Shown here one piece after another: positions 1 to 64,000 of a DNA stretch of 64,000 nt. The DNA comes from Turneriella sp. Its GTDB lineage: Bacteria; Spirochaetota; Leptospiria; Turneriellales; Turneriellaceae. The stretch is from NCBI GenBank assembly GCA_965279515.1, contig CBDIID010000003.1, positions 3,584,001 through 3,648,000 on the forward strand, in the 5' to 3' direction. The notes under the pieces are model-generated. The model had not been told where the DNA came from. It searched no databases and was given only the letters and a program-made list of their open reading frames with translations. The position numbers were made by a program, and so were the translations under genes. Numbering within the stretch: the first letter of the stretch is position 1; the number at the start of each line of letters is the position of its first letter.

Positions 1-693
1 AATTCTTCGGATTTTACCCTGGTTTCCTCGGCGCTGGACCCGACGAATTCTTATGTCGGAAAAATTCTCACCGACGATTCCGCGAATGCTTCCGATGCGG
101 GCGCGGCCGCGACCAATATCGCGGCGATTAGCGACTGGCTGAAATTCGCCAACGGCCTCAGGGGTTATGGTCTCGACGCGGCAGTCTTTCCTGCGGCGGG
201 CAATCAAGGCCGGTGCACCGCCGCCAATTGCCGCATCTGGGATTGGTCGCTGAAGGCAACGGACTCACAGTATCGCAATTTATTGCCCGTGCCGACAGGC
301 AACATGACTGCCGGGCATAAATGGAATGCCGCTACCCAACCGCAGTGCACGCAGCCCGGCGCTCAATGGATTGCCGCGAGTACCTGCGACAAGCCGCCGT
401 TTCCCGGCAACTCGACAACCTGCAGCGCCGCCGGCGGGACTTTAACCGCTTCCGCATGCCTAACGACCTTTTTGCGTAACGCCTATGAAATCATCGGCGA
501 CGGTATCGGTAATGAAAACGGCCTCTGCGAATCGAATGAGGCGTGTATTTATACTCCGAACATTGCTTCATACCAGGGCCACGGCAATCTGACCTGTATT
601 CGCGGGCCGGCCGAGTACGGCTGTGCATCCGCCTTTGTGGATGGCACGGTTAGCGGTGTCGTACTTTATCAGTACACGACGAACGGTTACTGA
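1..693 (+). CDS. C-terminal part of a large secreted Cys-rich surface protein (5' end outside window)
   Basis: Frame 1 is open from base 1 (NSSDFTLVSS...CRIWDWSL...) to TGA at 693; C-terminal motif NAYEIIGDGIGNENGLCESNEACIYTPNIASYQGHG. Confidence 0.75.
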   Translation, partial: NSSDFTLVSSALDPTNSYVGKILTDDSANASDAGAAATNIAAISDWLKFANGLRGYGLDAAVFPAAGNQGRCTAANCRIWDWSLKATDSQYRNLLPVPTGNMTAGHKWNAATQPQCTQPGAQWIAASTCDKPPFPGNSTTCSAAGGTLTASACLTTFLRNAYEIIGDGIGNENGLCESNEACIYTPNIASYQGHGNLTCIRGPAEYGCASAFVDGTVSGVVLYQYTTNGY

Positions 694-700
694 TTTCCCG

Positions 701-1264
701 TTAAAAAGCAAACCGTACTGTCGACCCGAGCCCCAGCCAGACTGAGACATTGAAGCCGCTGGTTTCAGAAAGATAATAACCGCCGAACTGTACCTGCGAG
801 ATCAGCTTCAGCGCAAACCAATCGTAATGGATGCGCAACGCGGTAGATAAGGTAAAATAAGGAGAATAAAAAGAACCTCTGAACTGGTAATGGACACTGT
901 CGTCTTTATCGATAATCGCGAGTGCGATGACAAGTGCCGTGAAAAAATCCATACCGAGTGTCGCTTCGGCCGAGATGTGCTCCAGAAACGGAAAGATCAC
1001 ACCGATGTGAAAATCGGGACGGTACTCCGAAACACTCTTCCAGGTGAGCGAACTTTGGCTGGTGCCGAAATAGACGTATTGCGAAGGGTAATAGTTGATC
1101 AGTAATCCGGTGGAAAGCGCCGGCTCCCAGGGCACAGTGGCCCACATGCGCTCGAAGCCGACTTCCAGCGAGGTTTCAGGAGGATGACCCTTTGAAAAAA
1201 TGACCTGCGGTATGCAAAACATTAGCGCAAAGACGCAGGCGGCGCGGCATGTTGGCAAATTCAC
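701..1264 (-). CDS. Hypothetical outer-membrane beta-barrel-like protein, paralog of the upstream gene
   Basis: Signal-like N-terminus, amphipathic strands, C-terminal Phe (TVRFAF); clear similarity to 1261..1836. Confidence 0.7.
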   Translation of the reverse strand: MNLPTCRAACVFALMFCIPQVIFSKGHPPETSLEVGFERMWATVPWEPALSTGLLINYYPSQYVYFGTSQSSLTWKSVSEYRPDFHIGVIFPFLEHISAEATLGMDFFTALVIALAIIDKDDSVHYQFRGSFYSPYFTLSTALRIHYDWFALKLISQVQFGGYYLSETSGFNVSVWLGLGSTVRFAF

Positions 1265-1836
1265 AATTTGAACCGGTACGTTGCTCCAACACCGAGCCAG
1301 GCCGAAGACCCAAGGCTGTCTCTGATGGCAACCGGGTAGCCGCCGTATTGCATCTGGGCAATGAGTTTCAGTGCGAGGGCATCCCAGTGCCAGCGCAGCG
1401 CTGTAGCAAAGTTCAGGTAACCGTCGTATTTGGCCGAACTGCTGCTGTAACTGCTACTGCTATTGTTTTGTACGCAATTTTTGTTACAAATGACGGCGAG
1501 AGCGAGAATTCCTGTCGTGACGAGGTCAATACCCATGGTAAATTCGGCAAAGAGTTGTTCGAGCAGGGGGATCGTCACGCCGATATGCACGTCGGGCCGG
1601 TAAGCAAAATCAGATCTGTTGTAACCGGGGCCGGTCGAGACGATATTCTGATTCGTGCCGATGTGGAATGCCCGTGAGGGATAATAGTTGAGGAGTAAGC
1701 CAGTGCCCGCAGTATCGGGCCTTGGGCTTGTCGGCGTGTAACGCTCGTAGCCGACCTCGAGCGATTTGCGGGGATAATATTCGTCGGCAAAGATGGTGCT
1801 TGTGAGAACGAGAGCCGCTATGACGCCGGGTTTCAT
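1261..1836 (-). CDS. Hypothetical outer-membrane beta-barrel-like protein
   Basis: Likely start MKPGVIAALVL at 1836, next to the upstream stop; shares SLEVG.ER, TGLL.NYYPS and YRPD.HIGV..P.LE with 701..1264. Confidence 0.7.
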   Translation of the reverse strand: MKPGVIAALVLTSTIFADEYYPRKSLEVGYERYTPTSPRPDTAGTGLLLNYYPSRAFHIGTNQNIVSTGPGYNRSDFAYRPDVHIGVTIPLLEQLFAEFTMGIDLVTTGILALAVICNKNCVQNNSSSSYSSSSAKYDGYLNFATALRWHWDALALKLIAQMQYGGYPVAIRDSLGSSAWLGVGATYRFKL

Positions 1837-1837
1837 G

Positions 1838-2923
1838 CTAATCCTCCAGTAATATTTTCTCTTTCGGCTTAGTCCAGGGCCGCACCGCGTAGGTTCGCTT
1901 GTCAATCTGAAATGCCCCGGCAGCACTGTTTTCATAACGCAGCAACAAGCGGTTTTCACCTTTCTCTTCGACGATTTCGCCGGAATATTTTGCCGCGTCG
2001 GTGCCGAAGCCCTGTGTGTGGATTTCCCCGTCGAAGACAGTCGTGCGGGCAAGGTAGATGATCGTATCAAGCCTTTCGGGAATATTCACCGTCATTGTCG
2101 CAGTGAGGTGGGCCATGCCGCGCTCATCCATTTCGCGCGTCAGCGCTTCGGCGGTATTGAGCATACCGCGCACCGCTACGATGGCAGCGGCCACCGCGGC
2201 GGTGATGTCGACACCTTTCGCTGTTTTTACCGGGTTTTTCACGAGATAAGCATAACCTTCTTCGCTGAGATCTGAGCGGATGCGGCGGTGGACGGCGTTC
2301 TTTTCGTTGTAATGTGCGAGGCAGCCGACGATCGCGCCACAAGCCGCGCGCGGGTCACGCCACTTGCTCTCACGCGTCTTGCCGATCGCCACACCGCCTT
2401 CTTCAAGGCGACCGACATGCGTCTTCAGGTCGAAATTGCAGAGCGCGTACGAAGCCGGATTTCCCAGGTAAATGCGTTCGCGCAAAAAATCGTCGATGTG
2501 GTGTGCCCAGGTAACATGCGCGAACGTCGCGCCGTCGTCGGTGCCGCCGCCCGTGGGGGCGAAGTCTTCGACTTTATATTCGCCGATTTCAGAGAGCGTA
2601 GCGAAGCGCGCCGCTACGGTCTGAATGTATGCAGTCGCAGCCTCGCCCTGGTGAATGCGGTCGCCGCAGTTGGTGTGCGCGAGCGTGGTGATGACGGTGG
2701 GCAGGCTGAAGTCGGCGCCGCATGCGGCGATGTCTGAAGTCGTGTCGATGCCGGCCAGCTGCAACTCGTCGCGCACCAGCTGCATACCCTTAACAAGGCT
2801 GTAGCGATCGCTGACGATTTCTTCAAAATAAATTTCGAAGGCCGGTTTCTCGAGGCCGAATTCGGCGCCGAGTTTCCAGAACGCTTCGATGCGTTTTTTT
2901 CCGGGCGCGGCTTCGAATTTCAT
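1838..2923 (-). CDS. Hypothetical protein; candidate LCIB/theta-type (beta-CA fold) carbonic anhydrase-like protein
   Basis: 361 aa ORF with motifs NCGD, THVG and ACGAI in the order of the Cys-Asp / His / Cys zinc ligands. Confidence 0.5.
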   Translation of the reverse strand: MKFEAAPGKKRIEAFWKLGAEFGLEKPAFEIYFEEIVSDRYSLVKGMQLVRDELQLAGIDTTSDIAACGADFSLPTVITTLAHTNCGDRIHQGEAATAYIQTVAARFATLSEIGEYKVEDFAPTGGGTDDGATFAHVTWAHHIDDFLRERIYLGNPASYALCNFDLKTHVGRLEEGGVAIGKTRESKWRDPRAACGAIVGCLAHYNEKNAVHRRIRSDLSEEGYAYLVKNPVKTAKGVDITAAVAAAIVAVRGMLNTAEALTREMDERGMAHLTATMTVNIPERLDTIIYLARTTVFDGEIHTQGFGTDAAKYSGEIVEEKGENRLLLRYENSAAGAFQIDKRTYAVRPWTKPKEKILLED

Positions 2924-2958
2924 GCCGTACCACCACGGCCGGCAGATTAGGCGTCAAC

Positions 2959-4107
2959 CTATCCCCACGCTTTGCGGTACAGGGAAAGCGCGTCGCTTTC
3001 GTTTACGGGCCGCGGGTTGTTGACGAGTAACCGCTGCTGCAGCATGGCATCGCGCGCCAGCATCGGCAGATCGTCTTCCGGGATTTTCAACTCACGTAAC
3101 GTTCTCGGTAAATTGACCGCATCAATCAGCGCGCTAATTTTGCGCAAGAATCCATCCGCCGAACTGTCGTCGCCTGTATGCGGATGCACTGCCGTGGAAA
3201 GTTCGGCATAGAGCGGCGCGGCGGCCTGCATGTTGAAGGCCAATACATGCGGCAGCATCAGCGAGTTCGAAAGCCCGTGCGAAATATGGTAGTGCCCACC
3301 GAGCGGATAAGCGAGCGCATGTACCGCCGCGACGGGTGCATTCGCAAATGCCTGGCCGGCAAGCATTGCACCGTATAGCATGTTGGAACGGGCCGCGAGA
3401 TTTTTTCCATCAGTCACGGCCGTGACGATATTTGCAGATAACAGCCGCAGTGCCTCGGCAGCCAAAAGATCCGAATAAGGATTTTTTTTGATCTTGCTGG
3501 TATAGGCCTCGATTGCATGCACCATCGCGTCGATGCCCGTAGCGGCTGTGACATGCGGCGGCAGGGCGAGAGTGAGCTCGGCGTCGAGCAGTGCGACATC
3601 GGGCAAGAGCTGTGGCGAAACAATACCGGTTTTTGTGGTTTCTCCGGTGGTGATAATGGCAATCGGCGTGACTTCAGAACCCGTCCCTGCAGTCGTCGGT
3701 ATTTGAATGAGCGGCAGGCGGTTCGTGCGCACATTGCCGATGCCATAGATTTCTGAAATGTTCTGCGGCGAATGCGCCAGCACCGCGATGACTTTCGCGA
3801 CATCCATCGAACTGCCGCCACCGAAGCCGATGACACCGTCGATGTTGACGTCACGCGCACGCGCAACAGCTTCAAGCACAATGTTTTCGGGCGGGTCGGC
3901 GACGACATCGCTGTAAATGGAATAGCGGATATCCCCCGCGGCAAGCGCTGCCATACAGGGTGCATGCAGGCCCGAGGCGAAGATGCCCGCGTCGGTGACG
4001 ACCAATGCGTGCCTGATGCCGAGCTCGCGGGCCAGGGCAGCGACCTGACGGACTGACCCCGGCGATGAGATAATCCGCCGTGTCGTCTGGAAGTCAAGAT
4101 GCGCCAC
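2959..4107 (-). CDS. Iron-containing alcohol dehydrogenase
   Basis: GGGSSMDVAK, IPTTAGTGSEVT, GIDAMVHAIEAY, HALAYPLGG and HGLSN motifs; probable GTG start at 4107. Confidence 0.93.
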   Translation of the reverse strand: MAHLDFQTTRRIISSPGSVRQVAALARELGIRHALVVTDAGIFASGLHAPCMAALAAGDIRYSIYSDVVADPPENIVLEAVARARDVNIDGVIGFGGGSSMDVAKVIAVLAHSPQNISEIYGIGNVRTNRLPLIQIPTTAGTGSEVTPIAIITTGETTKTGIVSPQLLPDVALLDAELTLALPPHVTAATGIDAMVHAIEAYTSKIKKNPYSDLLAAEALRLLSANIVTAVTDGKNLAARSNMLYGAMLAGQAFANAPVAAVHALAYPLGGHYHISHGLSNSLMLPHVLAFNMQAAAPLYAELSTAVHPHTGDDSSADGFLRKISALIDAVNLPRTLRELKIPEDDLPMLARDAMLQQRLLVNNPRPVNESDALSLYRKAWG

Positions 4108-4187
4108 GGCTTTGCCTTGGTTGTTTTTCGGGGGCGTCAAGTATCTATGCGGTTGACGCGCTGTGGAGCGGCGCCGGGGCTGTGTGT

Positions 4188-4625
4188 ATGAAATTTTGGG
4201 CTCTCGGGGCGGCACTTTTTTATGCCAGTGTTGTCGCCGCGGCAGACATCACTGCTTACCATCAGGAACATTTCGGTGAAATCACCTACAATAAATCCGG
4301 CGTCGCGCATATCGTAACGAAAGATGGCTGGGTTGCAATCAATAAGAAGAAACAGGTATTATACAAACCCTTCATTTACGATAACGGCCCCGACTATGTT
4401 CAGGAAGGCCTGCTGCGTTATGTCGAAAACGGAAAAATCGGCTTTGTCGACGAGGCCGGAAAAAAAGTGATCACTGCAGAGTATGATTTTGTCTCTCCCT
4501 TTGAAGGTGGTGTAGCACGGTTCTGTAACGGCTGTCGTGCCGTTGCAGTCGGCGAGCATCACCAGATGGACGAAAAAACCGGAACATGGGGACGAATCAA
4601 CAAACTAGGCAAAAAGCTGCCCTGA
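4188..4625 (+). CDS. WG (KWG) repeat-containing secreted protein
   Basis: Signal peptide; DNGPDYVQEGLLRY, GKIGFVD..GK.VI...YDFVSPFEGGVA and TWGRINKLG repeats. Confidence 0.85.
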   Translation: MKFWALGAALFYASVVAAADITAYHQEHFGEITYNKSGVAHIVTKDGWVAINKKKQVLYKPFIYDNGPDYVQEGLLRYVENGKIGFVDEAGKKVITAEYDFVSPFEGGVARFCNGCRAVAVGEHHQMDEKTGTWGRINKLGKKLP

Positions 4626-4633
4626 TATCTGTC

Positions 4634-5113
4634 GTGCTTTCCGACACGCAATTTAATGAGGCCTATCAGAAATACAGCCGTTCGACCTATGTCCGCGTCT
4701 ACCGCATCGTCAATAACGAGGCGGTAGCCGAAGAGATTCTGCAGGAGACATTCCTGCGATTTCTGGAAAAAGCCGATTCCGGGCGCCCTGGCGATTTCCG
4801 CACGTTCTTAATCCATATCAGCCATAACCTTGCGGTTGACTATATAAAGAAGAATGCGCGGGTGAAAAATGTCGAGGATTTCCCCGCAGAGGCTGACCGG
4901 CGCGATTTTGCCGGCGAGGCTGAGGCCCGGGTCATGCGTGAAGATATTCTTGCCCGCCTCGCCGCCGTCGATGAGAGATATCTCAGTATTTTTCTTTTGC
5001 GCGTGGACTATGAGATGACTTATGACGAGATTTCAACAACCCTGGGGATACCCAAACGGACGATGATGCGGCATGTCGAGAACCTCAAGAAGCTGATCCA
5101 GGACTTTTTATAA
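4634..5113 (+). CDS. ECF-family RNA polymerase sigma factor
   Basis: Region 2 (AEEILQETFLRF...FRTFLIHISHNLAVDY) and region 4 (FLLRVDYEMTYDEISTTLGIP); probable GTG start at 4634; followed by a FecR gene. Confidence 0.88.
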   Translation: MLSDTQFNEAYQKYSRSTYVRVYRIVNNEAVAEEILQETFLRFLEKADSGRPGDFRTFLIHISHNLAVDYIKKNARVKNVEDFPAEADRRDFAGEAEARVMREDILARLAAVDERYLSIFLLRVDYEMTYDEISTTLGIPKRTMMRHVENLKKLIQDFL

Positions 5114-5120
5114 GGAAAAA

Positions 5121-5147
5121 TGGCACCATAAATGCACACTTTGCGTA
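5121..5147 (+). promoter_or_regulatory. Putative ECF promoter TGGCAC-N17-CGTA
   Basis: TGGCAC 5121-5126 and CGTA 5144-5147, 15 nt before the FecR ATG; same spacing at three other gene starts. Confidence 0.65.
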
Positions 5148-5162
5148 TATTACTCCGATCGG

Positions 5163-6104
5163 ATGGATGAACGCGATCTAAAAGCAGCCGCTGTCGAAAA
5201 CCTTCTGGGTGAGAAGGCCGGCCCCCCTACGGCCAATCCCTTCGCCGCAAAGCTGGGCGCCGCGTTTGCTAAAAAAGAACCCGGGCGCCTGCCTGACTTT
5301 GAAAAGATCCGTAGAAACGTACTCGCCCGCCGTGATGCGGCGGAGGCCGATCGTCGCCGTTTCCGCCGTATCTGGGTGCCTGCCGCGGCGGCCGCAACCG
5401 TACTGATCATCGCCGGCTCGTTCCTGATACGCCCATATCTGAGTCAGCCCACCCCCGCGGTAACCGCGCAGGCGATAGAGATACCCAAGGGCAAGGCAGA
5501 AAAACTTCGCCTGGAAGACAGCCTCGCCATGCATGTACGCTCTGCGGGCGGTCTGACCCGTACCCTCAATGGCAACGCATTGACGCTTAAGGCTGCGACG
5601 ATGTCGGCACTTTTTGATTTTGAACCGAACGACCGCCTGCGTGCGGTAAAAATTGAAACGCCCCGCGCCACGTTTTCGGTAATTGGCACACGTTTTATTA
5701 TCCAGGCAGACGGCGACACGGCTTTTCTCGCCGTTGAATCGGGTGCGGTGCGTGTGAACGCCGCGGGTAAGGAATATGTGGTGCGTGGCGGCGAGTTCTG
5801 GTCAGAAACGAAAGCTGTACAAAAGACGGGCAAGACCGGGGAAAATGGGCGCAAGCTGTTTCCGGCATTTATTACGGAACGCGATCCTGCCGGGCTTGTG
5901 CGGGCCATCGCCGCAAAAACAGAAACCGCACCGGCGCCGCGCGGTGGTAAACGTGTTGTGGTTACGCTGAAATCGGGCACGGTAGTGAGTGGCATTCTGA
6001 TCTCGGAATCAGCAGAGGGTGTCGAAATGCGCGCCGCTGCTGCCGGTAACCAGGTTCTGCGTTTTACCAAGGACGAGATCGCGGGAATACAATACCCCAA
6101 ATAA
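5163..6104 (+). CDS. FecR-domain anti-sigma factor with small C-terminal beta domain
   Basis: Single TM helix; FecR signature IETPRATFSVIGTRF...AVESGAVRV; adjacent to the ECF sigma gene. Confidence 0.85.
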   Translation: MDERDLKAAAVENLLGEKAGPPTANPFAAKLGAAFAKKEPGRLPDFEKIRRNVLARRDAAEADRRRFRRIWVPAAAAATVLIIAGSFLIRPYLSQPTPAVTAQAIEIPKGKAEKLRLEDSLAMHVRSAGGLTRTLNGNALTLKAATMSALFDFEPNDRLRAVKIETPRATFSVIGTRFIIQADGDTAFLAVESGAVRVNAAGKEYVVRGGEFWSETKAVQKTGKTGENGRKLFPAFITERDPAGLVRAIAAKTETAPAPRGGKRVVVTLKSGTVVSGILISESAEGVEMRAAAAGNQVLRFTKDEIAGIQYPK

Positions 6105-6155
6105 AGGGTTATTGACGAGGCCTTCCGGGTGTCTTAACGTCCGCTTAGGCGGCCT

Positions 6156-6863
6156 GTGCGATCGATCATAGCTGTAGTGATATTTTCTCTGGGTTCGGCT
6201 TATGCGCTGGAAACCGGCGGCCGGTATGATTTTTTTTGCGACCATGGGCAAGATATCATGAATGCGGAGCTCGTCGGCGAAGATGAGACGCGTTATTTTG
6301 TTAAACTTTCCGCATCAGTAAACCGCCTGGCGATTGAAAAGAAAAATGTTTTGCGGACAGACCTCAAGGCGCGCCCGCCTGCGGCTGCGGAACCTGTGAA
6401 GGCCCGCGCCTTTTCCGTGGCGCTCATCGGTGGCATGGGTTTTGCGACGGGGCGGCTCGCCGAGTTCTCTTCGGTAACTCCCGCAGTCACACTTTACGGT
6501 GCCTACCGGCTAAAAGAGCGCTGGGATATCATCGCGCGCGGGGATTTCATGCGGTTTGCGAATGGCGATGCATCGCTGCGGCCGGTGCTTTTTTCCGCGG
6601 GAATGAGTTTTCATCTGCCCTGGCGTTTCAGGGAAATCCGTTTTTCTTCAGGGCTCAGCGCGGGTGCGGCCTGGCTTTATGCAGTGGCGGATGGACTTAA
6701 AGAGCAAAGCCTGACACCCGCAGCGATTATCTGGTTTGCCGCCGAGCGTAGCTTTACGGATCGTATCTCGGCCACGACCTTCATCGATGTTTCTTACATC
6801 TACGACCGGCAAACTTTCGTGCTTATTCCAGCAATCCGCCTGGGTGTCAGTTACCAGCTATGA
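6156..6863 (+). CDS. Outer-membrane beta-barrel protein with small N-terminal domain
   Basis: Signal peptide, Pro/Ala linker, amphipathic strands, ends LGVSYQL. Confidence 0.7.
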   Translation: MRSIIAVVIFSLGSAYALETGGRYDFFCDHGQDIMNAELVGEDETRYFVKLSASVNRLAIEKKNVLRTDLKARPPAAAEPVKARAFSVALIGGMGFATGRLAEFSSVTPAVTLYGAYRLKERWDIIARGDFMRFANGDASLRPVLFSAGMSFHLPWRFREIRFSSGLSAGAAWLYAVADGLKEQSLTPAAIIWFAAERSFTDRISATTFIDVSYIYDRQTFVLIPAIRLGVSYQL

Positions 6864-8233
6864 AGACCGGCCTGCGTTTGTTTTCGCTTTCGCTGGCGGT
6901 ATTTTCCTGGAGCTGCGACGGCCTCGCCGTCACGCGTTTTCTCGATAGTGCGGCGAGTGTCCGTATTTCCGTGACGGTGTCGGGCCTATTGGGTTCGGGC
7001 CTCGTACTCTCATCAGGATCAGAGTCACTCGCGGTAGCGGCCGACAATACCTATACGTTTGCGGTTCGTTTCCGCAAGAAACACTCCTACGCCATTCAGG
7101 TGGTATCGCACCCCGTGAACCCGAACCAGTATTGCTCGGTGGCCGGGGGCCGCGGTGTTGCTGGTGACGGTGATCTGACGCTGAGTGTGAGCTGTGTACC
7201 TGGTTCGGCAGCCGGTCCGATGGTGGCGGGAACGATCATTCGTCCCTTGAATATTTCAGGGAATGCCGATCTGGTTCTTGGCGAGGTTTTTGCGGGCAGC
7301 ACTGGCGCGAGCGCGTCTGTCGACGGCGTGGGTTCAGCTGCACGTTTCTCTTTGCCGACGCATATGGTCACCGACGGTATCTATATTTACCTGCAGGAGT
7401 CGAACCCTGCTGGCACGCTGCGCCGTATTGCGATTGCCACGCGCGAGGTGACGACCCTCGGCGACAGCGGCGGCAGCGATGGGATAACCACCGATGGCCT
7501 CTACCTCTACTTTGCAAACTACAACAATTGCACGGTGCGCAAAACAAGCATTGCCAATTTTAATATCACTGTGCTTGCGGGCGCCGATAATGTCTGTGCT
7601 TTTAACGACTCGCCGACGGGATCTGCTGCCCGCTTCAATAATCCGCTGGCGATTACGCATGACGGCACCTGGCTCTATGTCGCCGATTATTCCAACAGGC
7701 GCATCCGCCGCGTTGATCCGGTGACGGGTGCAACCACAACCTTCGCGGGTACCGGCGCGGCGACGAGCACCAATGGGCCGGCGGCGACTGCGACTTTTCT
7801 GCTGCCGCACGGTTTGACGTATCATGCGGGTAAACTTTATGTCACCGAAAGCGATCCCACGGCGCAGTGGGTGCGCACGATCGATCTGAGTGCAGCACCT
7901 TACAATGTCACAACCTTTTCGGGTACCGGAACCTGGGGTTGCGTCGCCGGGGCAGCCGGTGTGGCCCAGTTTAAGAAACTGCGCAACCTCATCAGTGACG
8001 GCACGTATCTCTACGCTACGGACAAAGAGTGTTATAATATCTGGCGGATGGATCTCAGTAACGGTTCGGCCACCGCGCTTTCAGGCTGGGAGACCAGAAC
8101 GACGACGGCCATCGGCACGGGCGGGGGTCTGGCAGGTACGGCAGCGTTCCGTGAGCCGATGGGCATCACCGCAGACGGCACCTACCTCTATGTGACAGAC
8201 GCTTCAGATTATATTCTGCGCCGTATCGAATAA
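6860..8233 (+). CDS. NHL-repeat beta-propeller surface lipoprotein
   Basis: Lipobox-like FSWSC; Ig-like segment; repeated ARF..P.GIT.DGT.LYV.D units; ATGA overlap with the upstream gene. Confidence 0.85.
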   Translation: MKTGLRLFSLSLAVFSWSCDGLAVTRFLDSAASVRISVTVSGLLGSGLVLSSGSESLAVAADNTYTFAVRFRKKHSYAIQVVSHPVNPNQYCSVAGGRGVAGDGDLTLSVSCVPGSAAGPMVAGTIIRPLNISGNADLVLGEVFAGSTGASASVDGVGSAARFSLPTHMVTDGIYIYLQESNPAGTLRRIAIATREVTTLGDSGGSDGITTDGLYLYFANYNNCTVRKTSIANFNITVLAGADNVCAFNDSPTGSAARFNNPLAITHDGTWLYVADYSNRRIRRVDPVTGATTTFAGTGAATSTNGPAATATFLLPHGLTYHAGKLYVTESDPTAQWVRTIDLSAAPYNVTTFSGTGTWGCVAGAAGVAQFKKLRNLISDGTYLYATDKECYNIWRMDLSNGSATALSGWETRTTTAIGTGGGLAGTAAFREPMGITADGTYLYVTDASDYILRRIE

Positions 8234-8234
8234 T

Positions 8235-8261
8235 TGGCATCGCTGCGCACCTGTTTTCGTA
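8235..8261 (+). promoter_or_regulatory. Putative ECF promoter TGGCAT-N17-CGTA
   Basis: TGGCAT 8235-8240, CGTA 8258-8261, ATG at 8275. Confidence 0.65.
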
Positions 8262-8274
8262 CAGACCTGTAGCG

Positions 8275-10725
8275 ATGAAATTGTTTGTCTTTGTCCCCCT
8301 GGTTTCCCTCATTGTTTCTCTTGCAATATCCTGCAAAAGTAATGTGGATATTCATATCGGAGAAAAAGCGGCTGCGCCGGTAAGTAACGGGCCAGGCCCG
8401 GCAACGACACCTCAGGCCCAGGGTTCTACCCCGGTGAATCTGGTCAGCGACCCCGGTTTTGAGGCTGGCGTCTCAGGTTTTGAAGCGGGTTCCAATGCGG
8501 TTACGGTGACAAGGGCTGCGGCCGCGCTGAGTGGCAGCCATAGCCTTCGGGGAACTATCGGAAATTACGGCGACAGCATCTGGTGGAGCCGTGACATGCG
8601 GGGCCGCGCCACTGCGTATGCAGTCTCGGGCACTTTGCGATCCGATCTGGCCTCAGCCTCATATATCCGGTACTGCGCGTTCGTCGTCTATGACGACGAT
8701 AGCAGCACCAGCAGTTGCGCGCGCGTTTCGGCGTTCGTGGGTGATAAAGGTATTCTCAATGCCTCGCTGCCGCTCGAAGATAAGGTCTTACGCAGCGTAC
8801 GCATCCGCATTGAGCTTGAAGGTGGCCAGCCCGTCGAATTCCGCGTCGACGACGTCTCTGCGGTACTCACCGGTTTTGTACCCGCGCCGCCCGCACCCGG
8901 TGGCGGCAATGGGGGCGGGGGTAACAACGGTGGTCCCGGAAATAATGCAGACCCAAACGATGTGCCGCCGCCCGCAGGCACGCCGTATCCTGGGTACACC
9001 TACACACCGCCGACGGTGCGCCCTTATATTCACATGAATGATTTTAATACGGCGGGAAATACATCCCCGGCATTTATCCGCCTTAAAGACCAGGTCGACA
9101 GTGCTTCGGCGATCACCGCGGCGCAGCCTGCCGGCGTGACGTACGACCAGCTCGTCACGGCGCTCAATGGGCAACACTATGGCTACTCGTGCACAGATTC
9201 TGTGGTCATGTACCGCCTCACGAACAATGCGGCTTATATTCAGCAGGCTATCCGCATGGTTGATCTTTTTGTACAGAGTGAGATGGCGCTCATCCATGCT
9301 GGTGAGCGGCCGCATATTGCCGGTGATTCATATCTCGAAGTCGGCTACTACATGGAGCAATTGGCGCTTGCCTACGATTACGGTTATGATTTGTTAACTC
9401 CGGCGCAGCGCACCGCATGGGAGACCTATGCGAACCAAACGCTGCAGAATCTCTGGTACCCCGCGGCGGCCACTTGGGGCGGGGTTTCTTATCCCTGGAG
9501 CGGTTGGTCGATGAACGATCCTGGTAATAATTATTTTTATAGTTTTCTGAAAGCGACGCAACTCTGGGGCTGGGCGTCGCAGAACAACGCATGGATTACA
9601 TTTTTGCAACAGCGCAAGTATCCCTTGCTTGTTCCCTTCTTCAGTGTGTTGACGGGTGGCGGCACACGCGAAGGCACGGGTTACGGCACCGCGATCGGCA
9701 GTATGTTCGAAAACTACCGCTACTGGCGCTCGTCGACGGGCGAAGACCTCTCGGCGATTTCATCTCACTCCCGTGACACGATAGATTACTGGATCCACGC
9801 CACGGTACCGACGCTCGACTACTATGCGGCGATTGGCGATCAGGCGCGCTCTGCCGACCCACGCATGTTTGACTACCAACGGCGGTTGATGCTTGAAGCA
9901 GTGGCGCTGAACCCGGGTACGGCACAATCGGCGCGTGGGGCGTGGTGGCTCGCCCGTGCGCGCCTGAGCGACGGCGGTTCAGGCTCGGTGATCAATCGCA
10001 TGCGTTATAACTATAATTTCCGTTTTGATCTTCTCGCGCCGGCGACACCCGAGGCCCAACCGACAGCACTTGCCTATGATGCCTCGGGTGCCGGCGCCTT
10101 TTTCGCCCGCAGCGACTGGACGACGTCGGCCAGTTGGCTTGCCGCCGTTGTAGGTCCCCTCGACCAATCACATGCGCACCAGGAACAGGGTGGGTTTACT
10201 TTCTATAAGGGCGGATGGCTCACCGTGACGTCGAACATCCACTCACGCAGCGGCATCAACCAGGACGTGCCGGTGCATAATGTCATACGCTTCGCCGCTG
10301 GCGGCTCGACCATTCCGCAAAATTATTCTACTTCGACAAAGACCATTAGCGATGCGGGAAATACCGTCACGCTCCAGGAAAATCTTTCACCCGCGTATGC
10401 CAACCGCGCGGCCGATGTCTCGCTGTGGACGCGCCAGTTGGTTTATAACCGGGGAGCACACTCCCTCGCCGTGCACGATGTTTGCACCGTCGCTGCTGGT
10501 GTGTCAGCGACCTGGCAGCTGCATACACCGACGCAACCGATTGTGCAGGGCGATGGCTCGATCATTGCGGGCAATTTGCGGATTACTCCTGTCTTGCCTG
10601 CGGCACCGGTAGTGACCATCGTCAATATGAACGCGCTCAATAACCAGTTTAATAGCGGTTACCGCATTGAATTTTCTGCCGGGCAGACCTGCGAGTTTCG
10701 GGTGAATCTCAATGCCTTAAACTAA
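8275..10725 (+). CDS. Large lipoprotein: carbohydrate-binding-like domain plus heparinase II/III-like (polysaccharide lyase-like) body
   Basis: Lipobox LAISC; NLVSDPGFE module; Gly/Pro linker; helical region; FARSDW and SHAHQEQGGF motifs. Confidence 0.65.
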   Translation: MKLFVFVPLVSLIVSLAISCKSNVDIHIGEKAAAPVSNGPGPATTPQAQGSTPVNLVSDPGFEAGVSGFEAGSNAVTVTRAAAALSGSHSLRGTIGNYGDSIWWSRDMRGRATAYAVSGTLRSDLASASYIRYCAFVVYDDDSSTSSCARVSAFVGDKGILNASLPLEDKVLRSVRIRIELEGGQPVEFRVDDVSAVLTGFVPAPPAPGGGNGGGGNNGGPGNNADPNDVPPPAGTPYPGYTYTPPTVRPYIHMNDFNTAGNTSPAFIRLKDQVDSASAITAAQPAGVTYDQLVTALNGQHYGYSCTDSVVMYRLTNNAAYIQQAIRMVDLFVQSEMALIHAGERPHIAGDSYLEVGYYMEQLALAYDYGYDLLTPAQRTAWETYANQTLQNLWYPAAATWGGVSYPWSGWSMNDPGNNYFYSFLKATQLWGWASQNNAWITFLQQRKYPLLVPFFSVLTGGGTREGTGYGTAIGSMFENYRYWRSSTGEDLSAISSHSRDTIDYWIHATVPTLDYYAAIGDQARSADPRMFDYQRRLMLEAVALNPGTAQSARGAWWLARARLSDGGSGSVINRMRYNYNFRFDLLAPATPEAQPTALAYDASGAGAFFARSDWTTSASWLAAVVGPLDQSHAHQEQGGFTFYKGGWLTVTSNIHSRSGINQDVPVHNVIRFAAGGSTIPQNYSTSTKTISDAGNTVTLQENLSPAYANRAADVSLWTRQLVYNRGAHSLAVHDVCTVAAGVSATWQLHTPTQPIVQGDGSIIAGNLRITPVLPAAPVVTIVNMNALNNQFNSGYRIEFSAGQTCEFRVNLNALN

Positions 10726-11002
10726 AAAAGATGGCACCAGTTGCGGCGATGAGTATGGCAATCGCTACAATGGGGCATCGGAAATATCCACCGCCTGATC
10801 AATGAGCAGGCATTTTGCACCTATCACGTTCGGCTGCCCAGTGGCTACGCACGATGACGACTTCGATTCAGGCTGTATCGAAAATGCAGGTTCATGGGCG
10901 GTGAATAATGCCATGGTGACTATCACACTCACGAACGAAAAGATCGTACTCGATTTACGCAAATGCTGCAACTCCGTGGCGTGCAATGAGTTTTAGTTTT
11001 TC

Positions 11003-11029
11003 TGGCACTGCATTGCAGCGAATTTCGTA
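11003..11029 (+). promoter_or_regulatory. Putative ECF promoter TGGCAC-N17-CGTA
   Basis: TGGCAC 11003-11008, CGTA 11026-11029, GTG at 11038. Confidence 0.65.
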
Positions 11030-11037
11030 CAGGAATT

Positions 11038-12165
11038 GTGCGCAGGGGTCTCTATGCGTTGACGGGGCTGATTCTGGCTGCTGCGGGGCCGGTATCGGCA
11101 GCCAAAAAAATGCTCATTTTGGATTTTCGCAGTATTGACCATGATCCGAATTTTCAGTATCTGGAAATATCATTAACCGAAAGTGTCCGCAAATACCTGC
11201 ATGAAAAGTATGAAATCGTAGAGCCAGACGGTCAAGACATGGTGCGTCAAATGAACGATGGCGCCTTCCTGTTTACCGAAGATTTTCACAATAAAAACGT
11301 CGCCTTGCAGCTAGGGCTGCTTACGGGGCAGGATATCGTCCTAAGCGGCGGTTTCCGGCAGAGAATGTCGGTGCATGGCAGTACGGTTATTTCCCTTGAG
11401 GTCTTCATCATGGATGTAGAAAAGCGTACGCTTGTGAAAAGGATCATTGGTGAGGTTAAGGTCGACAGCGGTCTCTTTGCCTCAATCGACAAATTCTCTG
11501 AACGGATCGTGCAGGAAGCGAAAGGTGTTCTGCCAAACAAGGGTGAATACGACTTCGACGCTTTTACGCCGGTGCGGATGACCCAATTCACTGTCCTCGG
11601 CGGATATAACCTGAATGCGCTGAGTTCTGCCCTGCGTAAAAACCCTGTGCTCGGAACACGGTCGTCAGTCGTCCCCGCCGATCTCGGTGGCTTTATGGCT
11701 TCGCTGGAAATCAGGCGCGATCGTTTTTTGAAGATAAACCGTCTCATCGGTTACGGTCGCGCCGATGCGCAGATTATCAATGCAGAATTCAGTGCTGCAA
11801 ACGAGAGTACCGGTCCATTAGCACGGGGCTTCGGCGCTACCGCAGAGCTGGGTATCGGTTATCAGGTTTTTCGTTTTAAAAGATTTTTTATCCAGGCTCT
11901 CGCGGGTGGCGGTTTTAACTATACCAACTTTAAGCTGGATTATTCGCAGATGAAAAATCCGCCGATTCAGTCTGAAAGCCGGGAAATAACGATTCAGTCT
12001 TCAGGATATTTTTTCGGACCGGTAGCGTCGACCGGACTTCGCCTGGGGTTTCAGATTAACCGGTCCGTCAGCTGGGAACTCGGCGCCTCGTACCAAATGA
12101 CGTTTCTGAGCGGTTCTGTTTCGGGGAATGTTTTTACTACAATGGGGATAGGTTTAAGATTATGA
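11038..12165 (+). CDS. Outer-membrane protein with TolB-N/CsgG-like N-terminal domain and C-terminal beta-barrel
   Basis: Signal peptide; LILDF...YLE.SLTESV...D.VLSGGF pattern; barrel strands ending GIGLRL. Confidence 0.65.
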   Translation: MRRGLYALTGLILAAAGPVSAAKKMLILDFRSIDHDPNFQYLEISLTESVRKYLHEKYEIVEPDGQDMVRQMNDGAFLFTEDFHNKNVALQLGLLTGQDIVLSGGFRQRMSVHGSTVISLEVFIMDVEKRTLVKRIIGEVKVDSGLFASIDKFSERIVQEAKGVLPNKGEYDFDAFTPVRMTQFTVLGGYNLNALSSALRKNPVLGTRSSVVPADLGGFMASLEIRRDRFLKINRLIGYGRADAQIINAEFSAANESTGPLARGFGATAELGIGYQVFRFKRFFIQALAGGGFNYTNFKLDYSQMKNPPIQSESREITIQSSGYFFGPVASTGLRLGFQINRSVSWELGASYQMTFLSGSVSGNVFTTMGIGLRL

Positions 12166-13913
12166 TGCAAAATAGAATATTTTTATGGCTTTTAGTTTTT
12201 CATTTTTTTATGTGCAGCAAGCCATTCGAACTGGATTCGGAATTTGGTGTCGTCATTGAAGGCCCGGGTGTTGTGGTGAGCCCGGCAACGGGTCTCACGA
12301 CGACAGAATCGGGTGGCATTGCCAATTTTCGCCTGAAACTCAAAACTCAGCCGTCTGCCTCGGTAACACTGACATTGCAGAGCAGTAACGTAGCCGAAGG
12401 ACGGCTTCTCGCGACGGCAGGTGTCTGCGACCCGGTAAACGGCATCGCAGTTACCACCAATTGCACCGTCTCTTTTACCATCTCGAATTGGAATGAGTTT
12501 CAGGATATCGCCGTGGTTGGCCAGGATGATTTGAGCACAGACGGGAATGCACTTTATACGGTTTTTTTCCCGACGGCCATCGCCAGCGGTGACGCGAAAT
12601 ATAATGGCCTGACGCCGCCAGTGATTCAGATTACCAATACCGATAACGACCTGCCAGCGGTCAGTGTTTCGCCTACGACGGGTACAACCGCAGAGGCATC
12701 CGGTGATTTTACTTTTGCGGTCGTCTTGCAGGCTCAACCTTCGGCAAACGTCGTGGTTTCCCTTTCGAGCTCGAATGAAGGCGAAGGAAAAATCCGCAGG
12801 ACGGCCGGCGTATGCAATACCGGCGGCGCCGTCGCTACGGGTAGTTGTTCCCTGACCTTTACGCCCGCCAACTGGAATATCACCCAGTCAGTAACTGCGA
12901 CAGGGCAGGATGATTTAATAGCCGACGGTAATCAGATATATACAATCGTGCTTGCGCCGGTGGTCAGCGCCGATGCCGCTTACAATGGTTTTAATCCCGC
13001 GGATATTACCATCACGAGTACCGATAACGGCGCCCCGGGATTTACCTTGAATACGGTATCGGGGCTGGTTACGACTGAGGGGGGAGGAACAGCGAGCTTT
13101 ACTGTGCGATTGAACACAGCCCCCACTGCCAATGTTAGCATCGCTCTTTCTTCCAGTAATGCTGCTGAAGGAACCGTTTCGCCGACGAACCTTACATTTA
13201 CGACTGCAAATTGGAATGCGAACCGCACGGTTACAATAACAGGGGTTGCCGATAACCGTATCGACGGTAATATCGGTTATACTATTTTAACAGCCGCCGC
13301 AACAAGTGCGGATTCCGCCTATAACGGATTGAATCCCCCCGATGTTTCGGTGACGAATAATAATATGGATGCGGGAAAGTATCTTTTTGTCTCGAACGCT
13401 ACGACGAGAGGCAATTTTGGCGGATCTTTGGATGCAGATGCCCTTTGCAATGCTGATACTGCTAAACCGCGACCCGGCACGTATCGTGCTGTTATTGGCC
13501 ATGCATCCGATCCGGTACTATCAGATCCAGGACCACCCGCAGCTTATGATCAAATCATTGAACGTGATCTGTTTACGGACTGGGTATTATTCGGCGGTAC
13601 GAACTACTATCGTGGGGCCGATGGCAGGCTCGCGGGTACAACAAGTACTCTTGGGGCGTTGCCAGCGAGTCTCACAAACTCGATCCATAATTCAGCAGTT
13701 GCATATTGGACTGGGCTCAGTGCCGGTGCCTCCGTCTCTAGTGGCTGTATTGCTTCTGGCGTATTTCCGAGTTCGCTCGGCCCGATGTGGGCTTCAGCTT
13801 CATCGAGTCGCTCGGGTAGGGTTGGTGATGGGGCATCGATCACGACTACTTCCATCAGCGCGGGAACACAAACCTGTAATCAGTTCTTACCTTTGCTCTG
13901 TGCCGAACAGTGA
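12162..13913 (+). CDS. Surface lipoprotein with three Ig/Calx-beta-like repeats and a DUF1554 (Len/endostatin-like) domain
   Basis: Three repeats of TTE.G..A.F...L...P.A.V....SSN..EG...FT..NWN; C-terminal GNFGGSLDADALCNAD...TYRA. Confidence 0.8.
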   Translation: MMQNRIFLWLLVFHFFMCSKPFELDSEFGVVIEGPGVVVSPATGLTTTESGGIANFRLKLKTQPSASVTLTLQSSNVAEGRLLATAGVCDPVNGIAVTTNCTVSFTISNWNEFQDIAVVGQDDLSTDGNALYTVFFPTAIASGDAKYNGLTPPVIQITNTDNDLPAVSVSPTTGTTAEASGDFTFAVVLQAQPSANVVVSLSSSNEGEGKIRRTAGVCNTGGAVATGSCSLTFTPANWNITQSVTATGQDDLIADGNQIYTIVLAPVVSADAAYNGFNPADITITSTDNGAPGFTLNTVSGLVTTEGGGTASFTVRLNTAPTANVSIALSSSNAAEGTVSPTNLTFTTANWNANRTVTITGVADNRIDGNIGYTILTAAATSADSAYNGLNPPDVSVTNNNMDAGKYLFVSNATTRGNFGGSLDADALCNADTAKPRPGTYRAVIGHASDPVLSDPGPPAAYDQIIERDLFTDWVLFGGTNYYRGADGRLAGTTSTLGALPASLTNSIHNSAVAYWTGLSAGASVSSGCIASGVFPSSLGPMWASASSSRSGRVGDGASITTTSISAGTQTCNQFLPLLCAEQ

Positions 13914-14172
13914 TGCGTTCAACGGTTATGCCGCAAATTTTCTGAGGAGAAACGGAAGCCGGCTAAGTCTGCCATAGGTTGTACCGCTGCGGCTGAGGTT
14001 GGCGGGTTGAATTTCAGGGATGGGTTTCTCTGCCACCCGTTTCGATAATCTTACCGGTCTCATACTTCTCCCCGCGGTTGTGACAATAAATATCAGCAGG
14101 GAAGCGGCGTCCATAAAAACCGATTGCGATTGACCCGGGGGCTTTTCCGGATGGCATAGCCGCTCGATGCAA

Positions 14173-14613
14173 ATGCGCCGCAATGTGTTGAATCTGATGA
14201 GCAAGATCCGCGCGCGGGCCTTTCTTCTGCTGGAGCGCGAACTTGCCGAGGCTGGCGTGCAAGATCTGTCACCCGCGCACGGCGATGTGTTGTTCGCGGT
14301 TTCCCAAAACAGCGGCGTCGAAATGCGCCAGCTAGCTGTACTGACAGGCCGCGATAAATCGACGCTGACGCCGCTGGTCGAGCGACTCATCCGTGCAGGC
14401 TATCTTGACCGCAAGGTTTCGGCCGCAGATCGCCGCCGCGCCGAGATCTACCTGACCGCGAAGGCGGAAAAACTGCGGCCGCGACTGATGAAGATCGGTT
14501 TTAAGCTGGAAAAGGTCATGCACCGCGGCATCGCCGACGCCGACCTTAAAAATCTGACAGATACCCTGAACCGCATTCATGAAAATCTCTCTGCTAATCC
14601 GCAAAAGGATTGA
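14173..14613 (+). CDS. MarR-family transcriptional regulator
   Basis: LSPAHGDVL, DKSTLTPLVERL..GY and DRRR..IYLT motifs. Confidence 0.9.
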   Translation: MRRNVLNLMSKIRARAFLLLERELAEAGVQDLSPAHGDVLFAVSQNSGVEMRQLAVLTGRDKSTLTPLVERLIRAGYLDRKVSAADRRRAEIYLTAKAEKLRPRLMKIGFKLEKVMHRGIADADLKNLTDTLNRIHENLSANPQKD

Positions 14614-14624
14614 CAGGCTGAATT

Positions 14625-14666
14625 ATTGGTTTTGATCAAAACTAATTAGTTTGTAGTAAAACTAAT
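14625..14666. promoter_or_regulatory. Two overlapping 22-bp palindromic operators (probably MarR) downstream of TTGACA
   Basis: ATTGGTTTTGATCAAAACTAAT (14625-14646) and ATTAGTTTGTAGTAAAACTAAT (14645-14666); TTGACA at 14610-14615. Confidence 0.65.
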
Positions 14667-14677
14667 TGGAGGTTGCC

Positions 14678-15073
14678 ATGGACACGGCTTTGACGCCCGA
14701 AGCGGGCGGAGTCTATCGTTATGCGCGCAAATTCACGCGCGCGGACATTCTCGAATTTGCCCGCATTACGGGGGATGCCGGCAAGCACCATGTGAATCCG
14801 CATGGGCCTGTCGTGGCGCAGGGACTTTTGGTCGCCAGCATCGTGACCAAGCTCGGCGGTGACATGAATTATATCGCGCGCACCATGGATTTTGAGATGC
14901 TCAAGCCCGTCCACGAGGGTGAAGAGATTACCGGCGAGATAAAAGTTCTCTCCCTGGTGCGTGCCGCAAAACGTCTCAAGCTGCAGATGCAGTGTACTTG
15001 TCTGAATGCGGCCGGTGAAACCGTGATTTCCGGAAAATCGCGCGGTTTAATTTGGCTGGAAAATGCCGGTTGA
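14678..15073 (+). CDS. MaoC-like hot-dog fold dehydratase
   Basis: FARITGDAGKHH, VAQGLL and KPVHEGE motifs; GGAGG RBS before ATG at 14678. Confidence 0.85.
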   Translation: MDTALTPEAGGVYRYARKFTRADILEFARITGDAGKHHVNPHGPVVAQGLLVASIVTKLGGDMNYIARTMDFEMLKPVHEGEEITGEIKVLSLVRAAKRLKLQMQCTCLNAAGETVISGKSRGLIWLENAG

Positions 15074-15094
15074 TCGTATATTTGTCGGACAACC

Positions 15095-15616
15095 ATGAAA
15101 AAGATTCTTTGTATTTCGGGCAGCGTGCGCTCGAACTCGACTTGTATGACGATTCTGAAAACCATAGCCGAAAGAAGCGCAGCGACGGCGGATTTTGTCT
15201 TTTACGAAGGCCTGACTGCATTACCGCATTTTGACCCCGATGCAGAAGATTCGTTTCTCCCCAACCCCGTGCTTGAGCTGCGCGAACAGGTCGCGGCCGT
15301 GGACGCTGTCATCTTTTGCACTCCCGAATACGTGTTCAGCGTACCGGCTATCCTGAAGAATGCGCTTGAATGGTGTGTTGCATCGACGGTTTTTTCCGAT
15401 AAGCCGACGGCGATGATTGTCGCCTCGGGCGGGGGAGAAAAAACTTTTGAATCGCTGGGCCTGATTCTGAAAACCATTCAGACGAAGATTACCGCGGAAA
15501 CGATGCTGCTGTTCAGCGGTGCGCGTGGCAGAATGCGGGGGCTGAATCACGTCAGCGATGCCGGCGATCTGGCGAGATTAGATACACTCATCGCAGCCTT
15601 GCTCAAGGAAAACTAA
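15095..15616 (+). CDS. NADPH-dependent FMN reductase
   Basis: ISGSVRSNS and TPEYVFSVPAILKNALEW motifs. Confidence 0.9.
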   Translation: MKKILCISGSVRSNSTCMTILKTIAERSAATADFVFYEGLTALPHFDPDAEDSFLPNPVLELREQVAAVDAVIFCTPEYVFSVPAILKNALEWCVASTVFSDKPTAMIVASGGGEKTFESLGLILKTIQTKITAETMLLFSGARGRMRGLNHVSDAGDLARLDTLIAALLKEN

Positions 15617-15991
15617 ATGCCCACGACAGAAACCCTCGAACGCTTCATCGCCGTGATTGAATCGAACAAACACGACGAAGCGATTGAAAACTTTTACAGC
15701 GACGATGCCACAATGCAGGAAAACCAGATGGCGCCGCGGAAAGGGAAAAGGCTGCTTGTCGCGAACGAGCGTAAAGTGCTGGCGCGTGCCCATTCTGTAC
15801 ATTCGGAATGCATCCGCCCTGTTTTTGTAAACAGCGATCATGTGGTGTTGCGCTACAAATTCCGCTTCGACTGGAAAGACGGCACCTTCACCGAAATGGA
15901 AGAGCTGGCGCTGCAGCGCTGGGAGGGCGAGCTCATCGCCGAAGAAAAGTTTTTCTACGACCCGGCGCAGCGCGTCGCAAAACCCATGTAA
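15617..15991 (+). CDS. SnoaL/NTF2-like protein
   Basis: AIENFYSDDATMQEN...MEELALQRWEGELIAEEKFFYDP. Confidence 0.85.
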   Translation: MPTTETLERFIAVIESNKHDEAIENFYSDDATMQENQMAPRKGKRLLVANERKVLARAHSVHSECIRPVFVNSDHVVLRYKFRFDWKDGTFTEMEELALQRWEGELIAEEKFFYDPAQRVAKPM

Positions 15992-16084
15992 AAAATCTGT
16001 TAATTTTTTTTTGCTGCCGGGGTAAATCCGGAGCTCGCTCGTCAATACGCTCGTGATCAGACGGCAAACTTTTCACATTTTTTT

Positions 16085-16111
16085 TGGCATCCGGCATCGT
16101 CGCATTTCGTA
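16085..16111 (+). promoter_or_regulatory. Putative ECF promoter TGGCAT-N17-CGTA
   Basis: TGGCAT 16085-16090, CGTA 16108-16111, ATG at 16124. Confidence 0.65.
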
Positions 16112-16123
16112 TGAGACGTACGC

Positions 16124-16468
16124 ATGGATGAGAAAAAATATGACCTATCGTTTACCCTGGGGTATCATGCCGATGTCGCCAACCTGCAATTGATGGGGGC
16201 GCTTTCGGTGCATACCGGTTACCTGCTCAAAAACACGGCTTCGGGTTTGCTGGCCGAAAAGATTAGCGGCCTGGTGCTCCACGTGTCCGATGTCACGCAC
16301 ATGGACACCGGCGGCTTAATCGCCCTGATGACGGTTTTCAGGAATTGCGGCAAAAAGAACGTGTTCTTTGCAATCCATGGGGAGAACCCCATCGTGGAAA
16401 AAATACTGGAGAACAGCGGATTATCAAAGCTGTTTACCCGACAGCCCGCTTCTTTGCAGACAAGCTAG
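16124..16468 (+). CDS. STAS-domain anti-anti-sigma factor
   Basis: VTHMDTGGLIALM and ILENSGLSKLF motifs. Confidence 0.8.
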   Translation: MDEKKYDLSFTLGYHADVANLQLMGALSVHTGYLLKNTASGLLAEKISGLVLHVSDVTHMDTGGLIALMTVFRNCGKKNVFFAIHGENPIVEKILENSGLSKLFTRQPASLQTS

Positions 16469-17326
16469 GTTCAGATTCTTCGTCGTGAGCCCTTTGCCAT
16501 CTGGCCGCCAGCCGGGTCGCGCAAAGAGAAATCCCACAACGTGATAGATTTTTCTGACGGTGGCGAGATCCTGGAACAGCTTGATCCATTCGTGGAAGGC
16601 GATCTTGAACGGGTTGTTCGATTGTACCTGCGTGATGAGACCGTAGCGGCAGGGATCTTCTTCGTCCTCAGAGACGAACGTACCGAACAAACGGTCGAAG
16701 ATGATCACGACACCGCCATAGTTGCGGTCGAGATACTGCGGGTTGGTTGCGTGGTGTGCGCGGTGGTGCGACGGTGTGTTGAAAAAATATTCAAACCAGC
16801 CGAGTTTCGGAATCAGTTCCGTGTGCAGCCAGAACTGGTATAAAAGATTCATGCCGAGCATGGCGAAGACAACCTTGGCCTCGAAGCCGATGAGAATGAG
16901 CGGTACAAAGAAGAAGTAGTTTCCGGTAATGGGCCCGGTCCAGCCGAGGCGATAAGCAGCGGAGAAGTTCAAATGCTCAGGCGAGTGGTGTACCGCATGC
17001 GTGGCCCAGAACCAGCGCACCTCGTGGCTGGCACGGTGAAACCAGTAGTAGCAGAACTCGAGCCCCCAGAAGAGGCCAAACCAATGGTACCATCTATCCA
17101 TGGTGATCTGCCAGGGGCGGATGCTTTCGAACCACAAGAACAGCCCGCCCGTGGCGAGGGCCGAAAACATGACGCTCGTGCGGTAGCCGATGGCGACGCC
17201 CATCGACGCCGCGCTCTCTTTCCAGGCGAACTGCCTTTGCGTCATCCGGCGGTAGACCAGAGCCTCGATGAGTGCGAGTACCAGAAGCACCGGGAATGCA
17301 TAGAGAAGGAATCTTTGTTTTTCCAT
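16424..17326 (-). CDS. Sterol desaturase / fatty acid hydroxylase family protein
   Basis: His boxes YWFHRASH, HAVHHS, FWLHT and PSHHRAHH; DRNYGG. Confidence 0.92.
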   Translation of the reverse strand: MEKQRFLLYAFPVLLVLALIEALVYRRMTQRQFAWKESAASMGVAIGYRTSVMFSALATGGLFLWFESIRPWQITMDRWYHWFGLFWGLEFCYYWFHRASHEVRWFWATHAVHHSPEHLNFSAAYRLGWTGPITGNYFFFVPLILIGFEAKVVFAMLGMNLLYQFWLHTELIPKLGWFEYFFNTPSHHRAHHATNPQYLDRNYGGVVIIFDRLFGTFVSEDEEDPCRYGLITQVQSNNPFKIAFHEWIKLFQDLATVRKIYHVVGFLFARPGWRPDGKGLTTKNLNLACLQRSGLSGKQL

Positions 17327-17537
17327 ATGCTGGATCTACAGGGTTTTTTGACGCATTTCTACACGATTCGTGCGAAGACCTTGACGATTCCGGAATTGCA
17401 AAGGTTTTTCCCAGGATTTGTGCCTATTTTAGGCTATTTTGCTAGGCTGTAGCGGTTGTTAAGTTATTGACACTACTGTCATTAGTTTGATTTTTACCTC
17501 AACGTCGATCAAAACTTCTGACCGTTAAGGGGATATT

Positions 17538-18389
17538 ATGAAAATCTTAGTTATGGGCGGCTCCAGCGTCGCCGGGCAGGCGACCATCCAGGCAATCCGC
17601 CAATTTGACCCTAAGGCGCTCATTGTGTCTACGACATCGCGCGATGAGGCGGTTTTAGGTGCGGATGAAACCATCATGGGCATCAGCTCCACCGATGCAG
17701 CGATGCACACGCTGCTTGCGAAAAAAATCGCCCCGCATGGCAGCATGGATTTTATGTTCTATATGCCGGCTTATGGCAAGGTCGGTTTTCCCGTCATGCA
17801 GAGCACGCGCGAAGACGCCGAGGTGGGGATGGACTTCTCTTACCGGCCGATTGTCCGTGTTATGGAGACCATCGAAATTGGTACAGCCGTCGGCTATACG
17901 GGTTTCTATTGGCTGCCGTCTCTGGTGATGACCTACGGCGCCCTGGCCTTCGCAAAAATCGCGATGGAAGAACTCGCACTGAAGATGCCCGACCGCTTCA
18001 AGGTTATACGCGCCGGTATGTTCATGAGTAAGTCGATCCGCGGTATCAGCATTCTGCTGCAGCGCGTGATGCAAAAAGATCTCGTCGACCACCCCGATTT
18101 CCATGCTTACAAGAAAAACTGGAAGGCTTCGGGCCAAAAGTTCATGGAGTTCTTTGCCGACTATGCCTACGATAAGGAAAACGCGGAGTTCGGCAGTAAA
18201 TTTTCCACGCCATTCCGTGCCACCGAGCCCGAAGACATCATGCCGAGCGTCGCGCGGGTTTTACGCAAGGAACAGGGGCCGTTCTTCAACGTGATCGGTG
18301 ACTGGCAGTGGGTCGAAGACAAGATGCCCGAGTTGCCACCGCTCTTCGGCGAAATGAAAAAACAACTCTACCCCGAAGGCTTGAAGTAA
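17538..18389 (+). CDS. Atypical SDR/Rossmann-fold protein
   Basis: N-terminal ILVMGGSSVAG; YGALAFAK segment; IRAGMF.SKS; RBS present. Confidence 0.55.
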   Translation: MKILVMGGSSVAGQATIQAIRQFDPKALIVSTTSRDEAVLGADETIMGISSTDAAMHTLLAKKIAPHGSMDFMFYMPAYGKVGFPVMQSTREDAEVGMDFSYRPIVRVMETIEIGTAVGYTGFYWLPSLVMTYGALAFAKIAMEELALKMPDRFKVIRAGMFMSKSIRGISILLQRVMQKDLVDHPDFHAYKKNWKASGQKFMEFFADYAYDKENAEFGSKFSTPFRATEPEDIMPSVARVLRKEQGPFFNVIGDWQWVEDKMPELPPLFGEMKKQLYPEGLK

Positions 18390-18391
18390 AT

Positions 18392-18937
18392 TTAAGACTT
18401 CTTAGCCAGCATTTCGGCGAGCGTCACCATCGTTAGCCAGTTACGCGCGGTACCGGTGACGCCGAGTTTTTTCTCGATGACACTCAGCACGAACTTGCTC
18501 TTGCCGGCGCCGGCGGGATAGACCGCGTAGAACTCGCTGCCCTTCAGCTCGAATTTTTCTCCCGCCTGGCAATAGGTTTTGAGTTCCGTCAGTTTCGGGT
18601 TCTCCGGAGTAGCTGAGAGTAAAAACACATGGAGAAATTTGGGTATCTTTTTCGCCTCGCCGGCATAGGGGTTGGATTTCAGAATTTTGGGCCAGTCTTT
18701 TTCCGTGCGTATAACCACCGGAACTTCGAAGCCAAATTTTTTTTGAATAGCTTTCTCTACTGCCGAGATCATAGGTTTGGTTTCCCATTCATGATATTCA
18801 AACACCACGTTGCCACTTTGGATATAGGTTTCGACGTTCTTGAACTTCAGGCTTTCAAAGAGCTTATTCAGCTCGGCCATCGGTACACGTTTCTGGCCGG
18901 CGACATTGATGCCGCGTAACAGCGCCACGTATTTCAT
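18392..18937 (-). CDS. DUF1697 family protein
   Basis: YVALLRGINVAG, VETYIQSGNVVF and TARNW motifs. Confidence 0.92.
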   Translation of the reverse strand: MKYVALLRGINVAGQKRVPMAELNKLFESLKFKNVETYIQSGNVVFEYHEWETKPMISAVEKAIQKKFGFEVPVVIRTEKDWPKILKSNPYAGEAKKIPKFLHVFLLSATPENPKLTELKTYCQAGEKFELKGSEFYAVYPAGAGKSKFVLSVIEKKLGVTGTARNWLTMVTLAEMLAKKS

Positions 18938-18939
18938 GG

Positions 18940-19338
18940 TTAGGGGAAATAGATCTGCCGGATTTCGATGACACGCTTTTGCGTCGGGTCGAAGCGGAAT
19001 TCGAACGGTGTGTCGCGGCTGAACGGCCAGCCAAAATTTTTGCCGTCGCGCGCCGCGGCGAGGTCTGTGACCGTGGCGTCGACATATTCGCCGGCATTTT
19101 TCAGCAGCTGGATTTTTACATTCTTATCGAGAGTAAAGGTTCGGAGTTTCTTGTTGGCATTGATTATCTCGAAGCCGGCATCACAATTACAGTCCCTGAT
19201 GTCGACAAAATCGAGCACGATGTTCCACGGGCCCACAATCTGCGTCAGTTCATGGATGATGGCGGCCTGCGGTTTTTTCGGTGCAGACCCAAGCGAAAAA
19301 AGTGCCAGCGAAAAAAACGCTAATAGTCGCATTCTCAT
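18940..19338 (-). CDS. Hypothetical secreted protein
   Basis: Signal peptide, CNC motif, ends EIRQIYFP; co-oriented with neighbours. Confidence 0.65.
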   Translation of the reverse strand: MRMRLLAFFSLALFSLGSAPKKPQAAIIHELTQIVGPWNIVLDFVDIRDCNCDAGFEIINANKKLRTFTLDKNVKIQLLKNAGEYVDATVTDLAAARDGKNFGWPFSRDTPFEFRFDPTQKRVIEIRQIYFP

Positions 19339-19348
19339 AGGCTGTATT

Positions 19349-19945
19349 TCAGTATTTCACCGAGCAGCCATAGGCCTTGGTCTCTTTTGTCGAGACGGCT
19401 TTGCCTGCTGCCAGTTCATCCAATGCGGATGACACATAGTTCTGCGAAGTTTTGATGTCAGAGGCATCTTTGCTCGGCGTGCTGTCGATGGCACCCTGGT
19501 ATTGCAGCACACCTGCCGCGTCGATGATGTACATGTGCGGTGTTGTCTTGGCACCGTATGCCTTACCCACAGCACCATCCGGGTCTAAGAGAATTGCATT
19601 TGCGGCGACCTTGCGCTCGGCCGATTTCTTTTTCCAGTCGGCGATGCTGTAACTGCCCTCTTTGCCGGGAGCGGAAGAATTCACGGAAAGCCAGACAATG
19701 CCCTTCGCAGTATACTTGCGCTGCAGATCTTGCATGTTACCCGAGCCATAGTGTTTTTTCACAAACGGGCAGTCATAGTTGACCCATTCGAGCACGACAG
19801 TCTTGCCCTTGTAATCGGCGAGGCTGTGCGTTTTGCCGTTGATATCCCTGAGACCCGCGAAGGCCGGCGCCGGAGCTCCCGTGTCGACCGCAGCAAGCTG
19901 AAAGGCAGCGATAAAAAGAGCCGTGAATACAAAATTCTTTTTCAT
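19349..19945 (-). CDS. Redoxin / thioredoxin-like (AhpC/TSA) protein
   Basis: VLEWVNYDCPFVKKHY, YGAKTTPHMY, YQGAIDS and YGCSVKY motifs. Confidence 0.92.
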   Translation of the reverse strand: MKKNFVFTALFIAAFQLAAVDTGAPAPAFAGLRDINGKTHSLADYKGKTVVLEWVNYDCPFVKKHYGSGNMQDLQRKYTAKGIVWLSVNSSAPGKEGSYSIADWKKKSAERKVAANAILLDPDGAVGKAYGAKTTPHMYIIDAAGVLQYQGAIDSTPSKDASDIKTSQNYVSSALDELAAGKAVSTKETKAYGCSVKY

Positions 19946-19960
19946 TTTTTCTCCTTAAAA

Positions 19961-21943
19961 TTAGTTCGTCAGATTCTGGATATTTTCGAGCATCATGCCT
20001 TCTGTTAAGACCTGCGGCAAAAGCCGGAGGTTCCCTTGTTTGTCGTAAAAGGCATAGACCGGCACACCTGCACGGCCAAGGCGGGTGAGCTCGGCGGCGA
20101 TTATGTCATCGAGGTTGGTAAAATCTGCCTTGAAGAGTGACACGCCGCGCCCGGCAAAAGCCTTCATGACCTTTTCAGTAAAGGCGACCTGTTCATTGAC
20201 TTTGCAGCTCAGGCACCATTCGGCTGTAAAATCGATGAATACGGGCCTCTTTAAGGCCAGTTCGGCATCACGCGCCGCCGGGGAAAAATTGCGCCAGATA
20301 CCGGCTTCGGCATTCGTTTTTTCCGCCGGGGTTAATCCCACTATCGTAAAGCGGATGGCAAAACCCAATGCCAAAACCATAACAATGTACCGAAAGATTT
20401 TGACGGGTAGCCGCGCCGGGGCCACCTGGTGTTTGCCATAGATATAAAGAAAGAACGCAAAGATGAGGATGGCCGTCAGGAGCGAAAACGCGGCGTTTGT
20501 GAGCGCGGCGAAAACCCAGATGAGCCAGAGCGCCGAGCCCGCCATCATGAAGCCGAGCACACCTTTAAAGGTGATCAGCCACGCGCCGGGGCGCGGCAAC
20601 ATTTTACCCGCGCGCGGAAAAACCGCGATGAGCAAAAACGGCAGCGCCATACCGAGGCCGAGCAGCGGAAACATCAGAAAGCCGGCGGCGGCAGGCAGTG
20701 TGAGTGCGGCGCCGAGTGCGCTCGCCATAAAGGGCGCAGTGCAGGGCGTTGCGGCAATGACGGCAATGACCCCGGTCATCGCTTCGCCGATCGCGGGGCG
20801 GGTATTGAGCGCCGGCACGCGGATTTCGAAAACACCAAAAAGATTCAGCGCCATTGCAGCAAAGAGGAATGCCATTGCGGCGATGAACATCGGGTTCTGC
20901 ATTTGAAAACCCCAGCCGACCATCTGGCCGCTGGCGCGCAGAATCAGGAACAGTGCGCCGACCGCGCTGAAGGCGCCGATGACGCCGAGGGTGTAAGGCA
21001 GTGCATGACCCCACCCCGCCTTCGGCACCCCTCCCCTATTAGGGGAGGGGTTGGGGTGGGGTTTTGCATTCGCCAGCGACATAGCCTTGAGTGATAAAAC
21101 CGGCAGTACACAGGGCATAAAATTCAGCAGCAGCCCACCTAAGACAGCGAAGAGAAAAAATAATGCCACGGGCGTTTCATCGCCCGCTTGCGGCAAGGCT
21201 ACCGTATAGTGTGACCACGTATCTTTATCACGGATAGAGAGCAGTAAGCCGTCGCTGCGTTTCTTGCCTGTGGGAAATTCCAGCTGAAGTGCCTTACCAT
21301 CGATCACGGCTTTCGGTGCCGCAATGTCGACTTGTCCCAATGGATCGGCTATGGCGAGGACTTCGAGTGGCGCAACGGGGAGACACATGACAAAACGGTC
21401 AGCGGAGAGTTTTTCAATTTCAAAGGGCGATGGCCGGGGCAAGGCAGCACGCGTCTTGCTGAAAAAAATAACCTCATCGCTATCGCCGGTGCTTTTATCG
21501 GCGCTCTTTACGGGCAGCGAAAATGCCCCACCCGCTGGAATGCAGGACTCGCGGCATTCGAGGTAGTCAAGCTTGCCGGCAATTTTTCCCGCCGTCAGCG
21601 TGACGGGCACGAGCAAGACAACACGGTCGTGATACCCGTAAGATGTCAGCGGCGGCGCGACAATTTTTTCGGGCGGCGGGTAAACGATGTTGCCAAAGAC
21701 AATATCGGCGCCTGCGGGCTTGAGTGTCGCCGCGACGCCGCTGTCGCCGGGGTTCTTGTAATACGTGTGCCAGCCTTTGTCGAGGTCGATCTCCACAGCG
21801 ATGAAAAATTCTTCACCGGGTTTTGTCTCTAACCGCTCACTGCGCAGCTGGACTTTGCTGTGCAGGCCGCCGGGCCCCCGGAATGTTTTTGCGGTGAGCG
21901 CCGTCGCGAGAGACAGGAAAAACAAAACAAAGCACAAGCGCAT
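19961..21943 (-). CDS. dsbD: Thiol:disulfide interchange protein DsbD, carrying a palindromic segment
   Basis: WHTYYKNPGDSG, CRESC, LNFMPCVLPV, ATPCTAPF and FTAEWCLSCKVNE motifs; likely start MRLCF at 21943. Confidence 0.9.
   Translation of the reverse strand: MRLCFVLFFLSLATALTAKTFRGPGGLHSKVQLRSERLETKPGEEFFIAVEIDLDKGWHTYYKNPGDSGVAATLKPAGADIVFGNIVYPPPEKIVAPPLTSYGYHDRVVLLVPVTLTAGKIAGKLDYLECRESCIPAGGAFSLPVKSADKSTGDSDEVIFFSKTRAALPRPSPFEIEKLSADRFVMCLPVAPLEVLAIADPLGQVDIAAPKAVIDGKALQLEFPTGKKRSDGLLLSIRDKDTWSHYTVALPQAGDETPVALFFLFAVLGGLLLNFMPCVLPVLSLKAMSLANAKPHPNPSPNRGGVPKAGWGHALPYTLGVIGAFSAVGALFLILRASGQMVGWGFQMQNPMFIAAMAFLFAAMALNLFGVFEIRVPALNTRPAIGEAMTGVIAVIAATPCTAPFMASALGAALTLPAAAGFLMFPLLGLGMALPFLLIAVFPRAGKMLPRPGAWLITFKGVLGFMMAGSALWLIWVFAALTNAAFSLLTAILIFAFFLYIYGKHQVAPARLPVKIFRYIVMVLALGFAIRFTIVGLTPAEKTNAEAGIWRNFSPAARDAELALKRPVFIDFTAEWCLSCKVNEQVAFTEKVMKAFAGRGVSLFKADFTNLDDIIAAELTRLGRAGVPVYAFYDKQGNLRLLPQVLTEGMMLENIQNLTN
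21008..21062. repeat. Short palindromic element (family A), read in frame within dsbD
   Basis: ACCCCACCCC-GCCTTCGGC-ACCCCTCCCCTATTAGGGGAGGGGT-T-GGGGTGGGGT; related to 35981.. and 61258.. Confidence 0.85.
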
Positions 21944-21986
21944 CGTGAATAATATACGTCGCCGTTGTACAGGAGACAAGTTTTCG

Positions 21987-22982
21987 CTATCCCTGCTTTC
22001 GGATCCAATCGCGGAGATAAGTCCTGAAGTCCCGGAAGCGGATGCCCAGCTCGCGCTGCGCCTTCGCGTTGCTGTAAAAGGAAAACCGGCTGGAGGCGCG
22101 TACCATTTCCGCGGTAAAGGGTGGTTCTTTTTGTAAAAATTCAAAACCCCGCTCGGCGAGCCTGGCGAGAAATTCTGTCGGCCCTGCGATGAGCGGAACC
22201 AGGGGCGCTGTGACACCCAGTTCCCCGGCGATGAAAGCAAACAGGGCGTGGTAGGTCATATTCTCCGCGCCGAGCACGTAGCGCTCGCCGATGCGGCCCT
22301 TTGTCATCGCCGCGATGTGGCCATCCACCACATCTTCGAGCGCGACGCAGTTCGTACCGCCCACCGGGTAGGTCGGCATCTGACCGTTACGGATGAGCTC
22401 GATGTAACGGTTGGCATTCATGGGCGGCACAGGCGACGCTGACGTCTGGCCGAAGGCTATTGTGGAATACCCGTTGCCGCCAAAGATTGTTCCGGGATTT
22501 ACAATTGTGGCGGGCAGCTTCTGTTCACGCACCATGCGCAGTACCAGCTGTTCGGCCTCGTACTTCGTTTCCATGTAACTGATGTCAAGCGGCGCCCAGT
22601 TATAAGGCGTGTCTTCATCGCCTGTCTCATTCTCTGTTGCAACGAAGCCGAGGGTATTGATCGTGCTGGTGTAGACAACCTTGGGGATGCCCTGCGTGAG
22701 TGCCGCGGCCATGACATTGCGGGTGCCTTCGACATTGATACGCCGCTGCGCCGGGCGTTTGTTTTTCGAGAAGCCGACCACGGCGGCGACATGGAAAATG
22801 CCTTCGACACCGTTCACGGCGGTATTTACCGTGGCCGCGGAAAGAATATCGCCCCTCAGGTACTCGCAGTCGAGATCGCCGCGGCGGGTATCGAGTATGC
22901 GCACGCGGTGGCCAGAGGCAATAAGCGCGCGGCAGAGCGCGGCCCCCAGATATCCGTTGCCGCCCGTGACGAGGTAGCGCAT
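21987..22982 (-). CDS. NAD-dependent epimerase/dehydratase (HpnA-like)
   Basis: LVTGGNGYLG, YMETK and KGRIGERYVLG motifs. Confidence 0.9.
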   Translation of the reverse strand: MRYLVTGGNGYLGAALCRALIASGHRVRILDTRRGDLDCEYLRGDILSAATVNTAVNGVEGIFHVAAVVGFSKNKRPAQRRINVEGTRNVMAAALTQGIPKVVYTSTINTLGFVATENETGDEDTPYNWAPLDISYMETKYEAEQLVLRMVREQKLPATIVNPGTIFGGNGYSTIAFGQTSASPVPPMNANRYIELIRNGQMPTYPVGGTNCVALEDVVDGHIAAMTKGRIGERYVLGAENMTYHALFAFIAGELGVTAPLVPLIAGPTEFLARLAERGFEFLQKEPPFTAEMVRASSRFSFYSNAKAQRELGIRFRDFRTYLRDWIRKQG

Positions 22983-23077
22983 GGCCGTCGTTGACGGGCC
23001 ATAACCCGCCGCATAGATAAATCCGGCGGAATCATACCACTTGACTTACTATGTCGTTTTGCGGCAGGGACAAGTCA

Positions 23078-23440
23078 ATGCTCGATAAGATCAAGGGGCT
23101 GAGTTATACCATAACCGACGAGACAGGGCTCAGCGTTGTGCATTTGGTGGGCGACCTCAATATGTTTTCGGCGCCCGACCTGAGAACGAGTCTCGTGAAG
23201 AAACTCGAAGGCGGGGTGAAACGTTTTATTTTTGACCTGACGCAGCTGGCTTTTGTCGATTCTTCAGGTATAGGTATTCTCGTGAGTTTTGTCAGCATGA
23301 CTAAGAAAACCGAAGGCGGCAAGGTCATTCTCTGCGGCCTCAACCCCCAGATACGCAATATCTTTGAAGTCACCCGCCTGCTGTCGGTTTTCACGGTGGT
23401 CGAAGACATCACAGTGGCACGCGAGGCGATGGCGGCGTAG
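23078..23440 (+). CDS. STAS-domain anti-sigma factor antagonist
   Basis: GDLNMFSAPDLR, FVDSSGIGILV and IFEVTRL motifs. Confidence 0.9.
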   Translation: MLDKIKGLSYTITDETGLSVVHLVGDLNMFSAPDLRTSLVKKLEGGVKRFIFDLTQLAFVDSSGIGILVSFVSMTKKTEGGKVILCGLNPQIRNIFEVTRLLSVFTVVEDITVAREAMAA

Positions 23441-23443
23441 GCG

Positions 23444-23821
23444 ATGGAGATCACGATTTTTGCCGTTATGGAAGAAACTCTTAAAAAAGCGCTGAAAACG
23501 GGCATTGAGACCTTGATCTCGGTGACCGAAGAAGTGCGCCACGGCCTGACCGTGCTCGATAAAGATATTCAGGAACTCAGCCGCCGCGTGAAAGATTCGA
23601 ACACTGCTGAGAAAGCCAACGAAAAGCTCGACGAACTCATCGATAAATCTGTCTCTGCGATACGCGACTATGAGCGCCGCGCAACCGAGATCAGCCAAAA
23701 GGTGCAGCAGCATCTCTCTGAGGTAGACCCTATGGCGCGCCAAAGCGTCGAAGAACTTTCGGAGAAACTGAACGCCCTGGCCAAAAGCCTCTCCGGACGC
23801 GAGCCCTCCCAAAAAGCCTAA
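23444..23821 (+). CDS. Hypothetical coiled-coil (phasin-like) protein
   Basis: Amphipathic helical Glu/Lys-rich ORF co-oriented with neighbours. Confidence 0.6.
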   Translation: MEITIFAVMEETLKKALKTGIETLISVTEEVRHGLTVLDKDIQELSRRVKDSNTAEKANEKLDELIDKSVSAIRDYERRATEISQKVQQHLSEVDPMARQSVEELSEKLNALAKSLSGREPSQKA

Positions 23822-23874
23822 AAAAGCGGCCCTAAACCGTCGATACTCTCCCAGATAGGGGCGTCTAATACACC

Positions 23875-25416
23875 ATGCAATTCCGACAAATCCTTCCTTA
23901 CGTATGTGCTTTTACCCTGCTTTCAGGGCTTTCGGCGCAGAACCAGAAGGTGAGCAGCAAAGACATCGCGGCCGAGGTCGATAAGCTCAACTGGGAGGGC
24001 ATCGATCTCTCGAATGATGCGCGTTACCGTGACGCCGCTGACCGTTTCCAGAAGGCCATCACCCTCGATGACACGCGCGCCGCGCGTTCGTACCACAATG
24101 TCGCCTATACCTATGAGCTGACCGGGGACAAAAACAAGGCGCTCGAGAGTTACCAGAAGGCGGTGCAGCGTAACCCCCGGCAAACCATCTCGTGGCAGAG
24201 CCTGGGTAAGATGCAGTATTCGATGGGCCTCTATAAAGATGCCGTAATTTCGGGTGAGACAACGCTGAAACTCGACCCACGCAACGTGCCGGTACAGAAA
24301 TGGCTGCCCGACGCCTATGCAAAACTCGCCGAGCAGAAGATGTATGACGCGCGCAACGATTATACCGGCGATGCGGCGACGAACCCCAACTGCGAGGCGC
24401 GCCCCGAAGTCATCGCCGAGGTCGGCACGCACTTCACGGCCATCGGCGCTATCGACAAACAATCGACGGCATTTAACTATTACCAGCCGCAGGGTTTATT
24501 AAAATCTGTCGCCGGCGTCTACGCGGAGTTCCATCCGCTGCGCGAGCTGACATTCCGCCTGAACGGCAAAACGCCCTATTTTGGTATTCTGCAGCCGAAT
24601 TTTTATGCCGGCCAGCAAAATATCGAGATGCAATATAACTTCAAGTACCTGTTTGTGGGCGGCGGCATTCTCTTCAGCCAGATCAATGTCGGTAGCAGCA
24701 CGATTCCGCCGCAGACAACTTCGTACATCCAGAACACCGACTACACTTCGCTTTCCGATACAAAGTTTGGCCTCTTCATCGGCGGGCGCGACGAGCTCAA
24801 CTATTTCATTTTGAAGATCTATCCACGTTACCTGTTCCGCGACGATACTTCAGGGCCGAAGAGCAGCAGCTTCGACGTCGTGAAGATTGATCTCGAATAC
24901 CGCCGCAACCTGCGCCTGAGTATCGGTACGGTCGTCGACGAGAAACAGCCGATCAGCAAGGGGCCGTTCACCGACATCATTGTCAAGGTCGGCATCGACG
25001 AAGTTTACATCACCGAATTTAAGCCCGTGACCGGCACTGACGCGGTCGGCCACTACTTCGGTACCTACGACTTTTCGATCGGTATGGAGTTCGGTAAGCT
25101 GCAGCGCGAATTCGACAAGATCGGTTTTACCTACGGCTTCTTGCTGACCGAGCGCCTTTACTTCCAGGATACCAACAACACCAACCTGACAGGCTTCGGC
25201 AACGGCCAGGGTTACTTCGGCCTCAACACCAGCGGCGCGGCAACCGGTAATGCCTTCTCCTCATTCCGCAACACATCGTTCATTGTGACAGCCTTTTCAG
25301 CGCAGATGTTTAAAAACCGCTACATACTGCGTGAAAAACTGTTCTTCGAATCCACACCGGGTTCCGAGCGTAACCATGCGATTGGTTTGCAGGTCGCTTT
25401 TGGCGTAAGGTTTTAG
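23875..25416 (+). CDS. TPR-containing outer-membrane protein
   Basis: Signal peptide, N-terminal TPRs, barrel-like C-terminus ending FGVRF. Confidence 0.75.
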   Translation: MQFRQILPYVCAFTLLSGLSAQNQKVSSKDIAAEVDKLNWEGIDLSNDARYRDAADRFQKAITLDDTRAARSYHNVAYTYELTGDKNKALESYQKAVQRNPRQTISWQSLGKMQYSMGLYKDAVISGETTLKLDPRNVPVQKWLPDAYAKLAEQKMYDARNDYTGDAATNPNCEARPEVIAEVGTHFTAIGAIDKQSTAFNYYQPQGLLKSVAGVYAEFHPLRELTFRLNGKTPYFGILQPNFYAGQQNIEMQYNFKYLFVGGGILFSQINVGSSTIPPQTTSYIQNTDYTSLSDTKFGLFIGGRDELNYFILKIYPRYLFRDDTSGPKSSSFDVVKIDLEYRRNLRLSIGTVVDEKQPISKGPFTDIIVKVGIDEVYITEFKPVTGTDAVGHYFGTYDFSIGMEFGKLQREFDKIGFTYGFLLTERLYFQDTNNTNLTGFGNGQGYFGLNTSGAATGNAFSSFRNTSFIVTAFSAQMFKNRYILREKLFFESTPGSERNHAIGLQVAFGVRF

Positions 25417-25419
25417 TTC

Positions 25420-26430
25420 ATGAGGGGGATGTCCTGCGTCCCCCGTTTAGCGTTTCTGCTTGCGGTATCGTTTTTATTTCTTGGGGTTTTCGCTCCTTCC
25501 GTTTTCAGCCAGCCCGTCACCGACGGGTCGCAAGAAGGGCCATCCATGGCCGCGACACCGCCAGACGCCTCCATGCGCACTGCAGAAGATTTTCTCGAGC
25601 GGGCGCGCGAACATTTTGAGCGCCGCCGGTTTTTGAACACACTCGATTCGCTGCGTGTCGTGCTCGATATGACGAAGAACGACGATGCCCGGCAAAACCG
25701 CACAAAATACGAAGCCGAGATTCTTGCGGGGGAATCGCTCAAAGCGCTTGGCCGCATAGAGGAAGCAGCGAATATGTTTGAGCGCGCCCTGGTGCATGGT
25801 TACAACGAAAAGACCGTCTATGCATTCTTAGCGAATTATTTCGATAAACATAAGCGGTTCGATGTCGCAAGGGATTATTACGAAAAATACTACCAGATCG
25901 ATAAGACCGATGTCGCCATGCACATCAGGTATGCCGCGCTGTTAGGCCGCCTGAAACGCCGCGACGAAGCAAAACAGGTGCTCGAGGGTATTCAGCCCCG
26001 GGCTGTACCGCAGAAAAGCGAAGAGTGCGAAAAGTTAGAACAGCAGCGGAAGATACGCCAGGCCGCCCAATGTTTCAAAATCGTCCGCGAAGCACAGCCC
26101 GACCGCGAGCGCAATTATCTCGGCGTCTACCGCACGGCGCTGGCGCTCAAAGACAAGGTGCTGTTGCAGGAAAGTACGGAGTGGCTGTATTTTATCTTCG
26201 GCAGCGATCCGCGTTATATCTGGCCGCTCATCGAACTCAAACTCACGCAGAAAAAATTCTATGATGCCCGGCTGTTGCTCGAAGAGATCATCCGCATCCG
26301 CGGCAAAGATTCAGACGCCGAACGCCTGCTGGCAAATCTGCAGGTCCAGGCAGGCCCCGCGATGGAAAAGCCGTTCCGCGCGACCCGCAAAGAGATGCAG
26401 ATGTTGAATCTGGAATCGATGCCCAAGTAA
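25420..26430 (+). CDS. TPR-containing exported protein
   Basis: Signal peptide and TPR-like helical repeats. Confidence 0.7.
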   Translation: MRGMSCVPRLAFLLAVSFLFLGVFAPSVFSQPVTDGSQEGPSMAATPPDASMRTAEDFLERAREHFERRRFLNTLDSLRVVLDMTKNDDARQNRTKYEAEILAGESLKALGRIEEAANMFERALVHGYNEKTVYAFLANYFDKHKRFDVARDYYEKYYQIDKTDVAMHIRYAALLGRLKRRDEAKQVLEGIQPRAVPQKSEECEKLEQQRKIRQAAQCFKIVREAQPDRERNYLGVYRTALALKDKVLLQESTEWLYFIFGSDPRYIWPLIELKLTQKKFYDARLLLEEIIRIRGKDSDAERLLANLQVQAGPAMEKPFRATRKEMQMLNLESMPK

Positions 26431-26519
26431 GCGTAATCTATTTCGCGGTAGGCGATATCTATTTCAGTTTGCGTCCTGTCGGGAAGGCGGGTGCTGCCCA
26501 AAACCAGATGAGGTCTATC

Positions 26520-27092
26520 ATGAAAAAATCGATACTATCCGTCATTTTATTTTCCGCCATGCCGCTATGGGCCGAAACGACCGAAGATTTCGCAAAAGTT
26601 CAGGGCGGTAAGGTCGGTATGGATATCCATATCGGTCTCAACCAGGCATCTACCGGAGCGATCATCCATATTACACCAGGCCTTGCCATCAATCCGTATT
26701 TTCTCTATTACAACTTTGAGGGAACGAATACGGGGAGCGCCTACACCACGAGTAAAAACCAATACTTTGGTGGTGGTGCATTCGTGCCTTTCTATCTGGT
26801 CCGCGTAGAAAATCTGCACATTAAGTTCATGCCTGGGTTTAGCTACGCGAAAGGCACCCAAGTCGACCCGAGCAGCAGTTCGCCATACAGTAACGAAACC
26901 GCAACGACGCGGGTAAATTTTCAGGTGTTTCTCGGTTTGCAGTACGCATTAAGCAAACACCTGCATGTGATTGGCGAAACAGGGTTAAATTATACGCAGT
27001 ACAGGGCGTCGGATCCGACGTCGGGCGCATATACTACGAAATTGTGGAATCTCTACAGCGGCAACATCGGCCTGATTTTCTACTTTAACTAA
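26520..27092 (+). CDS. Small outer-membrane beta-barrel protein
   Basis: MKKSILS signal peptide with RBS; strands ending GLIFYFN. Confidence 0.75.
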   Translation: MKKSILSVILFSAMPLWAETTEDFAKVQGGKVGMDIHIGLNQASTGAIIHITPGLAINPYFLYYNFEGTNTGSAYTTSKNQYFGGGAFVPFYLVRVENLHIKFMPGFSYAKGTQVDPSSSSPYSNETATTRVNFQVFLGLQYALSKHLHVIGETGLNYTQYRASDPTSGAYTTKLWNLYSGNIGLIFYFN

Positions 27093-27230
27093 TTAGTGGG
27101 TAGGATTATCAAAACTACTAAGATCACGGCTGCCGTGGACTACCGCGTAGCTTGGGGAATCATAAGCGATGTGCTTCTTTATGTTTTCGAGATCGTGGGC
27201 TGCTTCGCGCGACCAGACAATTTCTTTCAT
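27093..27230 (-). pseudogene. Internally deleted RelE/ParE toxin
   Basis: MKEIVWSREAAHDLENIKKHIAYDSPSYA fused directly to VVHGSRDL; 45 aa; ATGA overlap with the antitoxin. Confidence 0.8.
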
Positions 27231-27403
27231 GAATGGAGAATTTTTCTTTTTAAATCCTCATGAGAAACAACATTACCGTCATCAAAATCCTTAATACCTT
27301 TTTGAACTTTCTGCCTAACGGAAAGAGAGTACATGATGTCTTCCCACTGCGCATCCTCGGCCAGAGATTGGATGGCTTCGATGGCTGTCGCCTTGTTCGT
27401 CAT
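27227..27403 (-). CDS. Putative antitoxin of a ParE-type module
   Basis: MTNKATAIEAIQSLAEDAQWEDIMY...GIKDFDDGNVVSHED; coupled to the toxin remnant. Confidence 0.75.
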   Translation of the reverse strand: MTNKATAIEAIQSLAEDAQWEDIMYSLSVRQKVQKGIKDFDDGNVVSHEDLKRKILHS

Positions 27404-27407
27404 ACGA

Positions 27408-27764
27408 TTATTTCGCCGGGAAAAGATTCTGCCGGCCGCGCTCGGCGAACAGCAGGTAGAAACGCGCGCCGCCGTCCTGCGGAAACGCGGCAAGGTGAAT
27501 TGCGAACGGCTGGATGGTGACGATCTGCCCGGGATAAACGTCGATAATATCTTCTTCGATAATGAGGCGCATCATGCCCTCGAGCACCAGAATCGTTTCG
27601 GTAAATGCATGCGCGTGGTAGGGCACCATCGTGCCCTGCTCATTGTGCATTTCGTAGATTTTGTAGTCTTTAATCAGCAGCGACTTGAGAAACTTCATCA
27701 GCTCCACTTCGCTGCCGAAGATGCGCCGGGAGTCCTGAATGTCGTAGTACTGCGTTGCCATCAC
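27408..27764 (-). CDS. Cupin-domain protein
   Basis: [13 protein letters not shown] and [13 protein letters not shown] motifs. Confidence 0.85.
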
Positions 27765-28360
27765 TCTACCACTATAGGACGATTCTTCTCCTCAATTATG
27801 GCCAATTTTTCGCGGACTTCTGCACGCCGCTCTTCAACCGTCTGCGAGCGCAGTTTTTTCTGAAGCTGCATAATGGCTTCGAGAATTGCTTCGGGGCGCG
27901 GCGGGCAGCCCGGCACATAGACGTCGACCGGCATGATACGGTCGATACCCTGCAACACCGCATAGGTGTGAAACATGCCGCCCGATGAGGCGCAGGCGCC
28001 GACCGAAACGACATAACGCGGGTCGGCGAGCTGTTCGTAAATATTGCGCAATACCGGTGCCATCTTGTAGGTGATTGTGCCGAGCACGAGAATCATGTCG
28101 GCCTGGCGGGGTGAAAAAGACGGGCGTTCGGCGCCAAAACGCGCAATGTCGAAATCCGACGAGCTGGCGGCCATGTATTCAATACCGCAGCAGGCTGTCG
28201 CGAAGGGGAAAGGCCAAAGCGAGTAGGATTGCCCCCAGCTGATAAAATCGTCGAGTGCGCCGACAATAAAGCTCTGGTCAAACTGGCCTTTTTCAGGCGT
28301 AGCAGATTTTGCGGTAAAGCGATTCGGTACAGTTTCGGTGATCAACTCGGATCCTCCCAA
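27761..28360 (-). CDS. nuoB: NADH-quinone oxidoreductase subunit B
   Basis: [22 protein letters not shown] and VPGCPPRPE motifs. Confidence 0.95.
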
Positions 28361-28758
28361 TTTAAGGCTCCCTTACGGAGAATGTAATAATATCCGACGA
28401 ACAGAACCAGCAAAAACACGACCAGTTCTCCGAGCATCATGAGCCCCATGCCGGCTTCATGGAATGAGCGGAATGAGACCGCCCAGGGCATGAGGAAGAT
28501 TGCCTCGACGTCAAAGACAATGAAGACCACGGCGACCAAATAGAATTTTACGTTGAAGAGCCCGCGCGCATCTTCTGTGTAGGGGATGCCGCACTCAAAG
28601 GTATCGGGGCTTGCATCGGCGGGCTTAGCGATGCGCGGCTTAATTTTGTGTGCCAGAAGCAGAATCAGACCTGCAAAACCGACACCGAATGCCAGTTGAA
28701 TGATAGCGGGCCAGATTGAGGCGGGTACGGCCGAAGAGGGCATACAGCAGATTGCCAT
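28342..28758 (-). CDS. nuoA: NADH-quinone oxidoreductase subunit A
   Basis: [19 protein letters not shown] and KGALNWE motifs; true start may be 28743. Confidence 0.93.
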
Positions 28759-28867
28759 TCCGGCATCCGGTGAGAAGTAAAAAATGGATTCCGCGGGGTG
28801 TTTAGGCTCTAAACAGCCTGTTTACAATCTTTCCTTTACATTTTAATCCGCCGACCCAGAGTTGAGA

Positions 28868-31800
28868 ATGCCCGGCATTTACCCAAACTATTTTTTCCTC
28901 GGCTCGCTGCTGACCTTTTTATTCTGCCTTTACATTGGCATTTTTCTCTTTCGCATACGTGAGCGTTCGGCCGCTACCTTCCATTTTGGCGTGCTTATGG
29001 TATTTATGGGTTTATTTAATCTCAGTTACGTGGTGGCTCAGGGGTTCTATCCTTTGCCCGTTTTTTTTCCGCGTTGGGTGAATATTTACATGGCCTTGGG
29101 TGGCGCTTTCCAGGGGGCGCTTTTCTTCTGGCATTTTCCGACCTCGCTGTCGCTCAAATTCACGCGCCGCTATGCAATTATCGGTCACTCCGTTCTTTTT
29201 CTCACGTCGCTCTATCTCGCTTATGGCATGTACAAAGCGCCGGTTTACTTTCTTTCCAACAGCGATTTCTGGGATTCGGACACGCTGCCGCTGCAAAAAT
29301 ATTTTGGCTTTCTGATCATGGTGGCATTCATGAATTTCATCGGCATGGGGGTCTGGCGCGGTTTCAAAGAACGCGGAGCTGAGCGTATTATCGTCTGGTT
29401 ACTCACGTTTGCTTTCGCTATCGTAACCGTCGTCCCCGGCCTTCTGAATATCCTGAGCCGCGATAACCTGATTCCGCGTTCGATGTACCAGACGGCTATT
29501 ACCGTATTTAGTCTCATCGGATTCTTCACCTCCGTAGTGCTCTATATCAATGTTACGAAAGACCGCACCTCTACTTTAGCGCGCATCGTCAGCATCAGCC
29601 TTGTAACGGTTTTGCTGATACTTCAGGCAGTTTCATATTTTTGGCTTCGGGATGCTGAAAGGAATTTCGACGCCGTTACCTACGGGCGTGCCCGCGAAGG
29701 TTATGTACTTGGAAAGCTTCCCGAAAAAGCATCAGCAGTCTATATCTACGATTACGGCAAACAGAAACTCCATACTCCAGTCCCCGAAGATTATGCTCCC
29801 GCAAGCGATTTTGCGCTCGATGCCCAGGCGACGCAGCTGATTTCTGAGATTATGGTCACCCAGGGTAAGGGTGCCGAGCTGGCGCAGTCAGCGCAAAAAA
29901 TTATTTCCGGCATCGGAATCTATTCACCCCTACAGGCGGCCTATCTTACGGAATTCGCGGTAGCCAGAAATTTTTCCTCCGGATACGAGCTAGCGCAGGC
30001 GATTATGTCGCTGCGCAATCAACAATTGTACCAGATTTCAAAGCTCAGACAGATGAGTGATTCTGAAGTTCGTAAGAAGCTGCCTGATATGATCGCGGCG
30101 ATTGACAAAAAATTTCCCGGAGTCCAGAAATTCATGAATACGCTGCCCGGGGCTATGTCAAATGCCGAGAAACGCGGCGTACTGATGGCTGGTCTCACAC
30201 CCTGGCACGGGCAAGGCGCACGGCTTTTTCGTGGTAGTATTTATTTCGAAGATAAACTCCCGGCTCACTATATTGCCTACCAGTTCGTCGATCCCGGGCA
30301 AAAACGTGTGATCGAAGTCGCCTTCCCTTATATCAATTATCGGGAGGCCATCGCCGCATCCGGATGGCCGCTAGCGGTGGTCATTCTCGTGGCGTATATG
30401 CTCATTATCATTGGGTTTAATATTTTCTTCCGTGGCGCATTGATGAAACCCATCGAAGGTATTGTTGTCGGCCTCAAAGAAATCAATAACGACAATTTCG
30501 ACGCACGCGTGAAGGTCCATGTCGAAGACGAGATCGGCTTCATGGCGAAATCTTTCAACAAAATGGCGCGCTCGATCAAGGCGGGCCGCATGCGCCTGCA
30601 GCAATATGCAGCGCAACTCGAACAAAAAGTGCAGGAACGCACGCAAGAGCTGCAGACGACGCTAAAGGATGTGCAGACACTCAAATCGCAGCAGGACGGG
30701 GATTATTTCCTGACGACCCTGCTCCTGAAGCCTTTGGGCGTCAATGAGGTCAATAGCACGCTCATCGGTATTGAATCGTTTGTCCGGCAGAAAAAGAAAT
30801 TTGAGTTCCGCCACTGGAGCAAAGATATTGGCGGGGATATCAACATCTCGCACATTATTGAGCTGGAAGGCAAGCGCCACATCGCCTTCATCAACGGCGA
30901 CGCGATGGGCAAGTCGATCCAGGGCGCGGGCGGCGCCCTGGTCTTAGGTTCGGTCTTCCACACCATTATCGAGCGCACGCAGGCAACGCATGCGATGCAA
31001 CAGCTGTCGCCGGAACGCTGGCTCAAAAATGTCTTCATCGAGTTGCACCGCGTTTTCGAAAGTTTCGACGGTTCTATGCTCATGTCAGGCTTTTTCGCCC
31101 TCATCGACGAACACACGGGCCTCATGTACCATATTCTCGCCGAGCATCCGCGCGCGGTCATTTACCGCAACGGCAAGGCTGAGTTTATTGAGAACGACAG
31201 AATGCTGCGCAAGCTCGGTACCTCCGGGGTTGAAGGCACGTTATCGATCGCCACAACGCAACTCGAACCGGGCGATGTGCTCATCGTCGGCTCAGACGGA
31301 CGCGACGATATTATTCTTGGTTATGACCAGAGTGGTGGGCGCATTATCAACGAAGATGAAAATCTCTTTCTGCGCACAGTCGAAGAGACGAACGGCGACA
31401 TTAACGCCATGGTCAGTAAAATCGAGTCGCTGGGTGAAATCATGGACGACCTTTCGCTGATGCGTATCGAACGCTACCGCGAGGCGCATTCTCCGGGATT
31501 TGCCTACGATTACAGCGGCGTGCTCGAAGGTGTGAAACGCGATCTCAAATCGGGTAAAACCGACGCTGCGATCAGCCGTATCGAAGCGTATCTTAAACAG
31601 GACGCGTTTTATCCCGAAGCGGTGAAGAATTTAGCGCAAATCTACTACCAGGCAAAAGACTATGAAAAGGCTGCGCGTTACGCGCAGGATTACCTTTGGC
31701 TGAAGCCTGCCGATGCGCACTTCGTTTATTTTGCCAGCCTCTGCTTCCGCCGCATCAAGGACTACCGTAAGTCGATCGATCTCTCAGAGCGGCTGCGGCT

Positions 31801-31981
31801 CAGGGAGTTCCCGCTGGCGAAAAATCTCGCCCTGCTCACCGACCTGCACATACGTATGGGTAACTCCAAGCGCGCAGAATCCATGCTCAGCGAACTCATA
31901 GCACTCGAACCAGATTTCGGCAGTATTGATATACTGAAAAAGAAACTCGGGGAAATGAAGGTCGATCCGACGCCGGCGTAA
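28868..31981 (+). CDS. Membrane SpoIIE/PP2C phosphatase with HAMP and C-terminal TPRs
   Basis: Multi-TM N-terminus; DEIGFMAKSFNKM; QQDGDYFLT, GGDI, NGDAMGKSIQGAGGAL and GSDGRDD motifs. Confidence 0.9.
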   Translation: MPGIYPNYFFLGSLLTFLFCLYIGIFLFRIRERSAATFHFGVLMVFMGLFNLSYVVAQGFYPLPVFFPRWVNIYMALGGAFQGALFFWHFPTSLSLKFTRRYAIIGHSVLFLTSLYLAYGMYKAPVYFLSNSDFWDSDTLPLQKYFGFLIMVAFMNFIGMGVWRGFKERGAERIIVWLLTFAFAIVTVVPGLLNILSRDNLIPRSMYQTAITVFSLIGFFTSVVLYINVTKDRTSTLARIVSISLVTVLLILQAVSYFWLRDAERNFDAVTYGRAREGYVLGKLPEKASAVYIYDYGKQKLHTPVPEDYAPASDFALDAQATQLISEIMVTQGKGAELAQSAQKIISGIGIYSPLQAAYLTEFAVARNFSSGYELAQAIMSLRNQQLYQISKLRQMSDSEVRKKLPDMIAAIDKKFPGVQKFMNTLPGAMSNAEKRGVLMAGLTPWHGQGARLFRGSIYFEDKLPAHYIAYQFVDPGQKRVIEVAFPYINYREAIAASGWPLAVVILVAYMLIIIGFNIFFRGALMKPIEGIVVGLKEINNDNFDARVKVHVEDEIGFMAKSFNKMARSIKAGRMRLQQYAAQLEQKVQERTQELQTTLKDVQTLKSQQDGDYFLTTLLLKPLGVNEVNSTLIGIESFVRQKKKFEFRHWSKDIGGDINISHIIELEGKRHIAFINGDAMGKSIQGAGGALVLGSVFHTIIERTQATHAMQQLSPERWLKNVFIELHRVFESFDGSMLMSGFFALIDEHTGLMYHILAEHPRAVIYRNGKAEFIENDRMLRKLGTSGVEGTLSIATTQLEPGDVLIVGSDGRDDIILGYDQSGGRIINEDENLFLRTVEETNGDINAMVSKIESLGEIMDDLSLMRIERYREAHSPGFAYDYSGVLEGVKRDLKSGKTDAAISRIEAYLKQDAFYPEAVKNLAQIYYQAKDYEKAARYAQDYLWLKPADAHFVYFASLCFRRIKDYRKSIDLSERLRLREFPLAKNLALLTDLHIRMGNSKRAESMLSELIALEPDFGSIDILKKKLGEMKVDPTPA

Positions 31982-31995
31982 AAACGCTTCAGTCG

Positions 31996-32760
31996 CTAAC
32001 TCGTGCCATAGCTACGCACGATCTCGTAGGTGAGCAGCGTCCAGCCGTCGACGAGTACGAAAAGAATGATCTTAAACGGCAGCGAGATCATTACCGGCGG
32101 CAGCATCATCATACCCATCGACATGAGCACACTCGCGACCACCATATCGATGATCAGAAACGGTATGAAAAGATAGATGCCGATAATAAATGCCTTTTTG
32201 ATTTCTGTGAGCATAAACGCGGGGATTAACACCTGCATTGAAACATCATTGATTGTTTTGGGTTTTTCCGATTTACTGAGGCGGATAAACAACGCAATTT
32301 CCTTAATGCCTTCACGGCCGATCTGTTTGATCATGAATTTGCGTAACGGCGCACCCGCCTCTTTAAAGAAGTTGGTGTTTGAAATCTTGCCGTCGAGGTA
32401 GGGTGTTATGGCCTTGCGGTTCATTTCATCAAAAGTCGGCGCCATGATAAAGAATGTGACAAACAGCGCGAGCGAGACCATGACCTGGTTGGGCGGCATG
32501 TTCTGCAAACTGAGCGCGCGCTTCATGAAGTCGAAAACGATGATGATTTTGGTGAACGACGTCAGCATCAGCACGATGGCCGGTGCCAGCGATAAAATGG
32601 TCAGTAGCAGCAGAATCTGCAGCGACAGGGCTACCTGCTGCGGGTTCTTTGCCTGTGTGATGTTAAAATCAACGCGCGGGATAGGCACCTGCTGCGCATA
32701 GAGTGAATGTGCAGCGAACAGCACCAGGGCAATGACGGCAAGGCGTGTAAGAATCTTCAA
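31996..32760 (-). CDS. fliP: Flagellar biosynthesis protein FliP
   Basis: [15 protein letters not shown] and [24 protein letters not shown] motifs. Confidence 0.96.
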
Positions 32761-33500
32761 GATTTATCCCGCCAGTCGTATTTATCGGATTTGAGCTTTC
32801 TCAGGCGCTCGAGCGAGCTTTGGCGCTGCGCCTCGAGCGATTCACCGCTATTCGTGATGTCGGGCATCATGAAATTATTAGAATTCTTTTTCCCGAAACG
32901 CTCGGTGATATTTGTCTTAATCGCGCGTGAAAGTTCTGTCAAAAAATCGGCCCTCGGCGCCTTGGAATCTTCGGCGCAATCGAGTTTGATGCGGTCGATG
33001 GTGTATTTGTCCGTAACCTCGCTGATGAGCTGGACGGAGTTCTCTGAGACACCCAGGATCATCAGCCGCCCGGCGATTTCGAGAATCTGCAGGCGCTGGT
33101 TCTGCCCCAGCGGAAATTCATAGATGCTGCTGACCGCCGAAAAATTCTGCGTCGGTAGTTCGCGCTTAAACTTATAGAGACGAAAAACGCCATAAAATAT
33201 TCCAAGTAAAACAGCAAGTGTGAGCAGTGTGCGCACGAACTGCCAGAATACCGAAGGTTGTTCTGCGCCGTTTGCCGGGCGATCGGGCGTGCCTTCGAGT
33301 TCTTTCTGCAGCTGCTTTTCGAAGTCGGCGATCGAGTCGTTTTTTTTCTCGCCGTTCTCGGCCTTGCCTTCTGCTGCTTTGGTTTTATTTTCCGCGGGTG
33401 CGGTTTGTTCTTTATTTTCGGTTTTTGCCGCGTCCTGGGTATGCAGCGCCGCGGTAGCTACGAAGAGAGAAACCAGTATGATTGAAATCCCACTACGCAT
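32757..33500 (-). CDS. fliO: Flagellar biosynthesis protein FliO/FliZ-like
   Basis: TM helix followed by [29 protein letters not shown]; directly upstream of fliP. Confidence 0.8.
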
Positions 33501-33641
33501 GCGTTGAAGTACGATGTGACATAATTCAGAACAGCGCGACAAGGAAAAAACCGATATTATACCCTGAAAGGAATTGAGATTTAATAACCACTGCGATCGC
33601 GGAGCTAAAATCGGCAACCCGCAGTGGTTTTTCCTATGGGG

Positions 33642-34579
33642 TCAGCTGATTGTCAGTATTCCTTCAATCACATTGTTCCAGCCGAGACCGATGTTGGTAA
33701 GATTGTAACCACCGCCACCCAACGCTAGCAGGCGGCCGCCCGCATGTTCTGCGGCGAGTTTGGCGAGGTCCAGACCCGCGCGGCGGAACGAGGCCGAGGT
33801 ATATTCCATCTGTGTGATCGGGTCGCCGGCAATCGAATCGGCGCCGCACTGCAGAATAATGAATTCGGGTTGATGCGCTTTGATATGTGTGAGTACATCC
33901 GCCCAGGCGCGGTCGAAATCTTTATCGTTCGCATGCGCGCGCATGGGGATATTCAGCTTCTTGCCTGCCGCATCACCGATGCCGGTCTCGTCGCTGTCGC
34001 CCGTGCCAGGGTAGATGTATTGCTGGTGCATGTCGGCGAAGATGAGGCCGGGATTGTCTTCGAACTCATAATAGACGCCGTCGCCATGGTGTGCGTCGAT
34101 ATCGATGTAGGCGATGCGTTTGAGGTTGTGCTTCGCGAATAAGTTTTCGATGACAATGCCTGCATCGTTGAAAATACAGAACCCGCCCGCCATGTTGCGC
34201 CGCGCATGGTGCAGGCCTGCGATGGGAATAAATGCAGCTTCGGTTTCCCCGGCCATAATCGCTTCGCTGGCGGCGAGTGCGGTGGCGCAGACGGTCAGGG
34301 CCGCTTCGAAACAGCCGGGGAAGGCGGGTGTGTCGCCGCGGTCGAGCAGGCCAAAGCCGCGATCTGATGAACTCTGCACCAGGTGGATGTAGGCCGAGTT
34401 GTGAAACTCCGCCAGTAATTCTGCATCGCCCTCTGCGGGGTCGACGACCGTGGTCTGGCGGGCGAGATTACGTTTTTCAAACTCTTTATAGAAGGCCCCG
34501 AACCGGTAGGTGCTGAAGGGTGGCCGTCGGGAAAGCCGTAGCGGGCAAGCGCTTCCCCTGCATAGACCTGAGTGCGCAT
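33642..34579 (-). pseudogene. acuC: AcuC/histone-deacetylase family protein with a single frameshift near 34519
   Basis: N-terminus YGFPDGHP in one frame; GLHHA, GGFCIFND, DIDAHHGDG, GADS and GGGGY in another; adding one base restores HPFSTYRF. Confidence 0.8.
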
Positions 34580-34659
34580 AGGGCGCGCTCGTTCACCTTA
34601 TGCACAGTGGCAACGCTATTACGGATTTTCAAGGAGTGATTGCCTTTCATAGTGGGCCA

Positions 34660-35277
34660 ATGTCCTCTCCCCAGCGTTATCCCGTGTTAATCATCCAGGG
34701 ATTTCTCGCCCCCACCCTCACGAACTTTGTCCTGAAGACCCGCCTGAAGGCTGAGGGTTTTCTCGCCGAAGATGTGCCGCTCGCAGGCCTCAATGCCGGC
34801 GATATCCGCGAATCGGCGCGCGTCGTCGAAATGAGCGTCAATGCCATGCTGACGCGCGCTGGTACGAAAAAGGTCGACCTGATCGGCATCAGCATGGGCG
34901 GGCTGATCGGCCTGCACTATTTGCGCAAGCTCGGGGGTGACGAATATGTGCGCCGTTTCGTCGCGATCGGTACTCCTTTTAAGGGAACACATTTCGCGCG
35001 GCTGATGAAAGCGCTGACATTCGGGCGCGCGCCCGGCGCCGAGCAGATGATCCCCGGTTCTGATTTTCTCAGCGACCTGCACGACCATGACGGTCAGCAT
35101 CAGGCTGAAATTTACAGCCTGCACACCGATGCGGATGCCTTTGTTTCCGAAACCGCCGCCACGATGGACAAGGTCGAGCTCGTGAAATCGCCGCACGGTG
35201 TCTGGCCCGCAGGGCATTATACGCCGCTTTTTTTGAAAGAAGATTTTAAACTCATTAAGGAAATTCTGCTGAAATGA
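34660..35277 (+). CDS. Esterase/lipase (alpha/beta hydrolase)
   Basis: LIGISMGG nucleophile elbow and IGTPFKGT. Confidence 0.85.
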   Translation: MSSPQRYPVLIIQGFLAPTLTNFVLKTRLKAEGFLAEDVPLAGLNAGDIRESARVVEMSVNAMLTRAGTKKVDLIGISMGGLIGLHYLRKLGGDEYVRRFVAIGTPFKGTHFARLMKALTFGRAPGAEQMIPGSDFLSDLHDHDGQHQAEIYSLHTDADAFVSETAATMDKVELVKSPHGVWPAGHYTPLFLKEDFKLIKEILLK

Positions 35278-35981
35278 AACTCGAAAAAACCGGCGACCCG
35301 AAGAAAACACCCGCGGTCTTTCTGCACGGTTATGGTGCGCCTCCCAGGCTCTACCTGGACTTTGTCAGGCGCCTCGCGGAAAATTATTATGTCTACGTGC
35401 CTGAAATCTTCGGCATGAACGGTATCTGCCGCCGTGATTTTTTCGGCAACGTCGAAGCTTTGAGCCAAATGATGCGTGAGCATGATCTGGGGCAGAGCCT
35501 GGTTGTCGGCCATTCGTACGGCGCACTTGCGGCGATGCATCTGGCCGCGGAGTTTCCGTCGCTGCAGCGCGCCATCGCTGTAAATCCGCTGCTGCCTGAA
35601 ATTTTTACCCCTGATAAATTCAAGCTGCAGCTCGGTAACATGCAGCGTGACCTGAAATACGCCACGGGTGAGCTGCGCGGTATGCTCGCGAACCCCGGCG
35701 TCGGCATTGCTTATGGCATCAACGTCATTGCAAACCCGCTGGGGTATATCGAAGGCGCGGCGCGTGCCGTCGCGAGCCGGCTGCCTGAAAAACGCAGCGA
35801 GGTTCCCGTCGAACTCGTCTACGCCGATCTCGATACGCTTTTTCATATTGAGAACGACGATCTCTCCAAATGGCGCGGCGTGTTGCCGAAGCTGAAATTC
35901 ACACCGGTACCCGATTACAGCCATAACTGGCTGATCTACCATGGCTCGTATGCCTACGATACGATGAGGGGAATTTTGTGA
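35274..35981 (+). CDS. Alpha/beta hydrolase
   Basis: FLHGYG and VGHSYGA motifs; ATGA overlap with the upstream gene. Confidence 0.88.
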   Translation: MKLEKTGDPKKTPAVFLHGYGAPPRLYLDFVRRLAENYYVYVPEIFGMNGICRRDFFGNVEALSQMMREHDLGQSLVVGHSYGALAAMHLAAEFPSLQRAIAVNPLLPEIFTPDKFKLQLGNMQRDLKYATGELRGMLANPGVGIAYGINVIANPLGYIEGAARAVASRLPEKRSEVPVELVYADLDTLFHIENDDLSKWRGVLPKLKFTPVPDYSHNWLIYHGSYAYDTMRGIL

Positions 35982-36446
35982 CCCCACCCCGGCCTTCGGC
36001 CACCCCTCCCCACTAACGTGGAGAGGGGTTTTCGGAAAGTATGGCGATTAAGAACAAAGCCCGCAGTCTTCGAAAGAGTATGACTGATGCAGAAGAGGTG
36101 CTCTGGGAAAAATTGCGAAATCACCGTTTTCATGGTCTTCAGTTTAGGAGACAATATCCGGTTAGTCAGCGATACATTTTGGATTTTTACTGCGCTAAGA
36201 TTAGATTAGGGATTGAGATCGACGGAAAGATTCATGAGGGCAAACATATGAAAAGAAACGACACATTACGCACCGAAAGTCTAAATGCAAAGGGTATTAG
36301 AATTTTGCGATTTTCAAATTCCGAGGTCGTCGAAAAACTTCAGTTAGTTCTAGAGAAGATATTCTCACAGTTTCCCCCCTCTCCACGTCAGCCGTTGGCC
36401 AAGAGGCCACCGGCCTATTGGTGGGGAGGGGGTGAGGGGGTGGGGT
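35981..36446 (+). mobile_element. Putative small mobile cassette: DUF559 nuclease gene between hairpin-rich ends
   Basis: Terminal IR ACCCCACCCC (35981-35990) / GGGGTGGGGT (36437-36446); GTGA direct repeat at 35978 and 36445; AT-rich gene body. Confidence 0.65.
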
Positions 36447-36448
36447 GA
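36041..36448 (+). CDS. DUF559 / Vsr-like endonuclease-domain protein
   Basis: ARSLRKSMTDAEEVLWEKLR, FRRQYPV, YILDFYC, IEIDGKIH and ILRFSNSEV motifs. Confidence 0.92.
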   Translation: MAIKNKARSLRKSMTDAEEVLWEKLRNHRFHGLQFRRQYPVSQRYILDFYCAKIRLGIEIDGKIHEGKHMKRNDTLRTESLNAKGIRILRFSNSEVVEKLQLVLEKIFSQFPPSPRQPLAKRPPAYWWGGGEGVG

Positions 36449-37380
36449 GAAAAACCCTCAAAGCCATCCGCGACAAGTTGCCCTCGGGCGCGCAGATTTC
36501 GGGCGCGGTGCAGGGGGTGATCGGTGACAAGCTGCCGAAGCGCTTCGCTACGGAGATGGCGTTTTATGCCGAAGGTAAGGCACTGCCGGCCGACTATATC
36601 GCCGGCAAAAAACATGCTGTGATCTTTGTGCACGGCAGCGCCGACACCGAACTCGGCTGGAATGTCAAACCCGGTGAAATGAATTTTGCAGAGCGCTTAG
36701 TCCACGACTTTCCGGTTGAGGCGCTCTACCTGCGCTATAACAGCGGCCTCGCGGTGAGCGACAACGGTGAGAAACTCGCCAGGCTGCTGAGCGATTTCGC
36801 CGCCCGCAATAAAGCCCTGCGCAGCCTGACCTTGATTGCTCACAGCATGGGTGGCCTTGTCGTCCACTCGGCGATCTATCACAGCCGGGCCCAGAATAAA
36901 ACCTGGCTTAAAAAACTGAAGCAGGTGTTTCTGCTCGGCACACCGCATGCCGGCGCGCCGCTGGCGCAAATCGCCGAAAAGGGCGAACAGATTCTGCAAT
37001 TTATTCCAAACCCGTTCACGCTGATCGCCGCGTCTGTGATTGGCCTGAGAAGCCGCGGTCTCAAAGATCTCAGCCGCGGGCAAAAGGGTCTACCGGCCGA
37101 GGGCAGCATTCTGCAGCAGGGCGTGAAATATGTATTTATTGCCGGGGGTGTGCAGAAAAAGGCATCGGGGGTGATGAATCGCCTCATCGGTGACGGTATG
37201 GTGCGCAGCCACAGTGCGGTGCAGGGTCAGCAGGGGGATGTCCCCTGGCATAAGCGGGCTCTGCTCTGGCTCAAAAAATCAGCCGATGTCAGGGTCGAGA
37301 ATCTGCCCGGAATCAACCATCTGGCTCTGAGGACATCCCCCCAGGTTTATGCCGTGATACACAGCCACTTCAGCTCGTGA
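36445..37380 (+). CDS. PGAP1-like / lipase alpha/beta hydrolase
   Basis: FVHG, YLRYNSGL, AHSMGGLV, LGTPHAGAPL and GDGMV motifs. Confidence 0.88.
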   Translation: MRKTLKAIRDKLPSGAQISGAVQGVIGDKLPKRFATEMAFYAEGKALPADYIAGKKHAVIFVHGSADTELGWNVKPGEMNFAERLVHDFPVEALYLRYNSGLAVSDNGEKLARLLSDFAARNKALRSLTLIAHSMGGLVVHSAIYHSRAQNKTWLKKLKQVFLLGTPHAGAPLAQIAEKGEQILQFIPNPFTLIAASVIGLRSRGLKDLSRGQKGLPAEGSILQQGVKYVFIAGGVQKKASGVMNRLIGDGMVRSHSAVQGQQGDVPWHKRALLWLKKSADVRVENLPGINHLALRTSPQVYAVIHSHFSS

Positions 37381-37430
37381 ACCCCGTGTTTTTTTAATTG
37401 ACGCGACTGCCGATCGCCCTGCTTTACGGT

Positions 37431-37760
37431 ATGCTGATTGTCGATAAGCCCTTTGAAAAAGGCATCATTTTGGCCGTCAAAGAGACGCGCATCGACATGT
37501 CGATCTCGCGCAAGTTTCGCGAGCAAGTCGCAAAGTACCTCGAAAAAAAGCCCGCCGTTGTCGTCTTCGATATGCATGAGACCGAGTATCTTGATTCGTC
37601 TGCGTTGGGCGCACTGGTGACGATTCTGCGCGATGTAAAAAATTACGGGGGCGAGATACGCCTCGCGAATCTCAACCAAACATTGAAGACGCTTTTTAAG
37701 CTTTCTAAACTCGAATCGATGTTCAAAATTTTCGAGACCATTGAAGAAGCCGCGAAGTAA
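37431..37760 (+). CDS. STAS-domain anti-sigma factor antagonist
   Basis: YLDSSALGALV and LFKLSKLESMF motifs. Confidence 0.9.
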   Translation: MLIVDKPFEKGIILAVKETRIDMSISRKFREQVAKYLEKKPAVVVFDMHETEYLDSSALGALVTILRDVKNYGGEIRLANLNQTLKTLFKLSKLESMFKIFETIEEAAK

Positions 37761-38196
37761 AACCGGCACAAACCCAGAGCCCGGCGATATAAGCGCTGCT
37801 GCGGATAACACACCCACTTCCACACAGCTTGCCCAAAAGGCCTGGGTGCGTTATGTCTATATCGGCCTGGGCTGGTTGTCTCTCGCACTGGGGATTATCG
37901 GCGTGGTAACACCGATTCTGCCGACGACGCCCTTTATTCTGCTCAGCGGTTTTTGTTTTGCGCGCGGCAGCGAACGTTTCTACGCCTGGATCATGGCGCA
38001 CAAATATTTCGGGCCGATGATCCGCGCGTTCCGCGACGAAAAACGCATTCCGCTGAAGGCGAAGATTCTCGCAACGGCGATGATTATCGTGACGATGACC
38101 ACGACGGCGGTCATCGTCAGAAAACCGGTGGCGATTATCGGCATGGCCTCGGTGGGCGTCGGCGTCATAGTCTATATCTGGACGTTTAAAAATTGA
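37741..38196 (+). CDS. ybaN: YbaN/DUF454 inner-membrane protein
   Basis: LGIIGVVTPILPTTPFILL..CFARGS motif. Confidence 0.88.
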   Translation: MKKPRSKTGTNPEPGDISAAADNTPTSTQLAQKAWVRYVYIGLGWLSLALGIIGVVTPILPTTPFILLSGFCFARGSERFYAWIMAHKYFGPMIRAFRDEKRIPLKAKILATAMIIVTMTTTAVIVRKPVAIIGMASVGVGVIVYIWTFKN

Positions 38197-39590
38197 ACTC
38201 GATCGAGAAAAAATTTCACCGGCTCACGAAAGAAAGTTATCCGCGGCTCGTGGCCCTGATCCAGAAGCTCTGCGAGGGCCGGCGTTTTATGCTGCTCAAG
38301 CGCGCGCTCCACGCACTGCATCCCACCTCGCTTGCGCTCTTGTGGGATTCCTTTGATGAGAGCGAGCGCGAAATTATTCTCAGCCAGCTTTCGAGTGAGT
38401 ATGCCGCCGAATTTCTGACGGAGCTGGGCTCAGACGAGCGGACGGCGATTTTCCGCAGCAAAGACACGGCATGGATTTTTGATCGTCTTGAGGAGCTCGA
38501 AACCGACGACATTGCGGGAATTCTGCGCGATTTAAGCCCGCGCGATACAAATTTTATCCTGCGCCGTTTTGATAAAAATTATACCGGCAAAATCCAGGAG
38601 ATCCTGAAATACCCTGAAGGCTCTGCCGGCGCGCTGATGACCTCCGATTTTCTCGCGGTAAGCCGGCAGGCGACGGTCAAGTCGATTGTCAGCCAGTTCC
38701 AGAAACTCGTCAAACACGACCAGTTGGAGGACCTGCAGTTCACCTTCGTCGTCGACCGCGACAATAAATTCCTGGGCTATATTCCGCTCAGGAAACTCAT
38801 TCTCGAAAAATCATCGCGCAAGGCACAGGATATTATGCAGCCTGCACAGGTGATGGTGAACCCCGGTGAAGACCAGGAAGCTGTTGCCCAGATTTTCAAG
38901 GATTATAACCTGTTGAGTTTGCCCGTCGTGGACTCGCGCGGTATTTTGCTCGGGCAGATCACTGTCGACGACGTGGTCGACGTACTCGAAGAAGAGGCCA
39001 CGGAAGATATTCTGCGCCTCGGGGGCGTCACGCAAGATGCGCCGCATGCGCAGTCGCTGGGCAGTATGGCGCGCGGCCGCCTGCCATGGCTCGCGATCAA
39101 TCTTGGCACGCAGGTCTTTGCTGCCTGGGTGGTGACTTTTTTCGACGATACCCTGTCCAAAGTGATTCTGCTGGCGCCGCTCATGACGATCATCGGTGGC
39201 CAGGGCGGCAATGCGACGATGCAGTCGGTGACGGTTGTCGTGCGCTCTCTTGCCCTGGGGCAGGTCAATTCACAGAATGCCGCGCGTGTGATTCTAAAAG
39301 AAATCGGTGTCTGCTCGCTGAATGGCACGCTGATTGGCACACTCGCGGCGCTGGTCGTTTTTGCCTACACGCAGAAGATCCTGCTGGCATCATGTATTTT
39401 CATCGGCATGGTATGCAATACCTTTGTCGCCGGTGTGGTCGGCGCCATGCTGCCCTTGGGGTTGAAGGCGATTAAAATAGACCCGGCTCTGGCGTCGGGG
39501 CCGATTGCCACGACCTTCACCGATATCTGCGGTTTTTCGGTTTTTTTAGGGATTGCAACTGTATTTTTGCATAAATTCGGATCGTTATGA
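38193..39590 (+). CDS. mgtE: Magnesium transporter MgtE
   Basis: YPEGSAGALMT, CBS pair, RLPWL, GGNATMQS and DPALASGP..TTFTD motifs. Confidence 0.95.
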   Translation: MNSIEKKFHRLTKESYPRLVALIQKLCEGRRFMLLKRALHALHPTSLALLWDSFDESEREIILSQLSSEYAAEFLTELGSDERTAIFRSKDTAWIFDRLEELETDDIAGILRDLSPRDTNFILRRFDKNYTGKIQEILKYPEGSAGALMTSDFLAVSRQATVKSIVSQFQKLVKHDQLEDLQFTFVVDRDNKFLGYIPLRKLILEKSSRKAQDIMQPAQVMVNPGEDQEAVAQIFKDYNLLSLPVVDSRGILLGQITVDDVVDVLEEEATEDILRLGGVTQDAPHAQSLGSMARGRLPWLAINLGTQVFAAWVVTFFDDTLSKVILLAPLMTIIGGQGGNATMQSVTVVVRSLALGQVNSQNAARVILKEIGVCSLNGTLIGTLAALVVFAYTQKILLASCIFIGMVCNTFVAGVVGAMLPLGLKAIKIDPALASGPIATTFTDICGFSVFLGIATVFLHKFGSL

Positions 39591-40348
39591 GCGTGCTCGA
39601 TAAAATTACGGCAGAAAGTAAAAAACGCGCAGCGGTTTTGCCGCAAATCGCCCTGGTTCCGGAAATCAATCGCGTTGATTTCGCGGCTGCATTAAAGCGC
39701 CGGGGCAAAATGCCGCAGCTGATCGCCGAACTCAAGCGCAAGAGCCCGTCCAAAGGCACCCTGAAAGAAGGTTTGGCCGTTGCCGATGCGGTGAAACTTT
39801 ATGCTCCTTATGCGGCCGCCCTAAGTATTCTCACCGAGCCGGTGCACTTTATGGGTTCCATCGACGATCTCAAAGAAGCGCGAAAGCTGACGGATTTACC
39901 CCTGCTCCGTAAGGATTTTATCGTGGATACAAAGCAGATCGACGAAGCGCGTGGGGCGGGGGCCAGCAGTTTTCTGCTCATCGCCGCATCGCTCAGCGAC
40001 GCAGAACTTACCGCCTTCATCACGCATGGCCGCAGATTGGGCATGGAACCACTTGTCGAAGTATTGACCGAAGAAGAACTGCAGCGCTGCCTGAATCTGG
40101 ATATTAAAATCCTGGGAATCAACAACCGCAATCTGCACACACTGGAAATCGATATGAACCGCTGCGTTACACTTGCCGAAAAAATTCCTGCGCAGAAACG
40201 CGAAGAGCTGGTTCTGGTGGCCGAGTCGGGCTACAATACGCGCGAACAATTACTGGCACTGCCGCACTATTTTGACGCCGTTCTCATGGGCACAGGCTTC
40301 ATGCAGGAAAAAGAGCCTGCCGCGAAGCTCAAAGAAGTTTTCGGCTAG
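39587..40348 (+). CDS. trpC: Indole-3-glycerol phosphate synthase
   Basis: IAELKRKSPSKG, LRKDF, GINNRNL and VAESG motifs. Confidence 0.95.
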   Translation: MSVLDKITAESKKRAAVLPQIALVPEINRVDFAAALKRRGKMPQLIAELKRKSPSKGTLKEGLAVADAVKLYAPYAAALSILTEPVHFMGSIDDLKEARKLTDLPLLRKDFIVDTKQIDEARGAGASSFLLIAASLSDAELTAFITHGRRLGMEPLVEVLTEEELQRCLNLDIKILGINNRNLHTLEIDMNRCVTLAEKIPAQKREELVLVAESGYNTREQLLALPHYFDAVLMGTGFMQEKEPAAKLKEVFG

Positions 40349-40494
40349 CAGGCTCGCGGAAAAAACTACCGAAAAAGCGAAAAGCCTCGCGATTTGCTAC
40401 CGCAAATCGCTGCTAAAGCGGCCGAAACGGCCTGCTTTTCACTTTTTCGGTTCCGCGAGCCTGCTAAAGAGTTTCCTGAAAGGAAACTCTTTAG
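40346..40494. repeat. Nested intergenic palindrome plus a second hairpin between convergent genes
   Basis: TAGCAGGCTCGCGGAA (40346-40361) / TTCCGCGAGCCTGCTA (40451-40466) with inner stems; CTAAAGAGTTTCCT-GAA-AGGAAACTCTTTAG (40464-40494). Confidence 0.75.
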
Positions 40495-41228
40495 CTTTCA
40501 GAGCGAAAGTCCAGCTCGAGACCGATGTCGTCGTCGCGCACGAAGCCGTCGGGGTTGATGCCGCGCACACTCTTGAAATTTTCAGTGAACGGTATTTCGA
40601 TGCGCGCGAGTGATTTGCCGTCGACCATGCCAACGCGGAAAAGTGCCGGGTTGATATTTTCAGCCTTGAGCAGTACTAAATTCATCACGAGGCCCAAACC
40701 CTCGCCTTCGGTGTTGTCGGCGTTTTTCATATAGAACGTCGCGAGATCGTCGTAGGTGGCGCCTTCGGCAAGTTTCATGCGTATACGTTCTTCGTCGGTG
40801 GGTAAGATGTCGGCGTCGTTGCGTACTTCAACGCGCATGCCGTCATCGTTATGCGTGAATGCCACCGAGACTTCCATGCCGCGTTGTTTTGCCTTGCGGC
40901 CGTATTCGAGAATCCAGCTTTCGGAAAGCAGTTTTTTGAGGCGTTTCATACCCTCGATATAATCTTCGCGTTCGTTGAATTTCAGCCCTTGCTCTTCAAA
41001 GAATACCTTTTTCGCATTGGCTTTGGTCGCATTGACAACGACTTCTTTGACGCATGAATAGAGCGCAGCTTGTAACGAGGCTTTACCGTATTTTTCGAGG
41101 ATTTTCGCGATCAGGAAGTCGATCTGTTTTTCGACGTTGTCCGTCAGGGAGTGGGTAACGAGCACAAACTTGCGGCCCGCTGCGACACCTGTAACGATCT
41201 GGTCTGTACTTCCGGTTGTGCCCGCCAT
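40491..41228 (-). CDS. GHKL/HATPase-like protein (RsbW-like kinase candidate)
   Basis: N-box-like KEVVVNATKAN and G-box-like EGEGLGL. Confidence 0.6.
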   Translation of the reverse strand: MAGTTGSTDQIVTGVAAGRKFVLVTHSLTDNVEKQIDFLIAKILEKYGKASLQAALYSCVKEVVVNATKANAKKVFFEEQGLKFNEREDYIEGMKRLKKLLSESWILEYGRKAKQRGMEVSVAFTHNDDGMRVEVRNDADILPTDEERIRMKLAEGATYDDLATFYMKNADNTEGEGLGLVMNLVLLKAENINPALFRVGMVDGKSLARIEIPFTENFKSVRGINPDGFVRDDDIGLELDFRSES

Positions 41229-41263
41229 CGCCCAGTAGATGCGCTTACCCCGGCGCCGTCAAG

Positions 41264-41959
41264 TTAAAGACCGCCGAACTTACGCTTGCGGCGGGCGAAT
41301 TCAAAGATCGCCGCGTCGACGTCGTCTTCGGCAAAATCGGGCCAGGTCTTATCAGTGAAGTAGAGCTCGGCATAGGCGGCCTGGTAGAGCATAAAATTTG
41401 AGAGCCGCAGTTCCCCCGCGGTGCGCACGAGCAGATCGACGTCGGGCAGCTCGCCCTGCCAGAAATACTTACGGAATTCCTTGGTCGAAGGTATTTTGAT
41501 TGTCCTTTTCGCCTGCTGGGCTGCAGCGAAAGCCGCTGCCGCACGGTGAATCTCATCGCGCGCGCCATAGTTGAGACAGAAGTTAGCCGTTAGTCGTCGC
41601 CCGCGCGCGGTCTTTACCATGGCGTCCGCCAAAAGCTCGCGGCTTTTTTTCGGTAAGCGCGAGATATCTCCGGAAGTGACAATCCGCACACCCTTCGCGA
41701 TCATCTTGTCGAGGCGCGTTGTAATGAATTCATTCAACAGCGTGAAGAGCGCCGAAATTTCGGGCCGTGGCCTGGCCCAGTTCTCGGTTGAGAATGCATA
41801 GAGGCTGACATAGGGAATTTTTATTTTTACCAGGTGGTCGAGTAACCGATCGACGGTTTCGGTACCGGCGCGGTGGCCTTCGCTGCGTTTTTTGCCGCGG
41901 GCTTCGGCCCAGCGGCCATTGCCGTCCATGATGACGGCAATATGTTTCGGTTTCTTCAA
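41264..41959 (-). CDS. uppS: Undecaprenyl diphosphate synthase
   Basis: HIAVIMDGNGRWA, YAFSTENW and RTAGELRLSNF motifs. Confidence 0.96.
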   Translation of the reverse strand: MKKPKHIAVIMDGNGRWAEARGKKRSEGHRAGTETVDRLLDHLVKIKIPYVSLYAFSTENWARPRPEISALFTLLNEFITTRLDKMIAKGVRIVTSGDISRLPKKSRELLADAMVKTARGRRLTANFCLNYGARDEIHRAAAAFAAAQQAKRTIKIPSTKEFRKYFWQGELPDVDLLVRTAGELRLSNFMLYQAAYAELYFTDKTWPDFAEDDVDAAIFEFARRKRKFGGL

Positions 41960-42519
41960 ACCGTCATGATGTCTTTTTCTTTGGAAGTAAAAAGATCATC
42001 CATTTTTTTGATGTAGTCGTCGGTGTGTTTTTGCACCTGATCGGAGAAACCCTTGAGCTGGTCGTCGCTGACGCCGCCGCCTTTGAGTTTTTTCAGCGTA
42101 TCGTTGGCATCGCGGCGCACGTTGCGCACGGCAACTTTATAATCTTCGACTTTGCCCTTGGCAAGTTTAACCATCTCTTTGCGCGTCTCGCCCGACATTT
42201 CGGCGAGGTTAATACGAATCAGTGAGCCGTCGTTCGAGGGGTTGATATTTTTTCCCGATTTCTGTATTGCTTTTTCCACGGCCTGCAGCTGTGACTTATC
42301 CCAGACATCGATGGTGATGAGCCGCGCTTCGGGAGCAGAAATCGATGCGACCTGGTTCAGGGGCATGTTCTGGCCATAGACCTCAACCCGGATATCCTCT
42401 ACCAACGAGGGTGTTGCCCTGCCTGAACGAATCTGGGCCATCTGGTGCCCGAGATCGTCGAGGCTCTTCTGCATGCGGTTTTTCGCGTCGCCGATGATTT
42501 TATTCGCTTCGTCACTCAT
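41956..42519 (-). CDS. frr: Ribosome recycling factor
   Basis: [14 protein letters not shown] and [12 protein letters not shown] motifs. Confidence 0.96.
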
Positions 42520-43294
42520 AGAATACGCTGTCTCCTGTGGCGTCGATCAGGGTACCAATAGCTTCTCCCTGAACGGCTTTTTTGAGGTTACCCTCTTTAC
42601 CCATATCAAAAACCTGAATCGGCATCTTATTGTCGAGACAAAGCGAGAACGCCGTGGAGTCCATGACCTTGAGCTGCTGCACCAGCGCGTCTTTGAAGCT
42701 CAGGTGTTTGTAGCGTTTCGCCCCCGGGTTTTTTACGGGGTCGGAATCATAGACGCCGTCGACCTTAGTTGCCTTAAAGATGACATCCGCATCGAGTTCG
42801 ACGGCGCGCAGGGCAGCCGTCGTGTCGGTGGTGAAGTAGGGGTTACCCGTGCCCCCCGCGAGAATTACAATGCGTTTTTTTTCGAGGTGGCGAATCGCCT
42901 TACGGCGGATGAACGGCTCAGCGACCGACTTAATTTCAATCGCAGTCTGCAGCCGTGTGGTTAAACCTTCTTTTTCGAGAAAATCCTGGAGTGCGAGGCC
43001 GTTGATGACGGTGGCCATCATGCCCATGTAGTCGGCAATCGCGCGGTCCATACCGTCTGACGCCGCCGAAACACCGCGGAAAATATTGCCGCCGCCGATG
43101 ACAATGGCCATTTCAATGCCGCCGGTTTCGCGGTGGATCTCGCGGATCTCTTCGGCGAGACCACGGATAATTTTGACGTTGATACCTTGTTTGTCTTCAC
43201 CGGCGAGAACTTCGCCCGAGAGCTTCAAAACGACACGCCGAAAAGCCCTCCCCTCGGTATTTCCGCGGGCGGGTTTTTCTGCTGCGTTTGCCAT
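42512..43294 (-). CDS. pyrH: UMP kinase
   Basis: [14 protein letters not shown] and [17 protein letters not shown] motifs. Confidence 0.97.
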
Positions 43295-43295
43295 A

Positions 43296-43886
43296 TTACT
43301 TCAGTGCGTAGCGGACGAAACGGCCGACAGCGATATTTTCGCCGAGCGTTGCGATCGATGCCTTGATGATATCGCCGACAGTTTTTTCGGGTTCTTTGAC
43401 AAACCCCTGATCGAGCAGGCAGATGTCTGCGGCAAATTTTTTCATTTTGCCTTCGAGAATCTTGTCGACCTTATCGGCGGGTTTGCCTTCTTCGATGAGT
43501 GCCGCGCGTTGTAATTCGCGTTCTTTTTCGATCAGTTCGGGCGAAACCTCTTCTGCTTTCACAAACAGTGGGTTCGTTGCGGCGATGTGCATCGCGATGT
43601 TTTTACCGAGTTCGATAAACTTTTCGTTGCGCGCCACAAAGTCGGTTTCGCAGTTGAGCTGCACGAGTACACCGATCTTGCCGTTGTGGTGCACATACGA
43701 CACGATCGCGCCTTCAGACGCTTCGCGGTCCATTTTTTTCACGGCTTTGACGATACCGCGTTCGCGCAAGAGCGAAGCCGCTTTTTCGAGGTCGCCGTTG
43801 GTCTCTTCGAGAACTTTTTTACAGTCGAGAATCCCCGCGGCGGTCATCTCGCGGAGAGTTTTTATTTTTTCCTGATCTATTGCCAT
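43296..43886 (-). CDS. tsf: Elongation factor Ts (short type)
   Basis: [23 protein letters not shown] and LGENI motifs. Confidence 0.96.
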
Positions 43887-43904
43887 GCTGATTTCGCCTT
43901 GAAA

Positions 43905-44720
43905 TTACGGAGTGCGTGCTTCTTCGTAGCGCTGTTCGATTTCTTCGAGGTCGTCGAGTTTTTCCATAGAAGTTTTGAGCTCGTTTTCGTCCATGCTCTC
44001 GCCTTCTTCGATTTCAACCTGCTGGAACTCCCCGCCTTCTTTGCCTTCTTCAATCGCGTTTGCCATGATCTCAAGGAACAGGGCTACAGCGCGGATCGCG
44101 TCATCGTTCGCGGGAATCGGGTGCTGGATAAGGTCGGGATTGCAGTTGGTATCGACCATCGCAAAGATCGGGATACCGAGAGTGTTCGCTTCTTTCACAG
44201 CGATCGTTTCACGCTCCGGGTCGACGACAAAGAGCGCGTCGGGCAGGTCGTTCATATCGCGGATACCCGAGAGGTCTTTGCGCAGGCGCGCGACTTCACG
44301 GTCGAGTTGCAGAATCTCTTTCTTCGTTTTTACAATTTCGTGTACGGTATTGGTTTCGAACGCCTCTTCGAGTTTACGCAGGCGCTGGATCGATTGTTTT
44401 ACCGTGCGGAAGTTGGTGAGAAGACCACCGAGCCAGCGGTTGCTGATGTAAAACATGCCGCAGCGTTTTGCCGATTTTTCGATATCAGCCTGTGCTTGTT
44501 TTTTGGTACCTACAAAAAGTACCTTGCCGCCTTTTGAGGCGAGGTCCCGCATGGCTTCGTACGCATCTTTCGCGAGTACGATCGTCTTTTGCAGGTTGAG
44601 AATGTGGATGCCGTTACGGGCAGTGAAGATATATTTTTTCATCTTCGGGTTCCAGCGGCGGGTCTGATGCCCGAAGTGAACCCCAGCCTCTAAGAGGCTT
44701 TTCATCGAAATGGTTGCCAT
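43905..44720 (-). CDS. rpsB: 30S ribosomal protein S2
   Basis: [28 protein letters not shown] and PANDDAIR motifs. Confidence 0.98.
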
Positions 44721-44914
44721 TTTAACTCCTAAGCTGTATTAAACAGCCTATAAATCCCTGGGCTGCGCCCGCCTCTGGTTCGGCACGGGAGATTTACCAG
44801 CCGGGTTTTTTCAAACCCGTTAGCGTCAGAAACTATATTTCAGACAGCCTGTCATGTTTTTTTGAACTTAGGGGCCTCGATACCGTCAAATTCATATCCA
44901 TTAGGGGGATTACC

Positions 44915-45661
44915 TTGTCCGCAAAATTCTATCCGCACTTTCTCATTCTTTCTTTTATACTCTCAGCCTGCAGTTCCAGTAAAGGAGCCTACCGTAGCGA
45001 GGCCTCGGGTGGCGACGGCGCGCAACTGGCCGCCTCACGGGGGCAGGGCGAGCGCGAAGCGGGTGAAAAAGACGGCACGGGCGCCATGGCGCCGGGAGCG
45101 ACTGCGCCCAAGAGTGCCATCCTCATCTACAACGCGACACTTTCGCTCGAAGCGACAGAGAGTGAGGTTAAGACCCTGACCGGCCAGATTGTCGACAAGG
45201 TCAAGGGGCAGGGCGGCTATCTTTCGCAGCGCTCTTCCAATTCGCTGACCGTGCGCGTACCGGCGAAGGAATTTACCGCCGCCAACGATTTTATCCGCAC
45301 CCTCGCCAAGGTGAAGTACGAGAACTCGACTGCGCAGGACATCACGATGCAGTACTCCGATCTTTCGATTCGCCTCGACGTGCAGCTGAAGATGCTCGCG
45401 CGTTACCAGGACCTGCTGAAAAAAGCGAACTCGGTTAAGGACGCGGTTGAGGTGGAGCGCGAACTTTCACGCATCACGGAGCGGGTCGAGCAGCTGAAGG
45501 GGCAGATTCGGTATTATGACAGCCAGGTTGCTTATTCCACGATCACGGTAAATTTTCAGGAACCGTATACGGCCTTCAACAAAGAGACCAAACCGGGGCC
45601 GCTGGGTTGGGTGTTCTATGGTCTCTATGTCGGTGTCAAATGGCTCTTTGTTTGGGATTAG
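44915..45661 (+). CDS. DUF4349-family lipoprotein
   Basis: Lipobox LSAC; TVRVPA, DITMQYSDL..RL and VAYSTITV motifs; C-terminal TM helix. Confidence 0.85.
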   Translation: MSAKFYPHFLILSFILSACSSSKGAYRSEASGGDGAQLAASRGQGEREAGEKDGTGAMAPGATAPKSAILIYNATLSLEATESEVKTLTGQIVDKVKGQGGYLSQRSSNSLTVRVPAKEFTAANDFIRTLAKVKYENSTAQDITMQYSDLSIRLDVQLKMLARYQDLLKKANSVKDAVEVERELSRITERVEQLKGQIRYYDSQVAYSTITVNFQEPYTAFNKETKPGPLGWVFYGLYVGVKWLFVWD

Positions 45662-45813
45662 ATACCCATGTTCTGAAGAGATCGGTAGGGTTTGGACGCA
45701 GCTTGTAAATGTTGTTGTGCGAAGCTGGCAATAAGTCGGTTAATCGGATTGTTTACAAGAGTCACCGGATAAAAATGACTTTACCATATAAGGATTTAAT
45801 ACTCGGATTACCT

Positions 45814-46194
45814 ATGAGATTACATATTGCAGGTATGATTTCTTTAACCTTTTTGTTTACTGGTTTTGTTGGGGCAGCCTCCCTAAAAGATGATCAAAAT
45901 AAACGCTGTTCCGTAACTAAAGAAAACCTTCGCAAAGCGGCGAAGGCTAGCTTCGAAGGATTGATCGCCTATGATCCAGGAAAGGATGTATACCTTGATC
46001 CAAAAGACTGCAAGCATGAGCCCATTGCGTGTGAGGATGACGGAAAAGACAGTATCGTTACCTTTCCTCTGACCTGCGGGTTGTTACATCATGCACCGAA
46101 TACACCTAAAGACAATACCTCTACAGGCGAGAAGCATTCCTTTAAAATTCGGGTTCGCGTAACTCCCGAAGGCAAAACCACCGTCCTGAAATAA
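45814..46194 (+). CDS. Small secreted Cys-rich hypothetical protein (paralog 1)
   Basis: Signal peptide MRLHIAG; aligns with 46203..46595. Confidence 0.65.
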   Translation: MRLHIAGMISLTFLFTGFVGAASLKDDQNKRCSVTKENLRKAAKASFEGLIAYDPGKDVYLDPKDCKHEPIACEDDGKDSIVTFPLTCGLLHHAPNTPKDNTSTGEKHSFKIRVRVTPEGKTTVLK

Positions 46195-46202
46195 GCAGCC
46201 GT

Positions 46203-46595
46203 ATGGGCTCAGGAAAAGCCTTGAACCTTTTAATAGTTTGGCATATTGCTTTAATGGGTACAGTTTTCCCGACGGCAAAGGAGAGAAAACCTGAGTCGCG
46301 ATTATGTTGTGGGATTACAGAAGAGCACTTGCATAAGACTGCCGATGTGGCTTTAGAGGCACTTGTTGCTTATGACCCGGGTGAGAACTTAATGCTCGAT
46401 GCAGATAATTGCAAATATCATGATATGAGTTGCGTGGCGGATGGAAAAGATAGTATTGTAAGCATCCCATTAAGCTGTAAACTGTTACATTCTTTTCCAA
46501 ACAGTCCAAAACATAAGACTCAAACAGGCAAGACTCATTCTTTCACAATTCGCATTAGAGTTACTCCAGAAGGTAGAATGACCATTTTGAAGTAG
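46203..46595 (+). CDS. Small secreted Cys-rich hypothetical protein (paralog 2)
   Basis: Shares AYDPG, DGKDSIV, HSF.IR.RVTPEG and the Cys spacing with paralog 1. Confidence 0.65.
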   Translation: MGSGKALNLLIVWHIALMGTVFPTAKERKPESRLCCGITEEHLHKTADVALEALVAYDPGENLMLDADNCKYHDMSCVADGKDSIVSIPLSCKLLHSFPNSPKHKTQTGKTHSFTIRIRVTPEGRMTILK

Positions 46596-46626
46596 AGTTC
46601 AGTCTTCATGCTGGCTGGGGCAGGGC

Positions 46627-46732
46627 ATCTCTGGCGCGTACGGCCGCGATGAGCGAAGTGAATCTCCCCTTAGGGAAAGTACGCGAGCACCAAATGGCCC
46701 ATAGCGAGCGCAGCAGGTAATTATTGTTACAT
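46627..46732 (-). repeat. Partial copy of a structured attC-like repeat (family C)
   Basis: GGCCGCGATGAGCGAAG.GAA.CTCCCCTTAGGG and CGCAGCAGGTAA shared with 50064..50308. Confidence 0.75.
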
Positions 46733-46736
46733 GCCC

Positions 46737-47456
46737 TTAGCGTTGTATTGAATCGGCTTCGGTCACTGTTTCCTGAAGAAAAATAGAGCCTTTGCCGTCT
46801 TTGACGACCATTTTACCGCCTTTTGGCAGACCTTTGCCCCATTTGCCTTTTACTTCGATAAGTGCAGGCAGCCGATCATACTTTTGTAAGGACCCAAGAT
46901 ATGAAAGAAGACGTTCGTTTTTCTTGATAAAGTCATAAAAATCTTTGCGGATGACTCTTACGATATCAAATTTTAAGAGCAGCATGCCGTCGCCATCAGG
47001 CAAATTGTGTTGCCAAATGCCGTCATACGTGCAATAATCAACCGCAAAGCCTTCGTGTCTTGGAGGTACGGAGTTACCATCTTTATGGAACATCGCTTCA
47101 AATAGATCGCAGCTGCCTAAGATGCTTGTAAAGATCCCCTTTCCTGCCATCTCATCGTTTAGCCATTCGCCTATGTACCGGCCTCCACTGGAGAATATCT
47201 GCGTACCACGACCGTGGCGCTTGCCTTCAGACCAGTCTCCTGAATAGCCATACACCCTATCTTTTTTAAAAGCCTTTAGAGTCCCTTTACCATGAAATTT
47301 TTTATTTTGGAAATTTCCCTCATAATCGGAGCCATTCTTCAAGCTCAATCTGCCAAATCCATTTTCGCAATTTCCTTCACAGACTCCGGCTGCCGAAGTC
47401 AAACCTTGAGGGAACAGGAAAAATATGGTAATTAATTTTAGAAGGCTTCTGAGCAT
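46737..47456 (-). CDS. MORN-repeat secreted protein
   Basis: CEGNCENGFG; YEGNFQNKKFHGKG, YSGDWSEGKRHGRG and YIGEWLNDEMAGKG repeats. Confidence 0.88.
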   Translation of the reverse strand: MLRSLLKLITIFFLFPQGLTSAAGVCEGNCENGFGRLSLKNGSDYEGNFQNKKFHGKGTLKAFKKDRVYGYSGDWSEGKRHGRGTQIFSSGGRYIGEWLNDEMAGKGIFTSILGSCDLFEAMFHKDGNSVPPRHEGFAVDYCTYDGIWQHNLPDGDGMLLLKFDIVRVIRKDFYDFIKKNERLLSYLGSLQKYDRLPALIEVKGKWGKGLPKGGKMVVKDGKGSIFLQETVTEADSIQR

Positions 47457-47561
47457 AATAATTCCGCTAATGGCACACGACGTTGGATTTTACGCTGACG
47501 TTTTTTGATGCTTGTGTCAATTATTCAATCTGTAAAGTCGATTTGCGTCAAAAACTGTGGT

Positions 47562-47688
47562 CGTAGCGGCTCTGAAGGCAGAGACTCGCCTTCGGCTCGT
47601 CGCGCGACAAAGCACAAAATAATCAGCCCGCTTGCCGCTGGCAAGGCAACGCCTTGTGCTTTGTCAGCGATCTTGTGGCGCGTAGGGC
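47562..47688 (-). repeat. Partial copy of the structured repeat (family C)
   Basis: CTCTGAAGGCAGAGAC..CAAAGCAC..CCCGCTTGCCGCTGGCAAGGCAACGC..GTAGGGC shared with 50064..50190. Confidence 0.8.
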
Positions 47689-47863
47689 TGGGCCACAACG
47701 GATAACTTCTCGCAATTAGTATTCCAACACATGCCCCACCGTAAATAGACTTTACGCTTGATAGACCATGGGGTGCACAGCCTCGGTGGTAAGCCCTTGT
47801 GTTTTGTACCATAATCGCATACGCAAGACACCATAACTTTTTCATGCCTGCGCGGAGGCGTAA

Positions 47864-48541
47864 ATGCGTCTAGCGGCTTGGGCAAGTCTGTTGCTCGCGG
47901 AACTCCTGTTCATGGGTCATTTGGCAGCGATGAATCCGGAACCAGAAAAACCGACGCCTTCATCCCCACAGTCAGCAGCGAAACCCGAAGCCGTCCCCGG
48001 GGATTTTTGGCAGCGTGTTGAGGTTCATATCGGCGCGGGAGGCGGCTTTCACTTTGGCGCGAACAGCCTTTTCCGTTATGGAGTCAGCCTTTCCGAGTCC
48101 TTGGAATTCAGGTATGACAGGAATTTCGGTCTCTTTATCGGTTTTTCCTTCGGGCAACTGAATACAAAAAATGCCGAACTCATCGCGGGTAACTATTCGC
48201 TGAAGTTGGCTGAAGGTGGCGGCCTCAATCTCTTGTCTGCGCAGTTAGCGCCGCAATTCAGTTACTTTTTCGCCGACAAAATGCATGTGTCTCTAGCCGC
48301 CGGGGTTTCGCTCGTGCAACTTTATTCACGTGTATTCTATCCGGATGCGATTATTTCCGTTCTTGTTATTCCCGCCTTTTGGTATGAAGCTGCCGACAGA
48401 CTCGAATTAGGCGGTCGGGTAGCGATAAGTTATGGGAAGCTGAGCGGGGTCAGTGCCAATGGATCGGATTTGACGCTGACGAAAAGTGTTACGGTTTTAG
48501 ATATTGCCCTGATACTGGGAGCCCGCTACAGAATAAAATAG
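47864..48541 (+). CDS. Outer-membrane beta-barrel protein
   Basis: Signal peptide, Pro-rich linker, strands ending LGARYRIK. Confidence 0.7.
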   Translation: MRLAAWASLLLAELLFMGHLAAMNPEPEKPTPSSPQSAAKPEAVPGDFWQRVEVHIGAGGGFHFGANSLFRYGVSLSESLEFRYDRNFGLFIGFSFGQLNTKNAELIAGNYSLKLAEGGGLNLLSAQLAPQFSYFFADKMHVSLAAGVSLVQLYSRVFYPDAIISVLVIPAFWYEAADRLELGGRVAISYGKLSGVSANGSDLTLTKSVTVLDIALILGARYRIK

Positions 48542-48542
48542 C

Positions 48543-49784
48543 TCATTTGTAATATTTGGGCGAACCGGAATTCCAGCGGTTGGCCACGATCTGATCGACT
48601 TCAGCCCAGGTTGTGGGAGGGTTTGCCCAGAAAACCACATCATCCAGATAACCGCGGAAGTACCTGTCGATGTTGTCGTAATAAGATCCAACGGTAAAGA
48701 AGCTATTCACTTGCCAGAGCGTCGACAATGTACTGGTGGCTTCGCTCCGGCTCTGCCCGTCGACGTACATCCGCACCTTAACGGAATCGACTGTATTGAT
48801 CTTAGCGACAACAACGTAATGCCATTGATCGTCGAAAACGTTTGCCGTGGATGTGACAACCGTCGTGGTTCCATTAGAAAGATATAACCGTAAACTTGGG
48901 TTTTGAATGAGCACAGACCACCCTGTGCCGGAACCTGATCCGCCCCAGGCAAAATTGCCCACGAGGCCCTGGAGATTAAAACTGTCCGCCGATTTCATCC
49001 AGAATTCCACGAGAAAATATTGTGTTGCAAAAACGCTGTTGTTGTTCCGGAAGTTCGTAGACGCAGTGTGGTATGGGCCGCGTGCGTTGCCGAAATATCC
49101 GGCAATGCTGTTGGTTGTACCGTTGGCCGTAAGGGGATATGTCCCGCGCGAGTCGGCGATGCCTCCCGTCGTCTCATCCATTTTCCAGTGCGTGGTCAGG
49201 CCGGTGGGGTAAGACAGATAATCTGCATTGAACGTAACGCGAATCGTGTAGTTTCCGGTATTCGGGCTGCCGATGCCACTGCCCGCGACGCGGATATAGT
49301 ATTTCCCCGGACTATTAAAGCGACCGTTGATCGTTGAACAAGGATTTGGTACGGGGCCGCTTACAGTTGAGGCGTTATCATTGGAGCTCAGTACAGTTGT
49401 GCCATCGGTAGAAAGTAGAATCAGAGTCGTATCAAGGCTACAGATATTTGTAGCAAGGTCATAGGTTAAAAAGGTGTACGTGCCCGCCGTATCGGTAACA
49501 GTCAGTGCGTAATAATCCACGTCTCCTACCGGCGTAATGCTTGAATTAATTGCAGTTCCGTTCGTCAGGTTCGTCGCGCAGGCAGCGGTATCGTTTCCAT
49601 CATTCGGGCAAGCGGGCGGCGGTGTCGGAGGAGGCGTCGAAGACCCCGAACCCGTTCCGGAAGTTGTGCCCGAGCCACCACCAGTCTTGGAATTGTCGTC
49701 CATTGTCAGGCTAGCACTCTTTGCGCACCCGGCCCCAAGCAAAGTCATTGCCAGTAAATAACAGACTGTGAGGGTGGATCGCAT
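48543..49784 (-). CDS. Surface lipoprotein with PPC-like and LamG (concanavalin-like) domains
   Basis: Lipobox GAGC; GDVDYY..DTTL..NDN; HWKMDE, VEFWMK, DQWHYV, MYVDG and FRGYLDDV motifs. Confidence 0.85.
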   Translation of the reverse strand: MRSTLTVCYLLAMTLLGAGCAKSASLTMDDNSKTGGGSGTTSGTGSGSSTPPPTPPPACPNDGNDTAACATNLTNGTAINSSITPVGDVDYYALTVTDTAGTYTFLTYDLATNICSLDTTLILLSTDGTTVLSSNDNASTVSGPVPNPCSTINGRFNSPGKYYIRVAGSGIGSPNTGNYTIRVTFNADYLSYPTGLTTHWKMDETTGGIADSRGTYPLTANGTTNSIAGYFGNARGPYHTASTNFRNNNSVFATQYFLVEFWMKSADSFNLQGLVGNFAWGGSGSGTGWSVLIQNPSLRLYLSNGTTTVVTSTANVFDDQWHYVVVAKINTVDSVKVRMYVDGQSRSEATSTLSTLWQVNSFFTVGSYYDNIDRYFRGYLDDVVFWANPPTTWAEVDQIVANRWNSGSPKYYK

Positions 49785-50063
49785 AGGTGCTTACGGGATG
49801 AGCGCCGAAAAGACAAAATGTCAACAATTTTTCATATGATATATCCGAAACTACACGGCATGTCGTTGCTACTAGGATTGCCTCACATGTCTCTTGCGCC
49901 TGAGAGACCTTAGCGGAGCTTCATTTCTACGTTTTCATCAGCATCTGGTTGCACCATCGATACGACGTCGGCGAATAACAAAGGCTGAGATGTTTCAAGC
50001 AACGGAGAATTCGCCTGAGACTTAATGACGCTTTGTTCAACTTTTCCGCTGGTAAGATCTGCC

Positions 50064-50308
50064 CGTAGCGCCTCTGAAGGCAGAGACGCGCCTACGGCTC
50101 GTCACGCGGCAAAGCACCAAACAAGCGTCCCGCTTGCCGCTGGCAAGGCAACGCGTTGTGCTGTGTCCGCGATCTTTTGGCAGGTAGGGCCGCGATGAGC
50201 GAAGCGAACCTCCCCTTAGGGGGCACGCGCGACGAGTCTTCGAGTCTCCGTCTTCGGTAGAGCTGCTGCACCGAACATAGCGCAGCAGGTAAATTTTGCT
50301 TGGCGAAG
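50064..50308 (-). repeat. Longest copy of the structured attC-like repeat (family C)
   Basis: Contains both the 46.6-kb and 47.6-kb segments joined; begins right after the stop of 50315..51127. Confidence 0.8.
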
Positions 50309-50314
50309 AACCGG

Positions 50315-51127
50315 CTAGTCACCACGGCTGCCGAAAATGCCAAGTTTTGCGGCAGCATTGCCTTTTTGGATATTACCTATTAATGACATGTATGCTTTTG
50401 CGGGCAAAGTTCGATAGAAGGCACTAATGATTGCCTTAAAGGGGGGATTTGTATCAACGTCATAATCCTGATTAGGTGCATAACCCTCTTTTTTAGCATA
50501 ATACAGCATGGCGGCTACTAAATTTTCAAAGAGGAGACTCCAGTTCGATGGAGCTTTTTCGAAATGTGGAGAGACTCTCTCAGATAACATAGTGATGTCC
50601 ATGTCAACGTAAAGCAAAAAGGCGTCAGCGCCATCTACAGGCTGCCCAGCTTTTGTATGAAAAATCGTCTCGGATCTATAGTCTTCCGTTCGTTCGGCCA
50701 GATTCAGACGAACAATCTCCATTTTGACTGCGTCGAGATCTTCCTTTAAGCTTCCAGACAGAGCTGTTAACTCGGTTCGAATTTTATCAAATTCCTGTTT
50801 TTCCACAAGTCTTGTCATAGTAAAATAGAGAGCGATAATTGTCGTCAAACCAAGCAGAATCGAAATTAATAGAATATAATGCTCTCTTTCACGCTCGAAA
50901 ATGCGCATTAGCTTTTCCTCCGGTAAGGCGCCGGAGAATTTGGTCAACTGGGAATTAAGCTCAGTCAATGAATCTTTCGAAATCTTAAGTCCATTCGCTT
51001 CGGGAGATACGTTCTCTATTTTCAAGGAAACATTTATTGTCGGAATAGATCTTGTACCATAAAGAAAAAAGGCAAAAAGCGCTATCGTTAAAATGTATAG
51101 TGTAATGATGAATGTTTTGTTTAGCAT
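50315..51127 (-). CDS. Hypothetical membrane protein (two TM helices)
   Basis: AT-rich ORF; likely start MLNKTF with a GGAG RBS. Confidence 0.6.
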   Translation of the reverse strand: MLNKTFIITLYILTIALFAFFLYGTRSIPTINVSLKIENVSPEANGLKISKDSLTELNSQLTKFSGALPEEKLMRIFEREREHYILLISILLGLTTIIALYFTMTRLVEKQEFDKIRTELTALSGSLKEDLDAVKMEIVRLNLAERTEDYRSETIFHTKAGQPVDGADAFLLYVDMDITMLSERVSPHFEKAPSNWSLLFENLVAAMLYYAKKEGYAPNQDYDVDTNPPFKAIISAFYRTLPAKAYMSLIGNIQKGNAAAKLGIFGSRGD

Positions 51128-51215
51128 ATAATCTCCGGTTTTTGGCCCAACGTTTATTCTGCGAACCAATCCTAGAATCTTTCGTCAAACAATTAATCCC
51201 CATGCACCGACTGAG

Positions 51216-51478
51216 TCCTATCATGCGGATAATGCCCAAGGTCCGCTTGAACTTCCCTATTTCCCATGATTCACCCGCCGGTTCTGGCGGGGTATGTCAG
51301 AAAGAATCTCCATCGCCCAGCGCTGGCCCGCAAAACATCCGGACCGTATACAGCTCTATTCTTTTCCGACGCCGAACGGTGTCAAAATTTCCATCGCGCT
51401 CGAAGAGATGGGCTTGCCTTATGAAGCGCATCGCGTCGATATTCTCCAGGACGAAAGCCGCACAGTCGAATATCTTTC
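51216..51478 (+). pseudogene. Duplicated upstream region and 5' fragment of the gst gene
   Basis: Near-identical to 52389..52650; encodes MSERISIAQRWP...DESRT and then diverges. Confidence 0.85.
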
Positions 51479-51608
51479 AAGCGAATGTCGTTGCGGTCGA
51501 CCCAGAACGGTTCGAGGCCGCGACCTTCGGCATCGGAAATTTCGTAAGATAGCGATTCCTCTTTGTTATACCACTCGAGGGTCAGGGAGCCTTGATAAGA
51601 TTTTTGGT

Positions 51609-52007
51609 TTATTCCCAATCTTCTAGCCGAATGCCTGAGACTCGTGAAAACTCCTTTGTATTGTGGGTGACGAGAATTGTATCTTTTGCAACCGCCGTGG
51701 CAGCAATGAGAAGATCATACGGGCCAATCGGAGTGCCTGCTTTTTCGAGGGTAGCGCGAATTTCACCGCATTTATCGGCGATCTGGTCGTCGACGTGAAT
51801 ACTCGAAAAAGAACCAATGAATTCGCGAATCAACGGCAGTTTTTTCTGCGGATTGCTGCTCTTATGAGCACCATAGAGCAATTCAAAACGGACAATCGAA
51901 GGGATCGCAATATCCGCGCTGAGAGCTGCCGAGATTTTTTCTTTAACTTTCGGCGACGAGCCCTTCAGGATCTGAATACAGACGTTCGTATCGAGAATGT
52001 ATTTCAC
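51609..52007 (-). CDS. vapC: VapC PIN-domain toxin
   Basis: YILDTNVCI, ELLYGA, PIGPYDLLIAATA and LVTHNTKEF motifs. Confidence 0.95.
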   Translation of the reverse strand: MKYILDTNVCIQILKGSSPKVKEKISAALSADIAIPSIVRFELLYGAHKSSNPQKKLPLIREFIGSFSSIHVDDQIADKCGEIRATLEKAGTPIGPYDLLIAATAVAKDTILVTHNTKEFSRVSGIRLEDWE

Positions 52008-52216
52008 AACGGTTCACGTTTTTCAAATTCACCCTGCGGCGCACGTTCCGGAAAATCGGGAATAGAGCCGAAGAAATCAGCTAATGATTTGCCACCCGCC
52101 GCTCTTGGCTCATCGACCAGAACGATAATTTCCCCACGTTTATGCGCCATGTCGCTCGGGATCGTCAAAGTAACGGTTTCAGGCAGGTCTTCATAGGTAG
52201 TACGCATCGCGTTCAT
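52004..52216 (-). CDS. Antitoxin (VapB-like)
   Basis: 70 aa; GTGA overlap with vapC; ends DFPERAPQGEFEKREPL. Confidence 0.8.
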   Translation of the reverse strand: MNAMRTTYEDLPETVTLTIPSDMAHKRGEIIVLVDEPRAAGGKSLADFFGSIPDFPERAPQGEFEKREPL

Positions 52217-52465
52217 ATTTCCCTCAAATCAGCGTTTTCACAGTCGTGTACGGCGTCAAGAAACAGCCGCCGCAGCCGCCGCAGAGCAAAGCAAGCGCTT
52301 ATAATACCGTTCCCCAGGTTCAATTCAATGTGCTTGAAATCGGGAGACTTTTCGTCATAGTATCTTTCAGTAAGGTCTTCTTTCTAATTCCTATTATGCG
52401 GATAATGCCCAAGGTCCGCTGAATTTCCCTATTTCGCATGATTCACCCGCCGGTTCTGGCGGCAC

Positions 52466-53158
52466 ATGTCAGAAAGAATCTCGATCGCCCAGCGCTGGCC
52501 CGCAAAACATCCGGACCGTATACAGCTCTATTCTTTTCCGACGCCGAACGGTGTCAAAATTTCCATCGCGCTCGAAGAGATGGGTTTGCCTTATGAAGCG
52601 CATCGGGTCAACATTCTCCAGGACGAAAGCCGCACAGCCGAATTTTTGTCGCTGAACCCGAACGGGAAGATTCCTGCGATCATCGACCCGAAAGGGCCCG
52701 ATGGCAATGCTATCCGCCTGTTTGAATCGGGCGCGATTCTGCTCTATCTCGCGGAAAAATCGGGAAAACTTTTGCCCGTCGATGCCGCGCGCATGTACGA
52801 GACGATCCAATGGGTGTTTTTTCAGATGGCGGCGATCGGGCCGATGTTCGGGCAGCTGGGATATTTTCTAAAATTTGCGGGCAAGCAGATCGAAGACAAA
52901 CGGCCGCTCGAACGGTATGTCGAAGAATCGAAACGGCTTCTGGGCGTGCTCGACGCGCACCTGACCGGGCGTGATTGGTTCATGGGCGAAGAGTACACGA
53001 TTGCCGACGTGGCGCATATCGGCTGGGTCGAAAACCTGATCGGCTTCTATGGCGCGCGTGATCTCGTGGGTTTCGATAACTTTAAAGCGGTATCACGCTG
53101 GCTTGAGCGCTCTCTCGCCCGCCCGGCGGTGCAGCGCGGTCTGAAGATACCGGCTTAA
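52466..53158 (+). CDS. Glutathione S-transferase (YfcG/YghU-like, TPNG type)
   Basis: PTPNGVK, LNPNGKIPAI, FESGAIL and YTIAD motifs. Confidence 0.93.
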   Translation: MSERISIAQRWPAKHPDRIQLYSFPTPNGVKISIALEEMGLPYEAHRVNILQDESRTAEFLSLNPNGKIPAIIDPKGPDGNAIRLFESGAILLYLAEKSGKLLPVDAARMYETIQWVFFQMAAIGPMFGQLGYFLKFAGKQIEDKRPLERYVEESKRLLGVLDAHLTGRDWFMGEEYTIADVAHIGWVENLIGFYGARDLVGFDNFKAVSRWLERSLARPAVQRGLKIPA

Positions 53159-53203
53159 CTTTTCCGGTATTGCATCCGCAGGCTGCGCGGCGTACGGTTA
53201 TGC

Positions 53204-54202
53204 TCATGGTTTTACGGCCGAAATTGCGCCGCGGTGTATGGGGGGATAGCTCAGGCGCACGGATGCGCCAGAGCCAGCGCCGCCACGGAGGGCGTCTTTG
53301 CGCTGGCCCTCGATGCTCGTGCCATCGGCCGTGATGGCGTCGGCAAAACTTTTTTGCGGCGAAAACTCACTGCGACGCTGTTCATCCGCCGTGAGCTTTA
53401 TTTCGTGCAATAGCCGTACATCGGCAAAACCTGAGAAACGCAATTGTTCGCTGAGTGCCGCTACTGTCGGCATCGCATAGACGCCGCCAATGCCCGCATA
53501 TTTCCCCGCGGGGAAAATTTCGAGATGCGCCGGCGAAGGCACGGTCACTGATTCACAGATCAGCGTGCCGCCGGGCTTCAGCGCGGTTTTACAGGCATGA
53601 AAAATTTCAAGCGGGTTGGGGTCGTGGTAGTTCACGCCCATCAGAAAAATGACGTCGAAATACCCGGGCAGATGCCTCAGCGCCTGCCAGCCCAGCGGCA
53701 AAAAACCGATCGGGAGTTCGGGCGCGTGGCGCGTGATAAACTGGAACTGCAGCCAGTACTTGAGCGTCGGGTCAAAGCCCAAAACGCGGCGCGCGCCGGC
53801 TTCGGCGATGCGGAACAGGTAATAGCCGTTGTTGCAGCCGACGTCGGCGACAGTTTTCCCTGCGAGCGCAGGCAGGTCGCGCAGCAGGCGATCCCACTTT
53901 TTATCGGAGCGCCATTCGGCATCGATGGTCAGACCGTTCACACGGAAGGGCCCCTTGCGCCAGGGAATGAGATCGTTGGCGATACGCGCCGCATCGGCAG
54001 CTCCGCTTTGCTCTTCGTAATGGCCGTCAAAACCGACGACGCCGTCGCGGATCTCCATGCGCGCATCCTGGAAATGCAGTTTTTGTATGTCTTCGTAATG
54101 CGCGTTGAGCGGCGATGTCATAATAGCCGCGAGTTTTTCCTGCACGCCGCGGATCAGAACCGGCTGCGCGTCGGTGGGCAGCTCTTGCGGCGAAAAATTC
54201 AT
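53204..54202 (-). CDS. cmoB: tRNA U34 carboxymethyltransferase CmoB, with a 19-aa insertion
   Basis: PWRKGPF, IDAEWRSD.KW and DVGCNNGYY motifs; adjacent to cmoA. Confidence 0.93.
   Translation of the reverse strand: MNFSPQELPTDAQPVLIRGVQEKLAAIMTSPLNAHYEDIQKLHFQDARMEIRDGVVGFDGHYEEQSGAADAARIANDLIPWRKGPFRVNGLTIDAEWRSDKKWDRLLRDLPALAGKTVADVGCNNGYYLFRIAEAGARRVLGFDPTLKYWLQFQFITRHAPELPIGFLPLGWQALRHLPGYFDVIFLMGVNYHDPNPLEIFHACKTALKPGGTLICESVTVPSPAHLEIFPAGKYAGIGGVYAMPTVAALSEQLRFSGFADVRLLHEIKLTADEQRRSEFSPQKSFADAITADGTSIEGQRKDALRGGAGSGASVRLSYPPIHRGAISAVKP
53249..53307. repeat. 57-nt in-frame palindromic insertion (family B) in cmoB
   Basis: GGCGCA-CGGA-TGCGCC, then GCCAGCGC[CGCC..GGCG]TCTTT-GCGCTGGC; splits IEG|YP. 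Confidence 0.8.
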
Positions 54203-54930
54203 CCGGGTTTGATGGCGAGGAATGAGGCGAAGTTATAACACTTGAAGAAAATCGAAACAGGATTGAAACCCGCCTCGCGCAGCATTTCGACATTCTCGCT
54301 GACACGGAACGGGATCAGCACGTTTTCGAGCGCATCGCGCTTTTCGGCAATCTCGAGCTTTGAATAGCCGTTGCGTTCCTTGAGCGCATGGTGGCGCGCG
54401 GCAAAGACACGCGAAACATCCGCCGAATCCTCGAGGCATTTCTCAGACAGAATCAGGCAGCCGTCGGCGGGCAGTGCGGTGAAGATTTTTTTCAGTAAGG
54501 TTTGTCGCGCCAGCGGCCGCAGAAACTGGAAGGTGTAGTTCGAGACGATGACCGAGGCTTGTTTGAAATCTACTTTTGTCATATCTGTTTGCTGGAAATC
54601 TACCTCTCTTGCCCCGGAATTAATTCCGGGGCAAGAGAGTCTGGCTTGCTTTATCATTTCCTCTGAAGTATCGATGCCTATGTAGGAAAATTTCTCCGCG
54701 CCGAATTCGGATATCAGTATGCGCACCAGAGCGCCCGTGGAACATCCGAGGTCATAGATGGTTGTTCCCGGTTGATAAAATTCCCGCGCCAGCTCTGCGC
54801 TCATCTGCAAAACTTCCTTGTAGAATGGCACCGAGCGCGAAACCATGTCGTCGAACACGTCGGCGACCTGCGCGTTGAATTCGAACGGAGTTTTACCCGA
54901 ACCGGGGTGCTTAAAGATTTCGTCTTTCAT
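54199..54930 (-). CDS. cmoA: Carboxy-S-adenosyl-L-methionine synthase CmoA
   Basis: FDDMVSRSVPFY, YDLGCSTG, NYTFQFL and KRDALENVL motifs. Confidence 0.95.
   Translation of the reverse strand: MKDEIFKHPGSGKTPFEFNAQVADVFDDMVSRSVPFYKEVLQMSAELAREFYQPGTTIYDLGCSTGALVRILISEFGAEKFSYIGIDTSEEMIKQARLSCPGINSGAREVDFQQTDMTKVDFKQASVIVSNYTFQFLRPLARQTLLKKIFTALPADGCLILSEKCLEDSADVSRVFAARHHALKERNGYSKLEIAEKRDALENVLIPFRVSENVEMLREAGFNPVSIFFKCYNFASFLAIKPG
54604..54639. repeat. Perfect 36-bp palindrome inside cmoA
   Basis: CTCTCTTGCCCCGGAATT|AATTCCGGGGCAAGAGAG. Confidence 0.85.
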
Positions 54931-54954
54931 GGTTGCCCGCAGGCGCCGGGCATA

Positions 54955-55494
54955 TTAGAAAATTTCATACCCCGCGCCCAGCGAAATGGCATGGTGGCTG
55001 CGGTTGGCAAGAATGACGTGGTGTACTGTAAAACCCAGCGTGAAGCCATGGCCGGTGAACGCGGGGTAATGCAGGTCGAAACCCCAGGCTGCACCGAAAC
55101 CGATCGAAGCATTGGAAAAATTGGGCTCATGCGAACCCGAGCCGCCGATACCGATCTTGCAGGTCACGTCTTCAAAAAAACAGGTTTTCTTTAAGCCAAT
55201 GACGACGGGCTGGTAACGGCTGGCGATCGTCGGTTCCTGGTGCGAATCGTTCTCAATCATGGGATGCCAGAACATCACGGTGAGATCAGGCTTGCGGAAG
55301 GTGTAACCCAATTCGACATTGCTGAAGACGCCCGAAGCGCGCGTGCCCGCTCCTGCGCCCAGTGCAAACTGGAAATGAAAACCGCCGCGGTCGATCGGCC
55401 TGCCGAAAACCGATGAGCCGGCCTTGCCCAGCATCGGCTCTACGGCGCTAAGCGTTGTGCAGCAGAGGATGAAAAGTGTCGGTAAGTATTTCAT
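54955..55494 (-). CDS. Small outer-membrane beta-barrel-like protein
   Basis: Signal peptide; ends ISLGAGYEIF. Confidence 0.65.
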   Translation of the reverse strand: MKYLPTLFILCCTTLSAVEPMLGKAGSSVFGRPIDRGGFHFQFALGAGAGTRASGVFSNVELGYTFRKPDLTVMFWHPMIENDSHQEPTIASRYQPVVIGLKKTCFFEDVTCKIGIGGSGSHEPNFSNASIGFGAAWGFDLHYPAFTGHGFTLGFTVHHVILANRSHHAISLGAGYEIF

Positions 55495-57257
55495 TCGGGT
55501 ATGCGGTTCCTTTCAGGCAGCATGTCGGCGCAGGCAATTGCGGTGATATAACGATAGGCATCTTCATTATTGCAGATGCGGATGGATTGCTCTTTGTCCT
55601 CCGGTTCGCGCATAGAGGCACTTCCTGTGCCGCGCGAACCATGGACATCCGTGTCCTCTGCTTCGCGCGCATCGACGACGGTGACTTTACGACATGCTGT
55701 CAGCGCCGACTCCTGCCGGATTTCCTTTCCCTTCTTGACCCCGGTCAGGTGGCAGGCGGCGTTCATGCCCGTGCGCATGGCAAAGCCGTGGCCGATAAAT
55801 TTAACCCAGTCGCCCGCATAATAGATATTGCCGCGCCCCTGCATCGGCGTTAACAGCTGATCCATGACGGCAATGTGCCAGAGATCCTGCGCGTGGTGGC
55901 GCCACACCCGGCTGAGAATCGGGTCTTTCGCGCGGCGCTGCGGGTTGAGGTGAATCAGCGGTTCGGGTTTGATATCGCCATAACCGAAAATATCGGCCGA
56001 GCGCCCGATGAGTTCGAAATGTTCGACATTGCTGTCGCGCTGGAAATAGTTGAACGCGCGGCGTTTGTTTTTTTCGGGCAGTACCGATTCGTCGCTGTGC
56101 AGGTCGACGATGACGGGGGTGTACCGCGCCTGGGCCAGGGCCCAGTCTTCCCACCATTCGGTCACGACAATATTGCGCGCGACATCGGCGGGTACAGTAA
56201 CGATCACACCGTCGAAGACATCATGGTGTGTCTGCGTCAGGTTGTCGGTCCAGGTGACGATCACCTTCCCGTCCTTGCGTTCGATGCGTGTCACCGGCGC
56301 GAAGAGCTGAATCTTGTCGCGGAAAGGGGCAGTCAGCCGCGCATAATATTCTTTGCTGCTGCCTTTGACGACCCAGGAGCCGTAACCGCGGCGGTAATCC
56401 ACCCATTTACCGGGGCCGGCATACATATTGAGAATAAAACGCGTCGACTGTTCATAAAAACCCTCGCTCGAAACGAATAACACGACGAGCATCGGTGTCA
56501 GGTGTGTTTCGCGGAATTTTTCAGAGAACCCGTTCTTTTTGAGCCACCAGCCAAAAGGCATGAGGTTGAGCGACGGATCGTTATAGTCGCGGTCGGCGAG
56601 GCGGTGGAAACGTTCGACTTCTTCCGTCAGGGTTTCCGGCGCTTCCGTTGCCCACTCGGTATCTTTTACCTTGGTATAATACGTGAGCCGGCTCATGGTG
56701 CGTTCGACGCCGTGGAGCGCCAACAGGGTTTTAAATTCTTTATAAGAGGAAGGCGCGCCGAAAATAAATCCTAAATCCACGGGATAAGTTTTGCCGCCAC
56801 TTTGAAAATCGTAACCAAGGGCATGGCCCCCGACATAGTCCGTGGCTTCGAAGACGCGGAAATCCACCTTGTTCTGGTGCAACACCCAGGCGGCGTGTGC
56901 ACCTGCGCTGCCGGCACCGATCACGGCAATCTTGCCATTCGTGATCTGCGGTGCGGGGTATTTTTTCGGTTTGAGTATGAAGAAGATAACGATGAGTGCG
57001 GCGGCAAAACCCAGGGGACGCACCCAGCCGCTGAAAAATTTCCGTGTGAACCTCAAAGGCTGGGCGAGTAGTTTTCGTCCCTTGCTGAAAACCGGCAATA
57101 CGACCAGAAGCAAGGCGATCAGAATACCCGGATATTCAAGGATGGGTCTTACGGTAGCCTTCCACGCCGCCGAGACGCTCAGGTAGAGCAAAAGTATCGT
57201 TGAGAAAAACGACCAGCTAAGATAAAAGATGATGCGAAACCAGCGTGGTACGATCAT
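55491..57257 (-). CDS. Membrane-anchored FAD-dependent oxidoreductase (amine oxidase-like)
   Basis: N-terminal TMs; IAVIGAGSAG, FEATDYVGGHA, VDLGF and QGRGNIYYAGDW motifs. Confidence 0.85.
   Translation of the reverse strand: MIVPRWFRIIFYLSWSFFSTILLLYLSVSAAWKATVRPILEYPGILIALLLVVLPVFSKGRKLLAQPLRFTRKFFSGWVRPLGFAAALIVIFFILKPKKYPAPQITNGKIAVIGAGSAGAHAAWVLHQNKVDFRVFEATDYVGGHALGYDFQSGGKTYPVDLGFIFGAPSSYKEFKTLLALHGVERTMSRLTYYTKVKDTEWATEAPETLTEEVERFHRLADRDYNDPSLNLMPFGWWLKKNGFSEKFRETHLTPMLVVLFVSSEGFYEQSTRFILNMYAGPGKWVDYRRGYGSWVVKGSSKEYYARLTAPFRDKIQLFAPVTRIERKDGKVIVTWTDNLTQTHHDVFDGVIVTVPADVARNIVVTEWWEDWALAQARYTPVIVDLHSDESVLPEKNKRRAFNYFQRDSNVEHFELIGRSADIFGYGDIKPEPLIHLNPQRRAKDPILSRVWRHHAQDLWHIAVMDQLLTPMQGRGNIYYAGDWVKFIGHGFAMRTGMNAACHLTGVKKGKEIRQESALTACRKVTVVDAREAEDTDVHGSRGTGSASMREPEDKEQSIRICNNEDAYRYITAIACADMLPERNRIPE
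55595..55658. repeat. 57-nt in-frame palindromic insertion (family B) with a 7-bp direct repeat
   Basis: TGTCCTC at 55595 and 55652; minus strand reads GGACA-CGGA-TGTCC, then GGTTCGCGC[GGCAC..GTGCC]TCTAT-GCGCGAACC. Confidence 0.8.
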
Positions 57258-57258
57258 C

Positions 57259-57567
57259 TCAGACGCCGTCGCGCATGAAGCGGATGATGGCTAAAAGCTC
57301 GTCGTCGCTGCAGTTAAGGCAGCGCCCCGACGGCGGCATGCCGACAAAACCCTTGCGCACCGCGCGCAGAATATCCTGCGGGTCCTGGTTGCGGCGGATC
57401 TTCCAGTCATAGGTGGTTTTGCGTGTCGGAGCACCACCAGCGCCAATTTCATGGCATGCAGCGCAGTGTTGGGCATAGTGCTGCTTTACTTTCGGCGGCG
57501 CGCCGCAAAAGCTCAAAAACAGGGGCACGATGATTATCAGCCCAAAGGTGTAGTTTTTACCCTTCAT
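57259..57567 (-). CDS. Cytochrome c5-family lipoprotein
   Basis: CAACH..GAGGAP and GMPPSGRCLNCSDDE motifs. Confidence 0.9.
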   Translation of the reverse strand: MKGKNYTFGLIIIVPLFLSFCGAPPKVKQHYAQHCAACHEIGAGGAPTRKTTYDWKIRRNQDPQDILRAVRKGFVGMPPSGRCLNCSDDELLAIIRFMRDGV

Positions 57568-57628
57568 GCAAGGAATTCGGGCGTTTTTTAGGAGCGCTTT
57601 AAAGTGAAAATGATTTTATTATGCGGCG

Positions 57629-59269
57629 CTACAGTATTCGCATGACGACCATCGTCATGTCATCATGCTGCTCTGCACCAGCCGCGAAATCGTCGAGATC
57701 GCGCACCAATAGATCGATCATTTCTTTGGGGTTTTTGTCTGCATATTCGGCGACTTTTTCGCGTACCCGTTTCAGTCCGAATTCTTCTTTTGTGTGGTTC
57801 CAGCATTCGGTGATACCGTCGGTGTAGAGCACGACAATATCTCCCGATTGCACAGTGAGTTTTGCCAGCCGGTAGACATTTTCTTCTTCGATGCCCATCG
57901 GCAGGCCTTCGAGTTTTGTCGAGGTGCACACCTTGCGGTCGGCGCGGTAGATGAAGATCGGGCCGTGACCGCCATTCGAAAACTCGATTGTTTTGCTCAG
58001 CGGATCAAAAATAAAGAACAGGATCGTCGCAAACTTGTCGATGTGCGCTTCGCCGCACATCACGCGGTTGATCGTGCGCAAGATCGTGTCGCCGCGAATC
58101 GTGTTGAATAATTTCAAATACGTGGAAACGACGGTCTTGATGACCACCATGACAAGCGACGCCGAGATGGATTTTCCGCTGACATCCGAAATCAGCACAG
58201 CGATACGGCCATCGGCCATGACCTGGAAATCGTAGTAGTCGCCGCCGATACCTTTCGCGGCACGCGTGAAACCCTTAATCTGGTATTCGGGTTTTTTCAG
58301 AAAGCGCTGCGGATTCATCCCTTCCTGGATCTCCTGCGCTTGTTTTAACTGGTCGTTAAAAACCGCTTGCTCTTTGGCTTCGCTGCTCGCGCGCTTTAAG
58401 CTTGCCGTCATGGTATTAAATTGTTTTGCGAGTTGCCCCAATTCGTCGCTGCCCAAGGGAGGCAGTGTAACGTCGAGATTGCCCTTGCTGACTTCTTCGG
58501 AACCTTTCGAGAGTACCTTCACCGGCTTTACAATGAAGCGCGAGAGCAGGTAGGCGGCGATCATGGCAAACACAAAGAATCCCGAACCAACAACGCCGAG
58601 TTCAATCCAGCTTTCGCGTATCGAACGGTTGATGTATTCGTCTGTGACGGCCACCTGGGCAACGGCTAAAAGCGGCGGATTGACTTTGACGAAGGGATGA
58701 AAGACCGCTTTATGAAAATACTGAATTTTTACGCTTTTGTCACCGAGATAAGGTTTTTCAACAATCTTCAGGAGTTCGGGAGACGTTGCGACCGATGAAT
58801 TCTGAACCTGCGGTTTTTTATCCTTGGCTTCTTCTTTCCTGGGTGGAGTTTCTTTTGTTTTCCGGTTTTCGGCGCTGTATCCTGCCTGCAGGCCGAAAAT
58901 ATTTTCCCATTCGGCGCGCACCGTTTCGAGCGCATCGCGTTCTATTTCTTTCTGTTTGTCACCCAGGGTCTTGCCGACGCGGCTGATGAGCGGTGCTCTT
59001 TTCGCGGGTGTATAAACAGCCCCGACGGCAAAGCCCGGCAGACCCTGCGCGTTCTGCAGCGAATCGGCCAGCGCCAGGTCGTCGCGGTCAAGTATGGCGC
59101 GTGAGGCAATAAAAGCGAGGCTGGCGAGCTCCTTACGCGCTGTCGCAGACGCGGTGTTCATCAAAACCTGCTTTTTTTCGCGGGCGACGTAAAAGGCGAG
59201 GGAGCCGATCACCGCGGTAATCAGGGCCACGATGAGGGCAGTGAGCTTGAATTGCAGGCCGAAACGCAC
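57629..59269 (-). CDS. HAMP-domain SpoIIE/PP2C phosphatase
   Basis: DELGQLAKQFNTM, GGDYYD, SDVSGK, YTDGITE and HDDMT motifs. Confidence 0.92.
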   Translation of the reverse strand: MRFGLQFKLTALIVALITAVIGSLAFYVAREKKQVLMNTASATARKELASLAFIASRAILDRDDLALADSLQNAQGLPGFAVGAVYTPAKRAPLISRVGKTLGDKQKEIERDALETVRAEWENIFGLQAGYSAENRKTKETPPRKEEAKDKKPQVQNSSVATSPELLKIVEKPYLGDKSVKIQYFHKAVFHPFVKVNPPLLAVAQVAVTDEYINRSIRESWIELGVVGSGFFVFAMIAAYLLSRFIVKPVKVLSKGSEEVSKGNLDVTLPPLGSDELGQLAKQFNTMTASLKRASSEAKEQAVFNDQLKQAQEIQEGMNPQRFLKKPEYQIKGFTRAAKGIGGDYYDFQVMADGRIAVLISDVSGKSISASLVMVVIKTVVSTYLKLFNTIRGDTILRTINRVMCGEAHIDKFATILFFIFDPLSKTIEFSNGGHGPIFIYRADRKVCTSTKLEGLPMGIEEENVYRLAKLTVQSGDIVVLYTDGITECWNHTKEEFGLKRVREKVAEYADKNPKEMIDLLVRDLDDFAAGAEQHDDMTMVVMRIL

Positions 59270-59335
59270 GAAGTCCGTAAAGTCGCCTTAGATTTGACAC
59301 CGTATGTCAAACACAAGTTAGGGGCGCCATTCATT

Positions 59336-61258
59336 ATGAGCACAACGCAAACCTTTGAATTTCAGGCCGAAACCCGGCAACTCATGGATCTGATGATCCA
59401 TTCGATTTATTCCAATAAAGAGATATTCCTGCGCGAATTGATCTCCAATGCCTCAGATGCGATCGATAAGCGCAAATTTCTGGGGCTGACCGATAAGACT
59501 ATCACCCAGGAAACGAATAACTTTATCCGCATCGAAGTCGATAAGGCGGCGCGCCGCCTGACAATCACCGACACTGGTATCGGTATGAACCGCGACGAAG
59601 TCGTCAGCAATATCGGTACGATCGCCAAGTCGGGTACCAAAGAAGTTTTAGAACAGATGAAATCCGCCGGTAACGTCGCTGACCTGATCGGCCAGTTCGG
59701 CGTGGGTTTCTACTCGGCCTTTATGGTCGCCGATAAGATCACGATGCTGACGCGCCGGGCAGATTCCCCTGCCGGTGTGCGCTGGGTTTCGACGGGCGCT
59801 GGCACCTACACCGTCGATGAAGAAGATAAGGTGACCGTCGGCACAACCATCATTCTCGATCTGAAGACGGCAGATGCCGAGAACGGCCTCCCCGATTTCT
59901 GCGATGAATTCGTCGTCGAGAGTACGGTGAAAAAATATTCGGATTTCATTACGTACCCGATTCTGATGAAGAAAGAAGTCTATAAGACCGTCGGCGAAGG
60001 CGAAAACGCAAAATCTGAAAAGTCGATCGAAGAAGCGACGCTGAACTCGATGAAGCCGATCTGGACGCGCGCAAAAGCAGATGTCAAAGACGAGGAGTAC
60101 AATGAGTTCTATAAGCACCTTTCGCATGACTGGGAAGATCCGCTTAAAGTCATTAACTACCGCGCCGAAGGCCGCATTGAGTATACTTCGCTCCTCTATT
60201 TACCCAAACGCGCGCCGTTCGATCTCTATTACACCAGCTTTAAAGGCGGATTGCAGCTCTATGTGAAGAAGGTGTTGATTCTCGAAAAGGCTGAGGAACT
60301 TTTGCCCCGCTACCTGCGCTTTGTGAAGGGCGTGGTCGAAAGCGCTGATATGCCGCTCAACATCTCGCGTGAAATTCTGCAGCAAGACCGCCACATCGCC
60401 GCGGTGCGCAAGGGACTCACCACAAAGATTATTTCTTCGCTCACTGAGCTCATGGAAAAAGAGCGCGATAAGTTTGCCGACTTCTACAAGGAGTTCGGCC
60501 CCGCGCTGAAAGAAGGTGCTTCGACAGATCACGAGAATAAAGAAAAACTCTCAGCGCTTTTGCTCTTTGCTTCTTCGAATGATGCGGAAAAAACCACCAC
60601 GCTCAAAGAATATATTTCGCGCATGAAGCCTGAGCAGAAAGATATCTATTACCTTTCGGGCGAGTCGCGCCTGACGCTCGAAAATTCACCGCACACAGAG
60701 TCGCTGCGCGCGAAGGGTTATGAGATCCTCTATCTCATCGACGCCTACGATGAAATCGTGCTGCAGAACATCGGCGATTTCGACAGCAAAAAATTCAAAT
60801 CGGCCGCGAAGGGCGAACTCGATCTCGCCGACGAAAAACAAAAAGAGAAAGATACCGAGAAACTCAAGGAAGCAGATAAGGCAATGGGGCCGCTTTTGGG
60901 TTCGCTCAAGGAACACCTGAAAGACCAGGTGAAAGAGGTGAAGTTTACTTCCGTGCTGGTTTCAGCCCCGTCGCGGGTTGTCGGCGAAGAGTTTGATGTC
61001 TCGCCCTATCTCGAAAAAATTCTGTCGCGCAACGGCGAGAAAATGCCGCCGCGGCTGAAGACCCTCGAAATCAACCCGGAGCATGAGCTGACGAAAAAAC
61101 TTTTTGCGCTATACGATAAAAATCCCAGCGCGCCCGAACTCGCCGACTATGCCCAGATACTCTATGGCCATGCGGTGATCGCCGACGGCGGCGAACTCAA
61201 AGATGTAGCACGGTTTAATAAGGCATTGCTCGCGGTAGCCACCGGGGCGCTGAAATAA
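59336..61258 (+). CDS. htpG: Molecular chaperone HtpG (Hsp90)
   Basis: FQAETRQL, YSNKEIFLRELISNASDA, IGQFGVGFYSAF and LNISRE motifs. Confidence 0.97.
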   Translation: MSTTQTFEFQAETRQLMDLMIHSIYSNKEIFLRELISNASDAIDKRKFLGLTDKTITQETNNFIRIEVDKAARRLTITDTGIGMNRDEVVSNIGTIAKSGTKEVLEQMKSAGNVADLIGQFGVGFYSAFMVADKITMLTRRADSPAGVRWVSTGAGTYTVDEEDKVTVGTTIILDLKTADAENGLPDFCDEFVVESTVKKYSDFITYPILMKKEVYKTVGEGENAKSEKSIEEATLNSMKPIWTRAKADVKDEEYNEFYKHLSHDWEDPLKVINYRAEGRIEYTSLLYLPKRAPFDLYYTSFKGGLQLYVKKVLILEKAEELLPRYLRFVKGVVESADMPLNISREILQQDRHIAAVRKGLTTKIISSLTELMEKERDKFADFYKEFGPALKEGASTDHENKEKLSALLLFASSNDAEKTTTLKEYISRMKPEQKDIYYLSGESRLTLENSPHTESLRAKGYEILYLIDAYDEIVLQNIGDFDSKKFKSAAKGELDLADEKQKEKDTEKLKEADKAMGPLLGSLKEHLKDQVKEVKFTSVLVSAPSRVVGEEFDVSPYLEKILSRNGEKMPPRLKTLEINPEHELTKKLFALYDKNPSAPELADYAQILYGHAVIADGGELKDVARFNKALLAVATGALK

Positions 61259-61318
61259 AACCCCTCCCCAACCCCTCCCCTATTAGGGGAGGGGTGCCCG
61301 AAGGGCGGGGTGGGGTTT
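61258..61318. repeat. Short palindromic element (family A), inverted relative to 21008
   Basis: ACCCCTCCCCTATTAGGGGAGGGGT is identical to 21027-21051; followed by GCCC-GAA-GGGC and GGGGTGGGGT. Confidence 0.85.
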
Positions 61319-62508
61319 CCGCCGCGGCGAATCTTTCTAACCGCGAACGCCATCTCGTCGCCCTGTGGCGCGCCTATCTCGACCATCCCACGGCGCGGCA
61401 GGCCGACAAGTGGCTCGCGCAGTATTTCCGCGATCACAAGGCATACGGTAAGAAAGACCGCGCCTGGTACAGTGAGGAATTTTTCTCCCTGCTGCGCCGG
61501 GCCGTGGCTTTTTTGCCCGAAGATAAGACCAAAGATGCCGGGACGGTTTGGCACGAGTTGAAACTCGCCCCTATCCCCCAGCCCCTTTCCCCTAGTCAGG
61601 GGAAAGGGGAGCACAGTGCTCCTCCCCCAGACTTGGGGCGAACGCTGCCCCAAACATGGGTCGAATGGCTGAAGAACTCTTCACTGCCTGACGCAGCGAT
61701 TCCCGGTTTTCTGGAGCAGCTTGCGACCAAACCCCCTTTGTACCTGCGTGCCAATTACCCCGACAAGGTCAGTGAGATCGAAACCGAACTCAGGGCGGCC
61801 GGTTATGCCGTCACGACGACAAAGCGCGATTCGGGACTTGTCACCTTTGCCGTGCAGGGGCAGAAGCCGATCTATGAACTGGCCTGCCTGAAAGCCGGTC
61901 TCATCGAAATCCAGGACCTGGCCTCGCAGCTTTTGGGCGAGGCTGTCGATGCCCACCCGGGCATGGCGGTGTGGGATGTCTGCGCGGGCGGCGGCGGCAA
62001 AACGCTGCAGATCGCCTCGCAGATGCAGAACCGCGGCGTACTCTATGCCTCTGACATCCGCGACTACAAGCTCGACGAATTGAAGCTGCGTGCCCGCCGG
62101 GGGGGATTTCATAATGTGCGCCGGTTTGTTTACGACGCAGAGACTTCGCCCGAGCTTACAAAAGAAGTCAAAAACTCGGGCGGTTTTCACCGTATTCTCG
62201 TCGATGCGCCTTGCACCGCTTCGGGTACTTTGCGCCGCAACCCCGACGTGCGTTACCGCATCATGCCTGGTGACCCCGAAAAGTTCTCTGAGCTACAGCT
62301 GAAAATTCTGACTGCGGTGCACCCTCACCTGAAGCTTGGCGGCAAACTCATCTATGCAACCTGCAGTGTTTTCAGGGAAGAGAATGAAAAAGTTGTGGAA
62401 AAATTTTTGCTTGGCTGTCCCGGCTTTTCCCTCAGTGAGGCAAAGTGTGTCGGCTCGCCTGAGATCGACGCAGACACCATGTTCTTCGCCGTTCTCGAAA
62501 GGAAATGA
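61294..62508 (+). CDS. RsmB/NOP2-family RNA m5C methyltransferase
   Basis: IQDLASQ, WDVCAGGGGKT, LVDAPCTASG..RRNPD and YATCS motifs; start uncertain because it lies in a repeat. Confidence 0.9.
   Translation: MPEGRGGVSAAANLSNRERHLVALWRAYLDHPTARQADKWLAQYFRDHKAYGKKDRAWYSEEFFSLLRRAVAFLPEDKTKDAGTVWHELKLAPIPQPLSPSQGKGEHSAPPPDLGRTLPQTWVEWLKNSSLPDAAIPGFLEQLATKPPLYLRANYPDKVSEIETELRAAGYAVTTTKRDSGLVTFAVQGQKPIYELACLKAGLIEIQDLASQLLGEAVDAHPGMAVWDVCAGGGGKTLQIASQMQNRGVLYASDIRDYKLDELKLRARRGGFHNVRRFVYDAETSPELTKEVKNSGGFHRILVDAPCTASGTLRRNPDVRYRIMPGDPEKFSELQLKILTAVHPHLKLGGKLIYATCSVFREENEKVVEKFLLGCPGFSLSEAKCVGSPEIDADTMFFAVLERK
61568..61639. repeat. In-frame C/G-tract palindrome inside the RsmB-type gene
   Basis: CCCCTTTCCCCT-AGTC-AGGGGAAAGGGG, GAGCAC-A-GTGCTC and CCCCA-GACT-TGGGG hairpins; encodes PIPQPLSPSQGKGEHSAPPPDLG. 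Confidence 0.7.
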
Positions 62509-62738
62509 CCGATTTAATTCTCGCACAATACGCTGCCGGTGCGTTCTGCCAGCTGCTGCAGGCAGGGCATATCATTGTGGGATTTCTTTACGTGCTAACG
62601 ATGGCGATCGTTGTAGTGCTGGGCTTCGTCTTCGATGTCGTCACCTGGTTCACACTGGGGCTTTACGAGCATTATCTGCCATGGATGCTGAAGGCCTTCC
62701 ATTTTCTCATGGACGGCCTTAACGGTTACAGCTGCTGA
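62505..62738 (+). CDS. Small hypothetical membrane protein
   Basis: Hydrophobic 77 aa; ATGA overlap with the upstream gene. Confidence 0.55.
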   Translation: MTDLILAQYAAGAFCQLLQAGHIIVGFLYVLTMAIVVVLGFVFDVVTWFTLGLYEHYLPWMLKAFHFLMDGLNGYSC

Positions 62739-62743
62739 AAGTT

Positions 62744-63559
62744 TTACGTCAGGTAAATTTCCGTCAGTGACTTCGTCAGGAATTCAAAGGCGTCATCGGG
62801 GCTGTCTGCAAAATGGATATACTTGAGATCTTCATGTTTTATCATTTTCCAGTCGGCGATGGCCTTCCAGTTTATAATCTCATTCCAGTATTCACTGCCA
62901 TACACAACGATGGGTAATCTTTTCTCGACCTTTCTTGTCTGCACCAGCGTCAGAATCTCGAACAGCTCATCGAAGGTACCGAAGCCGCCGGGAAAGGCGA
63001 CAAGCGCCTTGGACATATTAGCCAGCCAGAACTTGCGCATGAAAAAATAATGAAATTCAAAATTCAGGTTCTGTGTGATGTAGGGATTCGGTTCCTGTTC
63101 AAAGGGCAGCGAGATATTCATGCCGACGCTTAAGCCCCGCGCATGCGCCGCACCGCGGTTCGCTGCCTCCATGATACCGGGGCCGCCTCCCGAGCAGATG
63201 AGAAAGCGCCGTGCCGAGGCTGGCAATGATTTTGACCAGCGCGTCAGGCGGTACGATAAGCGGACCGCGTCTTTGTAGTACCGCATGCGCAGGTTGAATT
63301 TTTTTTCCTCGTCGGCATCAAAACTTTGCTCGGCGATAAGCCGCTCACGTTCGGCCTTGGCCTGTGCCGGCGCCGGCAACCGCGCCGAACCGAAAAAAAC
63401 GATCGTGTCTTTGACACGCATTTTATCCAGGTGTGTCAGCGGCATGAGATATTCCGATAAGATACGCAGCGAGCGCGCCTCAAAGGACGTCATGAAGTCC
63501 GGGTCTTCGTATGCTTTTGTTAAAATGCGCTTTTTGACCATTATCTGTTTTATCGGCAT
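62744..63559 (-). CDS. LOG / lysine-decarboxylase-like family protein
   Basis: FFGSAR, GGGPGIMEAANRGA, FHYFFMRK and FPGGFGTFDELFE motifs; start may be 63541. Confidence 0.92.
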   Translation of the reverse strand: MPIKQIMVKKRILTKAYEDPDFMTSFEARSLRILSEYLMPLTHLDKMRVKDTIVFFGSARLPAPAQAKAERERLIAEQSFDADEEKKFNLRMRYYKDAVRLSYRLTRWSKSLPASARRFLICSGGGPGIMEAANRGAAHARGLSVGMNISLPFEQEPNPYITQNLNFEFHYFFMRKFWLANMSKALVAFPGGFGTFDELFEILTLVQTRKVEKRLPIVVYGSEYWNEIINWKAIADWKMIKHEDLKYIHFADSPDDAFEFLTKSLTEIYLT

Positions 63560-63587
63560 TTGTTTCCCGGGGCCGTTGTTAATTACA

Positions 63588-64000
63588 ATGCCGCTGAGCC
63601 CGGGTACCCACGCTGAAACCGGTAAGAAACGCTGGCAGCCGCTGCGCGCAGAGAAGGATATCCTGCTGCTCCGGAACCAGCCTCACCACGTGATTGAAGG
63701 CACCGGCGCCGCGGGTATGCTTTTGGGTGAGAGCGAAATTGAGCTCAGGCAACGTTATGGCTCTCCCGCGTACCGCGATCATGCCGCCCCCGAGACACTC
63801 TATTATACCGAAGAAAAATTCAACGCGGCCTTTGTGCTGCGCAACGGCCGAATTACGGAAATCCGCCTCGAAATTGAAAAGTATAAGTCGCCGTCGAACG
63901 AATGGTTCACAGCGCTGGGTCTCTATGAAAGCGACCTCAGAAAGTTTACACTCCTGGAAGCGGCATCATATTTGCAGAGATTCTACCGTACCAAACGACT
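63588..64000 (+). CDS. Hypothetical protein, running off the window end
   Basis: Open frame from ATG at 63588 (MPLSPGTHAE...) that appears to continue to the window end. Confidence 0.6.
   Translation, partial: MPLSPGTHAETGKKRWQPLRAEKDILLLRNQPHHVIEGTGAAGMLLGESEIELRQRYGSPAYRDHAAPETLYYTEEKFNAAFVLRNGRITEIRLEIEKYKSPSNEWFTALGLYESDLRKFTLLEAASYLQRFYRTKR

Follow-up and report, generated by a model that had tools for sequence, protein, structure and literature searches.

A gene-less, BoxC-like palindromic repeat in frame in dsbD of Turneriella, and DUF559 cassettes with matching ends

The dsbD gene of a Turneriella sp. genome carries a nested palindromic repeat of 55 bp, which is located at positions 21008..21062 of the window and is translated in frame from the minus strand; the repeat itself is assigned no strand. 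This element is a real, gene-less member of a BoxC/triplex-like repeat family and belongs to the subfamily with a TATTA/TAATA centre. Cassettes containing a DUF559 nuclease gene bear matching ends and occur in internally deleted forms, and at orthologous sites of related genomes members of the family have been gained repeatedly, have replaced loop codons and have been swapped for one another. The window is the whole stretch of 64,000 nucleotides that was analysed (G000:C3:3584001-3648000, G000 being the genome from which it comes).

The left terminal arm ACCCCACCCC (21008..21017, plus strand), which is preceded by TG at 21006-7, is a perfect inverted repeat of 21053-21062. The latter is the right terminal arm GGGGTGGGGT (21053..21062, plus strand), preceded by TT and a candidate third strand; the flanks of the dsbD copy read TG/TT. 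Between the arms lie a small 3-bp hairpin GCC-TTC-GGC (21018..21026, minus strand), whose minus-strand loop reads c-GAA-g, and a long 10-bp polypyrimidine/polypurine hairpin CCCCTCCCCT/AGGGGAGGGG with a 3-nt loop (21028..21050, no strand assigned). As single-stranded DNA the 55 bp are predicted to fold at -27.3 kcal/mol (z -6.9), and 0 of 200 shuffled sequences folded equally well. ViennaRNA predicts a three-way junction on either strand (about -27 kcal/mol, z -6.6 to -6.9), which competes with a triplex. The computed class II intrastrand-triplex geometry fits on the plus strand for 21028-21050 together with 21053-21062, giving 10 triads and 0 mismatches; our own implementation of the ranges in PMC4666352 was used (stem 6-15, pyrimidine arm, 1-6-nt loop, purine arm, 1-6-nt loop, antiparallel purine third strand). 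In size and ends the element is MITE-like, having perfect terminal inverted repeats of 10 bp, a length of <500 bp and multiple copies. Rfam contains nothing that reaches the gathering score for it (best E 0.085). REP/RAYT (TnpA-REP) systems have a RAYT gene nearby and bear a terminal tag, GTAG or CGTC; no such tag is present at the ends of the dsbD element.

A preliminary description of this DNA had regarded the element as a copy of the ends of the DUF559 cassette in the same window. The left end of that cassette (35981..36028, plus strand, ACTAACGT-centre subfamily; the stop codon of the hydrolase gene upstream ends on its first base) indeed likewise begins TG-ACCCCACCCC. Also correct is the remark that the small stem varies around a constant TTC loop: GCC is found in the dsbD copy, GGCC-TTC-GGCC in the cassette and GCCC-TTC-GGGC at 61260-61316. 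The GNA triloop extends further, since 21 of 29 small hairpins with varying stems read c-GNA-g on one strand and T-N-C on the other. The claim that element and cassette have the same hairpins is right for the small TTC-loop hairpin and wrong for the long one, whose centre is of the TATTA type in dsbD and of the ACTAACGT type in the cassette. Because these centres differ, the dsbD element was not copied from the ends of the window cassette; it belongs to a sister subfamily of 55-59 bp that was found in 6 genomes of the genus. An assembly artefact is ruled out by the presence of the unit in these 6 genomes and of a near-identical copy at one site shared with G001.

Many further copies exist; in all, the family occupies about 87 loci in G000. 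The scan for hairpin cores gave 119 cores at 87 loci, and 0 and 0 in two order-4 Markov genomes; the profile HMM that served as search model for the family gave 116 matches at E<0.01 and 81 merged loci at E<0.05, with none at E<1 in the reversed genome. By a strict pattern 75 hairpins were counted in G000 and 5-59 in each of the 13/13 further genomes of the genus, and 0 in 6/6 genomes from other genera of the family, three of which are <90% complete. Full copies of the 55-59-bp type number about 7 in G000; the type occurs also in G001, G004, G005, G007 and G011 and was not found in G002 or G008. Of the termini of the family, 42/104 follow a stop triplet, against a background of 4.7%, and 28 of 104 abut the stop of a called gene exactly, as judged by our own simple gene caller. 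Nine loci lie well inside called genes, to which xdh is added, so that at least 10 of the ~87 loci are in frame. According to Pfam, the genes with internal copies are fmt, dxr, feoB, xdh and those for a DegT aminotransferase, an E2 acyltransferase, a BcrAD-type protein and a methyltransferase, besides dsbD and rsmB.

The window holds a second copy of the same subfamily as the dsbD element (61260..61316, minus strand, 57 bp), located just past the htpG stop, and a 75-bp member of another subfamily (61566..61640, plus strand), which is in frame in a loop of RsmB where G001 and G004 hold different members. The rsmB ORF has a single common start codon in frame (GTG, 61294), and this lies within the 61260-61316 copy. 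The element ends at 61260-61316 and 36374-36447 bear G/A-rich Shine-Dalgarno-like runs and overlap predicted GTG starts; therefore the repeat may supply translation starts to downstream genes. Elsewhere the window contains low-scoring ORFs that are surrounded by repeats (46632-52650): a direct repeat of 231 nt at 51248/52420, another of 127 nt at 47562/50064, and a shorter repeat at 46632/50178. Among the ORFs, 51609-52216 presumably encodes a PIN-type toxin-antitoxin pair, a guess made from the N-terminal sequence.

The architecture resembles that of the BoxC/PIT/TMECO repeats (Holder et al. 2015, PMC4666352). According to the available text of that paper, both have a C-rich arm, a short loop, a G-rich arm, a short linker and a second G-rich arm, both show class II triplex geometry and two end types paired in inverted orientation, and both are patchily present, turn over locally between relatives and have no known mobilising enzyme. 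The strict TMECO consensus reported there, CCCTCNCCC N3-6 GGGNGAGGG N3 GGGNGAGGG (PMC4666352), fails: the dsbD element needs 4 substitutions, and the main contig of G000 contains 0 exact, 0 one-mismatch and 7 two-mismatch matches. Unlike TMECO as described in that text, the dsbD element has a terminal arm on either side of a single hairpin and, in addition, a GNA mini-hairpin. The Turneriella family also lies in frame inside genes, whereas TMECO is described as always intergenic in E. coli K-12, and it brackets DUF559 genes, which the available text does not mention for TMECO (PMC4666352).

Forty element clusters of G001 were examined, of which 31 could be mapped to G000; 23 of these 31 sites are occupied there. 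When four query-led sites are left out, 20/27 G001 sites are occupied in G000, against a background of 0.6-2.9%, the upper value being that of gene-end windows. Inspection by eye shows a difference in subfamily, length or orientation at about 10 of the 20 co-occupied sites. G011 is more distant: 5/25 of its mappable sites are occupied in G000, and five were unmappable; the binomial p of 8e-4 is overstated, as kin are not independent.

Within genes, the fmt loop is filled in 5/12 genomes, each time by a different member; the other 7 genomes keep an ancestral loop of 75-81 nt. The loops of dxr (3/13), rsmB (3/11), xdh (5/6), feoB (5/6) and E2 (2/2) are filled to varying extents, as is the degT loop (1/5), where three others contain other palindromes. 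All fills in the compared coding loops preserve the reading frame. In a five-gene tree the genomes with a filled fmt are G000 with G001 (support 100), G003 with G008 (100, with the empty G006 as sister at 99), and G011, which sits in a clade of support 100 alongside the empty G002. Filled fmt alleles lack about 14 ancestral codons (~40 nt), and for that reason excision cannot restore the empty form. Judged from these alleles and the tree, the history of fmt requires at least three gains, or transfer of filled alleles followed by swaps. An identical 59-bp copy with near-identical flanks is present in G007 and G011, so that sharing between clades does occur; filled alleles may have been passed on by transfer or simply kept, and the number of independent gains is accordingly less secure.

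The junctions are variable. At L200 a GA/TGA duplication of 2-3 nt is seen, while L282/L303 show a net 57 bp for a 59-bp unit (-2 nt). No consistent target duplication was found among the readable junctions, and other sites are too diverged. A fixed duplication of 2 bp, by which 55+2 would give 19 codons, was not confirmed at the junctions read.

We also considered whether the elements always land on pre-existing hairpins and folded 31 loops that contain no recognizable family member or another palindrome; this is the case at some sites only. The 7 empty fmt loops all fold unremarkably (z -1.0 to +1.1). Unusual folding was found for 2/9 dxr loops (z -8.3 and -5.5) and 1/8 rsmB loops (z -3.3), with values of about -2.3 for two further rsmB loops. 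By these z scores, pre-existing hairpins account for some sites, such as dxr in G005 and G008, and not for fmt. The 36-nt "empty" dxr loops L245 (G008) and L246 (G005) are near-perfect coding hairpins of 18-20 bp with a 3-nt loop, which differ between the two genomes yet stay paired (z -8.3 and -5.5); G004 and G007, relatives of G005, have a BoxC-like unit at the same dxr spot. In relatives, other and unrelated repeats, either palindromic or short tandem ones, occupy the same loops or junctions at L251, L253 and L252 (degT), and likewise at L146, L152, L153 (rsmB) and L157 (upstream of rsmB). The unrelated palindromes in the degT, dxr and rsmB loops suggest that permissive loops play a part as well. 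At G000 C3:1096051-1096121, the ortholog of L269, there seems, by eye, to be a twin hairpin with GGA loops, where G011 has an in-gene BoxC-like unit.

The window cassette consists of the left end described above, a gene for a Vsr-like nuclease of 135 aa without internal stop (36041..36448, plus strand) and a right end at about 36374..36446 (plus strand). The right end overlaps both the stop of the DUF559 gene and the predicted start (GTG, 36445) of the gene that follows, which encodes an alpha/beta-hydrolase and whose orthologs have an ATG a few codons earlier. The cassette site is filled in G000 and G001, is an empty gap of 14-37 nt in 10 other genomes and is not syntenic in one. Like known DUF559/Vsr-like nucleases (Pfam PF04480) the cassette protein is a full-length DUF559 and resembles PDB 3HRL (E 9e-15); the similarity to the homing-endonuclease domain 3R3P is weak and not significant (E 0.47). 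Unlike them, it has repeats on both sides, is insertion-polymorphic and lacks a separate DNA-binding domain. I-Bth0305I is, as we assume, grouped with the DUF559/Vsr-like nucleases.

G000 encodes two DUF559 genes. The first is that of the window cassette, whose ends are inverted; the second (L104, G000 C3:1444700-1446000) lies between two direct, related repeats of ~120 bp with ACCACCCC ends, an arrangement also seen in G003 and G005. DUF559 is present in 13/20 genomes of the family, and a family hairpin lies within ~220 nt of 22/26 DUF559 matches, compared with ~1% at random positions; the four matches without a nearby family hairpin are L107, L116, L119 and L127. According to a protein tree and ends read by eye, DUF559 clades share end types at different sites, although three of the pairs compared are the same site and not independent. 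The left arm of the G004 cassette equals the first 29 nt of the dsbD element, and the TATTA-type end of the dsbD copy is absent from the G000 cassettes.

Internally deleted units are found as well. G000 C3:3433479-3433772 is an internally deleted cassette that is intact at this place in G005 and G009, and another G000 site keeps only the two tails of a G001 unit that is 262 nt longer. With intact counterparts in relatives, these two cases indicate that gene-less forms can arise by internal deletion. The earlier idea that the dsbD element is a non-autonomous derivative of a DUF559 cassette thus stands insofar as the element is a gene-less member of a multi-copy family in which internally deleted cassettes occur, and has to be given up as regards the window cassette as its source. 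At L113 (G013) and L107 (G015) whole DUF559 modules with hairpin ends lie within long open frames of 1343 and 625 aa, respectively, that resemble DNA methyltransferase genes; in G000 the ortholog of L113 is empty. L167 (G001 C61) and L187 (G001 C146) are units of ~300 bp with family ends and AT-rich, non-DUF559 interiors, and the matching G000 sites are empty or collapsed.

We propose that the family spreads by nuclease-triggered copy-and-replace and not by cut-and-paste, with DUF559 as the candidate driver, and consider the odds of this to be about even. The cassette-made DUF559 protein would nick at or beside a folded repeat when it is single-stranded, the folded target being the GNA-capped hairpin, the three-way junction or the triplex. 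Host repair would then copy another family member into the break by way of the short C-run/G-run ends common to all members. At occupied sites such copying would exchange the interior or turn it round, and occasionally it would seed new sites; selection would keep only those events that spare genes, namely those just past a stop codon and those in frame in permissive loops. The flanked DUF559 genes (22/26), the matching ends within clades, the filled and empty states of the window cassette site, the deleted and collapsed units, the shared sites (20/27), the refills of fmt, the differing contents of the DsbD loop in relatives, the variable junctions and the requirement for a Caulobacter DUF559 protein in a DNA-damage response (PMC12907096) are counted in its favour. 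Against a role of DUF559 are counted the 99% complete G011, which has 33 strict hairpins and no DUF559 match, the lack of a TATTA-type cassette end in G000, and the numbers of DUF559 genes and hairpins, which do not track each other (2/75 in G000, 6/21 in G005, 1/50 in G004). G006 and G010 likewise gave no DUF559 match, and G015 and G016 have DUF559 and 0 strict hairpins. The unrelated palindromes in the same loops and the reading of the Caulobacter protein as a mismatch-repair enzyme (PMC12907096) also count against it. The matching cassette ends could reflect linkage only, and the shared sites could be old insertions plus ordinary RecA conversion.

The latter possibilities lead to an explanation by the host alone, which we judge unlikely and still the most serious competitor. 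Triplex or hairpin stalling, slippage, template switching and RecA conversion would turn the repeats over, DUF559 would be caught cargo, for example a solitary mismatch-repair nuclease, and a few permissive loops would explain the shared sites. This agrees with the hairpins of G011, with the other palindrome types in the same loops and with the gene-less spacers and non-DUF559 interiors between paired ends. The available text of PMC4666352 ties the motif to local instability and reports no transposon link in E. coli. From the accessible part of PMC12907096, the Caulobacter DUF559 protein VsrA is required for a DNA-damage response in a methyltransferase mutant, and its authors propose a T:G mismatch-repair enzyme. 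By analogy, VsrA suggests that DUF559 acts on DNA in vivo. Turnover by the host alone leaves unexplained why 22/26 DUF559 genes of several clades at unrelated sites are flanked, each with its own end type, how new sites with intact symmetric ends originate, and why GNA loops are strand-specific on varying stems (21/29).

It is improbable, in our estimation, that a classical MITE- or REP-like element is moved in trans by an unseen transposase (DDE or HUH/RAYT) and that loop codons were lost later by compensating deletion. The perfect 10-bp terminal inverted repeats, the clean L200 site with its duplication of 2-3 nt, one clean insertion of +19 codons and the GNA-capped hairpins, which suggest a ssDNA step as they do in HUH systems, would suit such an element. 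However, no transposase is located between family ends in 26/26 DUF559 loci and two other G001 interiors, the junction signature is inconsistent, and swaps at occupied sites are far commoner than random targeting predicts.

The host gene dsbD (19961..21943, minus strand) encodes a protein of 660 aa with DsbD_N, DsbD_TM and thioredoxin domains, in which all six redox cysteines (C130/134, C278, C401, C577/580) were found. Its dN/dS against G001 is 0.16 overall and 0.09 for the TM region minus the loop. By these sequence measures dsbD is intact and purifying selection is acting on the gene; it looks functional and the insert looks tolerated. As had been described, the peptide PHPNPSPNRGGVPKAGWG is read in frame from the minus strand after the first TM Cys motif, as residues 295-312 just past the PC motif (Cys278). 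In an AlphaFold2 model from a 100-sequence alignment (mean pLDDT 89.6, pTM 0.79) residues 293-310 form a coil between the helices 280-292 and 311-337 with a pLDDT of 61-70, the lowest of the TM domain, and the element peptide is thus predicted to sit in the TM1-TM2 loop. DsbD has a periplasmic N-domain and eight TM segments, and by the established topology we take this loop to be cytoplasmic.

None of 119 homologs carries the peptide, which is thus not conserved among them. The distance between the MPC motif and the helix motif that follows is 41 aa here, against 31-32 aa in 96/120 listed proteins and 26 to 40 aa in nine close orthologs; in P0004, where the flanks match and the loop looks unfilled, it is 30 aa. 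Whether the peptide is an insertion or a replacement, a question raised before, is answered with both in part: the net gain is +9 to +10 aa over the family mode and +11 over P0004, and since the peptide has 18 aa some loop codons must have been lost. In G001 the same loop holds, at the DNA level, the right half of another subfamily. From protein sequence only, the loop peptide of P0005 fits the G001-type subfamily (score 60, reached by 0/100 shuffles) and that of P0003, whose protein is 96% identical to G001 DsbD, fits the 55-bp type in opposite orientation (score 55, 0/100 shuffles); the best of 108 distant DsbD loops scored 45 against element peptides. The idea that the GGGEKKSPW loops of P0002 and P0006-8 are element remnants found no support, as 25-68/100 shuffles score as well. 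Internal support in the DsbD tree is low, and P0002-P0008 are known from protein sequence only. The closest named homologs are labelled Turneriella sp., and the relatives retrieved from metagenomes with the DsbD alignment were all distant (31-42% identity).

The suggestion that the element adds peptides to proteins was not supported as it stood, since copies differ in frame and strand and no particular peptide is added. The unit has four open frames, three of which are used across different genes or genomes; as the copies sit in different frames, the peptide is a passenger. The 55-bp element is likely a tolerated Pro/Gly-rich passenger in DsbD and probably neutral for DsbD itself. That the insert is kept for dsbD function, as a peptide interaction site or as an RNA/DNA structure pacing translation or transcription near the first membrane helix, is very improbable despite the intact gene under purifying selection and the occupied loop in several lineages: a selected peptide was rejected because peptide, frame, strand and length vary among close orthologs, three of the four open frames are used, nothing resembling an element peptide is seen in P0004 or in 108 distant DsbD loops, and the insert region has the lowest AlphaFold2 confidence in the TM domain.

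Two further groups of repeats are comparable, as far as the available text of PMC10969869 describes them. As in Rickettsia palindromic elements (RPE, PMC10969869), a palindrome lies in frame in unrelated metabolic genes in a fold-compatible manner; here in-frame copies are found in dsbD, rsmB, fmt, dxr, degT, feoB, E2 and xdh, with a coil in the dsbD model. Unlike the RPE of that text, which measure ~150 bp, the element is a G/C-run unit of 55-59 bp, is read in several frames and from both strands with no one peptide conserved, takes the place of loop codons, is refilled in the same loops by different subfamilies and has a candidate cognate nuclease. With prokaryotic MITEs it shares the short length, terminal inverted repeats, a stable fold, a non-coding-derived nature and formation by internal deletion of a larger, gene-bearing unit (PMC10969869); it differs in being GC-rich, in showing no consistent target duplication at the readable junctions and in that the gene-bearing units found encode a nuclease, not a transposase. 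The Caulobacter CIR are reported there as strictly intergenic (PMC10969869), unlike the in-gene Turneriella copies. No paper that pairs DUF559 with these repeats, and no relevant work on hot spots, was found in a body of literature that covers few subscription journals and neither of the first reports on RPE and CIR.

For BoxC/triplex repeats, to our knowledge, no mobilising enzyme has been known since the 1990s, and we know of no settled function for DUF559. DUF559 cassettes and BoxC-like ends may together represent an undescribed class of selfish elements, which we put forward tentatively and with less than even confidence: a minimal Vsr-like nuclease would cut the folded ssDNA ends and host repair would copy the element in, so that it homes onto earlier copies and a few permissive loops and rewrites loops of the essential genes fmt, dxr and dsbD repeatedly without a transposase. 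The pairing of DUF559 with BoxC-like repeats allows a direct bench test with one protein of 135 aa and one oligonucleotide of 55 nt. Dated on the species tree against ancestral empty alleles, the repeated refilling of loops means that coding palindromes are not one-off accidents, and it suggests that hypervariable Pro/Gly-rich loops of essential proteins can be repeat footprints.

Follow-up and report, generated by a model that had tools for sequence, protein, structure and literature searches.

A DUF559 nuclease gene bracketed by BoxC-like repeats in a Turneriella-like spirochaete: probable member of a nuclease-plus-cognate-repeat system

A small DUF559 nuclease gene, inserted between two hydrolase genes of a Turneriella-like spirochaete, is bracketed by oppositely oriented units of a dispersed, BoxC-like repeat, and units of the same predicted geometry accompany most DUF559 genes retrieved across phyla. 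We propose that this pairing probably represents, after RAYT/REP and Ssn/NTS, a third system of nuclease plus cognate repeat, which probably spreads by nicking and recombinational repair, and that the DUF559 family is a likely candidate for the missing partner enzyme of BoxC repeats. The window, meaning the whole 64,000-nt stretch analysed, corresponds to G000:C3:3584001-3648000, where G000 is the host genome; the labels G001-G011 denote congeners.

The DUF559 open reading frame (ORF) splits a row of three α/β hydrolase genes (Table 1). Its GC content of 0.40 and GC3 of 0.41, compared with 0.56-0.58 and 0.65-0.70 for the flanking hydrolases, agree with a sequence-only reading that had described an AT-rich DUF559 gene in a hydrolase operon, and the 10-bp inverted repeat proposed there as its boundary is present at 35981-35990 and 36437-36446. 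The left repeat unit begins on the last base of the TGA stop of the upstream hydrolase (35981), and the GTG start of the downstream hydrolase lies within the last bases of the right unit. The DUF559 domain covers residues 3-110; the C-terminal tail is translated through the right unit, and the stop of the ORF falls inside the right end of the cassette, as had been read from the sequence (the ORF ends at 36448). The ends of the cassette share bases with the stop upstream and provide the start codon of the gene downstream, which would explain why it is tolerated inside the operon. In addition, the purine-rich arms at 36421-36447 and 36018-36028 are Shine-Dalgarno-like and located just 5′ of the hydrolase GTG and the DUF559 ATG, which may also account for this tolerance. 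A promoter and terminator scan at the locus gave no signal exceeding shuffles, and an Rfam search gave no score near the gathering threshold.

Table 1. Coordinates of the cassette, its neighbours and related copies (window positions unless a contig of the host genome is named)
Feature	Position	Strand	Basis
α/β hydrolase, first of three	34600-35277		ORF list and Pfam
Upstream α/β hydrolase, 235 aa	35274-35981	+	ORF list, Pfam; orthologues in 11 congeners
Left repeat unit, type B	35981-36029	-	Pattern, geometry, fold z -4.2
DUF559 (Vsr/EDxHD-like) nuclease gene, 135 aa	36041-36448	+	Pfam PF04480, E 2e-33
Right repeat unit, type A	36374-36447	+	Pattern, geometry, fold z -3.05
Downstream α/β hydrolase, 311 aa	36445-37380	+	Pfam, orthologue comparison
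Gene-free collapsed copy of the repeat family, another subtype	21009-21061	unspecified	Repeat pattern
Gene-free collapsed copy of the repeat family, another subtype	61261-61315	unspecified	Repeat pattern
Internally deleted DUF559 remnant, 74-aa open frame, inside a tail-out pair	G000:C3:3433493-3433761		

Read on the minus strand, the left unit comprises a pyrimidine stem, a purine stem and a mirror G-rich third strand, a predicted triplex geometry; its parts are an outer tail (35981-35990), a GAA mini-hairpin (35991-36001) and an imperfect 12-bp stem with a 4-nt loop (36002-36029). The right unit is built from a pyrimidine stem (36374-36386), a purine stem (36421-36432), a 3-nt loop and a 12-nt mirror third strand (36436-36447) that matches at 12/12 positions if T is allowed opposite A; its stem loop is widened by a 30-nt insertion relative to G001. 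Purine-motif geometry is found in both units, as a 12-bp stem with a 3-nt loop 2 and an 11-bp stem with a 12-nt loop 2, and their stems hold a conserved T:G/C:A mismatch. In a hairpin-only folding model both cassette ends out-fold all 200 shuffles. The cross-matched hairpin arms that had been singled out earlier do pair perfectly (36003-36013 with 36421-36431, and 36018-36028 with 36376-36386), but we reject them as a separate feature, since the pairing follows from one imperfect hairpin being present in two opposite orientations.

These units belong to a repeat family dispersed in the genus. Matches to the core hairpin pattern number 86 in G000 (1 for the reversed control) and 5-81 per congener (n=13), and only 1 of 27 more distant relatives has any. 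A tail-plus-hairpin pattern finds 103 oriented units in G000, and a geometric test 106 repeat loci in its 4.84 Mb. In each unit a G-rich strand accompanies the pyrimidine and purine stems and mirrors the latter; units are found singly, as inverted doublets and as collapsed forms, in several stem and loop subtypes. They start with a C-rich tail, most commonly preceded by TAA, AAA or TGA, and 40 of the 103 directly follow a stop triplet, which in 31 cases ends an ORF of at least 100 codons. The 29 tail-out pairs of G000 combine short-loop (A) and mini-hairpin-loop (B) types as A+B (17), A+A (11) or B+B (1). G006, G010 and G011, each 99% complete, contain 8, 8 and 35 hairpins and no DUF559 match.

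The same architecture, with a C-rich stem, a G-rich stem and a mirror G-rich third strand in mostly intergenic positions, is described for BoxC/PIT/TMECO repeats (PMC4666352), which also form inverted doublets of two loop types, although the A+B share found here (17/29) is weaker than in Escherichia coli (5/5). In contrast, the strict TMECO pattern, in which a 9-nt C stem, a loop of 3-6 nt and a 9-nt G stem are followed by a 3-nt loop and a 9-nt G strand, has 0 matches in contig C3 of G000 and 1 near E. coli ycjD, the positive control. We term the window repeat BoxC-like by its geometry and not by the strict pattern, the triplex itself being predicted.

Some members of the family deserve separate mention. 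Two tail-out pairs of G001, L147 (C61:4551-4846) and L161 (C146:1364-1657), enclose about 240 nt of non-DUF559 cargo; that of L147 is a short ORF with a motif resembling a ribosome-binding site, and the corresponding G000 site is empty and lies between convergent stop codons. Comparison of L150 with G000:C3:706720-706856 suggests that a common doublet is inverted between G001 and G000 while its outer tails are fixed. At L181 and G000:C3:2394247-2394300, repeats of differing subtypes are apparently in frame at the extreme start of the gene in both species.

The pairing of gene and repeat extends far beyond the window. From 107 DUF559 loci, the window and G001 sites included, 100 were retained after removal of one without a tblastn hit, two duplicates and four with short flanks. 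A unit of triplex geometry lies within about 220 nt of 79 of these 100 loci, across phyla and on both sides in 60, compared with 9 of 557 control windows, whereas 21 loci lack a unit by the scripted test; as the loci were retrieved with seeds from the window protein and many are kin, these counts are not independent and overstate independence. A plain hairpin test, from which the window and G001 sites were removed, gave 68/98 loci versus 8/545 controls and 3/1960 shuffles. Metagenome DUF559 loci carry a unit in 45 of 53 cases (27 of 80 were skipped for short flanks) and viral loci in 9 of 10 (2 of 12 skipped), with controls at 8/235 and 4/47, respectively. Flanking palindromes at other DUF559 genes, which the sequence-only reading had anticipated, are thus present, and its concern that an abundant repeat might flank the gene by accident can be set aside: there are about 106 repeat loci on 4.84 Mb, a control window contains a unit in about 1.6% of cases, and we reject chance flanking. 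At 13 of the 100 loci (L040, L060, L061, L068, L071, L074, L079, L081, L086, L096, L108, L110 and L126) DUF559 lies in frame inside a long ORF, and 12 of the 13 have a repeat unit.

Of 20 full-length DUF559 genes in the genus, 16 pass the test (4 of 24 matches were partial and left out), and inspection by eye shows a variant unit at the four misses. The unit is found at only 1 of 13 small stand-alone GIY-YIG genes (13 of 29 matches, long-ORF matches being left out) and at none of 21 Y1/HUH genes (21 of 23, two contig-edge genes being left out); by eye, most genes of both kinds have palindromes of their own. We rejected a RAYT as the mobiliser of the DUF559 repeats, since other palindromes accompany both the sole Y1 gene found in G000 and 20 further ones from the genus. 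The G000 gene is L139 (G000:C3:2616152-2616472), a RAYT-like Y1/HUH gene between perfect palindromes of its own, whose centre is AT-rich. GIY-YIG loci L200-L206, L214-L217, L219 and L222 of congeners are flanked by their own palindromic repeats and are probably Ssn-like; none was found in G000.

The DUF559 gene of E. coli, ycjD, is present in 3378/5426 genomes. In strain K-12 one strict TMECO is located about 165 nt past the ycjD stop, which itself lies within a second, degenerate unit or overlaps it. BoxC units occur 3′ of ycjD in K-12 and B1.H1.1, and none was found in the matching interval of two ycjD-less strains. The fabI-sapF interval (L138, L251-L253) contains ycjD together with BoxC units, or else a TetR gene and an RND efflux operon without BoxC, as in the two strains that lack ycjD. 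No clean empty site could be read in E. coli, as this efflux operon occupies the interval in both ycjD-less strains examined. A search of open-access text found no paper that ties DUF559, YcjD or COG2852 to BoxC, triplex or palindromic repeats; the supplement that tabulates TMECO-flanking genes and the older BoxC papers lie outside that search.

At the window locus the history of the cassette can be read from its relatives. The orthologous hydrolase pair was found in 11 congeners, and in 10 of them the junction is empty, with a stop-start gap of 0-4 nt or a 1-nt overlap and no repeat; it is filled only in G001, the closest relative. In a quick tree rooted at the midpoint, G000 and G001 group together as a nested clade (support 97), so a single gain of the cassette is parsimonious, and we infer one insertion at the hydrolase junction. 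The look for empty sites in related genomes, which the sequence-only reading had suggested, therefore bears out its view that a cassette of nuclease gene and palindromes was inserted without disrupting the operon. Its further expectation that removal of the cassette would leave a GTGA stop/start overlap fails, as 0/10 empty junctions show one.

The sharp ends, the empty sites in 10/11 congeners, the internally deleted derivative and the A/B asymmetry in 17/29 doublets all resemble a classical autonomous insertion sequence, in which DUF559 would be the transposase, the 10-bp inverted repeat its ends, GTGA the target duplication and the gene-free doublets MITEs. Both GTGA copies exist (35978-35981 and 36445-36448), but we reject them as a target-site duplication: the left junction of G001 reads TTAA, 3 of the 8 GTGA bases are the repeat's own terminal bases, and among the 29 tail-out pairs of G000 a 3-bp direct repeat is found at one, the window cassette, versus 0.38 expected from random end pairing. 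The GTGA match is chance. Nor is end polarity fixed, since at the 60 doubly flanked loci the tails are turned inward (34), turned outward (17) or mixed (9). Recent near-identical copies were not found, the closest same-genome DUF559 pair being 60% identical; neither was a close copy of the window cassette elsewhere, the best metagenome matches being 49-52% identical. The protein, moreover, has a hydrolytic nuclease fold and none of the domains of known transposition enzymes for which we looked (see below). The insertion-sequence reading is largely refuted and we give it very little chance. No cassette-skipping joint was seen in the contigs of four of 15 sequencing runs, but only X3 among them spans the stretch and contigs drop rare variants, so this absence says nothing either way.

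Comparison of the two filled species, whose flanking proteins are 75-88% identical, further characterizes the cassette. The left unit is identical at 48/48 bases and thus appears conserved or homogenised far beyond neutral expectation. For the DUF559 ORF pN is 0.14 and pS 0.92, with pS of 0.57-0.69 in the flanking genes; the low pN relative to pS indicates purifying selection on the protein, and the high pS could reflect a lack of codon bias or in-place gene replacement.

Repeat subtype and nuclease lineage travel together. The DUF559 lineage of the window occupies three different sites in four species, always with the same repeat subtype (clade support only 88). Across 186 non-syntenic DUF559 pairs in the genus, protein identity tracks the number of shared flank 11-mers (rho 0.35, 0/5000 permutations): the median is 26 for the 17 pairs with at least 50% identity and 0 for the other 169. 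Same-genome pairs share at most 8 flank 11-mers in 16 of 17 cases, and a genome may contain up to six divergent DUF559 lineages at unrelated sites. The DUF559 tree (114 columns, quick method, 46/95 forks open) is used descriptively. Subtype tracking shows co-mobility of nuclease and repeat, not which part does the work. The second DUF559 gene of G000, L002 (G000:C3:1445171-1445479), is 31% identical to that of the window and is located between direct doublets of a different subtype, which its lineage also has in G003 and G005.

Old sites, in turn, change their content. Repeat loci of G001, G004 and G008 were mapped onto G000, among the matches listed (30/44 for G001, 30/34 for G004 and G008); 8 loci were dropped for absent flanks or synteny, and four subtype labels were corrected by eye. 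Among the matches listed, this yields 38 distinct site comparisons with G000, of which 11 are empty, 15 have the same subtype, 2 retain tails only and 10 carry a different subtype at the same junction. Independent landing would account for about 2% of sites, given about 106 loci among an estimated 4,500 or so junctions; 10/38 sites with another subtype hence indicate that the contents of old sites are replaced. One junction can be arranged as a series: the DUF559 cassette is intact in G005 and G009 and internally deleted in G000 (Table 1), and G004 has a doublet of another subtype that lacks the gene. At six congener DUF559 sites that are syntenic with G000, the latter has neither gene nor repeat. 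Together with the ten at the hydrolase locus, these repeat-free empty junctions argue against homing into resident repeats as the sole route.

On balance, we lean, with modest confidence, towards a model in which the cassette nuclease recognises and nicks its own BoxC-like repeat subtype and host recombinational repair spreads the repeats and turns over their sites. In this model the repeat, folded as hairpin or triplex, would be nicked or cut by the enzyme, with host recombination using another repeat copy to mend the break. Old sites would thereby change subtype, collapse or invert, and on rare occasions a gene-bearing cassette would be copied. Nick-and-repair of this kind would cover existing repeat sites; the first landing at a naive junction falls outside it. 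The cassette may be autonomous and propagate the repeats, as the sequence-only reading suggested, but recent identical copies were not found and three congeners have repeats and no detected DUF559 gene.

Those same three genomes, the non-DUF559 cargo of the G001 tail-out pairs, one of them at a site empty in G000, and the instability of TM loci in E. coli (PMC4666352) would fit a different view, namely that DUF559 is merely the commonest cargo of repeats that spread by structure-driven instability or another enzyme and capture small genes. Within the same genomes, however, each nuclease family has a repeat of its own, the repeat subtype tracks the DUF559 lineage and the G000 Y1 gene has unrelated palindromes, which makes this view improbable.

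The only Pfam domains of the protein itself are PF04480 and PF18741, and no DDE, HUH, tyrosine or serine domain is detected. A structure model (pLDDT 88) matches 3HRL in Foldseek (E 6e-8), the catalytic domain of I-Bth0305I, 3R3P (8e-4), and, more weakly, Vsr; 3HRL is also matched by sequence. The modelled fold is that of a hydrolytic nuclease. Residues E18, D48, E59, D61, H65 and D74 are invariant in 48 sequences, D48 with the caveat that it sits in a retrieval seed pattern, and by their spacing E18, D48, D61 and H65 seem to correspond to residues that have been aligned with the Vsr active site (PMC12907096). Catalytic fold and acidic/histidine residues are thus shared with EDxHD homing endonucleases such as I-Bth0305I, with Vsr and with VsrA (PMC3239194, PMC2677866, PMC12907096). 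Unlike the homing endonucleases as described in these sources, the gene is intergenic, in no intron or intein, and its product has no N-terminal NUMOD domain; a separate DNA-binding domain is absent, as the DUF559 domain begins at residue 3 of 135. The hairpins described upstream of phage EDxHD genes are 5′-only translational control elements and not a dispersed family (PMC3239194, PMC2677866).

Caulobacter VsrA, a DUF559 protein, causes an SOS response in vivo in a methyltransferase mutant and was interpreted by its authors as a mismatch-repair enzyme; its phenotype depends on a cytosine methyltransferase, to whose gene vsrA is unlinked, and flanking repeats of vsrA go unmentioned in the available text (PMC12907096). 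This dependence would suit a host-serving nuclease for repair or single-stranded DNA processing, either Vsr-like or domesticated as proposed for Ssn, for which the repeats are binding or regulatory sites and whose cassette is moved passively by recombination between repeats. The purifying selection, the retention of one site across the two filled species, the conserved T:G/C:A mismatch in the window stems and the presence of ycjD in 3378/5426 E. coli genomes point in the same direction. What speaks against a host role are the up to six divergent lineages per genome at unrelated sites, the in-frame insertions in long ORFs at 13/100 loci, the existence of decayed copies and the immediate neighbours in the window, which are hydrolases with no methyltransferase among them. 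We consider a host-serving role unlikely, yet worth keeping in mind.

The nick-and-repair model we lean towards has relatives. In REP/RAYT systems (REPtrons, TIRtrons) a low-copy nuclease gene is flanked by genome-wide palindromes that also form inverted doublets (PMC3733652), and the analogy to them drawn by the sequence-only reading is apt. Unlike RAYTs, the DUF559 protein has no HUH/Y1 domain and its hairpin no 5′ GTAG or CGTC tag, and the HUH genes of the genus have separate palindromes. Ssn/NTS provides a non-HUH precedent for nuclease-repeat pairing (PMC11893778): across phyla, a small single-domain nuclease gene lies between cognate hairpin repeats (flanked on one side in 71% and on both in 42%), with its own repeat variant per homologue and a mobile-element architecture without transposase. 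The differences are that Ssn is a GIY-YIG enzyme, whereas here a Vsr-like PD-(D/E)xK fold is combined with a mirror third strand, and that small GIY-YIG genes of the Turneriella genus have a different repeat; DUF559 and Vsr are unmentioned in the available text of that paper. By analogy, the system would work like RAYT/REP and, most closely, like Ssn/NTS, while its nuclease fold excludes membership of both.

BoxC/PIT repeats have been without a function or partner enzyme since the 1990s (PMC4666352). The main text of the TMECO study names no partner enzyme and does not mention ycjD, DUF559 or a nuclease, although its supplement tabulating flanking genes could list ycjD, and no transposase or integrase near TMECO is reported there (PMC4666352). 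We tentatively put forward a more far-reaching possibility, held with clearly less confidence than the nick-and-repair model: DUF559/YcjD proteins may make up a large nuclease family with specificity for triplexes or hairpins, in which every member has its own BoxC-type repeat, and may drive a transposase-free selfish element which seeds, converts and re-invades repeats by nick-and-repair. Theirs would be the third nuclease fold, after HUH and GIY-YIG, known to operate with cognate palindromes, the first keyed to three-stranded DNA, and the cause of the reported genome instability at BoxC loci.

The candidate partner in E. coli K-12, with ycjD beside a TMECO, makes the origin and instability of BoxC directly testable. 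If true, the proposal would explain what a widespread domain, so far of unknown function, does, and the Caulobacter VsrA phenotype would be worth re-reading in the light of the repeat pairing. The family may also yield a set of very small structure-specific nucleases.
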